Assembly (NCBI GenBank): GCA_951406725.2
Contig: OX597823.1
Coordinates: forward strand, 44,392,001-44,456,000
Direction of reading: 5' to 3'
Length of the DNA: 64,000 bases
Source: Octopus vulgaris
Lineage: Eukaryota
A model generated the notes under the pieces. It saw only the letters and a program-made list of their open reading frames with translations. It was not told the origin of the DNA and did not search any database. Made by a program: the position numbers and the translations under genes. Position 1 is the first letter of the stretch, and every line of letters starts with the position of its first letter. Below, piece after piece: positions 1 to 64,000 of the stretch.

Positions 1-389
1 ATTTTTGTGTCTTCGATTTTCGATTTCTATTTTAATGTGGTTCTGAATTATATATGTATCATATATATACGTGTAATTATTAAATCTTATACTTGGTTTT
101 TATAACTAAATCTAGTGTGTCTCCCAACATACAACTGACATCTGACGTATCAAAAGACGTGACAATATTTTTACTGATTTTGACTAGATTACAGCTGATC
201 ATAATAATTATGAAAGGCAATGAGTTAAAGTGGAGTGTGCAGTTTGTGTGAACTAAACAAAGTGACCAATGTGTTTTCTGTAGTCGAAGGGGCAACCAAT
301 TTGGTTACCATGCATGGTGGCCAAAATCTACGGTACGCCGCAAACGAAGAAATTCCTCTCCTATAACTCCCCAGTAAGTGCTCTAGCTA

Positions 390-640
390 CAGTGGTGTAG
401 CGAGAGTGTGTGCCGCCCGGGGCGGCCTTTCAGTTTTTCCGCACTCGAGCCCCCACAAAAGATACATATAGCACATTGTATTGAATTTAACGTTGAGTAG
501 TTTCCTTGTCCCGAGATTAAAACCACTATTATTTGATTTCAATACAGCCTATACAGGCTTATAGCTTATAGCAGACCCCCACCCATAAAAGTGCCACCAG
601 AGGCGGACCACCTCCTCCGCCCCATTTTAGCTACGCTAGT
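390..640. mobile_element. hAT-like MITE
   Basis: Termini CAGTGGTGTAGC ... GCTACGCTAGTG form imperfect TIRs of the CAGTGGCGTAGC type; a related copy lies in the opposite orientation at 853. Confidence 0.6.
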
Positions 641-852
641 GATTACTTTACTAAGCTGTATATATTTGATGTGATGTTTCTACCAAACATGAACGCTTTT
701 TTATGTCTCAAATACATCATCAAGTGACTTCCAATGCATTCCATTGTTTGTCACCCACAGGTGCTATATTTACTCTGAAGTTGGTATTGGCATGCATCAT
801 TTGGGCTATCATCAACGAGGACATTTAGTAGTGACCTAAGAATTACATCGCA

Positions 853-2360
853 TCACTAGCGTATCTTGGTGGGTGGGGGGATAGAGGAGATCCATCCCGG
901 GCGGCACTTTTAAAGGGGCACCACTTTTGGGTCTGCTGTAGGCAATATGCATTTTTTTTGTGGGGTCCGGGGGCAGAAAACAAAAGGGCTGCCCCGGGAG
1001 GTTCGCGAAAATTTTTCCCACGAAAGTTCCGGACCGCAGTAATAAACTTATTTACATACAGCCAATCAGAGCTCACCTTGATTTTGTTGTACACAAACAA
1101 CTACGCAGAGGCTGCCATGCAGATAACGAAGGATCAGATCCGTTCAGCTCTCGTCTAGGTATAACATGCGTGAATGTGTTAAAAACAACCAATCTGTAGT
1201 GGTAAAGGTGTAGCAAAAAATGTTGAGGTAGCAGATGAAATAGGCATGTGGACGATATTAAAGTAAAACAATGGGAAAGCATCGGATTGTGGTTTAAATA
1301 ATTTATTTAATCGATACTTGCATTAACTTGTATACACCAAAAAGTTCACTATATGACATTACCAACTTGCTTCGAGTTGGTAAAGTAGAAAATAAACAGG
1401 GGAAATACTGTGTCGATGTGATGAGGTAGAACCGGGCATGTTTTGTGTCTGTGTGTACGTTGGTCATTCGGTGGTGTCTGTTTACGTTTTGCGTCTGCTA
1501 CTGTGTTGGGTCGTTCATGCTGAACATGTGGTTCTGTGTCGGCTGCTTGACTGGTGCAAGTTCCTTGCTGGCTGTCTGGTGATGGTTGTTTCTGCCGTCC
1601 CTTGACGGATTGCTGTATTTATAATGGCCAGGACAGCTAGAAGGACAGACATACCACAGGAGTAATTTCTACTTATGTAGGTCGCCTCCTGTCCACTTGA
1701 ACCTTAAATGACTCGGCTCAGGTTGTAGGTCGAAAAGAAATCCAGCCTTCACTTTTTGACAGGACAAAGAAATTTCTTTCGCGCCTGTTTGTCCCGTAGT
1801 GGATCAGACGAGCGAGAATCTTTAGATTCGGTTTCGAATCTTGGCTCGGAAAAAGGAAGTGTTAGTTTTTACAAATCTATTGGTAAAACAGATTCTACCA
1901 TGTAACCTCAAGACGATGAACGGTGTTGTAAGATCACCAAGTTAAGGCAGATTTTAGAAGGAGACAAGTAATTAGATAGATTTGCATCTATACCTATAAT
2001 CGAATTTGTTAGGGCCCCATATGGTAAAGATGTGGACGTGAGAAGTCTGGGTACAGGGTGATGTGCGAGCCACCCTCTCTCTTTACTGTTTTACAAAGTA
2101 AACAACAACACAAATAATTACGCAGAGGCAGCCATGGTTGAAACAAGAACGAAAACAACAAGCATTATTAAAAGGGAAAAGAAGCATAGTCATTTCTTAT
2201 CCAAGTGACCTTATCTTATCGCCCTTTACTTGTTATGCGCTCATAAATTAGTTTGATAGTTGAGCTCTGATCGGCTGTATGCAAATGATTCATAACTGGA
2301 AATGGAACTCTCGTGGGAAAAAAAAATTTCGCTGGCGGCATATACTCTAGCTACGCTAGT
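853..2360. mobile_element. Second copy of the same MITE, split by a nested ~1.3-kb TIR element
   Basis: Starts CACTAGCGTATC, is interrupted after gctgccccggg (~998), and resumes ggcggca...gctacgctagtg (2335-2360). Confidence 0.6.
1005..2332. mobile_element. Non-autonomous DNA transposon with ~75-bp imperfect TIRs
   Basis: Left gcgaaaatttttcccacgaaagttcc...tacagccaatcagagctca pairs with right tgagctctgatcggctgta...ggaactctcgtgggaaaaaaaaatttcgc. No transposase ORF. Confidence 0.65.
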
Positions 2361-3232
2361 GGATCGCATATCAGAAAGCAAGCATGCAGTGCTATATCAA
2401 GTCACTTTGCTTCAACTAATGTGAAGTTTATGCATAAATACATGTGTCTTGGGGAGCCGATGCGTCTTTCATATCAACATAGTTACCTGCTCAGTCATAT
2501 CAATAGGTACTCTAGATGGTCCAATGCTGTTTAACGAATTAATACTACTGTTAAGACAGGAGCTAATGCATTCGTACACCTCTAGATTTCAATATACAGC
2601 CAGTACACAGCCCACCATTTTTACCTACGAATGAGTGTTGATGACGTTAACCCCAGTGCATAGACCATCTGCTTGATATTCAGCGTTAACGACAAAATCT
2701 ATATAAAATGGTTATTAAAAAAAAAGGCGGGGGGGGGGTTAAATATATGGGAGATAATTCTTTTCAATTTGAATAAGTTATTTCCCCTGTCAAATTTTAT
2801 TAGATTACTTTACTTTCTAGTCATGTTAGGCAATTAGGATACAAATCTCTCTCTAGATTGGACAATAGCACGTCCCATTTAACTTTCTTGGTATATATAG
2901 TACCTAAAAGCTTGTTGGTGTGGGAGAACTATTTTCTCCACTTTGCTTTGCTCCTATGTGTTCATTCACTGCTATGTTTGTATTTGAGTGTGAATGTGCT
3001 TTGTATTTGTGTGCCACCCACTATTGCTTGACAACTGGTGTCGGTTTGTTTATGTCAAACATAACTCTATAATCTAGCAGTCTGGCAAAAAGAGACTGAT
3101 AGAATAATTTTTGGGGTCGATATGTTTGCCTTAACCCTTCAAGGCAGTGCCCCAGCATGGCCACAGTCCAATGACTGAAAGAAGTAAAAATAAAAAGTAA
3201 GACACACATAAATACATACATACATACATACA

Positions 3233-3266
<34 letters not shown>

Positions 3267-3423
3267 CATACATACATACATATACACATACAATATACAT
3301 ACATATACAATATATATATATATAGATAATGTATATTATGTATTATTTATATTATCATATGATTGAATACCACGCATCCATTTCCAAGTAAATATATATA
3401 CATGCATACATACATACGTATAT

Positions 3424-3469
<46 letters not shown>

Positions 3470-3920
3470 ACGCACACACACACGTGCACACACACATTAG
3501 CATGATTATTTTGTGTTGGTTTATGAATTTTTGATACTCGTAAAATACTGCTTAAATTTCCTGTGTCATTAACTCTCTCCCCTTGATTGCTTTCTGTCTT
3601 GTCCCAATTATGCTTGCTCATTCAATCCTCGATTGCATTTAATGCCTTTTTGGGCTTATTAATGATGAAATGCAATAATATTTTGGTTAGGAAACTCTAG
3701 TTAGATGTATTTCACAAGGCTTTCATTGGTTTATATTATAATATTATCTTTACTCTCTTAACTGATGAAACGCTAATCCTACTTGTTGAAAACCATATCA
3801 CACAAACACACACACACTCACACACACAAACACACACACACGTACATGCATGCACACACACATACACCCATATATACATATATATATATATACAAATATA
3901 TATTTGTATGTGTGTATATA

Positions 3921-3962
<42 letters not shown>

Positions 3963-4004
3963 TGTGTGTGTGTGTGTGTGTATATATAAACATGCATATA
4001 TGTG

Positions 4005-4140
4005 TAGGGAGAGTTCACGAAAAATACAAAAGACAGGTGGTGTACAAAACAAACAGATGTATTAGTATAATGCTCAGGAATTGAAAAAGTCTTTTACGTT
4101 TCGAGCCTACGCTCTTCTACAGAAAGGGACACAGAAAAAA
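4005..4140 (-). mobile_element. Penelope-like terminal repeat with a variant minimal hammerhead motif
   Basis: The minus strand at 4091-4126 reads cttt-CTGTAGA-agagcgtaggctc-GAAAC-GTA-aaag, with stems I and II and a palindromic ACGT stem III. The core deviates from CUGANGA. Confidence 0.5.
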
Positions 4141-4616
4141 AACAAAGAGAGAAAAAAATGTGTGTAGTGGCTACTGATCTATCATGGCGACTGCCAGACA
4201 GAAGGGTCACAAAGGAGAGTGAAGAAGTAGGGGAAATACACACCTCTATTAATTCTGGAAATGTATTACTCTCTTCTTCACTCAAAGTTTTTATTTTTAT
4301 ATCATATAATATATTTGTATTTTACTGCTCAATTTATACACCACCAACCTACCCAACTGTTAGTGAAACAACACCATTTATATTTTGAAGATAAGTTACC
4401 TAATCAAATTCAAATACTTATTCATCAAATTGTATTATTTCAAATCATATATTACATGAACCATCATACTTTTATTCCAGTCTTGATCACAACTGTCTGA
4501 CAAACGGAAATGTGAAACCCAGAGTAACAATATTTTATGATGCTTTTGCAGCCTTAATGAAAAAAAGTATGTATGTATGTATTTATGTATGTATGTATGT
4601 ATGTATGTATGTATGT

Positions 4617-4812
4617 GAAGGCGCGTGGCTTAGTGGTTAGAGGCATACGGCTCATGATCGTAAGGTCATGAGTGCAATTCCCGGCAGCGCATTGGGTCCT
4701 TGAGCAAGACACTTTATTTCATGTTGCTCCAGTCCACTCAGCTGGCAAAAATGAGTAGTACCTGAGTCCACTCAGCTGGCAAAAATGAGTAGTACTTGAG
4801 TCCACTCAGCTG
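4617..4812 (+). mobile_element. tRNA-derived SINE (5' part) with an internal 34-bp tandem duplication
   Basis: A-box TGGCTTAGTGG and B-box-like GTGCAATTCC; same family as 54195-54518; gtccactcagctggcaaaaatgagtagtac is repeated ~2.3 times. Confidence 0.7.
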
Positions 4813-5397
4813 ACAAACACACACTCTCACACACACTCTCACACCCACACACACACACACATTATCATTATCATCATCATCATCATTATCATCTTTGTTT
4901 AATGTCTGCCTTCCATGCTCGTATGGGTGGGACGGTTTCACAAGAGCCAGCCAGGCAGAAACCTGCCTCAGACTTCTGTAACTGTTTTGGCAGGATTTTT
5001 ACAGATAGATGCCACATCAAAAATGAAGTATAAATATATATATATATATACATCAACGCATATGTGGTTGATCAAAGACAGGTGGATTCGTTATTTTTTT
5101 CTCTTTACTTACGGGAATTAAGAGTATTGCTGTCTGGGAGATATCTTATGGTAGAGGAATAGTATTTTAACTGCTATTTCTAAATTTCGGTATGTAGTGA
5201 AGCAATTTGCTGAACCCTAATTATAATTATGCTTATAATAATAGAATTTTTGTATAAGGTTATCGATAAAGGTTCTTTTAACATACCGAACTACTTGGTA
5301 AAATTACTAATTATTAATTATTATTGAAAATATATACATACATACATACATACAGACAGACAGACAGGCAGGCAGGCAAGCAGGCAGACAGACAGAC

Positions 5398-5436
<39 letters not shown>

Positions 5437-6242
5437 CACACACATCATCATCATTTAATGTCCGTTTTCCATGCTTGCATAGGTTGGACTGTTTGACAGG
5501 AGCTGGCCAGCCAGACTTCACTGTCTGTTTTGGCATGGTTTTTATGGCTGGATGCCCTCTTTGATGCCAACAACTGGCTTACAGTATTTGTGTGCGTACC
5601 ATTAAGATGATTTTTGCAGCAGTATATACAAAATTATACATAGTAATCCCACAACAGTGGGTTATATAATTAATCCACTCAAAACGTTTCAGTAAATACA
5701 ATTGCAAGCAAGCAGAGATGTAGAGTTGTTAGGGCTCTTTAGTCAAGTCAAAGAAATTGCTATCTCTCAAGTATTGGTACCATGGTGTTTGGAAGAACCT
5801 CCTGCTACAGGAACCAAGCCAAGAAATGAAACTTATGAAAGAGATGTGTCCTCTCACCTGTCCAAGTGAGCCATGCCTCTGAATAAGAGATGACTCAAAC
5901 TGTTGTGATCTGTGCAAGCCATGGCAGTATGGAAAACAGAAGTAAAGCAACGATGATGATGATAATGATGTCTGTTTTTTTCCGTCCTTGTTTTTGTATA
6001 CATTTGCTGCGTTCTTCCAAGGAATCTAATGTTCTTAGCTTAGTTCTTCCTTGGGGCTGGCCAGATTGGAGCAATCTCAAGAATAATCAGTTGAAATTGC
6101 GAGGATAATCTGGTGCTTGACTGAGGATAGAAAACTTCAAATGACCCATCCTTGTTTTCTTTGTATCGTCTATCTGGATGTTTTGTTGTCCCTTTCTGTA
6201 TCTCCTAGCTGGCTGGATGTTTTGCGTTCTTGTCCCATTTTG

Positions 6243-6280
<38 letters not shown>

Positions 6281-6886
6281 AACTTATAAGCGAGGGCTAA
6301 AGAAGATTATTCCAAAGCCAATATACTGATTTTCCACATATAATCCACTTGCTATAGAAATTGAACTGAAGTCGGGCAAACTAACCGTTAGAATACTTAA
6401 ATTTCGTTATCTCTATATTGAATCATTTTCGGAATTAATCTCATAAAGGATTCATTCTTCATCGGTAGAGCTTACAAGAGAATATAATTAAGATACTCAC
6501 ATGCGCCCATGGAAAAAGCTGAAGCAAAGAACATAAGTACATTTAAGTACCTCAGTTATATCTAAAAAATAAAAATTCTTTGGTCAGTCTCAGAACAACA
6601 CATACACACACACACATGGAAATATATGTACATATATGTGTGTGTGTGTGTGTGCGCGTCATCATCATCATCATCATTTAGCATCAGCTTTCCATGCTGG
6701 CATGGGTTAGACAGTTTGACTGGAACTGGTAAGCTGGAGAACTGCATCAAGTTCCAGAAACCACACTAAATCAGACTGGAACTTGGTGCAGCTCTCCAGT
6801 TTACCAATTCCAGTCAAACTGTCTAACCCAGGCCAGCATGGAAAGCAGACACTAAATGATGATGATGATAACACACAAACACACAG

Positions 6887-6919
<33 letters not shown>

Positions 6920-7288
6920 TATGTGTGTATGTATGTATGTGTAGATAACAGTAGTTACAGGATCTGCCAGAGTTTAAGTGCATCAACACATATGACGTCA
7001 GACTGCTTAGGCATCGAGTTCCCAGTGACGTAAAAATAGCCATTACATGTCACACGTTGGTCATGTACTGCAGGTTTGTCGACAAGGTAGGTACCAAAGC
7101 TGAAATAAACCTTAGATGTGACTCAGCACTTGACTGTTGTGATCTTTAATCAAGATTTTATCTACGGTTTAAATCTATGTGTATATATTTATTTCTTAAA
7201 AATTTTTTATTTTTATCTAGTTTCAGCTCACAAGCTGTGGCCATGCTGGGGCACCGCCATTTATATATATCTTTTTACGTTTTTATTC

Positions 7289-7645
7289 TTTTACTTGTTT
7301 CAGTTATTTGTCAGCAGCCATGCTGGAGCACCACCTTGAAGGATTTTAGTCAAACAAATTGACCCCAGGACTTATTTTTCGTAAGCCTAGTACTTATTTT
7401 ACCAGTCTTCTTTGTCAAACTGCCAAGTTACAGAGATGTAAACACACCAACACTGGTTGTCAAGCGTTGATGGGGGGAACAAATGCAGACACAGAGACAA
7501 GTCACACACACACACATATATGATAGGCTTCTTTCAGTTTCCATCTACCAAATTCATTCACAAGGTTATCGTCGGCCTGAAACTATAGTGGAAGACACTT
7601 GCCCAAGGTGCCATGCAGTGGTCCTGAACCTGGAACCATGTGGTT
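7289..7645 (-). mobile_element. tRNA-derived SINE (family with internal (TA)/(CA) tract)
   Basis: Colinear with the copies at 28049-28475 and 61678-62056. Fragments at ~3005-3195, 7750-7985, 13450-13670, 17100-17300, 23660-23820 and 50762-50920. Confidence 0.75.
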
Positions 7646-8785
7646 ATAATTGTTTTTTAAAAATAAATAGACATAATATAAAGTCTAAAAGTTGATGAAT
7701 ACCACCTCTTGATCCCGTCCATTTTCTTATTGCTGTACATGTATATATATATATGTGTGTGTGTGTGTTTGTGTATGTTTGTGTCTGTGTTTGTCCCCCC
7801 TCACCACCATCACTTGACACCTGACGTTGGTGTGTTTACGTCCCCGTAACTTAGCGGTTTGGCAAAAGAGAACAATAAAATAAGTACTAGGCTTACAAAG
7901 AACAAGTCCTGAGGTCAATCTGTTCAACTAAAGATGGTGCTCCAGCATGGCTGTAGTCAAATGACTGAAACAAATAAAAGAATAAAAAAATAAACGAACA
8001 TATATATATGAAAGGTATTGGTATCCAGAAGACCCATTAGCCAGTACAATACACACATATGTCTATAGAAACTTGACCATTATTTTATATCTTAGTATTC
8101 TCTTCCATTTCCAGGTTTACTACTTACTTTAGAACATCCGTCCATACCTTTTTTTGTACCCATCCCTTAGTACCATCCTAACATATCACTTATCCTCATA
8201 CTCCTCACACACATTCATTCCTTACATTCTTATCTCTTCCTCTCCCTCCCCTTTTCCTCTCCGATGTCCCCTCATGATATCTTGACTACCAACTAACACT
8301 CCTTTTTTCACTTTTTCACTTTCACTTTTTCATTTGTTCTTTTTTTTCTCACTTTCTCTTCTTGTTTTCATTTTTTCTTCTTCTTTCTTTCCTTTTTCTT
8401 TTCTCACCTTTTCTTTTCGACCTTTCTCCTTATTTTAACATACACCTATATTCTCCCCTCTTTATCTATTATTACCACTACATTCTCAAAGTTTCATTCA
8501 CACCACAAGACCCTTTTGAATGGACAGTACATGGAATGTACATCTCCACACTTTCCGTTTGTAATGACAAAATATGAATTCCTATTGGAATTTACATACC
8601 ATGGACATGAAGCATTTCTACACACCACTTTCCTTGGATAATGGAACTGTAACTATAACATCTTTTATATTTTTATTTCTACTTTCATTTTCCTATTTCC
8701 CTCTATACTCCTCATTTCCATCTTTTTCCAAAATAACTCCTTATATTGAACTCTAATAATTCCCTCTATTTAACCATTTCACATC

Positions 8786-8833
8786 GTCTCTGATGAAGAG
8801 ATATCCCTAATATCCCAGAAACAGCTGTAAGAC
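8786..8833 (+). ncRNA. Minimal type I hammerhead ribozyme motif (Penelope-type)
   Basis: gtct-CTGATGA-a-gagata(tccctaa)tatccc-a-GAAAC-agct-GTA-agac: intact core, stem I gtct/agac, stem II 5 of 6 paired, palindromic ACAGCTGT stem III, GUA cleavage triplet. Confidence 0.7.
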
Positions 8834-9019
8834 TATCCTTCACTTTATAAATGTCCTGAAAATTGCACACAGACTTGACTTTGCTGTCTCATTTTATTTA
8901 ACACACACATACACATATGTGCATGTTCCTGTGTGTGTGTTGATGTATGTTGATTTATCTATCTATCTATTTATCTGTCTGTCTCCCGCTGTTCCCACAC
9001 TCTCCCTTTATATGTATAT

Positions 9020-9500
9020 ACTTGCAAAGACCTGTTGAGGCAAGTGAAATCGTTGTCATGGCCAATGACAGTACTGCTTGATTAGCATCCATGCCAGTGG
9101 AACATTAGAAGCACCATTTGAGTGTGATTGCTACCAGGGCTTGCCAGAGTCACCTGACTGGCTCCTGTGCCGGTGGCATGTAAAAACACCATTTGAGCAT
9201 CATCATTGCCAGTGTCGCCGGACTGGCTCCTGTACAGGTGGCACGTAAAAAGCACCATTTGAGCATGGTCAATGCCAGTATCACCTGACTGGCCCTCATG
9301 CCGGTGGCATGTAAAAGCACCCACTACACTCTTGGAGTGGTTGGTGTTGGGAAGGGCATCCAGCTGTAGAAACTTTGCCAGATCAGATTGGAGTCTGGTG
9401 CAGCCTTCTGGCTTGCCAGCCCTCAGTCAAACCGCCCAAACCATGCCAGCATGGAAAGCAGACATTAAACGACGACGATGATGATGATGATGATGATGAT
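9020..9500 (+). mobile_element. 3' end of an RTE-family LINE (tandem-repeat 3' UTR, (GAT)n tail)
   Basis: Repeated gccggtggcatgtaaaagcacc units and terminal aaacgacgacgatgatgat, homologous to the 3' end of the RTE at 23834-25555. Confidence 0.75.
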
Positions 9501-9773
9501 GAAAATATCTACATATTAATATGCTAAGACCAAAATGCATTATGTTGTCATGTGATTAGCAGAAGGGAGAGGTAAAAAGAAAGAGTAAAAGAAGGAGGAA
9601 GTAAAGAAAGAGAGAAAAAAAGAGTAAGAGAGAAGCATCCATGATGTGAGGTGGGATGAGTATAATACCTATTATGTGGTTAAAGAGTTATTTGAAGGGA
9701 GTAATATAGAGAGAGTTAGAAATACAATGTTTAGCAGGAGGAGGATGTTCTGGTGGTGATGTTAAAGAAAGAT

Positions 9774-9774
<1 letters not shown>

Positions 9775-9840
<66 letters not shown>
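9775..9840. repeat. (GA)n microsatellite
   Basis: Direct reading of the sequence. Confidence 0.95.
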
Positions 9841-11318
9841 TGATGGCAGTGAGTGAATAGTGAAAAGTATCTTTTTCTAAAATTGAACTAAATTTTTTAT
9901 ATTGCCCATCACTTTATGCATGCACATAAGTGCAATAATTAATTGTCTGCTCATTTGAAAATTGATATCAGTTTTTAAAGTGTGGATGACAGACAATGTA
10001 GGCTAACAACAGAAAGAATGTGATCATATAGGCCATGATGTAAAGAGAAACAGAGGGTCAAAACATTAGAACAAGTATGGAAGCATCTGTGTGTAGAAGG
10101 GAAAATACAAATCAAAGAGTGCTGAGCTAGTATTTACCACAGATAAGTGAAAGTGTTCAAGCTAGAATAGAAAATGTAAATGAGAGAGAATGTAAACAAA
10201 CTTGTAAACATGCTTGGAAGGTTAGAACATTGATGACATGAATATTCTTTGAAATCAATGTGAAGCCCTTAGATATATAAATGAACTTCAGAATTGCTGA
10301 GAGAATGGGGAAGGTGTGCTCCTTCCATTACAACCTATACAGAAAAACTAAAAGGTGTTTTTAAATGGAAATAATTCTGAATATACAATTTATAAAGGAA
10401 CACTAATTTTTATGGTGCTATATAAACTTACAAACATCTAAAAAAATTTCATATTCACTGTGTAATTTCCACAGGTACTGCTTGTATATATAATTCCAGA
10501 ATGGAGGGACCTGTGAGTAATTGGTAGAGTGGTCTATTCTGTTCCATTCTACTAGCATTCCTTGCAACCTTGCTCAGCAAATGTATTGATTCTCTCATTC
10601 CTCTAAAGCCAATCAACATTACTAGGAGAGCTGGACTAAACACTGTTCTTTTGTTAGGCACTTCAGGTAAAAGCAACATTATGGCTACAGCATCATCCAG
10701 TTGACATAGTGGACATTCCATCCAAACATAGGCAGAATGGAACCAATATAGGAAGAATAATCATGGTTTATAAGTCTTCTCCAATTGACATTCAGAGGGG
10801 GTGTCACAAGCCAACTCTGTTGGTGGGAGTAACTTTGCCATTGCACTGATAAACTACTGCTTGTCTCAAGCTAGGTAACTATCAAACAGCAAAGTGCTAA
10901 TCAAAGACTTCTGTAAAAGCATTTGATTAAGTTGTCATACTGATTACAAGAAACAGGAAAGTGTTGCTAATAACAGCACATCTTGGAGAGCAGTAATTGA
11001 CAGTGCTGCTATTACTGTAAGATAGGAGAGATATGCAGCTTTCCACTTGAAACAATAAAGAGGAAAGGAAAAATAATGCAAACAAGAAACACTTCACTGT
11101 TTTCTGGTTTCCATGCAAGTCTTTTCATCTCAACATTAAAGGAAATCCATGCACATAGCTGCAAAAAGCTGTAATGTTGCAGTTTGGACTATTGATAACA
11201 AACATCGTATGTATGTATGTATGTATGTATGTATGTATGTATGTATGTATGTATGTATGTATGTGTGTATGTGTGCGTGTGCGTGTGTGTCTGTGTGAGT
11301 GTGTGGGTGTGGGTGTGG

Positions 11319-11349
<31 letters not shown>

Positions 11350-11519
11350 CTTCTGCCTTTAATTATTTAAATTCTTCTGAAGAAGAAGGAGCTGTTTTCT
11401 AAACAAAGAAACAAAGCTCCATCATTGGATGTAGATAACAAAAGCAATGTCACATTTTAAACATGAGTAAAGTCTTGCATATTTCTATTGTTCCACTTAC
11501 AGATTGTATTTGTAATGTG

Positions 11520-12720
11520 AAAATTAGGTGGTTGATTTCTATTCCTGAAAACCCCAGATTATCCAAATTGTCACTTAGATATTGACTCACAAAAACCAAG
11601 TGCACCAATTATTATTGGTATAAATGTGAAATTATAATCTGGATAAGGGAGCTGGAGGTTTCAAAGTAGTTGTCCACAGTTATCCGCTTTCTCTTTGATT
11701 TTCAAAGGGATATTCACAACAGCATGACAGCTGATCTCTATGACAGTGCATCCTTTTTATTCTCTCTCCCAAATGACAATATCTGGCCTGTTATGTTTAA
11801 ACTTCACTGATGCTTTGATAGGAATGTTCCACCAGTATTCCTTGTGTTGATGTTTGTGTATGTGTTCAGTAATAGGGAGACTCTCTGTATTTATTCTACA
11901 ACAGTCTTTTTTCTCAATTGTTTCTATATTGTTTTTGTGACAATGTCATGTTGCATAGGGAGTTAGTACCTTGATGATATTTCTAGACAGCTGCTAATCA
12001 CATGTATGATGTCTTCCACAAAAATATGACACCATCTATATTTTCGGTTGCATCTTGGAGCTCCCAGGGTTTCACTGTCCTTTTGTTTATTAGGAATTTT
12101 GTAGTAATCTCCTGTTCCTAAATTGCAAATGCATAGCCTTTGAAGTGTGATGTGATATAGTAGCCACGAGTCCAAGAGAGGCTGCACTTCATGTTGATAT
12201 TACTGTTGTCTTCAAGTGTTTGGGAAGCACACCCATGAATAGTCTTTCTTTGGAATGCTAAGTGCTTCACATTCAGGTCTCCCTTGAGGTATATTAGTCC
12301 TGGCTGTTTTGGGATCATCAGGAAGGAAATGCTTCTTGTGGAGCTCACTGCAAACATGTAGGATATTGTTTTCTTCCATTTTCAGCACTGAGGAGCTTGC
12401 TGCCAACGTGTAGGACATCATTCTCTTCCCTTTCCAACACTAAGTTAACCTGCTTATTTTTGAGACTGTTGTTTAGTAAATGCTATCTGGAAGAGACTAT
12501 TTGACATTCAAAGGCTGTCTGCCCTCATCTCAACCCTCTACCACATTTGTTTCTTCTTAGGTAGAAGATATCGACATCATCATTTCTGTGGAGATTTCCA
12601 GTTGATGTCAGAATATTGTGGGTTTTAACATCTATGGATTGGATTTCCTCTTCAGAACAATCAAGTATCCCAAATGTTGGAATTAGCACTGGTACTGAAA
12701 ATGCATTGTGGGTTACTGCC
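11520..12720 (-). mobile_element. Decayed R4/Dong-like non-LTR retrotransposon (RT C-terminus plus restriction-like endonuclease)
   Basis: Minus-strand peptides EIQSIDVKTHNILT..GNLHRNDDVDIFYLRRNKCGRGL, C..VEDI.HVISSC and EYWWNIPIKASVKFKHNRPDIVIWERE*KGCTVIEISC (RPD..E motif of RLE); many stops and frameshifts. Confidence 0.8.
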
Positions 12721-13293
12721 TTGTATGTATGTATGTATACACACACACATTTATATATATCATGGGATATCACAGTATTAATTGGACTATTGGATGGATG
12801 TTATTATATATTGCTGGTCAGCTTTTGAATGATACTATCACACTGGCTAGGCAAGTAGGCTAACTTTCCCCCTAACCAGAAAGCTATTTAATCACAGCAT
12901 TAACCATTTACAGCTGAGTGGACTGTAGCAACATGAAATGGAGTGTTTTGCTCAAAAACACAATGTGCTGCTCAGTCCAGGAATTGAACTCACAATCTAG
13001 AGATCAAGAGTGGGAACAAACTTTATATAAGTTGTTTAAAAAAAAAACTAGACAGAAACAGAAAAAGAAATGACTTCAGAAAACTGTTTTCCTCAACTTA
13101 TGGGGTAACTTATATACAGACATTTTTCAAACAATATTATAACCCAAAACAATAAATTGCCTCCTCAGAAGGAAATGGAAAGAGGAATGACTCATTAATC
13201 ATATGAAACTTATGATTCCTTTCCTCTAAATATCTATCATTACCTGAGGTAAGCACACCTATCCTATTACTCAATTTCTTTAATCAACAAAGC

Positions 13294-13411
13294 TGAGAAA
13301 GAGACAGTCCTATTTTTTTTGTTGACTCAGTAACTAATAGTTACAGACACATTCCATTAATATGTAACTATTAGTTACTGAGTCAACAAAAAAATAGGAC
13401 TCTCTTTCTCA
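13294..13411. repeat. Near-perfect inverted repeat (~50-bp arms, 17-nt loop)
   Basis: tgagaaagag(ac)agtcctattttttttgttgactcagtaactaatagttaca pairs with tgtaactattagttactgagtcaacaaaaaaataggactctctttctca. Confidence 0.9.
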
Positions 13412-14892
13412 TATAAATATGTGTGTGTATATGTATGTATATGCATATATATTTATGTCTGTGTCTTTGTTTGTCCTCCTGCCATTGCTTGACAACTGTT
13501 GTTGGTATGTTTGTGTTCCTGTAATATAGCAGTTTGGTAATGAGACCAAAAGAATAAGTACTAGGCTTACAAAAATAAGTACTGGGGTCGAATTCTTTGA
13601 CTAAAACCCTTTAAGACAGCGCTCCAGCATGGCCACAGTCAAATGACTGAAACATGTAAAAAAAATAAAAGTAAAAGAAAAAAATAAACAAAAAGATGAT
13701 ACTTGCCCAATAGGAAATATATAGTAAGAGTTGTACTTTTGCTAGGTTTCTAACTAAAGCTGGTCATGGTTCCCATCTCAAACAGTATTCGCATTAAAGT
13801 TAGTGATACTTATTTTATCAAAAACGGGCACCTGTAAATGGTCGATTTACTTGCTAGAAATAGCATCCAAATCTTCCTCAAATTATACTCTAAAAACAAA
13901 GTCTGCTTTGAGTCTACTGAATCATGTGGCCAGAACTTATCCAGATTCTCAAAGTGTTTAGGTTAAGAGTCTTAGACTCCCTCTTGGCCAAGACAAGTTA
14001 ACACCTGCCAGATATCACAAGCTTAATACTCAGATATCACTATTACTCATTTTCAGTTAAGAGCACAAAAGCAATGTGAAATAAAGTACTGTGTTCATAG
14101 ACACAAGACATCATTCTGTCCATGAACCAAACCCATGACAACAATCAAAAGCCCAACACCTAAGCACAAAGCTCTTTCATCACTTCCGTCCTACTATTTT
14201 CTAAGCAAACAAAAAGAACACATTACTTAATGTAATCCTAGATACATGGTATCTAAGAACAGACTTGATGGTTATGGCTGAAATGTCTTTCATCATAGGT
14301 CTTCTTAAGCTGGCAGTTCCTGGAACTACACAACCAATAAATCAACTGGGAAATGAAGAGAGGTCTACTTGGACTATATCTATGGATATGAGATTACTTC
14401 CTATGATATGAGTAAGAATTTGTATCTAACTTTGACACTTCTATTATCGTTTTATATTACTGCCTCTAAAGTTAAGATAGATAACAAGTCAATGCAGCAT
14501 TTCTAGGTAATAACCAAGCCTTCTAAATATAACAGCTAATCATCATCATCATGATCATTAAAGCAGTGTGCTGGCAGAATTGTTACTGTGCTGGACAAAA
14601 TGTTTAGCCGTATCTCGAGGAAGAATAGTGGGTTGTATGAGGTCTGGCTGAGGTGGCTGGGGTGAATACAAGATTAACTTTGTTTCTGTTAATGGAATCA
14701 GTGCAGCTTTAGTGTGAGGTATCTAGCTGTATGTGGATGACACTTGACAATAGGTTAGAGAGGATCGATGGGTAATATTATTACATATACACTGGCATGA
14801 ATAAAGATGATGACAAGTACTTTGTTGATGTATAGGAAGAAGAGTATTGGGAACATAACCAAATTTTGGAGCACATCAGAGTAGATAGAGTG

Positions 14893-14929
<37 letters not shown>

Positions 14930-14949
14930 TTCTCTGTTAGCACATGCCA

Positions 14950-15650
14950 TGATGGTGTGATCTGCCAAAAAAACATCAATCTTAGAAATAGCAGACAGAT
15001 GGAGTCATAAGCAAGCAGTTTAGGAAAGAGAATCCAATATGCAGTATGGAATTAGATGCAAGGCAAGCAGCAAATGAGGAAGCTAATTCCAAAGAAGTTC
15101 AGCTAACTGAAGCATCATGGTTAAAATCTTCTGCAGTATATTTGCGAAAGGACCATTTGGAGGATATAGAGTGAACTGTTGTGGTTATGTATGGGATGTG
15201 GAGAGACTTGCCTTAGAGGATGGCTTCAGTCACCAGCTGATCTGTTTCAGATAAGTCAAGGGCAAGGTAGGGGTTGGATTTGGTAGGGACTGGGTTTAGA
15301 GGTGAGAAATAGACCAAAAGTATTTGGAGTACACTTGTCAGTCAGGGATACATGTAAGGGGATGAAACTAATTAATGTATAAAGGGAGGTATTGAAATAT
15401 TTGGTGTTCTGCACTAGCAACAAAAACATAGGATGAATGTGAACGCCAAGAAAGGTTGTGAGGATTGAAGTCACAAGGATAACGACTTCAGAGAGGAGTG
15501 AAATGAAACATATGTCCTCAAGGCAGGTAGCAATATAGTCAGAATTGGTAACTGAAGTCCAGAGGATGACAGATGAAGGGGACGAGTTTAGAGGGGTGGG
15601 TGAGTGAGACATTGAAAAAGAGCAAGTGAAAGTCTTTGTTTTTGCTACCT
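14950..15650 (-). mobile_element. Decayed LINE fragment (APE endonuclease region)
   Basis: The minus strand encodes VVILCDFNPHNLSW (GDFN.H motif); otherwise heavily disrupted, boundaries approximate. Confidence 0.55.
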
Positions 15651-17329
15651 AGATGAAAGAGTTTAAGGAGAGACAGTGGTATTTACATATACATTTAAAC
15701 ATCACTTTTTCAGGATGAAGTTTGATTATAGATGAAACCTGGACAACAGAAATAGATTACAGGTAAGAGATTTGGATTTGAAATGGATTGTAGATAAGAA
15801 ACTATAGCTGAGAAATTTGTGTACTGGAGAAAAATAACATATGTGGCCTGTGTGTTAATAAGAAACAAAATGTAGGATCTACATTGGATCAGAGTTCACA
15901 AATATTAAAAGAAAAAAAGGGACAATTGTCCAGTGAGTTTAATGTCATTTTTTGACATCTAGAGACATAAAAAGAGAGTCAGAGTGCAGTGAGGATTGCA
16001 GTAATGATAATTCCCAAGCAGGAACCTAGTCTGAATGCTTACAACAGATCAAAAACTGTTAAAGATATGAATGGGCCAGGGTGATATGGAACAATGGAGT
16101 CCAGAAATAGACTCCACTGATCAATACTAGAAAATAAAAATAATTTGATGAGGCTAGTATTATTAGACTTAGGTTTTGTAGTAAGAGGTAATACATCATT
16201 AAAGAGAGAACTATCCTTTGGTCCACAAACTAGAGAACTTGTTTTTATATAATTATGGAAGAGTCAAGTAGCCAATGTCAGAAGGTTTAATTGTGAGTTT
16301 CATTATGTTCTCAGTGCTTGCATATTCATGTCTAATGTTGATAGTAACCATCACATATCAAACTAATTTATGGTTGCAGTGAAAGGAGTGGCATGGTGGT
16401 CAAGACTGAATGATCCTACCTAAGGAACTCTTCCTTTATTGTTTCTCAACAGCATTATTTGAAGACAAAGAGGAGGACTGAGAAAGCAATCATGATTTAA
16501 ATCATATTTTATTAAAGGAAATGAGTAGTGGTGGATTAAAATTTTTTGTGTTATTGCCAAGATGTGTTGCTCTCACTTGCCTGCACTGAAACACTTAAGG
16601 GTATAATGTCTTGCTTTGACTATGGTCTTGTTGTTTCCTCAAACGTCAGCACCTCCTTGCACAAGCAAATGCAAATTAGTATATTATTTGTATGATCAAG
16701 TGAAGTGTGGTGAATGAGTGCTTTAGTTATTGTGCTTGGGTGCATTTGAAATGTGTTACATTTACTATAAACAGATCAAGAAGCAAATTAGATTTTAACT
16801 TGTATTTGGACCTTTAAATCAACGTGACATTGATCAAGAAACTGAGTGGTAGTGAAATATTACCACTGATTTTTTTCCAAAGAAACAGATAGTGAAAATG
16901 CTAGTGAGGAAGAGTATCTTTCTTCTGATGTATAAAACATTTCACACCCAATTGCACGATTAAGATGATTTTCATTTGTAGCGTTTTTATTAGACATTGT
17001 CATGCATAATGCAGGTCATTTAATTGAAATAAAAATGTTTTGAACATACAATTGTGACTTCCATCTTTATAGTATTGTTTTTTTTTTTAGAATTCTTTTT
17101 TTACTTGTTTTAGTCATAACACAGCAGCCATGTTGGGGAACCACCTTGAAGAATTTTAGTTAAACAAATCGACCCAGTACTTTTTTAAAGCCTAGTACTT
17201 GTTCTATTGGTCTCTTTTGCTGAACCGCTAAGTTATGGGGCATAAACACACCAATGCCAGTTGTCAAGCGATGGTGGTGGATTAACAGAGACACAGACAC
17301 ATACACACTAGCTCCACCCCCATGTATAT

Positions 17330-18205
17330 ATGAAAGAAATGAAGCCAGTATGCTCTGCTGGATGGGTAATGTCAGTGTGCATATATGACAAAGTGTAAGT
17401 GATCTGAGAGAAAAACTGGGTATACAAGGCATCAGATGTAGTGTGCAAGAGAGAAGACTGCACTGGTATGGCCATGTAATGTGTATGAATGAAGACAGCT
17501 GCATCAAGAAGTGCTGGTCTCTAACTGTAGAGGGAAGATGTAGACGGAGTAGACCCAGGAAGATGTGGTTGAAGTGGTGAGAAAGGATCTGCAGATGTTG
17601 GGACTCACAGAGGGGATGACAGGGGACCAAGAGTTTGTTGTGCTTGAGAAAACATGCCAAGCTAAGTAAAACCATGGTTGTCCTTGCTTACAGGCTTTCT
17701 TCTGCATCCCTCTTCAGCTGAGCATTCCTAATGCCATGGGCTTGTAGGTGCTGGTGCCACATAAAAACCACCCATACCTATTTCTTTACTACCCACAATG
17801 GGATAAACACAGAGGGGACAAACAAGGACAGACAAACAGATTAAGTTGATTACATCGATCCCAGTGCGTAACTGGTGCTTAATTTATCGACCCCAAAAGG
17901 ATGAAAGACAAAGTTGACCTCAGCGGAACATGAACTCAGAATGTAGCAGCAGACGAAATATCGCTAGGCATCTCGCCTGGCGTGCTAACAATTCTGCCTG
18001 CTCACTGCCTTCAAAACCACCCATACCAGCACCTATGTTGGTGCTGTGTAAAAACACCCAGTACACTCTGTAAAGTGGTTGGCATTAAGAAGGGCATATA
18101 GGCATAGAAACCATGCCAAAACAGACATGGGGCCTGGGCAGCTCTCCAGCTGACCAGCTCCTGTCAGGCCACACAATCCAGACGTTAAATGATGGTGGTG
18201 ATGAG
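17330..18205 (+). mobile_element. Decayed RTE LINE 3' fragment interrupted by a SINE
   Basis: Encodes ..ERRLHWYGHV.....CIKKC......GR.R. and is followed by the RTE 3' UTR and gatggtggtgatga tail. Confidence 0.75.
17779..18012 (-). mobile_element. tRNA-derived SINE with 15-bp TSD
   Basis: TSD aaaaccacccatacc on both sides; the body has the ctttcatccttttggggtcgataaattaagcaccag core shared with 53053-53285. Confidence 0.85.
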
Positions 18206-18759
18206 GCTTCTTTCAGTTTTTGTCTATCAAATCCATTTACAAGGCTTTGATCAGCCCCCAGGCTGTATTAGGAGACACTTGTCCAAAGTGGCATACAGTG
18301 GGACTGAACCTGGAACTATGTGACTAGAAAGCAAACTTCTTACCACACAGCTATTTCTAATCTGTGGAGAATTAAGATCTAGTGGCTAAGGGTTTGAAGA
18401 ACAGTTTTTAGAAGATGCATCACAGGGGTCTCCTCAAGCAGTGGGCCTTCACAAGCAGCAGGGCCTCTGGGGATTAATATTGAAAAGGTATCGGAAACAT
18501 TACTTGGTAGCCTCCTGGTATTTGTAGTGCAGTGGCCTATAAAACCTTTATCAATCTCTGTAAGTGAGAATGATAAGTACAGCAAAGAAAAAGGGAGTGT
18601 TTGAATGTCTATGGAAGTGTGACCTAAGTAGATATCCAACTTTAAAAATATTTTAATTGATCTAGTTATATATGCACGTATATTTGTACACACACACACA
18701 CACACACACGTATAAGCGTGCATGTGTGAAGTGCGCGTGAACATCAGAGAAAGAGGGAG

Positions 18760-20100
18760 AGGGAGGGAGGGAGCGATCGATAGTTACATAATCATTTAAA
18801 TATTTCTTACAAAATCCAGACGAGTATTCAACCGAACACGTTGAATGATTAATTATTTAGATTGACGAACGTTTAACCTCGCGTTACCGATAATTCGCTC
18901 GTCACTTCTATATTTTCTATATTTGATTTATATGTATGACTTTGAATTAAAAAAAAAAAATGTTGTTTCGTTGACGAATGAAGCTAAAATTTGATAGTTT
19001 TAAAAAAAAAAAAAATATATATATTTTAATTATGCACAAAGGTGAGAATAGCGCTGGCTCATCTTCAATGACACAACGAGGTCAAGATGAACGATGTAGG
19101 AACGACTGGAGTCTGAACAAAATAAAAATAAAAATAAACAACAAGGGAGACAACCGTTATTTAGGTCTCTTAACTCTCCATGACCGAACGAGAGAAAGAG
19201 AAAGGGAGAAAGTAAATGAGAAAGTGTAACAGCAGATAACGATACACACAACACGTTATTTGAAGAAGACGTTTATAATGGTGATGTACTGTGTTACTAT
19301 TGTTAATAGTGTATAGCTTCGTTTTGTTTTTTTATGTGAAGAGAAGTAGAAAGGAAAAAACATCCTTGATATGACCCGTTTGTTGATTAAGGTTATGTAT
19401 TATGGACCGATTTGCACAACATTGGACCACTAACTTTACGCTGTCAAATCCACATGGTAAGGTTTTGATTATAAAAATTTACTATTCCAGATCGTTTTTA
19501 TGAAATTGTGTTATGATTTTTGGTAGTTGTATTCATGTGAAAGAGAATCGATGACTTTTCCTATGGATGCTTGCGTAGGTGGTGTCTTAAGTTTTTTTTT
19601 GTTTTTTCTTTCATATTTGTTTCGTCCTTCTGTATGTGTTGCTTGTGAAGCTACTGTTTCTTATTGTGCTACTTGAAGATTTTTTTTTCCATGAAAATCA
19701 TGAAATTGACTAAGACACTCACATACAGAAGTATATAAATGTATAATGTATGTTTATATCCCTGAAAACTCATGATATTTTGTGCAAAAATGAAATAAAA
19801 TACAGCAAATACGAGTGCTGTCAGCGACCCATACGCACATACAGACACGTATTTGTGCTCGCAGGAAATGAAAATCGAACTCGATTGTGACGGAATTGTG
19901 TGTAGAAATGCGTAACGTTAGGATTATTCGTTGTCATTAGGAAAAGCTGATTAACTTTTTTTCGAAAACGCGCGATATTTTACAATTTCTATTATGGAAG
20001 ACATATTTCTGTTTCTTTGGCTTCCGATCTGTTAAATTTGATGTCGATTCTTATTACCTATCTCCCCTGTTTGCTCATTGATATGTCAGTGTCCTCTTTA
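18760..20100. promoter_or_regulatory. Putative promoter region, possibly bidirectional
   Basis: Visibly higher CpG frequency (cgatcga, accgaacacg, cgcgttaccga, aacgcgcga) than the CpG-poor flanks, no recognisable TE, and splice donors facing outward on both strands (minus-strand GTAAG at 18806-18810; plus-strand at 19457). Confidence 0.5.
19230..19456 (+). other. Candidate first (non-coding) exon of the ROCO gene; start approximate
   Basis: Donor ATG|GTAAGG after 19456 inside a repeat-free, CpG-retaining segment. The TSS cannot be determined from sequence. Confidence 0.45.
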
Positions 20101-22577
20101 GAACAAGTTTTCATTTGATTGATTAATTACATTGTTTTAAATATAAATAAATAAATATATATATATTTAAAACAGATTCCGTGTAAGTTTATATTTATTT
20201 GTGTATTTAATTAACACGGTAGTTAACTAATTATAAGTACTTTATTTCTTGAGTATCAAGTTCAGTTTTTATGGGGACAGTAGATGGGTAGGCGTGTCGT
20301 TCATGCCTTTCCTAACATGCATAGTGACATCCATAACATACATACACATCTTGCATGTAGTGGATTTTAAAAAATAATCTATACGTATACACAACTAGGT
20401 TATGTCGTCCACATACATGGGTAATAAATAATTCACAGGCTAAACATAACCTGAGAGTTGTGTCTGATATTACACCGGAATTTATCTTCTTTGAAGACTT
20501 GTATGGTCATTCAAGTGATAATGCGTGAGACTGGTGCTTGTTAATGTGCTCGTAAGGACGATGATATAGTGTGAAGCTGGACGTTACAAAAATATTTGCT
20601 CGTGAATGGTCACCCAAATCAAATTTTTGTTTTGAAGTAGAATTCTTATCGGAAGTGAAATGCCACAAGATGAGAAACAAGAGATTAAGAATTTCAGTGA
20701 GAACTTGTTGATGAAGCAAATGTTTTTTTCTTCAGAGCATCTTTAGAGATTTTCAGTGAATGATCAAAATGTGTACATCATTCTAGATACAAACACTGTA
20801 AACTCCAGGACAGAACGGGTACCTTGTCAACAGCTGCCGTGAGCTGGAATATTTGTTAGCACTGAAGAGAAAGCCAAACAATCTCATTGCTGTTCTGGTA
20901 ATGTCTGGAATCTGAAGTTTCGGATTCTTGTTGTTAAATAAATCAGTCCTGATTAAGCAGACTTATTGCACATTGTTATTATTGAATGATATGAAGCAAC
21001 CCATAAATTCAACTACTCAGGTCTGCACCTGTACGATTTCTGTTGTGTTTAGAGTCAAACTTCAGTGTTTTTATCACTGCTATTTGAGGTTGTTAATATT
21101 AAGGTTTGTCATCTTTCGATTTTGGCTTTAAAACCTCTGGTCTTAATTTTTGTGTCAATAAGGAGTTAGTTAAAGGGCATTTGGTTGTTACATTTAACAG
21201 GTGAAGATTTTATGTAGAAATTCCATCAACTTTTTATTTTTTTATTTTTCCATGATACAAAATGAATTCTTGGGATATTTTGTTAAGAGAATTCTGAAAA
21301 TTGGAGAGTTTTCAATTGTTAAAGCTGGTAGTTTTATGCAATCTGTTTTTTTTTTCCTCTTAAAGAACTGGACTCTATGTGTATGTTTGTACACACATAT
21401 ACACCTTAGTTTCATCATATCACCTTGAATATAGTTCTTATTTGATCACAAAAGCTAAACAACATTGAGCTTAGTTTGTACTTAGAGGAGGTGACCACTT
21501 GGAAACCGAGATGTTATAAGCACAACCTTCAGTTGGCATCACAAAGAGAATCAAGCCAAAGAATACTGCCTGAAGTTTCATCCAATCCATGTAAGCATTG
21601 ATAAAGTGGATGTAAACATGATGAGGATAACACACACACATACCCATACACAAAATATAATTTGTTAACAAGAAACACATTAAGAATGTAATTATGCTAT
21701 CCAGAGAAAAAGTTCTTATTGCTGTACTTATGAAAAATTGTACACTGCACTATGGAAATATCTATAATACTTAGAACTTAAAACTATTTCTAAGGGCTTA
21801 TGTAAACGGGTTAGACCGATTTGCACATGTAATGCAATATTGGCAGCTAGTTTGGTTAATAAATTATTGCTGCATTAATAATGTTTAGCTCCAGTGCTTT
21901 ATTAGTACTGTATAAAAGAGGGGGAAAATGTCATTAATGCATTAGTAATTTATTATGAGAAATGTGTTGAAGTGATCCTCACTGCAAAAGCACTCTGATA
22001 TTTCATTATTAATGTTATCTTTTTTTTTGTTTTTATTTTATACTATATTTATGTTAGTTTTCTTGTGACTTATCAGTGTAGTGGTTCTGAGAGACAAATT
22101 TTCTCTGTCCAGATTAATTAAGAAGTAGACAAATAGTTGTGTCCATTGAAACTAATTCTGGTGAAGGAGAATCTCTTTTATGTAGATGACTGATTAGTGA
22201 ATTCCAAGTTGAAAAATATTTTTGTTGTCCAGCTTTCACATTGTACTAGTTAAGACTTATATGGATAGAGAGACCCGAATAAGGAACACTTATCGAGAAG
22301 AGTAGAGTTAGATATTGCTATAGGACATAGTTCTGCTGGGAAGACTAGAAATAATTATTGACAAATTTGGAAGGAACTAAAATCAGGAAGTAGCTGCAGG
22401 AAACTGTATGTAGAGGCTAAACTGAAAGCTAATTTTTAGATATGCCGAAGTAGTAGAAAAACAAAAAGTAGGTTTCACATACTCTATGGCAAGGTGAAAG
22501 ATGATATTAAGTATTTCCAAGCGTTCTATTGTACATAAGGATCTTCATATTGTAGAGAAGTTTATCCCATAAGATAG

Positions 22578-22755
22578 TGGTTTCAAATTTTGGCACAAGG
22601 CCAGCAATTTCGGTGCTCAACTGGCACTTATTTTATCAACCCTGAAAGGATGACAAGCAAAGTTGACCTTGGTGGAATTTGAACTCAGAACTTAAAGAGG
22701 GACAAAATACTACCTTTTGTCCAGTGTGCTAACAATTCTGCCAGCTTGTCACCTT
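22578..22755 (-). mobile_element. tRNA-derived SINE (same head and core as 17779, different tail)
   Basis: gaactcagaac...tgctaacaattctgccagct; related copies at ~42005-42225, 54695-54875, 62440-62620 and 63290-63440. Confidence 0.7.
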
Positions 22756-22888
22756 CGTCTCATAAGATATTAATTCAATTATCTGTGTTGACACTTTGGA
22801 AAGAAATGTCACTTCAGTAGGTTAATGAATAAAGAATATTAATAATGACTGTGATAGAAATAACTTAACTTCAAAGGTAATGGAAATA

Positions 22889-23296
22889 TTAGGTTGGTGC
22901 ATAATTATTGCAGTTTTTTTTCAATAAATTTTATTCAACAAAAAAATTAAACAAAACGCCAAGCAGAAATTGAAGTAGATGGTGAATATGCTCCGGAGTA
23001 ATCATTTAACCCTTTAGCATTTAAACCGGCCAAAAGTATTCTGCCTGTTTTATGTTCAAACTGGCTAGATCTGGTCTCTCACACCAACCCAACAATATCG
23101 TTTTAAAAATTAACAGCTACCTCATAGCTACAAGATAATGCATGATTACTTCAAAACAATGTGGATGAAAAAGCATTAATTTTGGCAGAATAATGCGAAC
23201 ACTAAAGGGTTAAAGATGGTTTTGTTGAATGTTATTATTGTTATTATTGAATAAAATTTATTGAAAAAAAGCCACAATAATTATGCACCAACCTAG
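22889..23296. mobile_element. Mariner-type MITE with TA TSD, containing a nested piggyBac MITE
   Basis: TIRs TTAGGTTGGTGCATAATTATTG... / ...CAATAATTATGCACCAACCTAG flanked by TA. Confidence 0.85.
23010..23209 (+). mobile_element. piggyBac-type MITE (TTAA TSD)
   Basis: TTAA-CCCTTTAGCATT ... CACTAAAGGG-TTAA. Confidence 0.85.
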
Positions 23297-23833
23297 TATA
23301 TTTAGAGTGTAAATTACAGTGGTCTCTAGGTAATAGATGAAGTTACTTTTAACAGATTTCTTCAACAAAGTACTAACATGCAGCCAATATCAGGAAAAAC
23401 TTAAGCATTCACCAACTATCAACCAAATTAGAAGCCTTCATATGATCACTCAACTTGCTAGAAATATCAGCCAAATCTCTCTCTTGAAAAAGGCAGGATG
23501 TATTAAATAATGTCATCCTTAGGGAAGGACAAGGTAATCGTAGTCGAAATGCTTTTAATCATAGGTCTACTTAGACAGGGCTAACCTGTGGTTAAGCGAC
23601 AGCCATCCTAAAAATAATAGGAAGGTGAATGCTATATGGTGTAACCAGTTATATGAAGCATAGGCATGACTGTGTAAGAGGTTTGCTTCCCAACCACATG
23701 ATTTTGAGCTCAGTCCCACTGCTTGACACTTTGGGCAAGCATCTTATACTATAGCCTCAGGCTAACTAAAGCCTTATGAATGGATTTGGTAGATGGAAAC
23801 TGAAAGAAGCCTGTCATATATGTATATGTTCAT

Positions 23834-25555
23834 ATCATCATCATCATCGTTTAACGTCCGTTTTCCGTGCTAGCACGGGTTGGACAGTTCGACCAGGGTC
23901 TGGGAAGCCAGGGGCAGCACCAAGCTCCAGTGTGATCTGGCAGTGTTTCTACGGCTGGATGTCCTTCCTAACGCCAACCACTCCGCGAGTGTAGTGGGTG
24001 CTTTTTACGTGCCACCTGCACAGGTGCCAGGGGGGGGGGTCTGGCATCGGCCACGATCGGTTGGTGCTTTTAACGTGCCACCAACACGGAAGCCAGCCAA
24101 GGCGGCGCTGGCATCAGCCATGTTCGGATGGTGCTTTTTGTGCCACCGGCACAGAAGCCAGTCGAGGCGGCGCTGGCATCGGCCATGTTCAGATGGTGCT
24201 TTTTATGTGCCACCGGCACAGAAGCCAGTCGAGGCGGCGCTGGCAACGGCCACGTTCGGATGGTGCTTTTTATGTGCCACCGGCACAGGTATCACAACTA
24301 CTATTTCTATTGATATTTGTTTCGATGTTCATGTACATGCACTTGACTCAACAGGTCTCCTCAAGCACAGCGAGATGTTCTGTGAGGTACTTTGAATGGG
24401 CAGGGGCTATGCGGAACTGGTGCCGGAAGCATCCCGGGTCTTTGCAGTCACAGCACATCTCCAGAGATCTCGGTCCTTCGCCATTGCCTCAGTGAGGCCC
24501 AACGCTCTGAGGTCATGCTTGACTACCTCATCATATGTCTTCCTGGGTCTACCTCTCCCCCTGATTCCTTCAACTGTTTGGGAGCGGCACTTCTTCACAC
24601 ATCTCTCCTCATCCATCCGCAGTACATGACCATACCATCGCAGGCGTCGCTCTTGCACACCACATCTGATGCTTCTTATGTCCAGCATTTCTCTCAGGGT
24701 GCTTACACTCTGTCGTGCATTCACACTGACATTACACATCCAGCGGATCATGCTAGCTTCATTTCTTTCAAGTCTGCGCATGTCCTCTGCAGTCACGGCC
24801 CATGTTTCACTACCGTGAAGCATGGCAGTTCGCACACATGCATCATACAATCTACTTTTCACTCTGAGTGAGAGACCCTTTGTCGCCAGTAGGGGTAGGA
24901 GCTTTCTAAACTTTGCCCAGGCTATTCGTATTCTAGTGGTGACACTCTCTGAGCATCCCCCTCCACTACTAACTTGGTCACCCAGGTAGCGGAAACTATC
25001 AACTACTTCTAGTTTCTTTCCCTGGAGTGTGATGGAATCTGTTTTCCGAGTATTTGTGGTGTCTATTGTCCCTGTGCATCTGCCGCACATGAAAGCTATC
25101 TTATCAGTTAATTTCCCTTTAATGTTGCTGCACCTCTTATGCATCCATAGCTTACACTGGGTGCATCTTATGGAGTTTCTACCTACACCTTTCCTACAGA
25201 TCGAGCAGGGCCACCTGCCCGATGGGGTGTGTGCTGAGTTCGCCTTTCTGCTTACTATAACTTTGGTCTTTGCTACATTTACTCTAAGGCCTTTTGATTC
25301 TAACCCTTGTTTCCACACCTGAAATTTCTTTTCTAGTTCCGGTAGTGATTCTGCTATGAGAGCCAGGTCATCAGCATAGAGGAGCACCCAGGGGCAACCT
25401 GTTTTGAATTCCTCTGTTATTGCCTGGAGGACTATGATGAATAAAAGGGGACTGAGGGCTGAGCCTTGGTGTACACCTACTTCTACCCGGAATTCTTCAC
25501 TATATTCGTTGCCAATCCTAACCTTGCTGACAGCCTCTCTGTATAGGGCCTGTAC
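23834..25555 (-). mobile_element. Young 5'-truncated RTE (BovB-like) LINE: RT C-terminal half, PHD-like finger, 3' UTR and (GAT)n tail
   Basis: ORF 24407-25708 contains GVHQGSALSPLLF, LLYADDL, GLRVNVAKTK, FRYLG and ERRLRWYGHV, uninterrupted for ~380 codons. The tandem-repeat UTR and catcatcatcgtttaacgtccg tail lie at 23834-24400. Confidence 0.92.
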
Positions 25556-25749
25556 ATATATATATTTGTGTGTGTGTTCATGTTTCCTTGTCATATAATT
25601 TTGATGGTTATAAATGAGTACCATCATCATGCAAGTAGTGTCATTTGTTGCCAGTTTGCCATGAAACATGTCTAGCCATGAGGAAGTATTAACTATGGTT
25701 GGAAACAAGTGAGAGTTGGCAACATGAAGGGTATCTGACTAGAAAAGTG

Positions 25750-26400
25750 GTATATAGATGTATGCTATGTGTATGAGTTAAGATGGAAGAGAGCCTCAGC
25801 TAGGCTTCACATGGACAGGGAACAAAGATTTAAATTCATCTAAGCAGGCAAGAGTGATAGTGTGGCGGATGTAGGCATACTTTTGACAAGACAAATGGGT
25901 AGATAATTTGATCAAGGTAGTCAGAATGTGTCATATAATAGTTAAGATTAAACGAATCTTAGAAAATGTAGCAGTGACATCTCTGCATTTGTTCCACAAT
26001 CTGGAATTTCAGATGAACAAGGATTAATTTTATGATGCTTTTTCATAGATTATCTTAATGTCCATAACCTTATCATGGCTACTGACTTCAACAGATATGT
26101 TGGACAAGCATTCTGATGGATTCCATGGAAACTCATTAGATGAGTTGCAGTTTGGTTTTGTGTCCAAAAATGTACTACTGATGCTCTCACCCTATTAAGG
26201 CAAATGCTGAAGAAATATATGAACGACGCATAAAGGAGTGCTGAACTCTGAAAATGAATGGGATCTGTGGAAGAGGGAGACCAAGAAAACTTAGGATGAC
26301 ACGATGATGGTTGATTTCAAGATGTTGCATTCCATGAAGAAGATGACAGATGAAAATATGATTAGTGGTATGCAATGTGTGAAAAAACCTCACTGCATGT
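25750..26400 (+). mobile_element. Heavily decayed RTE LINE fragments
   Basis: Traces of the endonuclease (GVGILL, DFN..VG) and the C-terminal GRGRPRK motif. Confidence 0.5.
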
Positions 26401-27000
26401 GGAAACATGACAAAATGTATGTTAAAATGGAAATTGGGATATATATCTACATCTAGCCCTTTCATTTTGTACCTGCCAAGTCTCCATTATATACTCTGAT
26501 ATCCTCTCATCTGTATACTGCACCTTCTCTATTTATCATACCTAGCCATCCAAATGAGAGAAGCTTAAGGTCTCTCTACATCCAAACCATAACTCTTCCA
26601 TTATTTTTATGTTTCTTATTCTTTTTTTCTTGCGACTGCATTGCTTGTACAACAAGGGACTACTTTGGTTCTGTTAATAACTGATTCATTCCTTTGATAT
26701 CTTGACACTTCCTCTCTCTCAGTTGACATTTTTTCTGTTGATATTCATCACTATTGTATCAGCAAATATTACCTTTCTAGTCTGCTTTCATTGACATATA
26801 TTTCATGTACATACAGACACAGACTCACATATCTCTTGCTAGTGTTTAGTACATCTCTTATCTTTCACCATTCACCACATTCTGTTACTTTCATACCAGC
26901 ATCTAGTACCTACTTCCTATACTTCTTTTTTGAGGGATCATTGGTACTGTTGTTATCTGATATATCCCCTCCCTGGTTCTCTCTCTCATACCCGCAGAGA

Positions 27001-27880
27001 TACGAGGTGGTATCAAAATGTTCCTGGACTAGTTCTGTAGTGCACCAACAGATGGCAGCACACAGTTGCGTATGCAGTGAGAACCAGCAGTGACCTTCAT
27101 GAGGCAGTGTGTTGAGTGATATCGCTTTGTTTACCTTGCGAATTGTGAAATTTGTGTTTTTATGATCACGTGTATGCTGTAGTCTGTGATTTTGTCATGG
27201 ACAGGAACAAAGGGCCAACACGAAATTTTGCATTAAACTAGGGAAGTCTGCTACAGAGACATTGAGCATGCTTACAGCGACAAAGCAGTGGTTCATATGC
27301 TATGTTTTCAGTGGCACAGATGCTTCAAAAGCAGAAGAACATCTCTGGAAAACAGTGAGCCTTCTGGAAGACCTGCCTTGAGCATCACCCCTGGAAATGT
27401 GGTTTTGTGCATCAAGAATTTATTCCTCAAGGCCAGATCATCAATTGAGAGTTCTACTGTAACATTTTGAAGCATTTGAGGGAGAACATTCAGCGAAAGT
27501 AATGGAATCTGTGGAGTGTGAAGAATTGGATTCTTCATAACGACAATGCACTCTGTCATCGAGTTCTCCTCACTCATTAGTTTCTCACCAAAAACAACAT
27601 GGTATCGCTTCTGCACCTGCCCTTTTCACCAGATTTAGCACCTGTGAACTTCCATCTCTTCCCCAAGATGAAAATGCAGCTCAAAGGACATTTTAACAGC
27701 GTTGTCTTGATTCAGAGCGAATCATGGAAGGTCCTGGCTTGCTTATGGAAAATGACTTCCAGGCCAGATTCCAAAAATGGCAGGAACTCTGGGACTGGTA
27801 TATTGCTGCATAAGGTGACTGTTTTGATGGGGATGATGTTAAAACATAGGTAAATGGAAACTTTTTGACAACTTCTATAG
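27001..27880 (+). mobile_element. Internally deleted, decayed mariner transposon
   Basis: Left TIR tacgaggtggtatcaaaatgttcc; peptide remnants EQRANTKFCIKLGKSATETLSML, LH.DNA and P.SPDLAP..F.LFPKMK; degenerate right TIR ggaaactttttgacaac. Confidence 0.8.
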
Positions 27881-28048
27881 CTGTCAATAGTCAGCTATTC
27901 CTTTGCTGGTAGGAGAGAGAGAACAAAGGGATGCAGTACACCCACTTCCTACTCGGCCCTCTTCCTTAGGTATCCATCTCAATTACTCATGATTAACAAC
28001 CAGCATTACCCTTCTATATTGCTAACCTTGGCTCTCCTTCCTTATTGT

Positions 28049-28475
28049 TACTCTTTACTCTTTTACCTGTTTCAGTCATTTGACTGTGGCTATGCTGGAG
28101 CACCGCCTTTAGATGAGCAAATCAACCCCAGGACTTATTCTTTGTAAGCCTAGTACTTATTCTATCGGTCTCTTTTGCCGAACCACTAAGTTATGGGGTC
28201 GTAAACACACCAGCATCAGTTGTCAAGCAATGTTGGGGGGACAAACACAGACACACAAACATATACACATGCACGCGCACACACACACACACACATACAT
28301 ACATACATATATATGACGGGCTTCTTTCAGTTTCCGTCTACCAAATCCACTCAAAAGGCTTTGGTTGGCCCAAGGCTATAGTAGAAGACACTTGCCCAAG
28401 GTGCCCCGCAGTGGAACTGAACCCAGAACCATGTGGTTTGTAAGCAAGCTACTTACCACACAGCCACTCCTGTGC
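28049..28475 (-). mobile_element. Full-length tRNA-derived SINE
   Basis: Head on the minus strand (ggagtggctgtgtggtaagtagcttgc...ggttcagttcc), internal microsatellite, (GAGTAAA)-type tail. Confidence 0.85.
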
Positions 28476-28899
28476 ATGTTGACAACTTTGCTCTCTTATT
28501 TTATGGTTATCCATTTCTTTCTCCTCTTACTCTTACCATTATTGTTTCATTGCACCCTATCATTGCTGTCTCTTCCATTACTCCTAGCATTATTCCCCTT
28601 TCCTCCTCCTTTTCCACTGTCATCCCAATCATCCTGTCTCCTCTATTACCCTCACTTCTTTCTCTTTTTCATCATAGTTCTTCCTCTGGTACTATCCTCT
28701 CTTCTCACTCTATCCATCACATTGCCTCATATGAACAGAGTTAACATAGAGCAAAGAGGAGCTTTTTTTTTTTAACATTTAACACAGTACAAAGTATTGC
28801 ACTAGTACTGATACCATGATGAAATACCTTTTGCAGGGTACAAACTATTGTACTAGTACTGATGCCATGATAAAATGCACCCAGTACACTTTCTAATGT

Positions 28900-30240
28900 G
28901 GTTGGCAAATGAGTGGAGACAATCTAGAGTGAAGATATTTAGTCTTGTCTTGTTGAGGACATGACACCTCTTGTGCTTCCATAGTCACACTGGTTACATT
29001 GTAGAGAACTTCTATCTACACCTTCTCAATACTCACACTGAATATGGCCATTTCTTTGATGGTATCAGGGTCCTGTCTTCTCACCCACTTACCATTACTT
29101 TAGTCTCTGCTAAATTTATTATAGACCTCTCAATTCTAGGTTTTCCTTCCATACTTGGAATTTTTCTAATTCTTCATCATTATTGCTTTAAGAATTAGGT
29201 CCCATGGGTTGCTGGTTTTAAACTCCTCTCTTAATGCTTGGAGGACTATAATAAACAGAAGGGGCCAAGGACTGAGCCCTGTGCTCTGATGTTCCCCTAT
29301 TTTCATGTTGAATTCATTGTTATACTCATTACTTACTTTCGTCTTAGTGATTGCACATTTGTACATGACTTGTGTAGCTCTCACAAACCATTCATCTATC
29401 TCAGCTTTCCTTATTGATCATAAGATCACAGAGCATGGAACCCTTTCAAAACCCTTCTTTTGATCAACAAATACCAAGTATGGGAGCTTTTTCACTAGGA
29501 AGATAGCATCAGTGATATTTTTTCCTAGCACAAAACCAAGTTGCATCACATATGTGTCAATTCTCATCCTAATCAATTGCACAATAACTCTTTTGCTAAC
29601 TTTCATAACTTGATTTAATAGTTTGACACCTCTATAATTACCTCTCTTTCTAGGGTATCTTATTTACACCTATAGAAGTTAATGAAGTGGCTGCTACACT
29701 ATTTGTTGGGTACATACTAACTGATAAACTATGTATGTGACTAGCCCATATTCTATACTATTGGATCTTTTAAGCATTTCATTGGTGATTCCTGATGGAG
29801 CAGAGGCATTTCTCACACTCATATCCCTAATTACTCTATCCATCACACTGCTGCTAACCTGAATCACTGGTTTCTCTGTTGGGTCTACTTTAGGAAGATC
29901 CACTTTCTCCTATGTATTTCTCTCATTTGACAACCTTTTGTAATGGCATTTTCATGTTTCTTTCTTTTCAGTATCTCTAAGAGGAAAAGTATTGTTGTTC
30001 ATACTCTCTTCTTCCCGTCCCAATGACATCTTGATTTTCTCTCAAACACTACCTTGCAATCGAGACTGTCTCACATCTTAAAATACTGACAAACTTCTTA
30101 CTCTTGACTTCTCTTCTTGCTAAGTATAGCTGATGTTTATCCTTTATTTCTTCCACTCTTTTGAAGCCTGTGTTTTAGTCTTTATGCCTCTGTCTGTGGA
30201 GCTATTCCACTACCATGTCACTTTCTTTGTGGTTAGGAGA
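28900..30240 (-). mobile_element. Decayed RTE LINE (RT region)
   Basis: Minus-strand remnants Q.GF..GK..TDAIF, FVD.KK.F.RVP, LSP.LFIIVLQAL.EEFK and ..PSGIT.EMLK. Confidence 0.75.
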
Positions 30241-30719
30241 TGTACATATATAGGTTTGGTGGAACAAACAGGAGAAATAAAACTCTACATAAGAGTATAT
30301 ATAAGCTTTTTATGAGGTTTTGAAATTATCTAGGTAACTGAAAAGCCAAGAGTTTTGAGTGCTGCACTTCACAAACTAACTGAAAATTATGAATTCACTC
30401 TTTATATTAGGATGATTTATAGAATCTTCAGTCAAAAATATTGAAGACTATGTGATAATCAGTAAACTTAGAAATTGGCTAGTTAATTAAAAGGGGTAAA
30501 AATATAAAAAGAGAATAAAATGTAGTCTGATATAATAATATAACTACATCTATAACGATATACTCATGTATATAATAAAAATACAACTACACACAGACAT
30601 ACATATTTGTCAAATATATGCACAGAGAGACATGTATATTATACAGACACAAAATATATGAAGGTACACATGTATATACACAATGGAACACACATGCACA
30701 CACACATATGCATGTATAT

Positions 30720-30769
<50 letters not shown>

Positions 30770-32591
30770 TATCAAATCATGCATATATAGGTACATATAT
30801 ATTTACACATATGCTCATGCCTATCAGCAAATAATCAGATGTATATGCATATATAAGTATATATGCACACATGTACATATATATATTTTTTATCAAGAAA
30901 CATACTCACAAATACACAGATTTACATACAAACATATATAACACTATGGTAAGAAATATAAAGAAACCATATAGGCATATTTGAGGAGGTGAAGTACTGG
31001 AGTTGAATCCACAATATTCATCAACTATAGAAGTGTTAGAATACGACCGTACGTGAGGAGCTTCGGTGACATATTTCTCCTCTTGTACAACTGCGTCCGG
31101 CTGCATCCCAACATAACATAATGTAATATAATGTTATGTTATGTAAGCCAAAATACATGTTTGTATGCAGTGCCAAAGTATATGAAATAAGGACTCCAAA
31201 AACCGTTCTACTTTTATAAAGAGAAGATAGATTTATTTCACAGTGTACAAAGTGATGTGTTATATTTAGTGTAGTGTTGTGTCATGAATGCATGCTTATA
31301 ATATTTGTGTCTGTGTGTTCATGTGCGTGAAAGAAGTACAGAAATAAGGTTTATGCAAATACAACAGAGCATAAGAGAAATCTCAACATTTTGAGTTTAA
31401 ATGAAGTTACTTTAGAGTTATTTTACCAGTTCATGTAGTACACGATAATGAGTTCTATACAAGATTTGAGTCTTGGAGCTGAGATTAGTTGAGTCATTTG
31501 TTGTGCATATTTTTCTCTTGATATAGATATTCTTTCAGATATATATACTGCAACTGTTTTTCCGTGGTGAGATTTTCACACTAACGGCATGAGTTGAATC
31601 TGTATTTATCTTGCTGTGTACAAGTTGAAATCTTTGTAGATGGAGACGATGTTGGTGATGATGTTATGTCTGTCACTGGTTTACAATAGCATCTTCATAT
31701 TATGGTTGGCTTGGTTGTCGTCTGCCTTTCGAACTGGAACATGGTTGAGTAAGCTCTGTGTGGTCTCCGACCAAGACCTTAAAGGGTATTAAGCCTAAAG
31801 ACAGTGAATCATGATATACCAGCCTATTTAAAGAGTTAAGATGGCTCAAATGAAAAGTCCTATCCAAAAGCCGTGATTGGTCAGTTTACACACTGGCGCA
31901 AAGCAAGTAGAGAGACAGACCGCGCTTAGATGCTAACCAATCATAATAGTGGACACAACACAGTTAAACTAGCCAAAGATGTTTGTAATCTCAAACGAGA
32001 TCATTCTTAATATTTTTCTCAAACAGTGAAGATAGCAATGAAGAAAACAATATTGCTACAGAAGAAATTAAATAAAAAGATTATACATTTTATATGTAAA
32101 TGTACTTATACAAATACATTTACTTGCTCATATACATATATGTGTGTGCATGAGTATGTATGTACATACTTGCTCACACAGCGCAGGCATGGCTGTATGG
32201 TAAGAAATTTGCTTCCCAACTACATGGTCCTGGGTTCAGCTCCACTCTGTGGCACCTGCACATATTTACTGGCCAAAATAACTCATAGCAGATTAGTTTG
32301 AATATACAGTGAATCAACATTTGCATGGCTTTTGTCTTTGTGCATTAAGTCTGTAGTTCCTACCTTAACTCCAGAAGAAATTGAACTATACTAGCCTGGA
32401 ATCACTTTGGGTGTTATCTCCCAGACTCATACTGAAGAAATACCCTCAGTTATTCTATGCTGGAATTTAGGTGTTCTATGTTGATGCAAATGGTAGAAAT
32501 TTGGTATGTTTGCTCTAATATAGTTTGGCTGAATGCCACATTTAACGTTTATGACTTTTTCTGAAAATTTCTTGAGATTTCTATGTTTTAA

Positions 32592-32812
32592 CCCTTTAGC
32601 ATTCAGATTATTCTGTCAAATGTAATGCTTATTAATGCATATTGTTTTGAATTAAAAATGCATTTTCATGTAGCTTCAAGATTTCGATAATGCGATTGTT
32701 CATTTGTAAGAATGACATTATAGGGTCTGTGTGAGAGGCTGGATCTGGCCAATTTGAACATAAAACAAGTTGAACATTTCAGCCGGATATGGCCGGTTTA
32801 AATGCTAAAGGG
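32592..32812 (-). mobile_element. piggyBac-type MITE (TTAA TSD)
   Basis: TTAA-CCCTTTAGCATT ... AATGCTAAAGGG-TTAA; reverse orientation to the 23010 copy. Confidence 0.85.
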
Positions 32813-32979
32813 TTAAATATCAGAGATTACAATTCTGCAAATATGAAGTTTTTCAAAATAACAATTGATTATCATTTTGTTTTTTTTCTACCCACTTAGT
32901 TCCAAGCACATATTTAGTGGTAAGATTTTCATTTTCAAGACTTTTTCTAGAAGTATAAGCTTTAAATTTTGGATTGTAA

Positions 32980-33150
32980 TATAGGGATTAAGGTCATGGT
33001 TTGGGGATAGGAGTTAGCATTAGTTTTTGGGTCAGTATTAGCATTTAAGTTTTAGGGATAAACTTAGGCTTAAAGTTTAGGATTATAGTTTAAGCTAAGG
33101 GTTTAAGATTAGGGTTTATTGTTAGGAGTAGGGTTTCAGGTTAGGGTTAA
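32980..33150 (+). repeat. Degenerate telomere-like (TTAGGG) tract
   Basis: Multiple ttaggg, ttagg and tagggt variants. Confidence 0.55.
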
Positions 33151-33209
33151 GATTGAAATGATTTGAATTTATGTACAATATTTTGCAGAATTGAAATTGT
33201 GTAAAACAC

Positions 33210-33672
33210 AATGGACTGGGTACTTTCGATGTGGTACCAGCACCAGTGAGGTTTAAACCCTTCCAAAGCTGACCTCACCAGTGCTGGTGTCACATAAAAA
33301 GCACCCAGCTCACTCTTTAAGGTGGTTGGTATTAGGAAAGGCATCAGGCTGTAGAAACCATGTCAAAGCAGTCCCTGCTGGTGTTGATGCCACATAAAAA
33401 GCACCCAGTTCATTCTTTAAGGTAGCTGGTATTAGGAAAGGCATCAGGCTGTAGAAACCATGTTGAAGCAGAACTTGCTGGTGTTGATGCCACATAACAA
33501 GCACCCAATCTCTTCTGTAAAGTGGTTGGCATTAGGAAAGGGATTCAACCGTAAAATCCATGCCAAAACAGACAGTGGAGCTTGGTGCAGTCCTCTGGTT
33601 TGCCAGTCCCTGTCAAACCATCCAACCCATGCCATCATGGAAAATGGATGTTAAATGATGATGATAATGATG
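33210..33672 (+). mobile_element. RTE 3' end with a 100-bp-period triplication
   Basis: cacataa(a/c)aagcaccc recurs at 33291, 33391 and 33491; gatgatgat tail. Confidence 0.75.
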
Positions 33673-34102
33673 GATATCTGAAAAAATAGTTTTAAAAAAT
33701 ATGGTTTACATAGTGTAAACAACTCGGAGTATTTTTTACAAAAGATTTACTATAAATAAAATATATTGCTTTCTTTTATTATCTTTAATTTCTTGGAGTC
33801 TCTAACTTGGGCAACACTGGATATTTCAGCATATATATACATGTGTGTGTGTGTATCAGCATCAGTGCCAAACAGTGATGAAGAATAAACAAACTTGTTA
33901 AAAATATATTTGTGACATAATCTAACTTCTAAATGTAAATTCACTGGAGTTACTATGGAGAAAAAATTCTCTCCTGTGGTAAAAGGTGTCAAAACACTAT
34001 ATCTTCCTAGTGCTTTCCTCTTGTGGAAATCAGTTACATACTTCCTGATTATTTTTTATGGTATATATATATACAGACACACACACACACACATATATAT
34101 AC

Positions 34103-34137
<35 letters not shown>

Positions 34138-35979
34138 CATACATACATACATACATACATACATACATGCACAAGAAGATCTGTACTCTGCAGCAGAAGT
34201 GTTAAGACTGATCCAGCTGGTGGTGTGAAGTACTTGTATACGTATAAGCACCCATCCCATGCAGTGTCACGTAAAAGTACTTGTGTGGTGCATTGTAAAA
34301 GTGCCCATACGGCACCATGTAAAAGTACTCATGTGGTGCCACGTAAAAGCACCCACCACACTCTGTATAGTGGTTGTGTTAGGAAGGGCATCTGGCTGTA
34401 GAAATCATGCCAAATCAGACTGGAGTCTGATGCAGCGCCCCACCTTACCAGCTCTGATTCAACTGTCCAATCCATTCCAGCGTGGACAATAGATGTTAAA
34501 TCATGATGATGATAATGATGATAAATATGTATATGATGCTGATATATACATGCCCACTGGTGTTTGTATACATCCTCTGTACACATGTATGTTGTTAATT
34601 GTGTATATGTGCATATTATGTTTGTATCTATTGTATGTAGGTGTTTGTCTAATATATGTGTGTTTATGTCAGTGCATGTGTTTGTATATGTAAGGCATAT
34701 ATGTGTATTTATGCCTTCAGATTGATCTTGTTATTGTTTCTTTGCAAGGTAAGTCTCAGTTGATGAAATAAATCACTGAACCAGAGACGAAATGAGCTGT
34801 AATTTTTCTTATCATGTTCACACATAAATACACAAGTCTTTATGTTCCTTGTTATTACAAATTGGCATTTTCTGACACATACTGCAGCAGTAATCTTCAT
34901 GTCACGTACTTTCCCATAGAAGCATCCATTTATCTAAACACATATACACATGCAAACAAACAGTTATCTATGCTCACACATTAACACATGCAAACAAACA
35001 ATTATCTATGCTCATACTTTGTCTATGTACATATACACACACACTTTTATGCACCACTTATAAACCCCATGTTTGCATAGTTATATTTTGTTTTGTTAAA
35101 TAACGCTAAATGACTGTTATTGTGATGTGGTTTTGACCTTCCTGCCATTACATTGTCAATTAAAAGTTAAAAACGGTGGTTTGCGTTGGTTGTGCAGGAG
35201 AAAATTACATAGCAGGTAATATGCTATGGATACAGTCACTTTTCTCTTGCTGTTATTTTTTTAGCATTGTTATTGAGTAACCTACAGTCACCTCTGTTTG
35301 AGCAAACTGATAGATAATTTTCTTTCTTTGAAGTTATCGAAATATTGAACTGATAAGAGATAAACTCTACCTCTCTACAGGTCTTATGCTCCTCAAAGCT
35401 CCTCAACTCACATTGCCTGCATGTGGAGCAGTGTTGTAATTACTGAATGTTCGCCACTTGTTTCTCTTTTCTTTCAACAAAACTGTGTAGAGATTAAAAA
35501 AACACAGACATGACTGTGTGGTGAAGAAATTCACTTTCCAGCCACATGATTTTGGATTCAGTCCTACTGCATGACGTTTTGGGCAAGTGTCTTCCATTTT
35601 AGTCCCAGGTTGACCAAAGCCATAATCTTCATGTCGTGCAGATCTGTTGTGTGTGTATCGTGTTGGTTGTTGTCATCATCATCATTATTTGATAGGAGAG
35701 CTGCACCCAATTCCATTATCTGTTTTGCTAGGGTTTCTTCAACTGTATGCCCTTCCTAACACTAATCACTTTACAGAGTGAACTGGGTGCTTCTTATGTT
35801 GCACCAGCACCAGTGGTTCTTTTGTTCTCCTATTATATAACCCCACTTTGTTGAGACGATTGAAAAAAGGTACTTAGATACCAATTCATGGATATTTGTT
35901 GTGTCTTTTGAAATGATGCTAGTTCACTTGGAGTTTTAGGAAAAATATCAGATTTTCTAGGATTCTAAATGTACTAGAT

Positions 35980-36278
35980 CAGTGGTTCCCAAACTGCTCC
36001 CTTGATACCCAGGCCACATTCCTAGTGCCCCTGCCCCAACTAACCATCACAAACAGACCTCTTTCTAAAGCAAATTCAAAGTAACTGTATTTCACAAATA
36101 AAACTTAACATAATGAACCCTTTATTTTGTTGTTTTTACATGAATTGTTACCTCATTATTGCCCCACTTTTTACATGAATCACTTAGCTATTATTGCTCC
36201 ACTTTTCTTCAATGCCCTCTTGGAACTTTCTACCATCCCAGGTGGGTGGGACAATACTGCCCACTTTCGGAACCACTG
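35980..36278. mobile_element. hAT-type MITE with perfect 8-bp TSD
   Basis: TACTAGAT-CAGTGGTTCCCAAA ... TTTCGGAACCACTG-TACTAGAT. Confidence 0.9.
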
Positions 36279-37164
36279 TACTAGATTTTCTAGACTTTTC
36301 TTGCAAGCAACAAATATATAGTTTTTTGCTTGAAAAGATACATCTTGCATATAATTAGTTACTGTTACTGAATCCAGAGTTAATGAGGAGCTTTATAGTT
36401 TGTTGTTCAGCCCTAGGTCTGCTTTGATTGAGTAGACCTATGATCAAGGGCATTATAGTCTTGGTCTATCTTGTTAATGTGAAACTTTTGTATCTGATGT
36501 ATCTTTTCTTTTTATTTTTTTAAGATAGCACAATATGATTCAAGGACGATTTGATTGTTATTTCTAGTATGTTGAAGCCCCCTGTTGGCTTGTTATGTTC
36601 TGTATTTATCCTCTATGATGACTTTTTGATAACATGCTATCTTAAGTTATTTTTTCCTATTATTTCTGATGGAGCTGTGACCATTATAAAATTTTTGTTT
36701 TTTTAAGACAATGTTTTAAAACTAATGAGCAGAGATCTTTCTAGAAATAACAATTGCATAGAAACTTCTTCATTATTTTGTTCAATAGATAGTTTTATTG
36801 TGTGTGTAGTTATTTATTTTCCTGGTGAGTCTCGAGGAAAAGGCAGTGCTCATAGTGGGAAAGATATGAATGAGGAGGGAAGGAATTCCGGAAAACCTGG
36901 ACATTGTGATTAAGGTGGAGCTTGGAAGTTTAAACATAACAAAGGTGTTGTGTTTGGAACATTTTGTTGTTGTTCATAGATTGTTTTATTTCACTTGGTT
37001 GTGGCTATACTTCCACCCATGATGCTGATATACTGTTTATAAATAAATTGATTAAATGTTTTTATGATTTGACCCTGTTGTTGAAATGAACATTTGATTA
37101 AATTTATTTTTGTATATTATGTAACTGTTAATGATTTTTGTTTTATTTTTTCTCCCTTTTCTAG

Positions 37165-37259
37165 GCAGCTTATAAAGAAATGGTTCCAATACTTGTTTAA
37201 TTAGATGTGATATCGTGGAAAGATTTTGGTAATCAAACCCCTGCTGAAAGTTTCGACTA
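37165..37259 (+). other. Probable non-coding 5'-UTR exon of the ROCO gene
   Basis: Strong acceptor ttttctcccttttctAG and donor cta|GTAAGT around unique sequence. Splicing to 45366 puts an in-frame TAA just upstream of ATG 45376. Confidence 0.65.
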
Positions 37260-37367
37260 GTAAGTATTTCTTTTTTTCTATTTTCCTTTTCAGGATGTTA
37301 TGTAATGTTTATTTCTTGATACTTTACAAGGGTGTTGATTTGGGAAAGAAGATATTTTCCTCTAAAC

Positions 37368-37652
37368 CAGTGGTTCTCAGTCAGGGTCCACATGGCCTCT
37401 TTGGAGGTCCATGGGACAAAAACTTTAGGGACCTTGAAAAAGTTTTGCTTTAAATGTATGTAGTGGTATGTATGGCAAGAAACAGCCAGGCATTTTTCAC
37501 TAACATTTTGCATAGTTCAGCAAACACAAATTAATGTGTGAGAAACAAAATAAGAATTTTGAAAGAAGTATCTATAAAACTAGTTTTTAAGTATGAAAAT
37601 GGTTATGGGGGTCCACCAAAGGCGTCTGCAGATAAAAAATGGTTGAGAACAC
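37368..37652. mobile_element. hAT-type MITE (degenerate right end)
   Basis: CAGTGGTTCTCA ... aaaatggttgagaacac. Confidence 0.6.
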
Positions 37653-39058
37653 CTAAACTATTACATGTGCATGCACACAAAACAAATTATCATGTGCACA
37701 TAAAAAGTTAGTTGCTTAAAATGATGTTCTTTCATTTAATGTCTATGGTGGGGCTGGATGGGGCAACATTTTATGGCTGGATGCTCTTCCTGTTACCAAC
37801 ACTTACCTATTTTTCAGATATATTTGACTAGTCTTTGAACATGCAAAGTGACCAATTATCATGTCAATTAGGAATGTACACATCATATTACTGATTTGCT
37901 CAGATGATGACCGAAGTGCATGCACATACATGGGAGCTTACTTATATACACACACACGTCATTGTTGTCACTTTAACATTTGCTTTTGATGCCTTCATGT
38001 GTCAGGCAAAAGTGTGTTGAGGCAGAATTGTTTCCTACTGAATGTCTTTCCATGTGTCCACTCTATTTGTTTCCAATCTCTCTGTCTAGCAAACAACAAA
38101 CTTATGTGGAGAACTGGAAATAAACACCATTGGTTGAATAAGCCTTTTGTTTATAAAGATCATGCAACATGTCAAGAAGCCCAGACATGCAAACAAACAA
38201 TACCACCAGAAGCTATTGTTTACAAACCAGTGAATGTGAAAGAAATACAAACGTCACTCACACAAATGCACATTCACACACATAGACATAAACACAAACA
38301 CACAAACACGTAAATAACATGACATGGAGAATTTTAGATAGAGCTTCACCTTACATAAAAGACCCATCAAATGTAATTTATGTCTTTTGGAAAAATTCTA
38401 TATTTTATTCCAGGACAATAGCGCTTTGAATCAAAGACGCAAACTCTTGAATTCCTGCAGACATGCAACAAAATTTAAAATGTCAGCTGACAAAATACCA
38501 TGTCGATAGTATATATTTTTTGAATCTTGAACTAGTTTTCAATCCCACTGTTGGATTTGTATTTTGTAATGCATGGATTTTCGCATCGCAAAAATATTGT
38601 AAATATTGCGACGTATTTCTTGAGAAAATCTTTGACTGTTTTATGTATATATTATTCTCATGTTTAAGATTTTATTTTTATTCCATTTAATCATTATATT
38701 TATAGATAATTCGATATATGGTGTCCATTTTGCATGTCTTTTATCCAATTTTTATTATTATACACTCAGCAATTTTTAAAAAGTTGTTTGTATATATACG
38801 TTAAGACCTAGATATGCTTTTATGTGGATGTCTGTATTGTAAGCATGCATATGTATTCGTATGTGTGCGTCTGTGTATATGTGTAAGCTTGTATGTTTAT
38901 ACTTGTACACATATGTATATGGATGTATATGTATACATGTATACACTTATATTTGTGTGGATATGTATTTACGTGCATATTTCTATATCTTTATATACGT
39001 GATCTTATATGTGTATTTATATGCCAATATATACTTATGTATATATATGTAATTTTAT

Positions 39059-39886
39059 GGATCTTTTCCTTTTGAACAGCACTTTGTAACATAATTTCTA
39101 GTTAACTAAACACTTTTAAACTTCGTATACTGGTAGAATGTGTTTATAAAACATCTTTTTTTCTTGGCTTTATTGTGAAAATTCTATAGTTTGTAAGATA
39201 TTTCATCTGAAATTTCGAGCATTTCGGCAATTTTAACCAATTGCTGGAGTCCATTTAGGTAAACAACATTCCGTGCTGTATGAATATGTCCCTCCTTTAA
39301 GAAACAGATTGGGTTTATTTACATTTGTGAAGAAAAAAAGATACCCTTCCCCAACCTCAAACCCTAACTAACCCTAACCCTAAATCTAAAATAGATTGAA
39401 ATGCAATAGATCGATACTAGGGCCATAATTATGGGTGTCATTTTCATTTGACACCGCTAGAAAAAAATCCCATTTTCCATAGTGGTGTCGTATGAAATTG
39501 TCACTCATAATTATGGCCCTAGTATCGATTTATTGCATTTCAATCTATTTTAGATTTAGGGTGAGAGTTAGGGTTGGTTAAGGTTAGGGGTGGGGGAAGT
39601 GTATCTTTTTTCTTTACAAATGTAAATAAACGCAATCTGTTTCTTAGAGGAGGGACATATTCATACAGCACGGAACGTTTTTTACCTAAATGGACTCCAG
39701 CGATTGGTTAAAATTGCCGAAATGCTCGAAATTTCAGACGAAATATCTTACAACCTATAGAATTTTCTCATTAAAGCCCAAGAAAAAATGATGTTTTATA
39801 AACACATTCTACCAGTATACGAAGTTTAAAAGTGTTCAGTTAACTAGAAATTATGTTGAAAAGTGCCATTCAAAAGGAAAAGATCC
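39059..39886. mobile_element. Foldback MITE: ~400-bp TIRs, GG termini, 8-bp TSD (Merlin- or MULE-like)
   Basis: AATTTTAT-GGATCTTTTCCTTTTGAA ... TTCAAAAGGAAAAGATCC-AATTTTAT. The arms are complementary almost to the centre (~39460-39480) and contain internal (TAACCC)n tracts. Confidence 0.92.
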
Positions 39887-40509
39887 AATTTTATTTTATG
39901 TGTATGTTTGTTACACATATTCCATCACCTATTTCTCTTTCTTTTTCTTTCCTTACACAAAGTACCCTTTTTCTCCCTATTCGTTACTTTGATAGTGTCC
40001 TTAAACAATGCGTTCCTCTTCTCCCCCCTTACTTCCCTCTTTCTTTCGCTAGCTGTTACATTTTTTCTTTTCTTTCCCCCTCCCTACGTTTAAGATATAC
40101 TTTCTATCTCTTGTCTGTTATAACTAACTTGTATATGTATGCACCAAGAGATTTTTATGCACGTCCATATATGTATATGTGTGTATGTGTATTTGTGCGT
40201 ATATTTATGTCTTACATATATATGCCTGTATATGTATGTAGCTATGTGCATGCATCTGTGTATTTTGATGTATATATGTATATGGTCTAGTATGGGTATA
40301 TACTGTTGTAAAATATGTAATGCAGCGTGAACATTTTAATTTTAATGTATTAATTGACTTATATTTTGTATATAATTATTTACAATATGTATTTTGAATC
40401 TACTCTACGATTTAAGGTTTTCTTCAATTTTACAATAGGATGAATTTATATTGGATTCATTTATTTTGTTCATTGCATGCTTAAGACAGTTAATTGAAAC
40501 GATCAATAA

Positions 40510-40830
40510 AACAAATCCAAGCATCTCAACAATCTCACCAGACCTACCTTTCAGTGTGCCCACAGTGAGTCTGCCAACCCTGAGGGTTTGGGCTTGTGAG
40601 ACCCTGGGATGGGGGACAGCAGCGTCATGCACCTGAAAAGAAAGCTCCCATTTGGCAGATTTCATAAACAAACAACAGCCTTCAATCTGCATACAATACA
40701 CCATCATTTTTATGTGCTATATGATCACTGGGGCTCTGCCATTTGGTGTTCCTACATAATTTTACTTCATGGATGCTTTTCAGGAATTGACATTTGGTGC
40801 ATGAGGTAGTTTGATGCCGCTGCCCTCATC
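40510..40830 (-). mobile_element. RTE LINE 5' fragment (start of endonuclease)
   Basis: LRVGRLTVGTLKGRSGEIVEML resembles the RTE APE N-terminus (.GT.NV.TL.G...E....L). Confidence 0.65.
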
Positions 40831-40859
40831 TGCACCACAGGCAATAAAAAAAACAAGGG

Positions 40860-41340
40860 GACGTCACAATCTTACAGCTGGACCTAAGCTCAATATACAA
40901 GTGGGCTAAAATAAACAACATGCAGTTTAATGCTGGAAAATTTCAAACACTGCACTATCAACTCAGTACAAACACAGTATGATCTACATTTACAGGACCC
41001 GAAGGCTCTATAATCCCAGAGTCACATGCAGTGAAAGACTTGGGGATCAGTATGTGCAATGATACATCATTTCATATGCACATATGCAAGGTGGCAGCAA
41101 AGTGCAGACAACTGGTAGGATGGATACTGAGGTCCTTCAAGACAAGAGACCAAGAAACTATGTTGACCCTGTAGAGAACCTTTGTTCTCAGCTACCTGGA
41201 CTAGTGTTCCCAGTTATGGTCACCACATAGTGCCAAACTAACAGTGGAGCTTGAAGCAGTGCCACTACACTAAAAAGATTGAAACAGTGCAGTGAATAAG
41301 CTATAGGGATAGGCTGAGAAAACTACAGCTCTACTAGTGA
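40860..41340 (+). mobile_element. CR1/L2-like LINE RT C-terminal fragment
   Basis: WAKINNMQFNAGKFQ...VKDLGI.......H........LVGWILRSF..R....L..LD*CSQLWSP. Confidence 0.7.
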
Positions 41341-41695
41341 GCAAGGGCTTTTCAGTTGTCAAGTTGGAAGTCACTGACTTGTTCTTGTTCTGCTTACCTT
41401 ATATTTCTTCAAGTTAGTTCAAATTACCTTGATTATTGATATATCCATTGTAATGATAGAGGCATTATCTATATATGTACACACTGATTTATTGAGTCTC
41501 ATTCTTGCTGTAAATTGAATCTTGCTGTAAATTGAATCTACAGAAGCTGTGAAGAGAAGAGTAGGTCTTGATGGTATCCACTCATGGTAATGAACTGTTC
41601 TGGAAGATGGCCATTTATGCTGACCACCAAGGAGATATTGAGTTATAATAAGTTTTGTAGCCTCTGAAGGCAAGATGCATGCTAGCTGTACTTAA

Positions 41696-41897
41696 CTCTT
41701 TAGCATTTAAACCAACAATATCTTGCCTATTTTATGTCAAAACTGGCCAGACCCATCCCCTGACACCTACAATATTGTCGTAAAAATAAACAATCACGTC
41801 ATTGAAATCTTGCAGTTACTAGATAATGTTATGATTAATTCAAAACAATGTAAATAAATAAGCATTACATTTGATAGAGTAATCTGAATGCTAAAGT
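41696..41897 (+). mobile_element. piggyBac-type MITE copy (degenerate ends)
   Basis: Homologous to 23010-23209. Confidence 0.7.
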
Positions 41898-42261
41898 TCA
41901 TGTAGTTGCTTTTGAATTATTTGTATGTATTAAAGCTGCATGGAAGGTTGATCTTCTTTCCTTCTCACTGGTGTAACTGCACAAAAACCTTCCTGGAATT
42001 GCACAGGTTTTGGTTTCAAATTTTAACACAAGGCCAGCAGGTTTGGGGTAGGGGCCAAATTGACTTAATGGACCATGGTGTTCAACTGGTGCTTATTTTA
42101 TTGACCCCAAAAGGATGAAAGACAAAGTCGACCCCAGCAGAATTTGAACTCAGAACATACAGATAGACAAAATGCTGCACAGCATTTCACCCAGCATGGT
42201 AATGATTCTGCCTGCTTGCCACCTGCCGCTGGGAGATACAACATGTCACTTTGGGGCTTAA

Positions 42262-42477
42262 CCCATTAGAATTTAAACCAGCCATATCTGGCCAAAAGTA
42301 TCGTGCCTGTTTTATGTTCAAACTGGCCAGATCTGGTCTCTCAGACCAACCCTACAATATTGTTTTAAAACAGCTACCTCATAAGAATCTCATAACTACA
42401 AGATAATGCATGATTCGTTCAAAACAATGTAGATGAAGAAGCATTAATTTTGGCAGAATAATGTGAACACTAAAGGA
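42262..42477 (+). mobile_element. piggyBac-type MITE copy
   Basis: TTAA flanks; homologous to 23010-23209. Confidence 0.75.
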
Positions 42478-43177
42478 TTAAACTGACATGCCTTCTTATA
42501 TATGTCATATCAAAGTTTTGTTACATTGTTTCTCTGTTACTTATACTCATTCAATTGCTTTCATAACCTCATGTTTTAGAACATGTATCATAGCTCAGTC
42601 AATGTATCCTTTTTGTTAAAAAATAGTTAAGCTGTTTTAGCTACAAACACATATTCAATACTATCCTTTCTATAAATGCCTTCTATTCTGTCAGTTCCTA
42701 CTCGAGTTGAGAAATTTTTTTAATATTGAAAAGTCTATACTAATTCTAACAAGGTTCTTATCTAGTTTTCTTTTTCAACCTCAACCACTTAATTAGTTCA
42801 TCAATCCAGTTCCTACTTAAATAATTTAGTTTAATCAATCACTATATACTTTCCATTTGAGAAATGAGACATTTTAGCTTTCAATTTAATTGGGTCTGTG
42901 TTTGAAACATCAAATCTAAATTGATTATACATATCTAAAACTTGTGTTTTTATTTTTAGCTAACAACATAAAATTGCATGCTCGTACACCATACTTATCA
43001 GCTAACCTAATTATCATATCAAGCTACACTTTTCCGTTGTTTCATTGTAACTTACAATGGGGAAATTTGGAAGAATTGTAGCAAGGTCATATCCTTGAAA
43101 ATTTCCATGCCTTCTGAAATTTGCCAACAGTGCACCTGACGACCCCTCCCCCTCCCCATCATCATCATCATCATTAT

Positions 43178-43500
43178 TAAGGTGGCGAGCTGGCAGAACT
43201 GTTACAGTGCTGGGTGTTTGTCTGCTGATATGTTTTAAGTTCAAATTACCATGAGTGACCTAAATAATATTAATAATAATAATAATTATAGTAATGATAA
43301 TAATAATAATAATAATAATAATGATAGCATCGGAAAGTACCTTAGGAATGAGAACCCAGATTCAAAATTTCCCCCAAGACACCTGATGAAGGCTGGAGGG
43401 TATATCAGCTGAAACATTGTGTTGACAAACAAGATGAGGATAAGTATCCATCGAATGTAAATAATGTTAATAATTCCTCATCTCTTAAATATAGAACTGT
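43178..43500 (+). mobile_element. Composite element: tRNA-SINE head, (AAT)n, then Penelope terminal repeat with hammerhead motif
   Basis: Head aaggtggcgagctggcagaa...gttcaaatt, then gtgacctaaataat, then sequence nearly identical to 57805-57956 containing acac-CTGATGA-aggctgg...tcagct-GAAAC-att-gtgt. Confidence 0.7.
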
Positions 43501-43750
43501 ATAATATATGTTTCAACACACGAACTCGTATAAAGAATCTTGCAAACCAAATCTCAAAACAAGTTAATAATAGGAGTTATTTCCCCGTTTGCATACTTTT
43601 GAGAAAACCCTCGGGATTGTGGATGTGTGTGTGTATATGTGTGCACACACGCACACACACGCATGAGCACAATTATGTCATACCAACTTAAGAAAAGGAC
43701 ACATTGGATAATGTCATCTCGACAGGTTTTTATTACAATGTATGCTTTAA

Positions 43751-43971
43751 CCCTTTAGTGTTCAGATTACTCGGTTAAATGTAATACTTTTTCACTTAAA
43801 TTGTTTTGAATTAATCATGCATTATCTTATAGCTTTGAGGTTTCAATGATGTGAATGTTTATCTTTAGAATGTCAATGTAGGTTAGGTGTGAGAGGCTGG
43901 ATATCACCAGTTTGAATATAAAACATGTATAATATATTGGGCCGGATGTGGCCGGTTTAAACACTAAAGGG
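43751..43971 (-). mobile_element. piggyBac-type MITE (TTAA TSD)
   Basis: TTAA-CCCTTTAGTGTT ... AACACTAAAGGG-TTAA. Confidence 0.85.
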
Positions 43972-45375
43972 TTAATATTCTTTGACTAGTTTCAGTCATT
44001 GCTCTGTAGCCATTTTGGAGTCCCGCTGACAAGAGCAGAAATTAGTCATGTCAACCTCACTATATTTTTTAGCCTGACATTTGCTTTTATCACTCTCTTT
44101 ATTGAACAACTAAGTTATGCGTGTGTGTGTGTCTGTGGGTATTGGGCTAAAAATGATTGGTTGGGTTGCTAAGGTGACTTAGCCATTTATTAATTAAAGA
44201 ATGATAGAATAAGTACCAGATTGAAATACATAGTGGGATTTGATATTGGTTTAAGCCTTCAACAGTGGCGCTGTTGATGTTGTGTCATTTCTTGACTCTT
44301 CCCTTGTTATTCAGGAGCTTAACTTGCTAGATATAACAAATAATCATCATCATCATCATCATCATCATCATTTAACGTCCGATTTCCATGCAGGCAGGGG
44401 TTGAACAGTTTGACTGGAGCAGGCCAGCTGAAGAGCTACCTGGGCTCCATGCTGGATGCCCTTTCTAATTACCAACTTTACAGTGTACTGGGTGCTTTTT
44501 ATGTGGCACCAGCACCTGTGAGCCTGCAAGATTAATTGCTCAGCTGAAGAGAGATGCAGGAGACATGCCTGTATGCAAGGACAACCACGGTTTTTAATCT
44601 TCTCAAATTCTGATTAACTAGATATAGCAAGTAAATCTTTTCAAATTACACTTTCCTATCTTAAAAACAAAAAATTAAGGAAGGACACATTAGATAATGT
44701 TCTTGATACACTATGTCCAAATAAATGACAATATTATCATAGCCTGAATGTTTTTAATCATAGGTTTTTCCATTCAGGGTTAACTTGACATTAGATATCT
44801 AACAGGTTTATCATTCAGTTTCATAGATGCTTAATTGACAAAAATCATCATAATTTTATATCAGCTTTGCTGTGCTGGCATGGTTGAATGGTTCTTTTAT
44901 GGCATAATACCTTGCCACTTGTTGCAGTCTCTGATCATCTGTCTCCTTCATGAAATTAAGCATTCTGAGATCAGGCTGCACACCATTCTTTCCATATCCT
45001 ACTCGTTTGCAGACTCCTTCCACTCGTATCACTTGACCTTTAATGAAAATACTCTCTGTCATATACATTGCATGTCTATACCAGCATAGTTTTCTGCCTT
45101 GTACACTACAGCTGATTACTACAACTTAGATTTTGTGAATGTGGCAATTATTGCATCATGCCATCTTGGGAGTATTGTGTTGAGTTGGTTGATGAATGTG
45201 ATTCCTGGATGTTGTATTGTGTCTTCCGATGTATGTGTGTCTGATGAGTGCTCATGTATTGCTGTTGTGTAATAAATTTTCTCAATGACTCTTTAATATT
45301 GTTAAGTTCACTTTTATCTCTGATTAATTTATTTAACTCTAATATTTTTTTTTCTTACTTCGCAGAATACCAAAG

Positions 45376-48300
45376 ATGTCATCCCACAGCCAAGTATCAG
45401 AGCAACTATTGACCTACTTGGAGACAAAAAGCAATGGTCGAACTGTGCTTACTGTTCCAGATGGCAAATACAAGGGTTGGCTACCCAAGTCTTTGTACTC
45501 CTTGGAGCTGGATGAACTCTATCTCCCATTTATGCGATTGTACACCTTCCCTGTACGCGGCAGTAGTCTAGGTTCTCTAACTAGCTTAAAAGTTTTCCAT
45601 GCTGTTGGCAACTACCTCCAAACTATTCCAAACTGTTTTACTCAAATTTCTGAATTACAGAAATTAAACCTTAGTTATAACAACCTCTCAGAGCTATCAC
45701 AGTCTATTTTCAAACTAACCAGTTTGGTTGAGCTAAACCTGTGTGAGAACAGCGTTGAAAGGCTACCGCCGGAAATCGGAGAGCTTAAGAATCTGCGCCA
45801 TCTGAATATCGGTGGAAATCTGTTGTCCGAAGTTCCGGAACAAATGAGTCAATGCAAGAAGTTGCAGATTCTTAATCTGTCTGGAAAGTGGAGTCCGCGA
45901 GGTGGATTACGGACGTTACCAATTTCAGTGTGCAATTTGCCAGAACTGCTCACCCTTGACTGCAGTTGGCACCAAATTGACACACTCCCTGATGAAATTG
46001 GTAATTTAAAAAAGCTGAAAATTCTTAGCTTGCGTGGAAATCACTTAAAATATATATCTGAAAAAATTGCTGATTGTACTAATTTGCAAGAACTTCATCT
46101 TACTGCCGCTATGCGGTTTATTCCTAAAATACCTGTAGCTTTGCTTAACCTCAAGAGTTTAGTTAAACTGAATATAAGTGGCAATTATTTTACTACTATA
46201 CCTCCTGAAATTAGTGGATTAGAAAATTTGAAAGTATTTCTCATGCAGAAAAATGCTTTACTCCAATTGCCTGAAGAATTCTTCAATCTTCAGCAGTTGG
46301 AGGAAATTGAACTGTCAGACAATTATCTTGAAACAATTCCTGGTAGTATTAGAAGGCTTCATGTTTTACGAAAATTGAGTGTGTGCAATAATAGACTAAA
46401 ATCTTTGCCTAATGAAATATCTAGTTGCCAGTCGCTTCAGTCACTCAATTTAGCTCACAACTTGCTTGAAGAAATTCCGGACACGTTCCACCGACTTGAC
46501 AACTTAGACTTTTTGAACTTGACAGAAAATAAACTCAAGCGCTTGCCTCTCCTCTTAGACCAGCTTACTGGCCTTGAGAAAACAAATGGCATTTTCTTGC
46601 AAGGCAATTATTTGGTAAAACCACGGCAGGAAATATGTGATCAAGGTGTGGGGGCATTGTTTAAATACTTGAAAGAAATTCGAGTTAGTGAGGCAAACCA
46701 TCGGAGAAAGATGATTCTTACTGGTGCTGTGAAGGCTGGAAAAACCAGCTTACGAAATGCATTGCTTTTGGGCCGATCACGATTAACTGCAGATGATGAA
46801 CGAACGTGGGTATTGGAACGCCATCTCTGGGAACCTGAAGAAAGCTTACGGGTACAGATTCTTGATTTTGGTGGGCATCATATTTATTCTGCTGCTCATC
46901 ATATGTTTCTTACCTCAGAAGCTTTGCACATTCTTGTTTTTGATCTGAATGTGTTTTCTTGTGATCCTGAATCCTATGACTTTAGGATCGGAGATTGGCT
47001 GGAAGGAATTCTGGACAGAGCACCAGGAGCATCTATTCATTTAGTTGGAACTCACGCTGATCTTTGTAATGAGAATGAAATAGCAGAGAAGAAGGCTTAC
47101 ATCCTGGAGAAGATGCATTCTGAAGAGAACACGAAGATTGATAATCTTCGTATGGAAATAAATCAACTGAAAGAGAAGTTAGAAAGTACGCAGAGACAAG
47201 ACACTGGCAAGAGTGGTTTTTCAGATTTCGATGTTGAACGAGATTCTGAGAAATTAAGTCACCTGCAGCGTATGGTAAATACCCGAGTGATATTACCTGA
47301 TGATATTTCAACAGTCAGTTGTGCAGATGATCTTGTCGGCATTAATGAATTTGTTGATAAAGTCATCACTACATTGAAAGAATCAGAACAGCGGCCTCTT
47401 CCAAAGTCTTGGTATAGTTTCTTAATTGAGCTGCAGCAACGAGAAGAGAAAATACTTCAATGGAATGATACATTAAAGATTTTTACTGATCTCATGAAAA
47501 GCTTAGGCCAGTCAATGATTAGCATGGAAGGGTCTCCTGAAAAAAGTTTGCAAGTTATTTTAAAATATTTTCATGCAACTGGAGAAATCATTTGGTACTA
47601 TGACAATCCTAAGCTCAATAAGCTTGTATTCCATCGACCAGAGACACTGATTGATATGTTGCGCTCAATATTTCGGCATGATTTTGAGGATATTATGGTG
47701 TATCATCGACATTTGGGCTTGAAAGTGAACATGACTGAGGAACAATTTAGAAATGCCAAGCAACTTTTCCTTCATGAAGGAATGATGTCAGTTGAACTTC
47801 TTCGCTATACTCTTTGCCACTTTCAACTTGATGTCAGTGCTCTTGAGACATTTACCTCACTCATGTTAAAGTTTGATCTTTGCTATGAGATACCCATTAA
47901 TGAGATTAATGTCTCGTTACTGGACTACACCCGATTACTTTTATTTCCTTGGTTCTTACCTGATGTCTCACCAGCAAATCTTGCCTCAAAGTGGCCTACT
48001 CAGGTCCCTAAGGACACTGTACAGCTCACAATTCAGTTTCAATTTCCAAAGAAGGGTCCACCAAATTTCTTTGAAAAAGTTTCTGTTCGTTTTCAGAACT
48101 ATGTATCTTACTGCGATGGTTGGCGCAATGGTATCTATGCTAGATACAATTTGAGTAAATGTTTGCTGCAGAAAGATAAGAAAGAATTGAATGGTCAAAA
48201 TATGATGCTAGTTACTCTGTCTGTACGAGGCAGTGATATGCAAGAACTCTGGAGTCTCATTCACATGACTTGGCAAGACATGCTTGGTCTTCTACATGAG

Positions 48301-48487
48301 TGGCCATTTGCACTTGTTGACATAAAGCTACTTTGCTCGCATTGCATCATGACAGGAAATGAGGATCCATACCAGTTCTCAGGGAAAGTTTTGGAACGTC
48401 GCTGCCCCAAGGGAGTCTACCACGTGCAGTGCCCTAATCAAAAAGATTGTCCCATCCCTGCTTGTTTTGTCTACTTCCTTGATCCAG
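45376..48487 (+). CDS. MFHAS1: ROCO protein, MFHAS1/MASL1-like, coding exon 1: ~16 LRRs, Roc GTPase, COR, Cys-rich C-terminal region
   Basis: Part of the 1057-aa ORF. LxxLxLxxNxLxxLP repeats span ~45500-46620. Roc motifs: P-loop GAVKAGKTS, DFGG, VGTHAD, TVSC. The segments VGTHADLC..E..EK, LPKSW and LL.EWP....I.LLCS.C...G...P..F.G..L....P.GV....CP resemble vertebrate MFHAS1 as I recall it. Acceptor ttcttacttcgcAG ends at 45365; donor CAG|GTAAGA follows 48487 (phase 1). Confidence 0.93.
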
Positions 48488-48968
48488 GTAAGATAGTCAT
48501 TATCAATATTCTTTTTTATTTTTTCATATCTAACTTTTCTTTTCAGTAAAATTACCTTTTTCAAGAATTCTCTTTTATTTTTCATACTTTCATTAACCTT
48601 GATTCTCTTGAGTCAAACCAGACCATTTCAGTAACAATTTATTGTATTGTTCCTTTGACCACATTATCTGAAAAGGGTCTCCTTACCTGTTGCTTTCCCC
48701 CAATCCACAACATTTAAGGATTTCTCACATTGGTGTACAAAGCTGATATTTCATAGTTAAAGGTTAACAGTCAATAAGATCAATGTCTCAGGTTGAAAAA
48801 TAAATACTATCAGGCATTTTAGTTGATGCTTTACTGTTTCTGACACTTCTTATGTACTAATCTAATACATAGTTTTTTAAATCAAATTTTGACAGAATCC
48901 AGACTAGCAGAAGTTCTGTTATTATTATAATGGGTTATGGATATTTTTTTTCCCGTTCTTGTTTGATT

Positions 48969-48969
<1 letters not shown>

Positions 48970-49013
<44 letters not shown>

Positions 49014-49386
49014 TTGTGTGTATGTATGTATATTGATATATGTGTGTATGTATGTATATTGATATATGTGTGTATGTATGTATATTGATATATGTATATA
49101 TGTGTACATATGTATGCATAAATATATATGTATATATATATGTACATATATATATATATATATAAGTGTATATATATGTATATATATAGGTGTATATATA
49201 TGTATATATATATATGTGTATATATATATGTACATATATAGGTGTATATATATGTATATATATATATATATATAGATGTGTATATATATGTATATATATA
49301 TATATATATAGATGTATATATATATGTATATATATATATGTAAATATATAGATATACATGTGTATATATGTATATACATATGTATT

Positions 49387-49458
<72 letters not shown>

Positions 49459-49468
49459 CGTATATATA
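48970..49468. repeat. Compound (TA)n/(TG)n microsatellite
   Basis: Direct reading. Many similar tracts at ~3200-3500, 3800-4000, 11205-11345, 30700-30760, 34060-34170 and 52560-52620. Confidence 0.95.
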
Positions 49469-49667
49469 CATCATCATCATCATCGTTTAGCGTCCGTTTT
49501 CCATGCTAGCATGGGTTGGACGGTTCTACTGGGGTCTGTGAAGCCAGAAGGCTTCATCAGGCCCAGTCAAATCTGGCAGTGTTTCTACGGCTGGATGCCC
49601 TTCCTAACGCCAACCACTCCGTGAGTGTAGTGGGTGCTTTTTACGTGCCACCCGCACTGGTGCCAGT
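49469..49667 (-). mobile_element. RTE 3'-end fragment
   Basis: catcatcatcgtttagcgtccgttttccatgctagcatgggttggac..., nearly the same as 23834-24010. Confidence 0.8.
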
Positions 49668-49689
49668 ATATAACTTTTTAGTAGAAGAA

Positions 49690-50750
49690 AGAATTAGGTA
49701 GTGTTCAGATGTACAAAGTCGCAGTATTTATCTGGGGGATGAAAGGGTCAGGCGTGGGATAAAATTTTCCATCTAATTTTAAAACTAATAATCTTATCTT
49801 TTAATTCCTAGATACATTTACATTGAGTAGTCGAAGAGCGTTTATTCGAATTACAGAAAGGCAGTTCGTGGTTCACCACTCTGTCTTTAATTAAGCTTGT
49901 ACAACAGCCTATATAAAAGAAGTGTTTACCGCCAGTTTCAAGTATGGCTTGGTATACTACATTTTTTCTTGTGTAGTGATTATTGAATTTACATTGTTTA
50001 TTAATTCTGCAATCGCAAAAATCACTAATATTGTCACTGGGAATCTGTGGGTTGGGGCGAGTGATCTCCCCTTGATGGTTAAGTAAAGAAAGAGTATTAG
50101 AATTATTTCGGGGTAGATATGGAATGTATTTAGCGTAAAGTTCATCTAGTTTACCTGAATTTGGAGATGATATGTATCTAAATAAATATCACAAACAACT
50201 GCTGTGGAGTAATTCACTATATTTGTTTTTATTTATATTGAAGTGTCTATTTATTATCCTGTGTATTATAATGATTAGATTAGATTTTACTTGTTTGACA
50301 AAGGGCAAAATTAGCCGTATAACATTTTTGTTATATTATTACTAGTATTTGGATTATGATAGCTATCCATTATGGATTTAATATAAGGTATGTAGTTTTT
50401 ATTTCTGTTAACAATGTGTGTAGTATTGGATTTGTTATTATAATGATTTATGGGTGGACATATGTTCTTATTGGCTATGGTGGAGGCTGAAATATTGTTT
50501 CTATCCATGTGATTATCATCATAACTAGGCTTGTGTTTAGTATTCCTAGGGTGTATGGTATGCATGTTTCTTATGTTATTGTTTGTATAGGTATTGGTAC
50601 AGGTCCTGAGGTCTATTTTCTTAGGTCGTGTTATGTCATTTTGATGTTGTTTGATTCTATTCGATATACATTTATTTTGCAACCTATTAACTATGTTATA
50701 GGTATTTATTGCGTTATTCAGTGGTTGGGTCATTAGGTTTAGTAATTAAG
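49690..50750 (-). mobile_element. Decayed Penelope-like element (GIY-YIG endonuclease)
   Basis: Minus strand encodes VVYQAILETGGKHFFYIGCC....KDRV.NH...F followed by ELKDK....KIRWKIL; the upstream limit is uncertain. Confidence 0.7.
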
Positions 50751-51299
50751 TTACGCTTAATAGGCGTTGTGTGGTAAGTAGCTTGCTTACCAACCACATG
50801 GTTCCGGTTTCAGTCCCACTGCGTTGCACCTTGGGCAAGTGTCTTCTACTATAGCCTTGGGCCAACCAAAGCCTTGTGAGTGGATTTGGTAGATGGAAAC
50901 TGAAAGAAGCCCATCGTATATATATATATATATATATATACATAGTAGAAGACACTTGCCCAAGGTGCCACGCCTGTGTATATATATATATATACACAGT
51001 GGGGGGAATAAATATTCATACACGTGAAAATTCTTTATTTATTTAATTTCTAATGAACATAAATGGGATTATACCAATACTATATTTGCATACACATGCA
51101 TAAACTAAGAATATGCAAAAGAAACTAATAAATTATAGTAACTAATGAATTTATATACAATTATAAATATTTAGGGGTGAAAAAAGTATTCATACAGAAT
51201 AAATTTATGATTTTCTATGCCACAAAATACTACTAAAATAATTTTTTTTTTACTAGAACTTTCTCGTTTGTTCCAATAATTTTATCAGTTGTCATTTTT

Positions 51300-52048
51300 A
51301 AGTGTCAATGTCATTGGGCATATACAACAGTGTAAGCATCTCGAGACAGAAAATTTGGGTGTAAGAGTTATCAGATGTGGTGCGCAAATGAGATGACTGT
51401 GCTGGTATGGCCATGTAATGCATATGGATGAGGACAGCTGTGTGAAGAAGTGCTGATCTCTAACTGTGAAGGGAACTTGTGGAAGAGGTAGACCCAAGAA
51501 GACATGGGATGAGGAGATGAAGCATGATCTTTGAACATTAGGCCTCACAGAGGCAATGACAAGTGACTGAGGCCTTTGGCAATATGCTGTGCTTGAGAAG
51601 ACCTGATGCCAGTGTTGTGTTACTGTCACTATTGTTGGTGGCACATAAAAAGCACCCTCTGAATGTTGGGTAGTATGCTGTGCTTGAGAAGACTCGTCAC
51701 ATACCTGGCACACTGTGCTGGTGGCATGTAAAAAGCACCCTTCGAACTTTGGGCCTCACAGAAGCAGTGGCAAATAATTGAGACCTTTGGCAATATACTG
51801 TGCTTGAGAAAACTTGTCAAACCAAGTGAGATCGCAGTCATGGTCAAAGCCAGTGTTTTGTAACTGGCACCTATGCCAGTAAAAAGCAACCACTCTTAGA
51901 GTGGTTGGCATTAGGAAGGGCATCCAGCTGCAGAAACCATGCCAAATCAGAGTGGAACCTGGTGCAGCTCCCCAGCTTACCTGTTTTCAGTCAAAACTGT
52001 CCAACCCATGCCAGCCTGGAAAACAGACATATGATGATGATGATGATA
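51300..52048 (+). mobile_element. Decayed RTE LINE 3' portion
   Basis: RLCWYGHV...CVKKC...GRGRPKKTW, followed by the 3' UTR and gatgatgat tail. Confidence 0.8.
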
Positions 52049-52339
52049 ATATTTTGCAGACGAGAAAGTAAATTTCTAACTCAGTAATGCTGTACAGACA
52101 ACAGAGAAAGACTGGTTATTTACCTTTACAAGATGGAAAAAAAAGTTGCCAGAAGGTGGCTACAGTACTCAAACCCATACCCCTCAGATACTGGCTGAGT
52201 GCTTTAAGCATTAAGCTAAACAGTCCCCAATAACAGTTACTGTCAAATTTAATACTAAATTATAGCTTACATACACATTTCTACATACATGTACTTGCAC
52301 ATAAATTCATAGATATACACATACACATAACATATATTA

Positions 52340-52370
<31 letters not shown>

Positions 52371-52562
52371 TACATACACGTACACACGCAAATGCATGCA
52401 TTTATATACATGTATATTGAAAGATTTCCCTCGATTTCTTCATGTTTTTGAAACACTTTAATTGACAAAGGATGCATTTCCTATAATATATTATGCAAAC
52501 CTGAAATGTATGTAGCAAATGATTTTAAAATATCACTATTTGGCTTGACTTCATTATTACAG

Positions 52563-52612
<50 letters not shown>

Positions 52613-53052
52613 ATGTATACATACAGGAAGACATGGGATGATGTGGTGAGGACCAATCTCAGGATGTTGGGGCTCACAGAGGCAATGACAATGGACCGAG
52701 ATGTCTGGTGATATGAGATTCTAGAGGAGACCTGCTCACATCAATGAAACTGAGTTCTAGAAGCATTGTGTTCTACCCACATGTAACAATAAAATTTTCA
52801 TACACCCTACCCTGACGAACCAAACTGCATTGCCTCTCTTTCTCACATTTCCTCTTCATACACTATGATTATCTCCCACTCCTCAATTCTGTCCTCACTA
52901 CCCTGCTCACTGTATCATTGCTTTCCCCACCCCTACTCCCTACTCAATTATGCCTGCTTGGCAATACTCTGCCATGTATATTATGACCTCTATATCTTGC
53001 GGGGTATGCTCTGGCACCTGCCATCATTTATCTCTCTTGTCCTTACTCTACC

Positions 53053-53285
53053 TATTTCTTTAATACCCACAAGGGGCTAAACACAGAGAGGACAAACAAG
53101 GACAGACAGATGGATAAAGTCGGTTATATCAACCCCAGTGCGTAACTGGTACTTATTTAATTGACCCCGAAAGGATGAAAGGCAAAGTCAGCCTTGGCGG
53201 AATTTGAACTCAGAATGTAATGGCAGACGAACAACGGCTACGTATTTTGCCCGGCGTGCTAACGTTTCTGCCAGCTCGCCGCCTT
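53053..53285 (-). mobile_element. tRNA-derived SINE with 18-bp TSD
   Basis: TSD tcttgtccttactctacc; head aggcggcgagctggcagaa and B-box gagttcaaattcc on the minus strand. Confidence 0.88.
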
Positions 53286-53399
53286 TCTTGTCCTTACTCT
53301 ACCATCCCATCTATGTCTCATCCCTGTCTTTAGCGAGTATACCCTGCCCCTTTGCCACCTTCTCTCTCCTGCACTCTCTTGCTTCTCCCTCTCTCCTCC

Positions 53400-53790
53400 C
53401 CCCTCTCTCTCTCTCTTTCCCATACATTCCCTCTGGCTGGGTAACCATGTATCTCCTCTACAGCAGCACACCTGTTTTCTGCCCGCGTCCTTGATCACTC
53501 TCTCTCCCTCTCTCTTTCTCTCCCACTCCTGGGTAACCATGTACCTCTTCTACAGCAACACATCTGTTTCTGTTCTCATTCTTGATCACTCTCTCTCCCT
53601 CCTTCTCTTGCTCTTCTCTCTGGCTAGATAACCATATATCTCCTTTACAGCAGTACACCTGTTTCTGCCCTCTTTCTTGTTAACTCTTTCTCTCTCTGTC
53701 TCCCTTGTTAACTGTCTCTCTCTCTCTTTCTCTGGCTGGGTAACCATGTACCTCCTCTACAGCAAGACATCTGTATCAGTCTCTTTGTCT
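53400..53790 (+). repeat. Degenerate tandem repeat (~75-100-bp units) within an RTE-type 3' region
   Basis: About 4 copies of ctgggtaaccatgtacctcctctacagca...cacctg. Confidence 0.7.
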
Positions 53791-54194
53791 CTCTGTCGCA
53801 CTGTAAACCTTTCATCATCTGACACAAGATAACCTCCTCCAATGCCCCCTCCTCTCTCAAAGATTCGTTAGCTTGCAAGTTACTTGGTGACCCTGCCAGT
53901 GCTGGTGCCACTTAAAAAGCATCCAGTCAACACTGTAAAGTGGTTGGCATTTGGAAGGGCATCCAACTGTAAAAAACTATGCCAAAACTGACCTCGCCTG
54001 TTTTGGTGCCATGTAAAAAGCACTCAGCCTGCTCTGCAGGATGGTTGTTGTTAGAAAAGGCATTCAGCCATAAAAACCATGCCAAAAAAGACACAGAAAT
54101 CAGTCGCAGTTAGCTCCTGTCAAACTGTCCAACCCATGCCAGCATGGAAGGAGGACGTTAAACGATGATGATGAATTAGTTATACTCCTACAGT

Positions 54195-54518
54195 GAAGGC
54201 GCATGGCTTAGTGGTTAGGGGCATTTGGCTCATGATCGTAAGGTCGTGAGTTCAGTTCTTGGCAGCGCGTTGTGTCATTGATCAAGACAGTTTATTTCAC
54301 GTTGCTCCAGTCCACTCAGCTGGCAAAAATGAGTAGTACCTGTATTTCAAAGGGTCAGCTTTGTCACACTCTATGTCACGCTGAATCTCCCCGAGAGCTA
54401 CGTTAAGGGTACACGTGTCTGTGGAGTGCTCGGCCACTTGCATGTTAATTTCTCGAGCAAGCTGTTCCGTTGATCAAATCAGCTGGGACCCTTGTCTTTG
54501 CAACCAACAGAGTGCTCT
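54195..54518 (+). mobile_element. Full-length tRNA-derived SINE with 15-bp TSD
   Basis: TSD ttatactcctacagt; A-box TGGCTTAGTGG and B-box GAGTTCAGTTC. Confidence 0.88.
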
Positions 54519-54986
54519 TTATACTCCTACAGTACACAAAATATTTTAACAATTATTTTTATGCAATTCTTAATAATACTTAATTATAAAAATATAACAG
54601 GATTTTTTTTAATCATCGAATGGCTATGAAGGGTCCAGTAGAGAAACGGGTTGAGAAACTCTACACTAAACTTTGTTGACAGAAGGGAAATTATTGGTTT
54701 CAGATTTTGGCACAAGGCCAGCAAGTTTGGCAGGAAGAGTAAGTCAACTTATTTTCTCAACCCCAAAAGGATGAAAGGTAAAGTCGGCCTCTGCGAAATC
54801 TGAACTCAGAACGTAAAGACAAATGAAATGCTGCTAAGCATTTTGCATGGCATACTAACGATTCTGTCAGCTCAGAAGGGAAATTATTGATGTTAGTGTA
54901 GTACTGATGATAATGATTGATATTCATTGCTATTTTTAAATTCTCTTCTCTTTTTTGAAAATTTTTCTTCCGTTTCTTTTCATTAG

Positions 54987-55097
54987 AATTCCAAGAAGAT
55001 TTACCAAAGCATATTCAGACCACAGTTGAGTTCATGCACAGGTGTAATATCTTGATGCAAACCATGGATGATATTGATGGATCTTCTGCCGATACTG
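54987..55097 (+). CDS. MFHAS1: MFHAS1-like ROCO gene, coding exon 2 (111 nt, phase 1-1 linker EFQEDLPKHIQTTVEFMHRCNILMQTMDDIDGSSADT)
   Basis: Long polypyrimidine tract and cattAG acceptor ending 54986; donor CTG|GTAAAT after 55097. Open in the frame required by the upstream phase-1 donor; unique sequence among repeats. Confidence 0.8.
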
Positions 55098-56992
55098 GTA
55101 AATAAACTGCAATTTGTTTTCTTTTTTAATATATTTTCATACTATACATCATGCTTCCCATTTCCCTCTGCTATTACCATTCTCCACTTGTGGTCCATCT
55201 GTGAACCATTCAACTCAACTGTGTATTATTGTGTAGCTTAGAAGTTTACATAGTTTCAGATTGAGTCCTGCGGAATGACACCCTGGGTAAGTGTTGTCTA
55301 CCATAGCCTTTGATCAGTCCAATCTTTGTGAGTGAAATTGGTTGATAGAAACTGTGTGGAAGCCTAACAGAAGAACTAGTTTTTCATCTTTGTCTGGTTC
55401 TTGGACTTGTTTAATGGGTTCACTCTTCTGTTAGGAATTCAGCCTAAGTTTTAGGCCTGAAGATAACTTCTATTTTTTTCACCCATCTTCAAAGTTGAAG
55501 AAAAAAGCTAGGAGCACTACTTAAAATTGGGATCTTTGCCTATATAAAGTATTGAAGTAAGGCTCATCGGTTCATAATTATGAATCTACTGCAAGCATTT
55601 CTTTGTGTTTTTGTAGAATAACTTTATTGTAAATTGCCTCAGTTTATTCAGTTACCAGATGTATGGGATCATGATATCTATAGGTATCATTTTAAGATGA
55701 TTTCATGCAGAGATTTATGTCTTCTTTATTTGACACAGTGAAATAGATATTATAGAAACTTCTCAGCATTAAAGGGAGAAGTACATTTTCACATTTGATA
55801 TATTTCAATTCTACTTATTGTCTCACAAATGTGATGTAACTATCACAAACAAGAGCTATACAATTTGTTAAATTGATAGCTTGGGATACATTCTCTTTTT
55901 TATGCTAATAGTCTGACCAAGATACAGTCAATCTAAGCACATCACTATTATCTAAACCAATGAGGAAGCTTCTAAGCTGTTGTTCAATCTGTTGGAGATA
56001 GCAGCAAAATCTCTCTCAAATCACACTTTTTCTTTTTTTAAAGAATACAACACTGATATAAAAGAAAAACAGGACAGTCTTGGCTGGAATATTTTTGATC
56101 ATCAGTCAGTTTGGTCATGACTGACCTGCGACTAAACAGCAACATCACTATGTTTGGTACTGAGAATAAGTAGCATCCAACCATTAAAGAAAAGTAAAAG
56201 TGAAGAGTGAAAGTCTTGACAACCAAAATTAGATTTTAAATTGATGTGTTATCATCAGGTCATTTCTAATTTTGTAAACCTATGATGAAAGGAGTTCTGT
56301 CCTTTACCATGCAGTCTTTTTCTTTTAGGCATGGTGTGTCTGTGTTTACATTTTTCAATGTGTCCTTTTTTTTTTTAATGATTAATTTGGAAAAGATTTT
56401 GCTGCTATTTCTTGCAAGTCCAGTGACTGCATAGGAGCCCTGTTATTAGCTTTTCTTTACTGATTTTTATGATGCTGGCAATAGTGGTGGTGGTGGTAAA
56501 AATATTTGATCATTTCTCGATAATTTGGTACTTCAACACTAAATCACTTTGTCTCAGTTACTATGTAGAACTAAAAATGTGCATTAGCTTGTTTAATTGT
56601 CAAGCAGAGCAACTGTGGTATAAGTAATGGCAGTTCTTTAGTTGTGAGCCTATATTTTTTATTCATCCATTACAAGCTTCTCCCAATGGAAGGAATCATG
56701 ACGGATAATCAAAAAATATGTTAAGTTGGAGGAACTCTGAGGGTGTGAAATTCAACTCCCATGAACGCTCATCATCATCATTATCATTTAAAGTTCATTT
56801 TCCATGCTGGCATAAGTTGGACAGTTTGGCAGGAGCTAGTATGCCAGAAGACCGCACTAGACTCTACTCTCTGTTTCAGTATGGATTCCGTGGCTGGATG
56901 CCCTTCCCAATACCAATCTCTCTTGAGAGTGTGTTGGCATGGCACCAGCACTAGTGAAGTCACCAAGTAATTTGGAAGACAAAGACTCCTCA

Positions 56993-57956
56993 TTATTTAC
57001 ATTTGACGGATATTTGTCCTCATCTTGTTTCGGCTGATATACCCTCCAGCCTTCATCAGGTGTCTTGAGGAAATTTCAAACCTGGGTTCTCATTCCAAAG
57101 GTATCTTTCGTTGTCGCCGCTGTAGCAGCAGCAGCAGCAGTCTGTCTACCCTATGTGAAAAGCCTCTCCGAAAAGATACAGAAGATATGCGGCCAATATG
57201 ACATCAGGACAGTATTCAAAAGTAATACAACACTTTGCAAATATCTCCTTCGAGTAAAACCACCCATAGAAGAGAATATGACCAAGAACTGCGTGCACTC
57301 CATACCATGCAGCTGTGGTAGGCGAAACATGCTGCCCCCTCAAAATAAAGGTAGAGAAACATTGCAAAGCTGTGACACGGGGAGATATTGATAAAACAGG
57401 TATAGCTGATCATGTATGGAAAAATGGAGCCCACCTCCCCCTATGGAATGAAGTTAAAATAATAGACAGAGAACACCACTGAAAAATATGAAAACTAAAA
57501 GAAGCAGCACATATGCTAGGACACAACAACCTCCTAAGCAGACTGGGTGCAGATATGAACAGCATATGGGAACCGGTATTAAAGAAGGATAGGAGATTAT
57601 TAGATTTATAAGCCCTAAAATTCACTCCATAATTGCCCATGAGCATATGGCGTAGTGGTTAAGAGCTACTAACCCCAAGATTCTGATTTTGATTCCGGGC
57701 AGTGACCTGAATAATAATAATGATGATGATGATAATGGTTATGGTGGTGGTGGCTGCAGCAGTGGTGAAGAAGAAGACGACGACGATGACGCCACTGCCG
57801 ACAATTGTCTTAGAAATGAAAACCCAGGTTTGAAATTTCCCCAAGACACCTGATGAAGGCTGGAGAGTATATCAACCGAAATGTGTTAACAAACAAGATG
57901 AGGACAAATATTTGTAAATAATGTACATAATTCCTCATCTCTTAGATATAGAACTG
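56993..57956 (+). mobile_element. 5'-truncated Penelope-like element: inverted 5' pLTR, RT thumb/GIY-YIG remnant, tRNA-like segment, 3' pLTR with hammerhead motif; 12-bp TSD
   Basis: TSD aaagactcctca. Peptides LPYVKSLSEKIQKIC...IRTVFKS and NCVHSIPCSCG, GIADHVW and VKIIDRE...KLKEAAHM. 56993-57105 is the reverse complement of ~57805-57920. Confidence 0.85.
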
Positions 57957-58548
57957 AAAGACTCCTCAACTGAGAGGAAGGGTGGTATTGAGAGAGGTGA
58001 GTTTGTGCCAGGTGATGAAAGCTTAAACTATGATAGAAGAACTGAAACAGGTGTCTTGCTGTGGAGTAGATACATGGCTACCGCAGTTGGGGAGAGAGAG
58101 AAAGATGTTGATGTGCCAAGATGTACCCTCAAGATTGAAGGAGGTGGGTGTAAGTGGGGTGGTACAGAGGATTCACAAGAGTGCAAATGGGGAAAGGGGA
58201 AGAGAAGGGTTGCAGTGAACACTGTATACCAACATTTTGTTGGTATACAGGAAAGAGGGAGTCTAGCAATCACATCTAATGTCTTGAGAAATCCCATCTC
58301 TTTTAAAAATCAATGAGGTACCTTTTAAATCAGTTTTGGAAGAGATGAAGAAGCTAAAGTGACAAAGGTATAATTTGAATCTGAGAACTTTTTACAAAGT
58401 ATTCACTGCTTTGCCTGTCACTCAGATACAGTAAGCTGTAATTGAAAAAAGCAGAATAATATAATGAATTCTTAAATAATTTTAACAGAAATAAGTATAA
58501 GTTTCTTTTTATTTTATTAAAAAAAAATCTTTTCTTCATATTTTTCAG

Positions 58549-58832
58549 GCCTGCTGAGTGATCTGGGTTTAAGGTATTTGGCTGCCAAACTTGGCAAAGA
58601 TTGGTTTGCAGTTGGTCTCCAGTTGGGCTTACAACAAGCTGACATTGAAAGAATCCAACTTGACCATCCTTCTGACTCTTTCAAGCAAATCTTTACCCTC
58701 TTAGTTCTGTGGAGGGATAACAACAGGGGTAATTCCAATAGAATTGCAGAACTACTAAGCGCCCTGGAAATCAGTGAACTGAATGCGATAGTGGCAGAGC
58801 TAAAGAAGAAATATGCCATTGAGGACAGTTAA
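58549..58832 (+). CDS. MFHAS1: MFHAS1-like ROCO gene, terminal coding exon encoding a DEATH domain
   Basis: Acceptor tttttcAG ends 58548. Phase 1 gives GLLSDLGLRYLAAKLGKDWFAVGLQLGLQQADIERIQLDHPSDSFKQIFTLLVLWRDNNRGNSNRIAELLSALEISELNAIVAELKKKYAIEDS*, matching the death-domain pattern LA..LG.DW..LG..LGL....I..I..........L..W.......L..AL. TAA stop at 58830-58832. Confidence 0.88.
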
Positions 58833-59122
58833 TCTAGGTGAGTCACTAATTAGATCTTGGATTTTCGTATATGAACAAAACAAAAAAAAAGCATGCACAT
58901 TCACATATGCATACATGTGCGTATATACGCTTTTTCCTGATAATACAGCGACAATAACAGTTGGTACAACTGGAAAATGTATAAACACTCTTGTAAAGAC
59001 ATTGATTACCATAGGCACATTCCAAAAAAATACCAATACTAGAGTTGTTTTTATCAAAAAGCAAGTGTGTTTTCCGTGATGATTTGATTAGCAGTGCTGA
59101 GTTTTACAATTCTGTAAATATT

Positions 59123-59336
59123 CATTTCTATTCTATGCACAAGGCCCGAAATTTTGGAGGAGGCAGAGGTCAGTCGATTAGATCAACCCAGTATGCAACT
59201 GGTACTTAATTTATCAACCCCAAAAAGATGAAAGGCAAAGTCGACCTCGGCAGAATTTGAGCTCAGAACATAAAAACTGACGAAATACCACTAAGCATTT
59301 CACCCGGTGTGCTAACGTTTCTGCCAGCTCACCGAC
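59123..59336 (-). mobile_element. tRNA-derived SINE with 19-bp TSD, just 3' of the ROCO stop codon
   Basis: TSD ttacaattctgtaaatatt; same core as 53053-53285. Confidence 0.85.
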
Positions 59337-59358
59337 TTACAATTCTGTAAATATTAAT

Positions 59359-59560
59359 AATAATATTTTATAAGCTTAAAGCTAATAAGTGATCACTGTG
59401 TATTAACTTAAGAAAATAGTCTAATATTGAGGCATATAAAAGCCCTTAGTAGAAAAAATGGGTTTTCTGTATGTGTGGGACTTCAATCCACATCTTTATG
59501 TTTTTGTATTAGTCAATACATGGTGATCGCTTATAAGCTTTAAGCTTATAAAATATTATT
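59359..59560. mobile_element. Small MITE-like inverted repeat (~50-bp arms)
   Basis: aataatattttataagcttaaagctaataagtgatcac pairs with gtgatcgcttataagctttaagcttataaaatattatt. Confidence 0.75.
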
Positions 59561-61677
59561 TATCAATACTAGAATCTGTCGCATATAGCTTTTAGATAAC
59601 CTTAAACATAAGCAATTTTTCTGTGAAGTATCTGATTCTTTTTTATGTAATTAACATCAGAATAACTACTTAGCCTTTCTGGAGAAAGTTGCAAGTTGTA
59701 ATAGATTAGTGATTGGTTTATTTAGGAAAATATCAGATCTGTGCTTCATGTGCAGAAATAAGCACCAGTTTTAAAAACACTTTCCATAATTGAGTCAGGT
59801 TCTATTGACTAGCAGTCAGATCGCACTTTGCCATTTTGAAGAAGGAAGGAGACGTTCAATAATGTAAACCCAAATGTATTATTATATTTGGGAAGAGAGG
59901 AGAACCATAACTTGAATGTCTTTGATCACTTGCTACTTTATCACAGCTGATCTGAATCTAAGCAAAAAATAACACTTTCTTTATAAAAAATGTGACGGCT
60001 ATATTTTAGCAGAGTTACTTCCCTTATCATAGCTTCCTTCCCTTGATAATTTATGAACTTGATGGTTTTTCTTAAACTTTTCCTGCCATGACTGTTGGAT
60101 CGATAGTGCTATAAATTATCATACCTTAGTGAAAATGTTTTACACAAATGCTATTCCATTCATTGGTTATCCAACCTTCAATCTGAGAGGTTTAAAAAAA
60201 ATTTTTTCTTCTTGATTTAGTCATTGCACTGAGGTCATGCTAGGTCACTACCTTTAAAAGTGATGTAATCGATCGTATCGGTCTCAGTACCGATTTCAGT
60301 CTCGTCTTGTTTTATAGATCTATATTTATTGAATGGCAGGTCTAGTTTTTTTGTTTTTAGAAAACACCAGTTTACACTGGTAAGCACGCACACACACACG
60401 CGTTTGCACGTGCAACGCTTCTAGAGCTCTGAGATATTGCCAGCTGCTTACAGTGGTTGGTGGAAAATCAACTTTCACATTGTACAGGTTAGTAGAGGTT
60501 ATGACTGTTAGTAGCCAGGCAGTCATTATGAGTGTTGTTGAGTGCAGTTTATTGGGAATAGTGTAGCATATTGGGAATAGCCTAAATGTAATCTTTACTG
60601 GATTCCTGTTAAAATGGTAAATTAGTAACTTGCCCAAAGCAAGTATGATTGATATATAAGAGAAATTAAAGTATACTGGAGATTGTGTGGGCCAAGAAGG
60701 TAGGGAAAAGCTGGAATTAAAGGTAGATCAAAAATGGTAACACATGGATTGGGGTGTTTAACGCCAGTTCTGTTTGGGAAGGGGATAAAGAAGAAATGGG
60801 TGAAAATATCATAAAAAGGAAACGAAGGGAAGGGGAAAGAAAGATGAAATATTCTCATATAGTAAAGACGATAAAATACTAATAGACAGCTGATCATATT
60901 GTAGCTTTGCACTCAAGTATGTTTACGACTCATTGTTAATGGTGTCCTCCATAGCTGTGGTTTAGTTTTGTTTTTAATCGAGAAAAAAAATTTTTTTTTT
61001 TTTTGCAATGAAATGAGGATATAACAAACCCAACACTTCATCTGGTAAATGAACAAGGCCTATACTCTTTGCAGTTGAGGAAATTGTTGATGATATTTAT
61101 TCTTCAGATGAAGAGTATACAGTTATGCAGACAATGAGCATGATTTGGACAAATTTCTGAAAGAGATGAGAAAAGTAGTGATTTGGGTGAACAAATACAA
61201 TAGTTGAGAGATAGGTTTATTAATATTATTCTTCCGAATTTTTTATGATTCTGTCCATTAGTTTGCCTGCAGTTACTCTTGAGCTGTATATGCAGCTGTT
61301 TATATTTTTTTGCTCAGGAGCCCAGGTGGTAGATAAAGTTAGACACAGAAGCTTATGTCTAAGAGGGCTAAATATGTCCCCACTGAAGAATATTCATGCA
61401 GGAATGTTTGCTTGTTTAGGACGAATTCTCAAGGCATGGCTGTGTTGGAGCTGCTAGAAATTGAATTTACCTGTGTTGTGTGCTAGCTGACAATACATTT
61501 GTTCATTGCCTGTGTATTGTTGGCCAGTGAATTTATATTAAAGAGCTGTTAGCACATATGGGACAGATCTATCTATCAGCTGAGTCATGAACATTGAGCC
61601 ACTACCTTCTGTCTGAAGTTTGTGACAAAATTTCGTGATGACCGAATGTTTCCTCTCAGGCCAAGCATACATCAGCT

Positions 61678-62056
61678 TACTCTTTTACTCTTTTACTTGT
61701 TTAAGTCTTTTGACTGTGGCCATGCTGGAGCACTGCCCTTAGTTGAGCAAATCGACCCCAGGACTTATTCTTTGTAAGCCCAGTACTTATTCTATCAGTC
61801 TCTTTTGCCAAACTGCTAAGTTACGGCATTGGTTGTTGAGCGATGTTGGGGGGGGGAGGACAAACACATACACACACATATATATATACATATATACGAC
61901 GGGCTTCTTCCAGTTTCCGTCTACCAAATCCACTCACAAGGCTTTGGTCGGCCCGAGGCTTTAGAAGACACTTGCCCAAGGTGCCACACAGTGGGACTGA
62001 ACCCGGAACCATGTGGTTGGCAAGCAAGCTACTTACCACACATCCACTCCTGTGCC
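61678..62056 (-). mobile_element. tRNA-derived SINE (same family as 28049-28475)
   Basis: Colinear homology including head, microsatellite and tail. Confidence 0.85.
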
Positions 62057-64000
62057 TACTCCTGCGCTTGTTGAACTACTATTTGAAGAGGGAGATTAGG
62101 TACTGCCCTCCACCTAACTTTGTGGTTGGATGAACTCCGTTTTTAAAATGAGGCAAGAGGTTGTTATAGCATTGTACTAGGTGGACAAAGCTGGTTAGCA
62201 GGGAAAATAACTGAAGATATTTCTATTGGGAGTTAGTTGAGAGTATGAGTGATGATGACCTGGAACTGATTCAGGGCATTGATAAGAACAGCCTGAGTAG
62301 TCTCTTTTGGGGTACTTTCAGGTCAAAGACCTAGACAACTTCCAGAAGTCCTTGGCATGGTAGTACTATGGAGGTGAGATTGGGGTGGGGGGTAGGGCAT
62401 TGCTTTTTCAAGACAAGCTCTTCAGGCTGGAAACACCAACATGTAATATTTGTTTCAGCTTCTTAGGTTCTGAGTTCAAGTACTATTAAAATCAACTCAT
62501 GCCTTTCATCTCTCTGGGAGTGGGGTGGGTTCGATAAAATTAAGTACCAGTCATGTACTGAGGTCAATGGTTTTAACTACCACCCCCACTCGCCCACCTT
62601 CCTTCAAAATTGCTGGCTTTGTGCTTAAATCATACATTTATTTATCGCTTTTGTACTTTTTTCTGTCTTTGCAGGACCAACGGTAGACAAGTTAACCAAG
62701 TTAATATGGTGGTTTATTTGGCCATCATTGAGAAGTAGACAGAAGAGAGAGAGAGAGAAAAATGAAGAGAGAGGGAAGGCAAGGGAGGGAAAGGGAAGGT
62801 GATGACTGACACTACTTGTGATTTATTACATATACATGTTTATACACACACACATACTCTCACATGCACACACACACACACACAAACGCGCTCTTACTCT
62901 GCCATACATAGTGAGCACATAATCACGATGAATTCAGGTTATATATGCAGCTGTGGAAGACAAGCAAAATTTTGGTTTTTTTCCACCAAAAAAAAAAAAA
63001 CCTGCAAAACATTTTGCTAGAGATTTATTTTTTACAAAATTTTATTTATTTACTTTTTCCTATGATCTTTGACATTTTCTGGGTTTGAGGAATCCAAATT
63101 GGATTTGAGGGTTGGTTATGTGTTTTCCTTTTTGGGATGGAACAATTTTTTTTAAACATTTTGTTTCTTTTCCCTGTTTTTCTTTTATTCTTTTCCTCAG
63201 TGCACTTTCTGTGCTTGTATATAAGAATATTAACCTGAAGATCAATATTGTATTGTTTTGCTTTCTTTTGATAGTATGACCTTAATTCAAGGAGAATGGA
63301 CTGCCAGAATCGGTAGAGCAATGGACTAAATGCCTTGTCATAGTTATTTACATCCCTTTATGTTCTGAGTTCAAATCCTGCCGTGGTCAACTTCACTTTT
63401 TATCCTTTCAGGCTTCATGAAAAAAAGTTATAGTTAAGTAATGGTGAGTGTATGTGTGTGAATTGAAATCATTATGTCCCTGCCTCTTTAATTTCTTGCC
63501 TTGTTCTGCCAATTGTAGAACTTAAATGTTATGACTATATTTCTGTCAAGCACCATAGAGCAGAGGTACTCTTCATACAAGGCAAGTATGCCAGCCTATT
63601 TCATTTTCTGATTCTAGCCAATTCCTTTCTTCGTATGTATCAATAATGATTCTCGCATGAAGAGCATGAATATTATAGCACAATCTCATTTTACTCTTCT
63701 CCATTGATAAAGGCCTTCTGCCTATGTAAGCAGTCAATTTAAGGTCAATGTTCTTTCAAGATTTATGAGGTGAGGTGGGGTGGGGTATAACAAATCAAAC
63801 ACTGTCACCTGTATAAAAACCAGTGTGTGTGTGTGTGTGCGTGTGTAGGAGGTGGGTGAGGTACAGATTCTGTTATGTGTTTATGTGATTATCAAAATAT
63901 GCTCTAGTAATGCAATGGTGTTGGGTCACCTGATCATTTACATATGAAGATGATCTAGGAGTGGCCCAAAAGAGTAATTAGAAGCATTATGCATATCTGT

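Follow-up and report, generated by a model that had tools for sequence, protein, structure and literature searches.

In the available part of a 2014 review, MFHAS1 genes are confined to deuterostomes (PMC4104024), and a 2019 review, in the portion at hand, knows death domains just from the LRR-less DAPK1 group of ROCO proteins (PMC6337361). According to excerpts of PMC3995007, human MASL1 binds GTP, its nucleotide state governs its complexes, and its over-expression kills cells. Here, we describe a gene of Octopus vulgaris in which an LRR-Roc-COR core continues into a C-terminal death domain (DD), located in a window of 64,000 nt (the whole stretch of DNA analyzed, to which all positions refer). 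The product probably serves cell-death adaptors as a platform controlled by a switch; a fast-evolving pathogen receptor is the less likely role.

Gene structure and transcripts

The gene comprises the following features:
45366..45375, + strand: putative 10-nt pre-ATG stretch, preceded by a polypyrimidine tract with an AG acceptor and predicted from the sequence
45376..48487, + strand: coding exon 1, 3112 nt, amino acids (aa) 1-1037 plus 1 nt; N-cap, LRRs, Roc, COR and Cys tail
54987..55097, + strand: coding exon 2, 111 nt, phase 1-1; encodes a helix (aa 1040-1063) that leads into a flexible linker (aa 1064-1073)
58549..58837, + strand: exon 3, with the DD (aa 1076-1163), the stop at 58830-58832, 5 nt of 3' UTR and a GT donor at 58838
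58729..58828, + strand: 100-nt GT..AG intron lying within exon 3, which the annotated isoform CAI9729021.1 splices out
62675..62802, + strand: first part of exon 4, untranslated (3' UTR) in the main form and coding in the annotated isoform

The three-exon model of the initial annotation (3112 + 111 + 284 nt) holds, as it is in frame, encodes 1168 aa followed by a single terminal stop, and has GT..AG introns that are both in phase 1. The spliced product is, letter for letter, the NCBI/UniRef entry CAI9729022.1, 'MFHAS1 homolog [Octopus vulgaris]'. The junction 55097/58549, which had been proposed for checking, lies within one contig of 4.1-6.6 kb per run in 4/4 runs from 4 studies; these runs were taken as RNA by guess only, none being recorded as RNA. 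In the contigs of all four, 3451 nt bounded by GT..AG are absent between exons 2 and 3, and unique intron bins have little or no read depth. Exon 3 is likewise present in the contigs of every run, which counts against the concern that transcripts might never reach 58549-58832. Upstream of exon 2, the contigs with this joint carry another 2.3-3.5 kb that does not match the piece of intron compared, and full-length orthologs of 1170 aa were found in 3.8-kb Logan contigs; this upstream reach and the full-length orthologs indirectly support the exon 1-2 joint.

Downstream, the contigs of the four runs continue 200-2719 nt beyond exon 3, which ends at 58837 and splices, 5 nt past the stop, to the exon beginning at 62675, as both contigs and sequence indicate. 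The AG acceptor 10 nt before the ATG would place the exon start at 45366, and at least one upstream non-coding exon is therefore expected; the orthologs start at a similar Met. Removing the 100-nt intron within exon 3 reproduces the record CAI9729021.1 exactly, an isoform that would lose the last DD helices; its joint appears in none of the four contigs, which drop rare forms. Short database proteins lacking the DD were considered as isoforms and rejected, since those examined end just past the exon 1 boundary, as expected of read-through; the exceptions are the annotated Argopecten X2 and one Sepia model, each with different last exons. No DD-less transcript was found among the contigs of the four runs. 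The 47 other ORFs of the window have no Pfam match.

Domain architecture

Pfam analysis of the 1168-aa product bears out the proposed connection of an LRR-Roc-COR core to a death domain, with the domains in that order:
45571..46620, + strand: LRR solenoid, aa ~66-415 (Pfam; AlphaFold2 pLDDT 86-96 per 10-aa block)
46708..47391, + strand: Roc GTPase, aa 445-672 (Pfam and motifs)
47071..47280, + strand: G4-G5 insert, a long helical hairpin common to vertebrate MFHAS1, aa 566-635 (model and alignment)
47392..48330, + strand: COR-A and COR-B, aa ~673-985 (Pfam, Foldseek)
48331..48486, + strand: Cys-rich tail CxxC...C...C, aa 986-1037, which may bind metal

The AlphaFold2 model contains ~15 LRR strands spaced ~23 aa, including one at aa 47-49, and all LRRs are encoded by one exon. 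Pfam places Roc at aa 445-562 (E 1.4e-8), COR-A at aa 717-841 (E 1.6e-7, under its curated cut-off) and COR-B at aa 884-1022 (E 1e-6). The octopus Roc carries the motifs G1 GAVKAGKTS (450-458), G2 Thr, G3 DFGG, G4 THAD and G5 SC; G1-G5 are intact in 29/29 aligned orthologs, and the best PDB sequence match of this domain is the LRRK2 Roc (E 3.6e-9); its N-terminal half was modelled poorly (pLDDT <50 at aa 444-457 and 467-473) and was excluded from the evidence. The G4-G5 distance is 84 aa in octopus vs 86 in teleost MFHAS1. Foldseek returned LRRK1 and the C. tepidum Roco LRR-Roc-COR as best matches. Taken alone, exon 3 matches Pfam Death as had been claimed (E 1.3e-9), with the Death match reaching 38.5 bits against a cut-off of 22.6. 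As a chance control, a DD profile built from 26 non-cephalopod orthologs gave 88.8 bits for exon 3, whereas no other six-frame segment of the window exceeded 6.3. DSSP assigns five helices to the modelled DD (pLDDT 74-88), of which the first spans 21 aa; the domain is tethered via a low-confidence linker.

The succession of Roc and COR, found by Pfam (Roc, COR-A, COR-B) and in the LRRK1/CtRoco fold matches, identifies the protein as a ROCO, and its kinase-free LRR-Roc-COR layout, G4-G5 helical insert and CxxC tail are those of the MFHAS1 type in the broad sense. By Pfam, the kinase and ankyrin repeats of DAPK1 are absent and LRRs are present, and the protein has no match to the NACHT or NB-ARC STAND ATPases. 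It has no Pfam match to ZU5, UPA or Peptidase_S68; Roc-COR occupies the place between LRR and DD.

Relationship to vertebrate MFHAS1 and conservation in molluscs

The assignment to the MFHAS1 type stands for the core, which shares 25% identity with teleost MFHAS1 over 1005 columns in addition to the insert and tail, but not in the sense of strict orthology. Both belong to a large invertebrate family. In its phylogeny, starred branches part the molluscan gene from vertebrate MFHAS1 (LG+C20, without an outgroup root), and a clade uniting the two was rejected (AU p=0.0009; 55 rows, LG+G4) by a test chosen after seeing the first tree. The vertebrate MFHAS1 genes instead nest with amphioxus paralogs, outside the molluscan clade, and, as had been stated, they lack a DD (0/120 vertebrate MFHAS1 proteins listed).

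The suspicion that death-domain ROCOs occur in other invertebrates proved correct, as LRR-Roc-COR-Death proteins were found in Owenia (annelid), Actinostola (sea anemone) and Branchiostoma (amphioxus). On sequence comparison, the architecture is thus not peculiar to octopus, whose gene is a member of a pan-molluscan ortholog group. We found MFHAS1-type genes not only in molluscs but also in an annelid, a brachiopod and a cnidarian, and many of these genes encode a death-fold or enzymatic effector; this distribution is to be set against the deuterostome-only statement of PMC4104024. The C-terminal position is taken in relatives by Death, CARD, caspase, OTU, trypsin, GT4 or TIR domains and therefore behaves as an effector slot; a DD paralog that groups beside caspase and OTU paralogs (100/100) shows that effectors have been exchanged. 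In an amphioxus clade of the family, the LRR region (218-1425 aa) and the effector vary at 56-63% Roc-COR identity.

Within molluscs the picture is one of constancy. The copy-number survey gave 1 match in the octopus's own genome and 24 named mollusc species once each among the close matches, so the gene is apparently single-copy across molluscs. Pfam Roc was set aside for this count, its 56 genome matches being unspecific (9/14 control genomes also match); the COR-A profile found one other octopus locus, on C18. A query with aa 985-1168 returned only 3 cephalopod proteins, which reflects a word-index limit and not absence. Orthologs from cephalopods, a chiton, gastropods and bivalves show 40-81% identity, and the region preceding Roc spans 437-464 aa in 29/29 of them, indicating a fixed LRR length. 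Between octopuses the LRR is the least changed part (5/415 sites differ from O. bimaculoides, vs 25/753 elsewhere), and its concave and convex faces are similarly variable (0.40 vs 0.37, p=0.82, 11 repeats scored). The DD passes Pfam Death in 26/29 orthologs, with 3/29 under threshold, is duplicated in the oyster Magallana and belongs to the least conserved portions of the protein (mean pairwise identity 0.41 vs 0.73 for the Roc core). The traits of a diversifying receptor, namely, expansion, one-exon-per-repeat shuffling, variable repeat number and a hypervariable concave face, were not seen in this gene. Thus, the NLR-like logic proposed initially finds its modularity across the wider family but no receptor diversification in the molluscan gene (one copy, fixed LRR length, slow LRR); since the family is modular and the octopus member slow-evolving, this logic suits the family better than the member.

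Death domain affinity and candidate partners

The closest solved structure to the DD is PIDD1 (E 3e-8; profile 7e-12), followed by RAIDD, RIPK1 and FADD. The suggested pairing with MyD88 or IRAK found no backing, as neither DD was among the PDB matches at E<=0.1; judged by these matches, the domain is PIDD1/RAIDD-like rather than MyD88/IRAK-like. The ankyrin and THOC1 DDs, which are not known to build caspase platforms, also match (E 8e-7 to 1e-5). The conserved non-core positions E1108, Q1111, Q1121 and R1130 are kept in 76-90% of ortholog rows.

When the molluscan DD profile was compared with 28 other DD loci of octopus, its best matches were CARD-DD genes in tandem on contig C14 (75.54-75.63 Mb; 42 bits), whose best PDB match is CRADD/RAIDD; the FADD-like DED-DD of octopus (C26:2.42 Mb) reaches 28 bits. 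On C20 and C26, matches to CARD and to caspase fall within shared open frames. A first-look, exon-by-exon search of the octopus genome yielded no PIDD1-like locus, which hints weakly at some other platform for the RAIDD-like genes. The ZU5 locus at C4:156.6 Mb is, judging by its neighboring DD, presumably ankyrin-like.

Proposed role and alternatives

Our leading reading, tentative and slightly short of an even call, is that of a GTP-gated, PIDDosome-like scaffold. The LRR-Roc-COR core would bind GTP and shift its oligomeric state upon a fixed cue (possibly a stress signal from the host, a guarded protein or a conserved molecule of microbes, so that a conserved-PAMP sensor of the NOD1/2 type would fall within this explanation). 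This change would cluster the flexibly tethered DD, which could then seed an assembly of death domains together with RAIDD-like CARD-DD adaptors, or with proteins of the FADD/RIPK type, and thereby engage CARD-caspases or NF-kB/MAPK signaling. We favor this because the DD is nearest to PIDD1 and RAIDD, because CARD-DD adaptors resembling RAIDD and CARD-caspases are both encoded in octopus, and because the DD is kept across orthologs with its conserved non-core positions, flexibly linked and in an effector slot; the GTP binding, nucleotide-controlled complexes and lethal over-expression of human MASL1 (PMC3995007) also speak for it. Against it, likeness of two death domains is no proof of binding, ankyrin and THOC1 match as well, the DD is one of the less conserved parts, and a ZU5/UPA autoprocessing module is missing. 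The available text on human MASL1 also counts against it, reporting undetectable GTPase activity and a GTP-dependent pool that is apparently monomeric (PMC3995007).

The protein could instead be a modulating TLR/MAPK scaffold like vertebrate MFHAS1 and no receptor, its LRRs binding host signaling proteins and its DD docking on or dampening an existing DD complex. In the part of PMC4658032 available, a TLR2 ligand induces vertebrate MFHAS1, which inhibits and later stimulates NF-kB, JNK and p38; the octopus core is colinear with teleost MFHAS1, a single copy and slow LRR suit a fixed host partner, and the LRR scaffold SHOC2 is among the fold matches, though this is expected of any LRR solenoid. 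The rejected orthology (AU p=0.0009; starred branches) and the missing MyD88/IRAK matches nevertheless make this role unlikely. A non-immune function in development, the cytoskeleton or membrane traffic, with the DD a plain interaction module as in ankyrin/UNC5, would agree with the retention of one copy from cephalopods to bivalves, with transcripts in 4/4 runs (RNA by guess), with the ankyrin and THOC1 matches, and with the cytoskeleton and traffic as the site of many ROCOs' action (PMC4104024, partial text). We consider it quite unlikely, as PIDD1 and RAIDD outrank ankyrin by 3-6 orders of E-value, the other C-terminal domains of the family are conflict-type effectors, and the Magallana DD is duplicated. 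The strong form of the initial annotation, an arms-race pathogen-recognition receptor like the expanded invertebrate NLRs or brown-algal ROCOs, draws on the sensor-switch-effector layout, the only 2 NACHT matches of the octopus genome and the variable amphioxus clade. It is, however, very improbable for a gene with one match in its own genome and one per named mollusc species among the close matches, a fixed pre-Roc length in 29/29 orthologs, LRRs slower than the rest between octopuses with a concave face no more variable than the convex one, and single-exon LRRs, unlike those of brown-algal ROCOs.

Beyond the scaffold reading of this gene, it is possible, though on balance rather doubtful, that MFHAS1-type ROCOs are overlooked animal GTPase-switched intracellular receptors that parallel NLRs and whose C-terminal effector can be swapped (Death, CARD, caspase, OTU, trypsin, GT4). 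Vertebrate MFHAS1 would then be an effector-less remnant and the molluscan gene a fixed DD form that in octopus fills the place of PIDD1, serving RAIDD-like adaptors and CARD-caspases as their platform. Because the molluscan gene is conserved and single-copy, has a defined DD and comes with candidate partners that can be named, it allows a simple test of whether a Roc-COR GTP switch can drive death-fold signaling; it also offers a hypothesis for why human MFHAS1, without an output domain, works in TLR signaling and cell death.

Comparison with known systems

In PIDD1, ZU5-ZU5-UPA lies between the LRR and the DD, whereas the octopus protein has Roc-COR and no autoprotease match. With vertebrate MFHAS1/MASL1, a group 1 ROCO in the available parts of PMC6337361 and PMC3995007, it shares LRR-Roc-COR, the long G4-G5 insert, the CxxC tail, the lack of a kinase and 25% identity end to end; the vertebrate protein ends after the Cys tail, and the octopus protein carries a DD. 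DAPK1 also has Roc-COR followed by a DD (PMC6337361, same portion) but bears an N-terminal kinase and no LRR, the reverse of the octopus protein.

No literature description of a molluscan LRR-Roc-COR-Death gene was found, key older papers lying outside the coverage. The architecture may figure among the forty animal ROCO domain combinations in Fig. 2 of PMC11378527, a partially available source of which one text supplement gave no match for it. Surprise is limited, because the protein is already databased under an automatic name and Roc-COR/death-fold fusions are known in other invertebrates. The Trichoplax ROCO repertoire (PMC4104024), Aplysia ROCO-TIR and MyD88-like ROCO (PMC9334734) and anemone NG1/NG3 (PMC5094078) resemble the present gene in that CARD, Death or TIR is fused to Roc-COR in an invertebrate, and the accessible parts of these accounts propose a role in immune signaling; the single-copy molluscan LRR-Roc-COR-DD gene is not described in those parts.

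The prokaryotic AP-GTPase (Roc)-COR conflict proteins (Kaur et al. 2021, PMC8195603, available portion) resemble it in layout, LRR-GTPase-COR followed by a C-terminal effector that varies (GT4, TIR, caspase, trypsin), and the animal relatives found here bear the same effector kinds. Those proteins are bacterial, with fast-evolving LRRs and many paralogs (PMC8195603, same portion), whereas the molluscan gene is fixed and single. With NLRs, the octopus protein shares a repeat sensor, a nucleotide switch and a death-fold effector, but its switch is a Ras-like GTPase instead of a STAND ATPase, and its effector is C-terminal.

Gene structure, transcripts and protein anatomy

The molluscan LRR-Roc-COR-Death gene is real, conserved and uncharacterised. 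The three-exon, in-frame model of the initial annotation was borne out, with GT..AG introns and a 1168-aa product identical to NCBI CAI9729022.1, "MFHAS1 homolog [Octopus vulgaris]", from which the O. sinensis protein differs at 1 site and that of O. bimaculoides at 30.

45376-48487, + strand: exon 1, with the leucine-rich repeats (LRRs), Roc, COR-A and COR-B
54987-55097, + strand: exon 2
58549-58837, + strand: exon 3, with the death domain (DD); stop codon at 58830-58832
24407-25738, - strand: 443-aa frame with reverse transcriptase and PHD-like matches, a retroelement piece
54700-54880, 56870-57960 and 59140-59330: repeats of high copy number, intronic or flanking

Transcript support came from four of the 20 listed runs, presumed to be RNA and belonging to four studies. 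Contigs of all four join exons 2 and 3 (55097/58549) across the 3451-nt intron and depart from the window sequence at 58838, which fits splicing from a donor 5 nt past the stop to an acceptor at 62675, a junction also used in an annotated isoform. Contigs with the exon 2-3 joint run on 2.3-3.5 kb upstream of exon 2, and the exon 1-2 joint itself is predicted. At 56870-57960, the contigs cover the repeats to great depth and show A>G changes, a result that repetitive sequence or editing would be expected to give.

Pfam recovered LRRs, Roc, COR-A and COR-B in exon 1 and the death domain proposed for the last exon (Death, E 1.3e-9), and a DD profile of 26 non-cephalopod orthologues scored exon 3 at 88.8 bits and the rest of the window at no more than 6.3. 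An AlphaFold2 model from a 29-row alignment (mean pLDDT 81, pTM 0.50) orders the protein as LRR solenoid, Roc, COR, Cys tail, helix, loose linker (1064-1073) and helical DD (pLDDT 74-88); the first half of Roc is poorly modelled, and a long helical hairpin (566-635) sits inside this domain. LRRK1 and the C. tepidum LRR-Roc-COR structure ranked highest in Foldseek. Motifs G1-G5 are present in 29/29 aligned orthologues, with mean identity highest in the Roc core (0.73; LRR 0.51, DD 0.41).

Distribution and mode of evolution

Searching with Roc-COR gave 58 proteins, of which 45 have an identity of at least 43%, with 24 named mollusc species represented once each; cluster look-ups added a chiton, Sepia, Pomacea and two oysters. 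The octopus DD was matched in 31 of the 58, and Pfam Death (E<=0.01) in 26 of the 29 full-length orthologues picked for alignment. The short orthologues examined end directly past the exon 1 boundary, which suggests conservation of this intron position across four classes for intron 1. First-look searches of the O. vulgaris genome gave, as lower bounds, one Roc-COR, one strong DD and one COR-B match. The Magallana gigas orthologue (P0026/P0080) has two DDs in tandem, and its 1137-aa cluster members seem to have one. Further Roc-COR-Death clusters in the ESM Atlas are mostly molluscan; thus, other such families exist in molluscs.

The length before Roc is 437-464 aa in 29/29 orthologues, and of all regions the LRR has changed least relative to both O. 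bimaculoides (5/415 sites; other regions 25/753) and Argonauta (50/415; other regions 172/753, ungapped). Concave-face positions are no more variable than convex ones (11 repeats scored, p=0.82). In brown-algal ROCOs, as described in PMC11378527, single-repeat exons are shuffled, whereas the molluscan gene shows no such pattern.

Relation to vertebrate MFHAS1 and the wider family

At E<=0.001, a full HMMER search gave 2152 representatives, of which 150 were listed. One is teleost MFHAS1, which aligns end to end with the octopus protein at 25% and has 434 matches, the best 120 from fish and three amphibians; none of these 120 carries a DD, in agreement with the earlier claim for vertebrate MFHAS1. 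In unrooted Roc-COR trees (55 and 36 rows, chosen from 129 plus vertebrates, no outgroup), the molluscan genes group in a single clade (100/100) whose branching follows the classes. Vertebrate MFHAS1 belongs to a different starred group (98/95) that also contains amphioxus paralogues with DD, CARD, caspase or OTU, and has as its sister an amphioxus DD protein on a long branch (94/96). A single group of molluscan and vertebrate genes was rejected (AU p=0.0009). On these unrooted trees, with vertebrate MFHAS1 among effector-bearing amphioxus paralogues, an effector may plausibly have been lost in vertebrates.

Pfam scanning covered 57 of 147 new representatives, picked by rank or long C-tails, a choice that enriches the counts: Death 10 (9 with LRR), CARD 13, GT4 6, OTU 3, and caspase, trypsin and TIR 1 each, with OTU and GT4 together in two proteins; all are gene predictions, and part of the fusions may be artefacts. 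Of the nine LRR-Roc-COR-DD proteins, seven are from Branchiostoma and one each from Owenia and Actinostola; a CARD form is from Lingula, and the caspase, OTU and trypsin forms are from Branchiostoma. One clade of Branchiostoma and relatives (proteins P0166, P0167, P0180, P0160, P0193, P0197 and P0200) swaps Death, caspase, OTU and GT4 at a Roc-COR identity of 56-63%, its N-terminal region spanning 218-1425 aa (LRR length varies sixfold); five GT4 forms group with or resemble it. The molluscan gene is a good handle on this larger family.

In the running text of open-access papers, the scope of the literature search, none dealt with this molluscan gene or named an LRR-Roc-COR-Death class, so that its apparent absence from print is provisional. 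Earlier reports describe Trichoplax ROCOs with CARD, Death and LRR, and state that "only deuterostomes have MFHAS1 genes" (PMC4104024); know ROCO death domains only from the LRR-less DAPK1 group (PMC6337361); and record an Aplysia ROCO-TIR and MyD88-like ROCO (PMC9334734), anemone NG1/NG3 among invertebrate Roc-COR fusions (PMC5094078) and a coral MFHAS1-like gene whose expression falls upon symbiont contact (PMC8861010).

Candidate partners and possible mechanism

Among solved structures, the DD is closest to PIDD1 (3e-8), then RAIDD (2e-6) and FADD (3e-5). A four-row DD profile gave PIDD1 (7e-12), RAIDD (5e-9), RIPK1 (5e-7), THOC1 (8e-7) and ankyrin (2e-6), with neither MyD88 nor IRAK among its 46 matches. 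The best-matching of 28 other octopus DD loci belong to a tandem cluster of CARD-DD genes on contig C14, for which RAIDD is the best PDB match. These RAIDD/CRADD-like genes (75.54-75.63 Mb; loci L044, L051, L060 and L076) encode CARD and DD within a single open frame; the two domains are confirmed in at least three of them, and a fourth CARD frame has the same length. CARD-caspase frames lie on C20 and C26. First-look searches of the genome found 81 caspase, 39 CARD and just 2 NACHT matches and no PIDD1-like locus, both the scarcity and the absence being weak negatives. Many near-identical DD exons at C29:27.9-29.4 Mb and C31:2-10 Mb (L042, L045-L061) form an expanded family. At C4:0.40 Mb, an intronless 656-aa frame (L086:862-2832) that combines a hydrophobic segment at its N-terminal end with ZU5, UPA and Death resembles the cytoplasmic part of UNC5 without its ectodomain.

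The reading we tentatively prefer, and which could well be right, is that the octopus protein is a GTP-gated scaffold: GTP gating would cluster its DD, and the clustered DD would recruit RAIDD-like or related adaptors. The domains and motifs, their conservation and the existence of candidate partners are observations, whereas the scaffold's nucleotide cycle, its ligand, its binding and its output are inferred. According to PMC3995007, human MFHAS1 (MASL1) is a cytotoxic GTP-binding protein whose complexes depend on the nucleotide; it showed neither GTPase activity nor a clear dimer.

A TLR/MAPK modulator like vertebrate MFHAS1 (PMC4658032) is rather unlikely: the end-to-end teleost alignment speaks for it, the separate vertebrate grouping and the lack of MyD88 and IRAK among the DD matches against it. 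A scaffold with no immune role is less likely still. The NLR-like receptor interpretation of the initial annotation is partly supported: the LRR-Roc-COR-DD architecture is confirmed, but the LRR shows no sign of diversification (near-constant length, least changed part between octopuses), and a diversifying pathogen receptor is improbable.

Beyond the GTP-gated scaffold, it is conceivable, if on the doubtful side, that MFHAS1-type ROCOs are animal GTPase-switched intracellular receptors with a swappable effector, vertebrate MFHAS1 being an effector-less remnant and the molluscan gene a fixed DD form that replaces PIDD1 in octopus. The effector pattern of the animal relatives matches that of the bacterial AP-GTPase proteins described by Kaur et al. 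(PMC8195603), and the amphioxus effector-swapping clade looks like an animal version of these conflict proteins.
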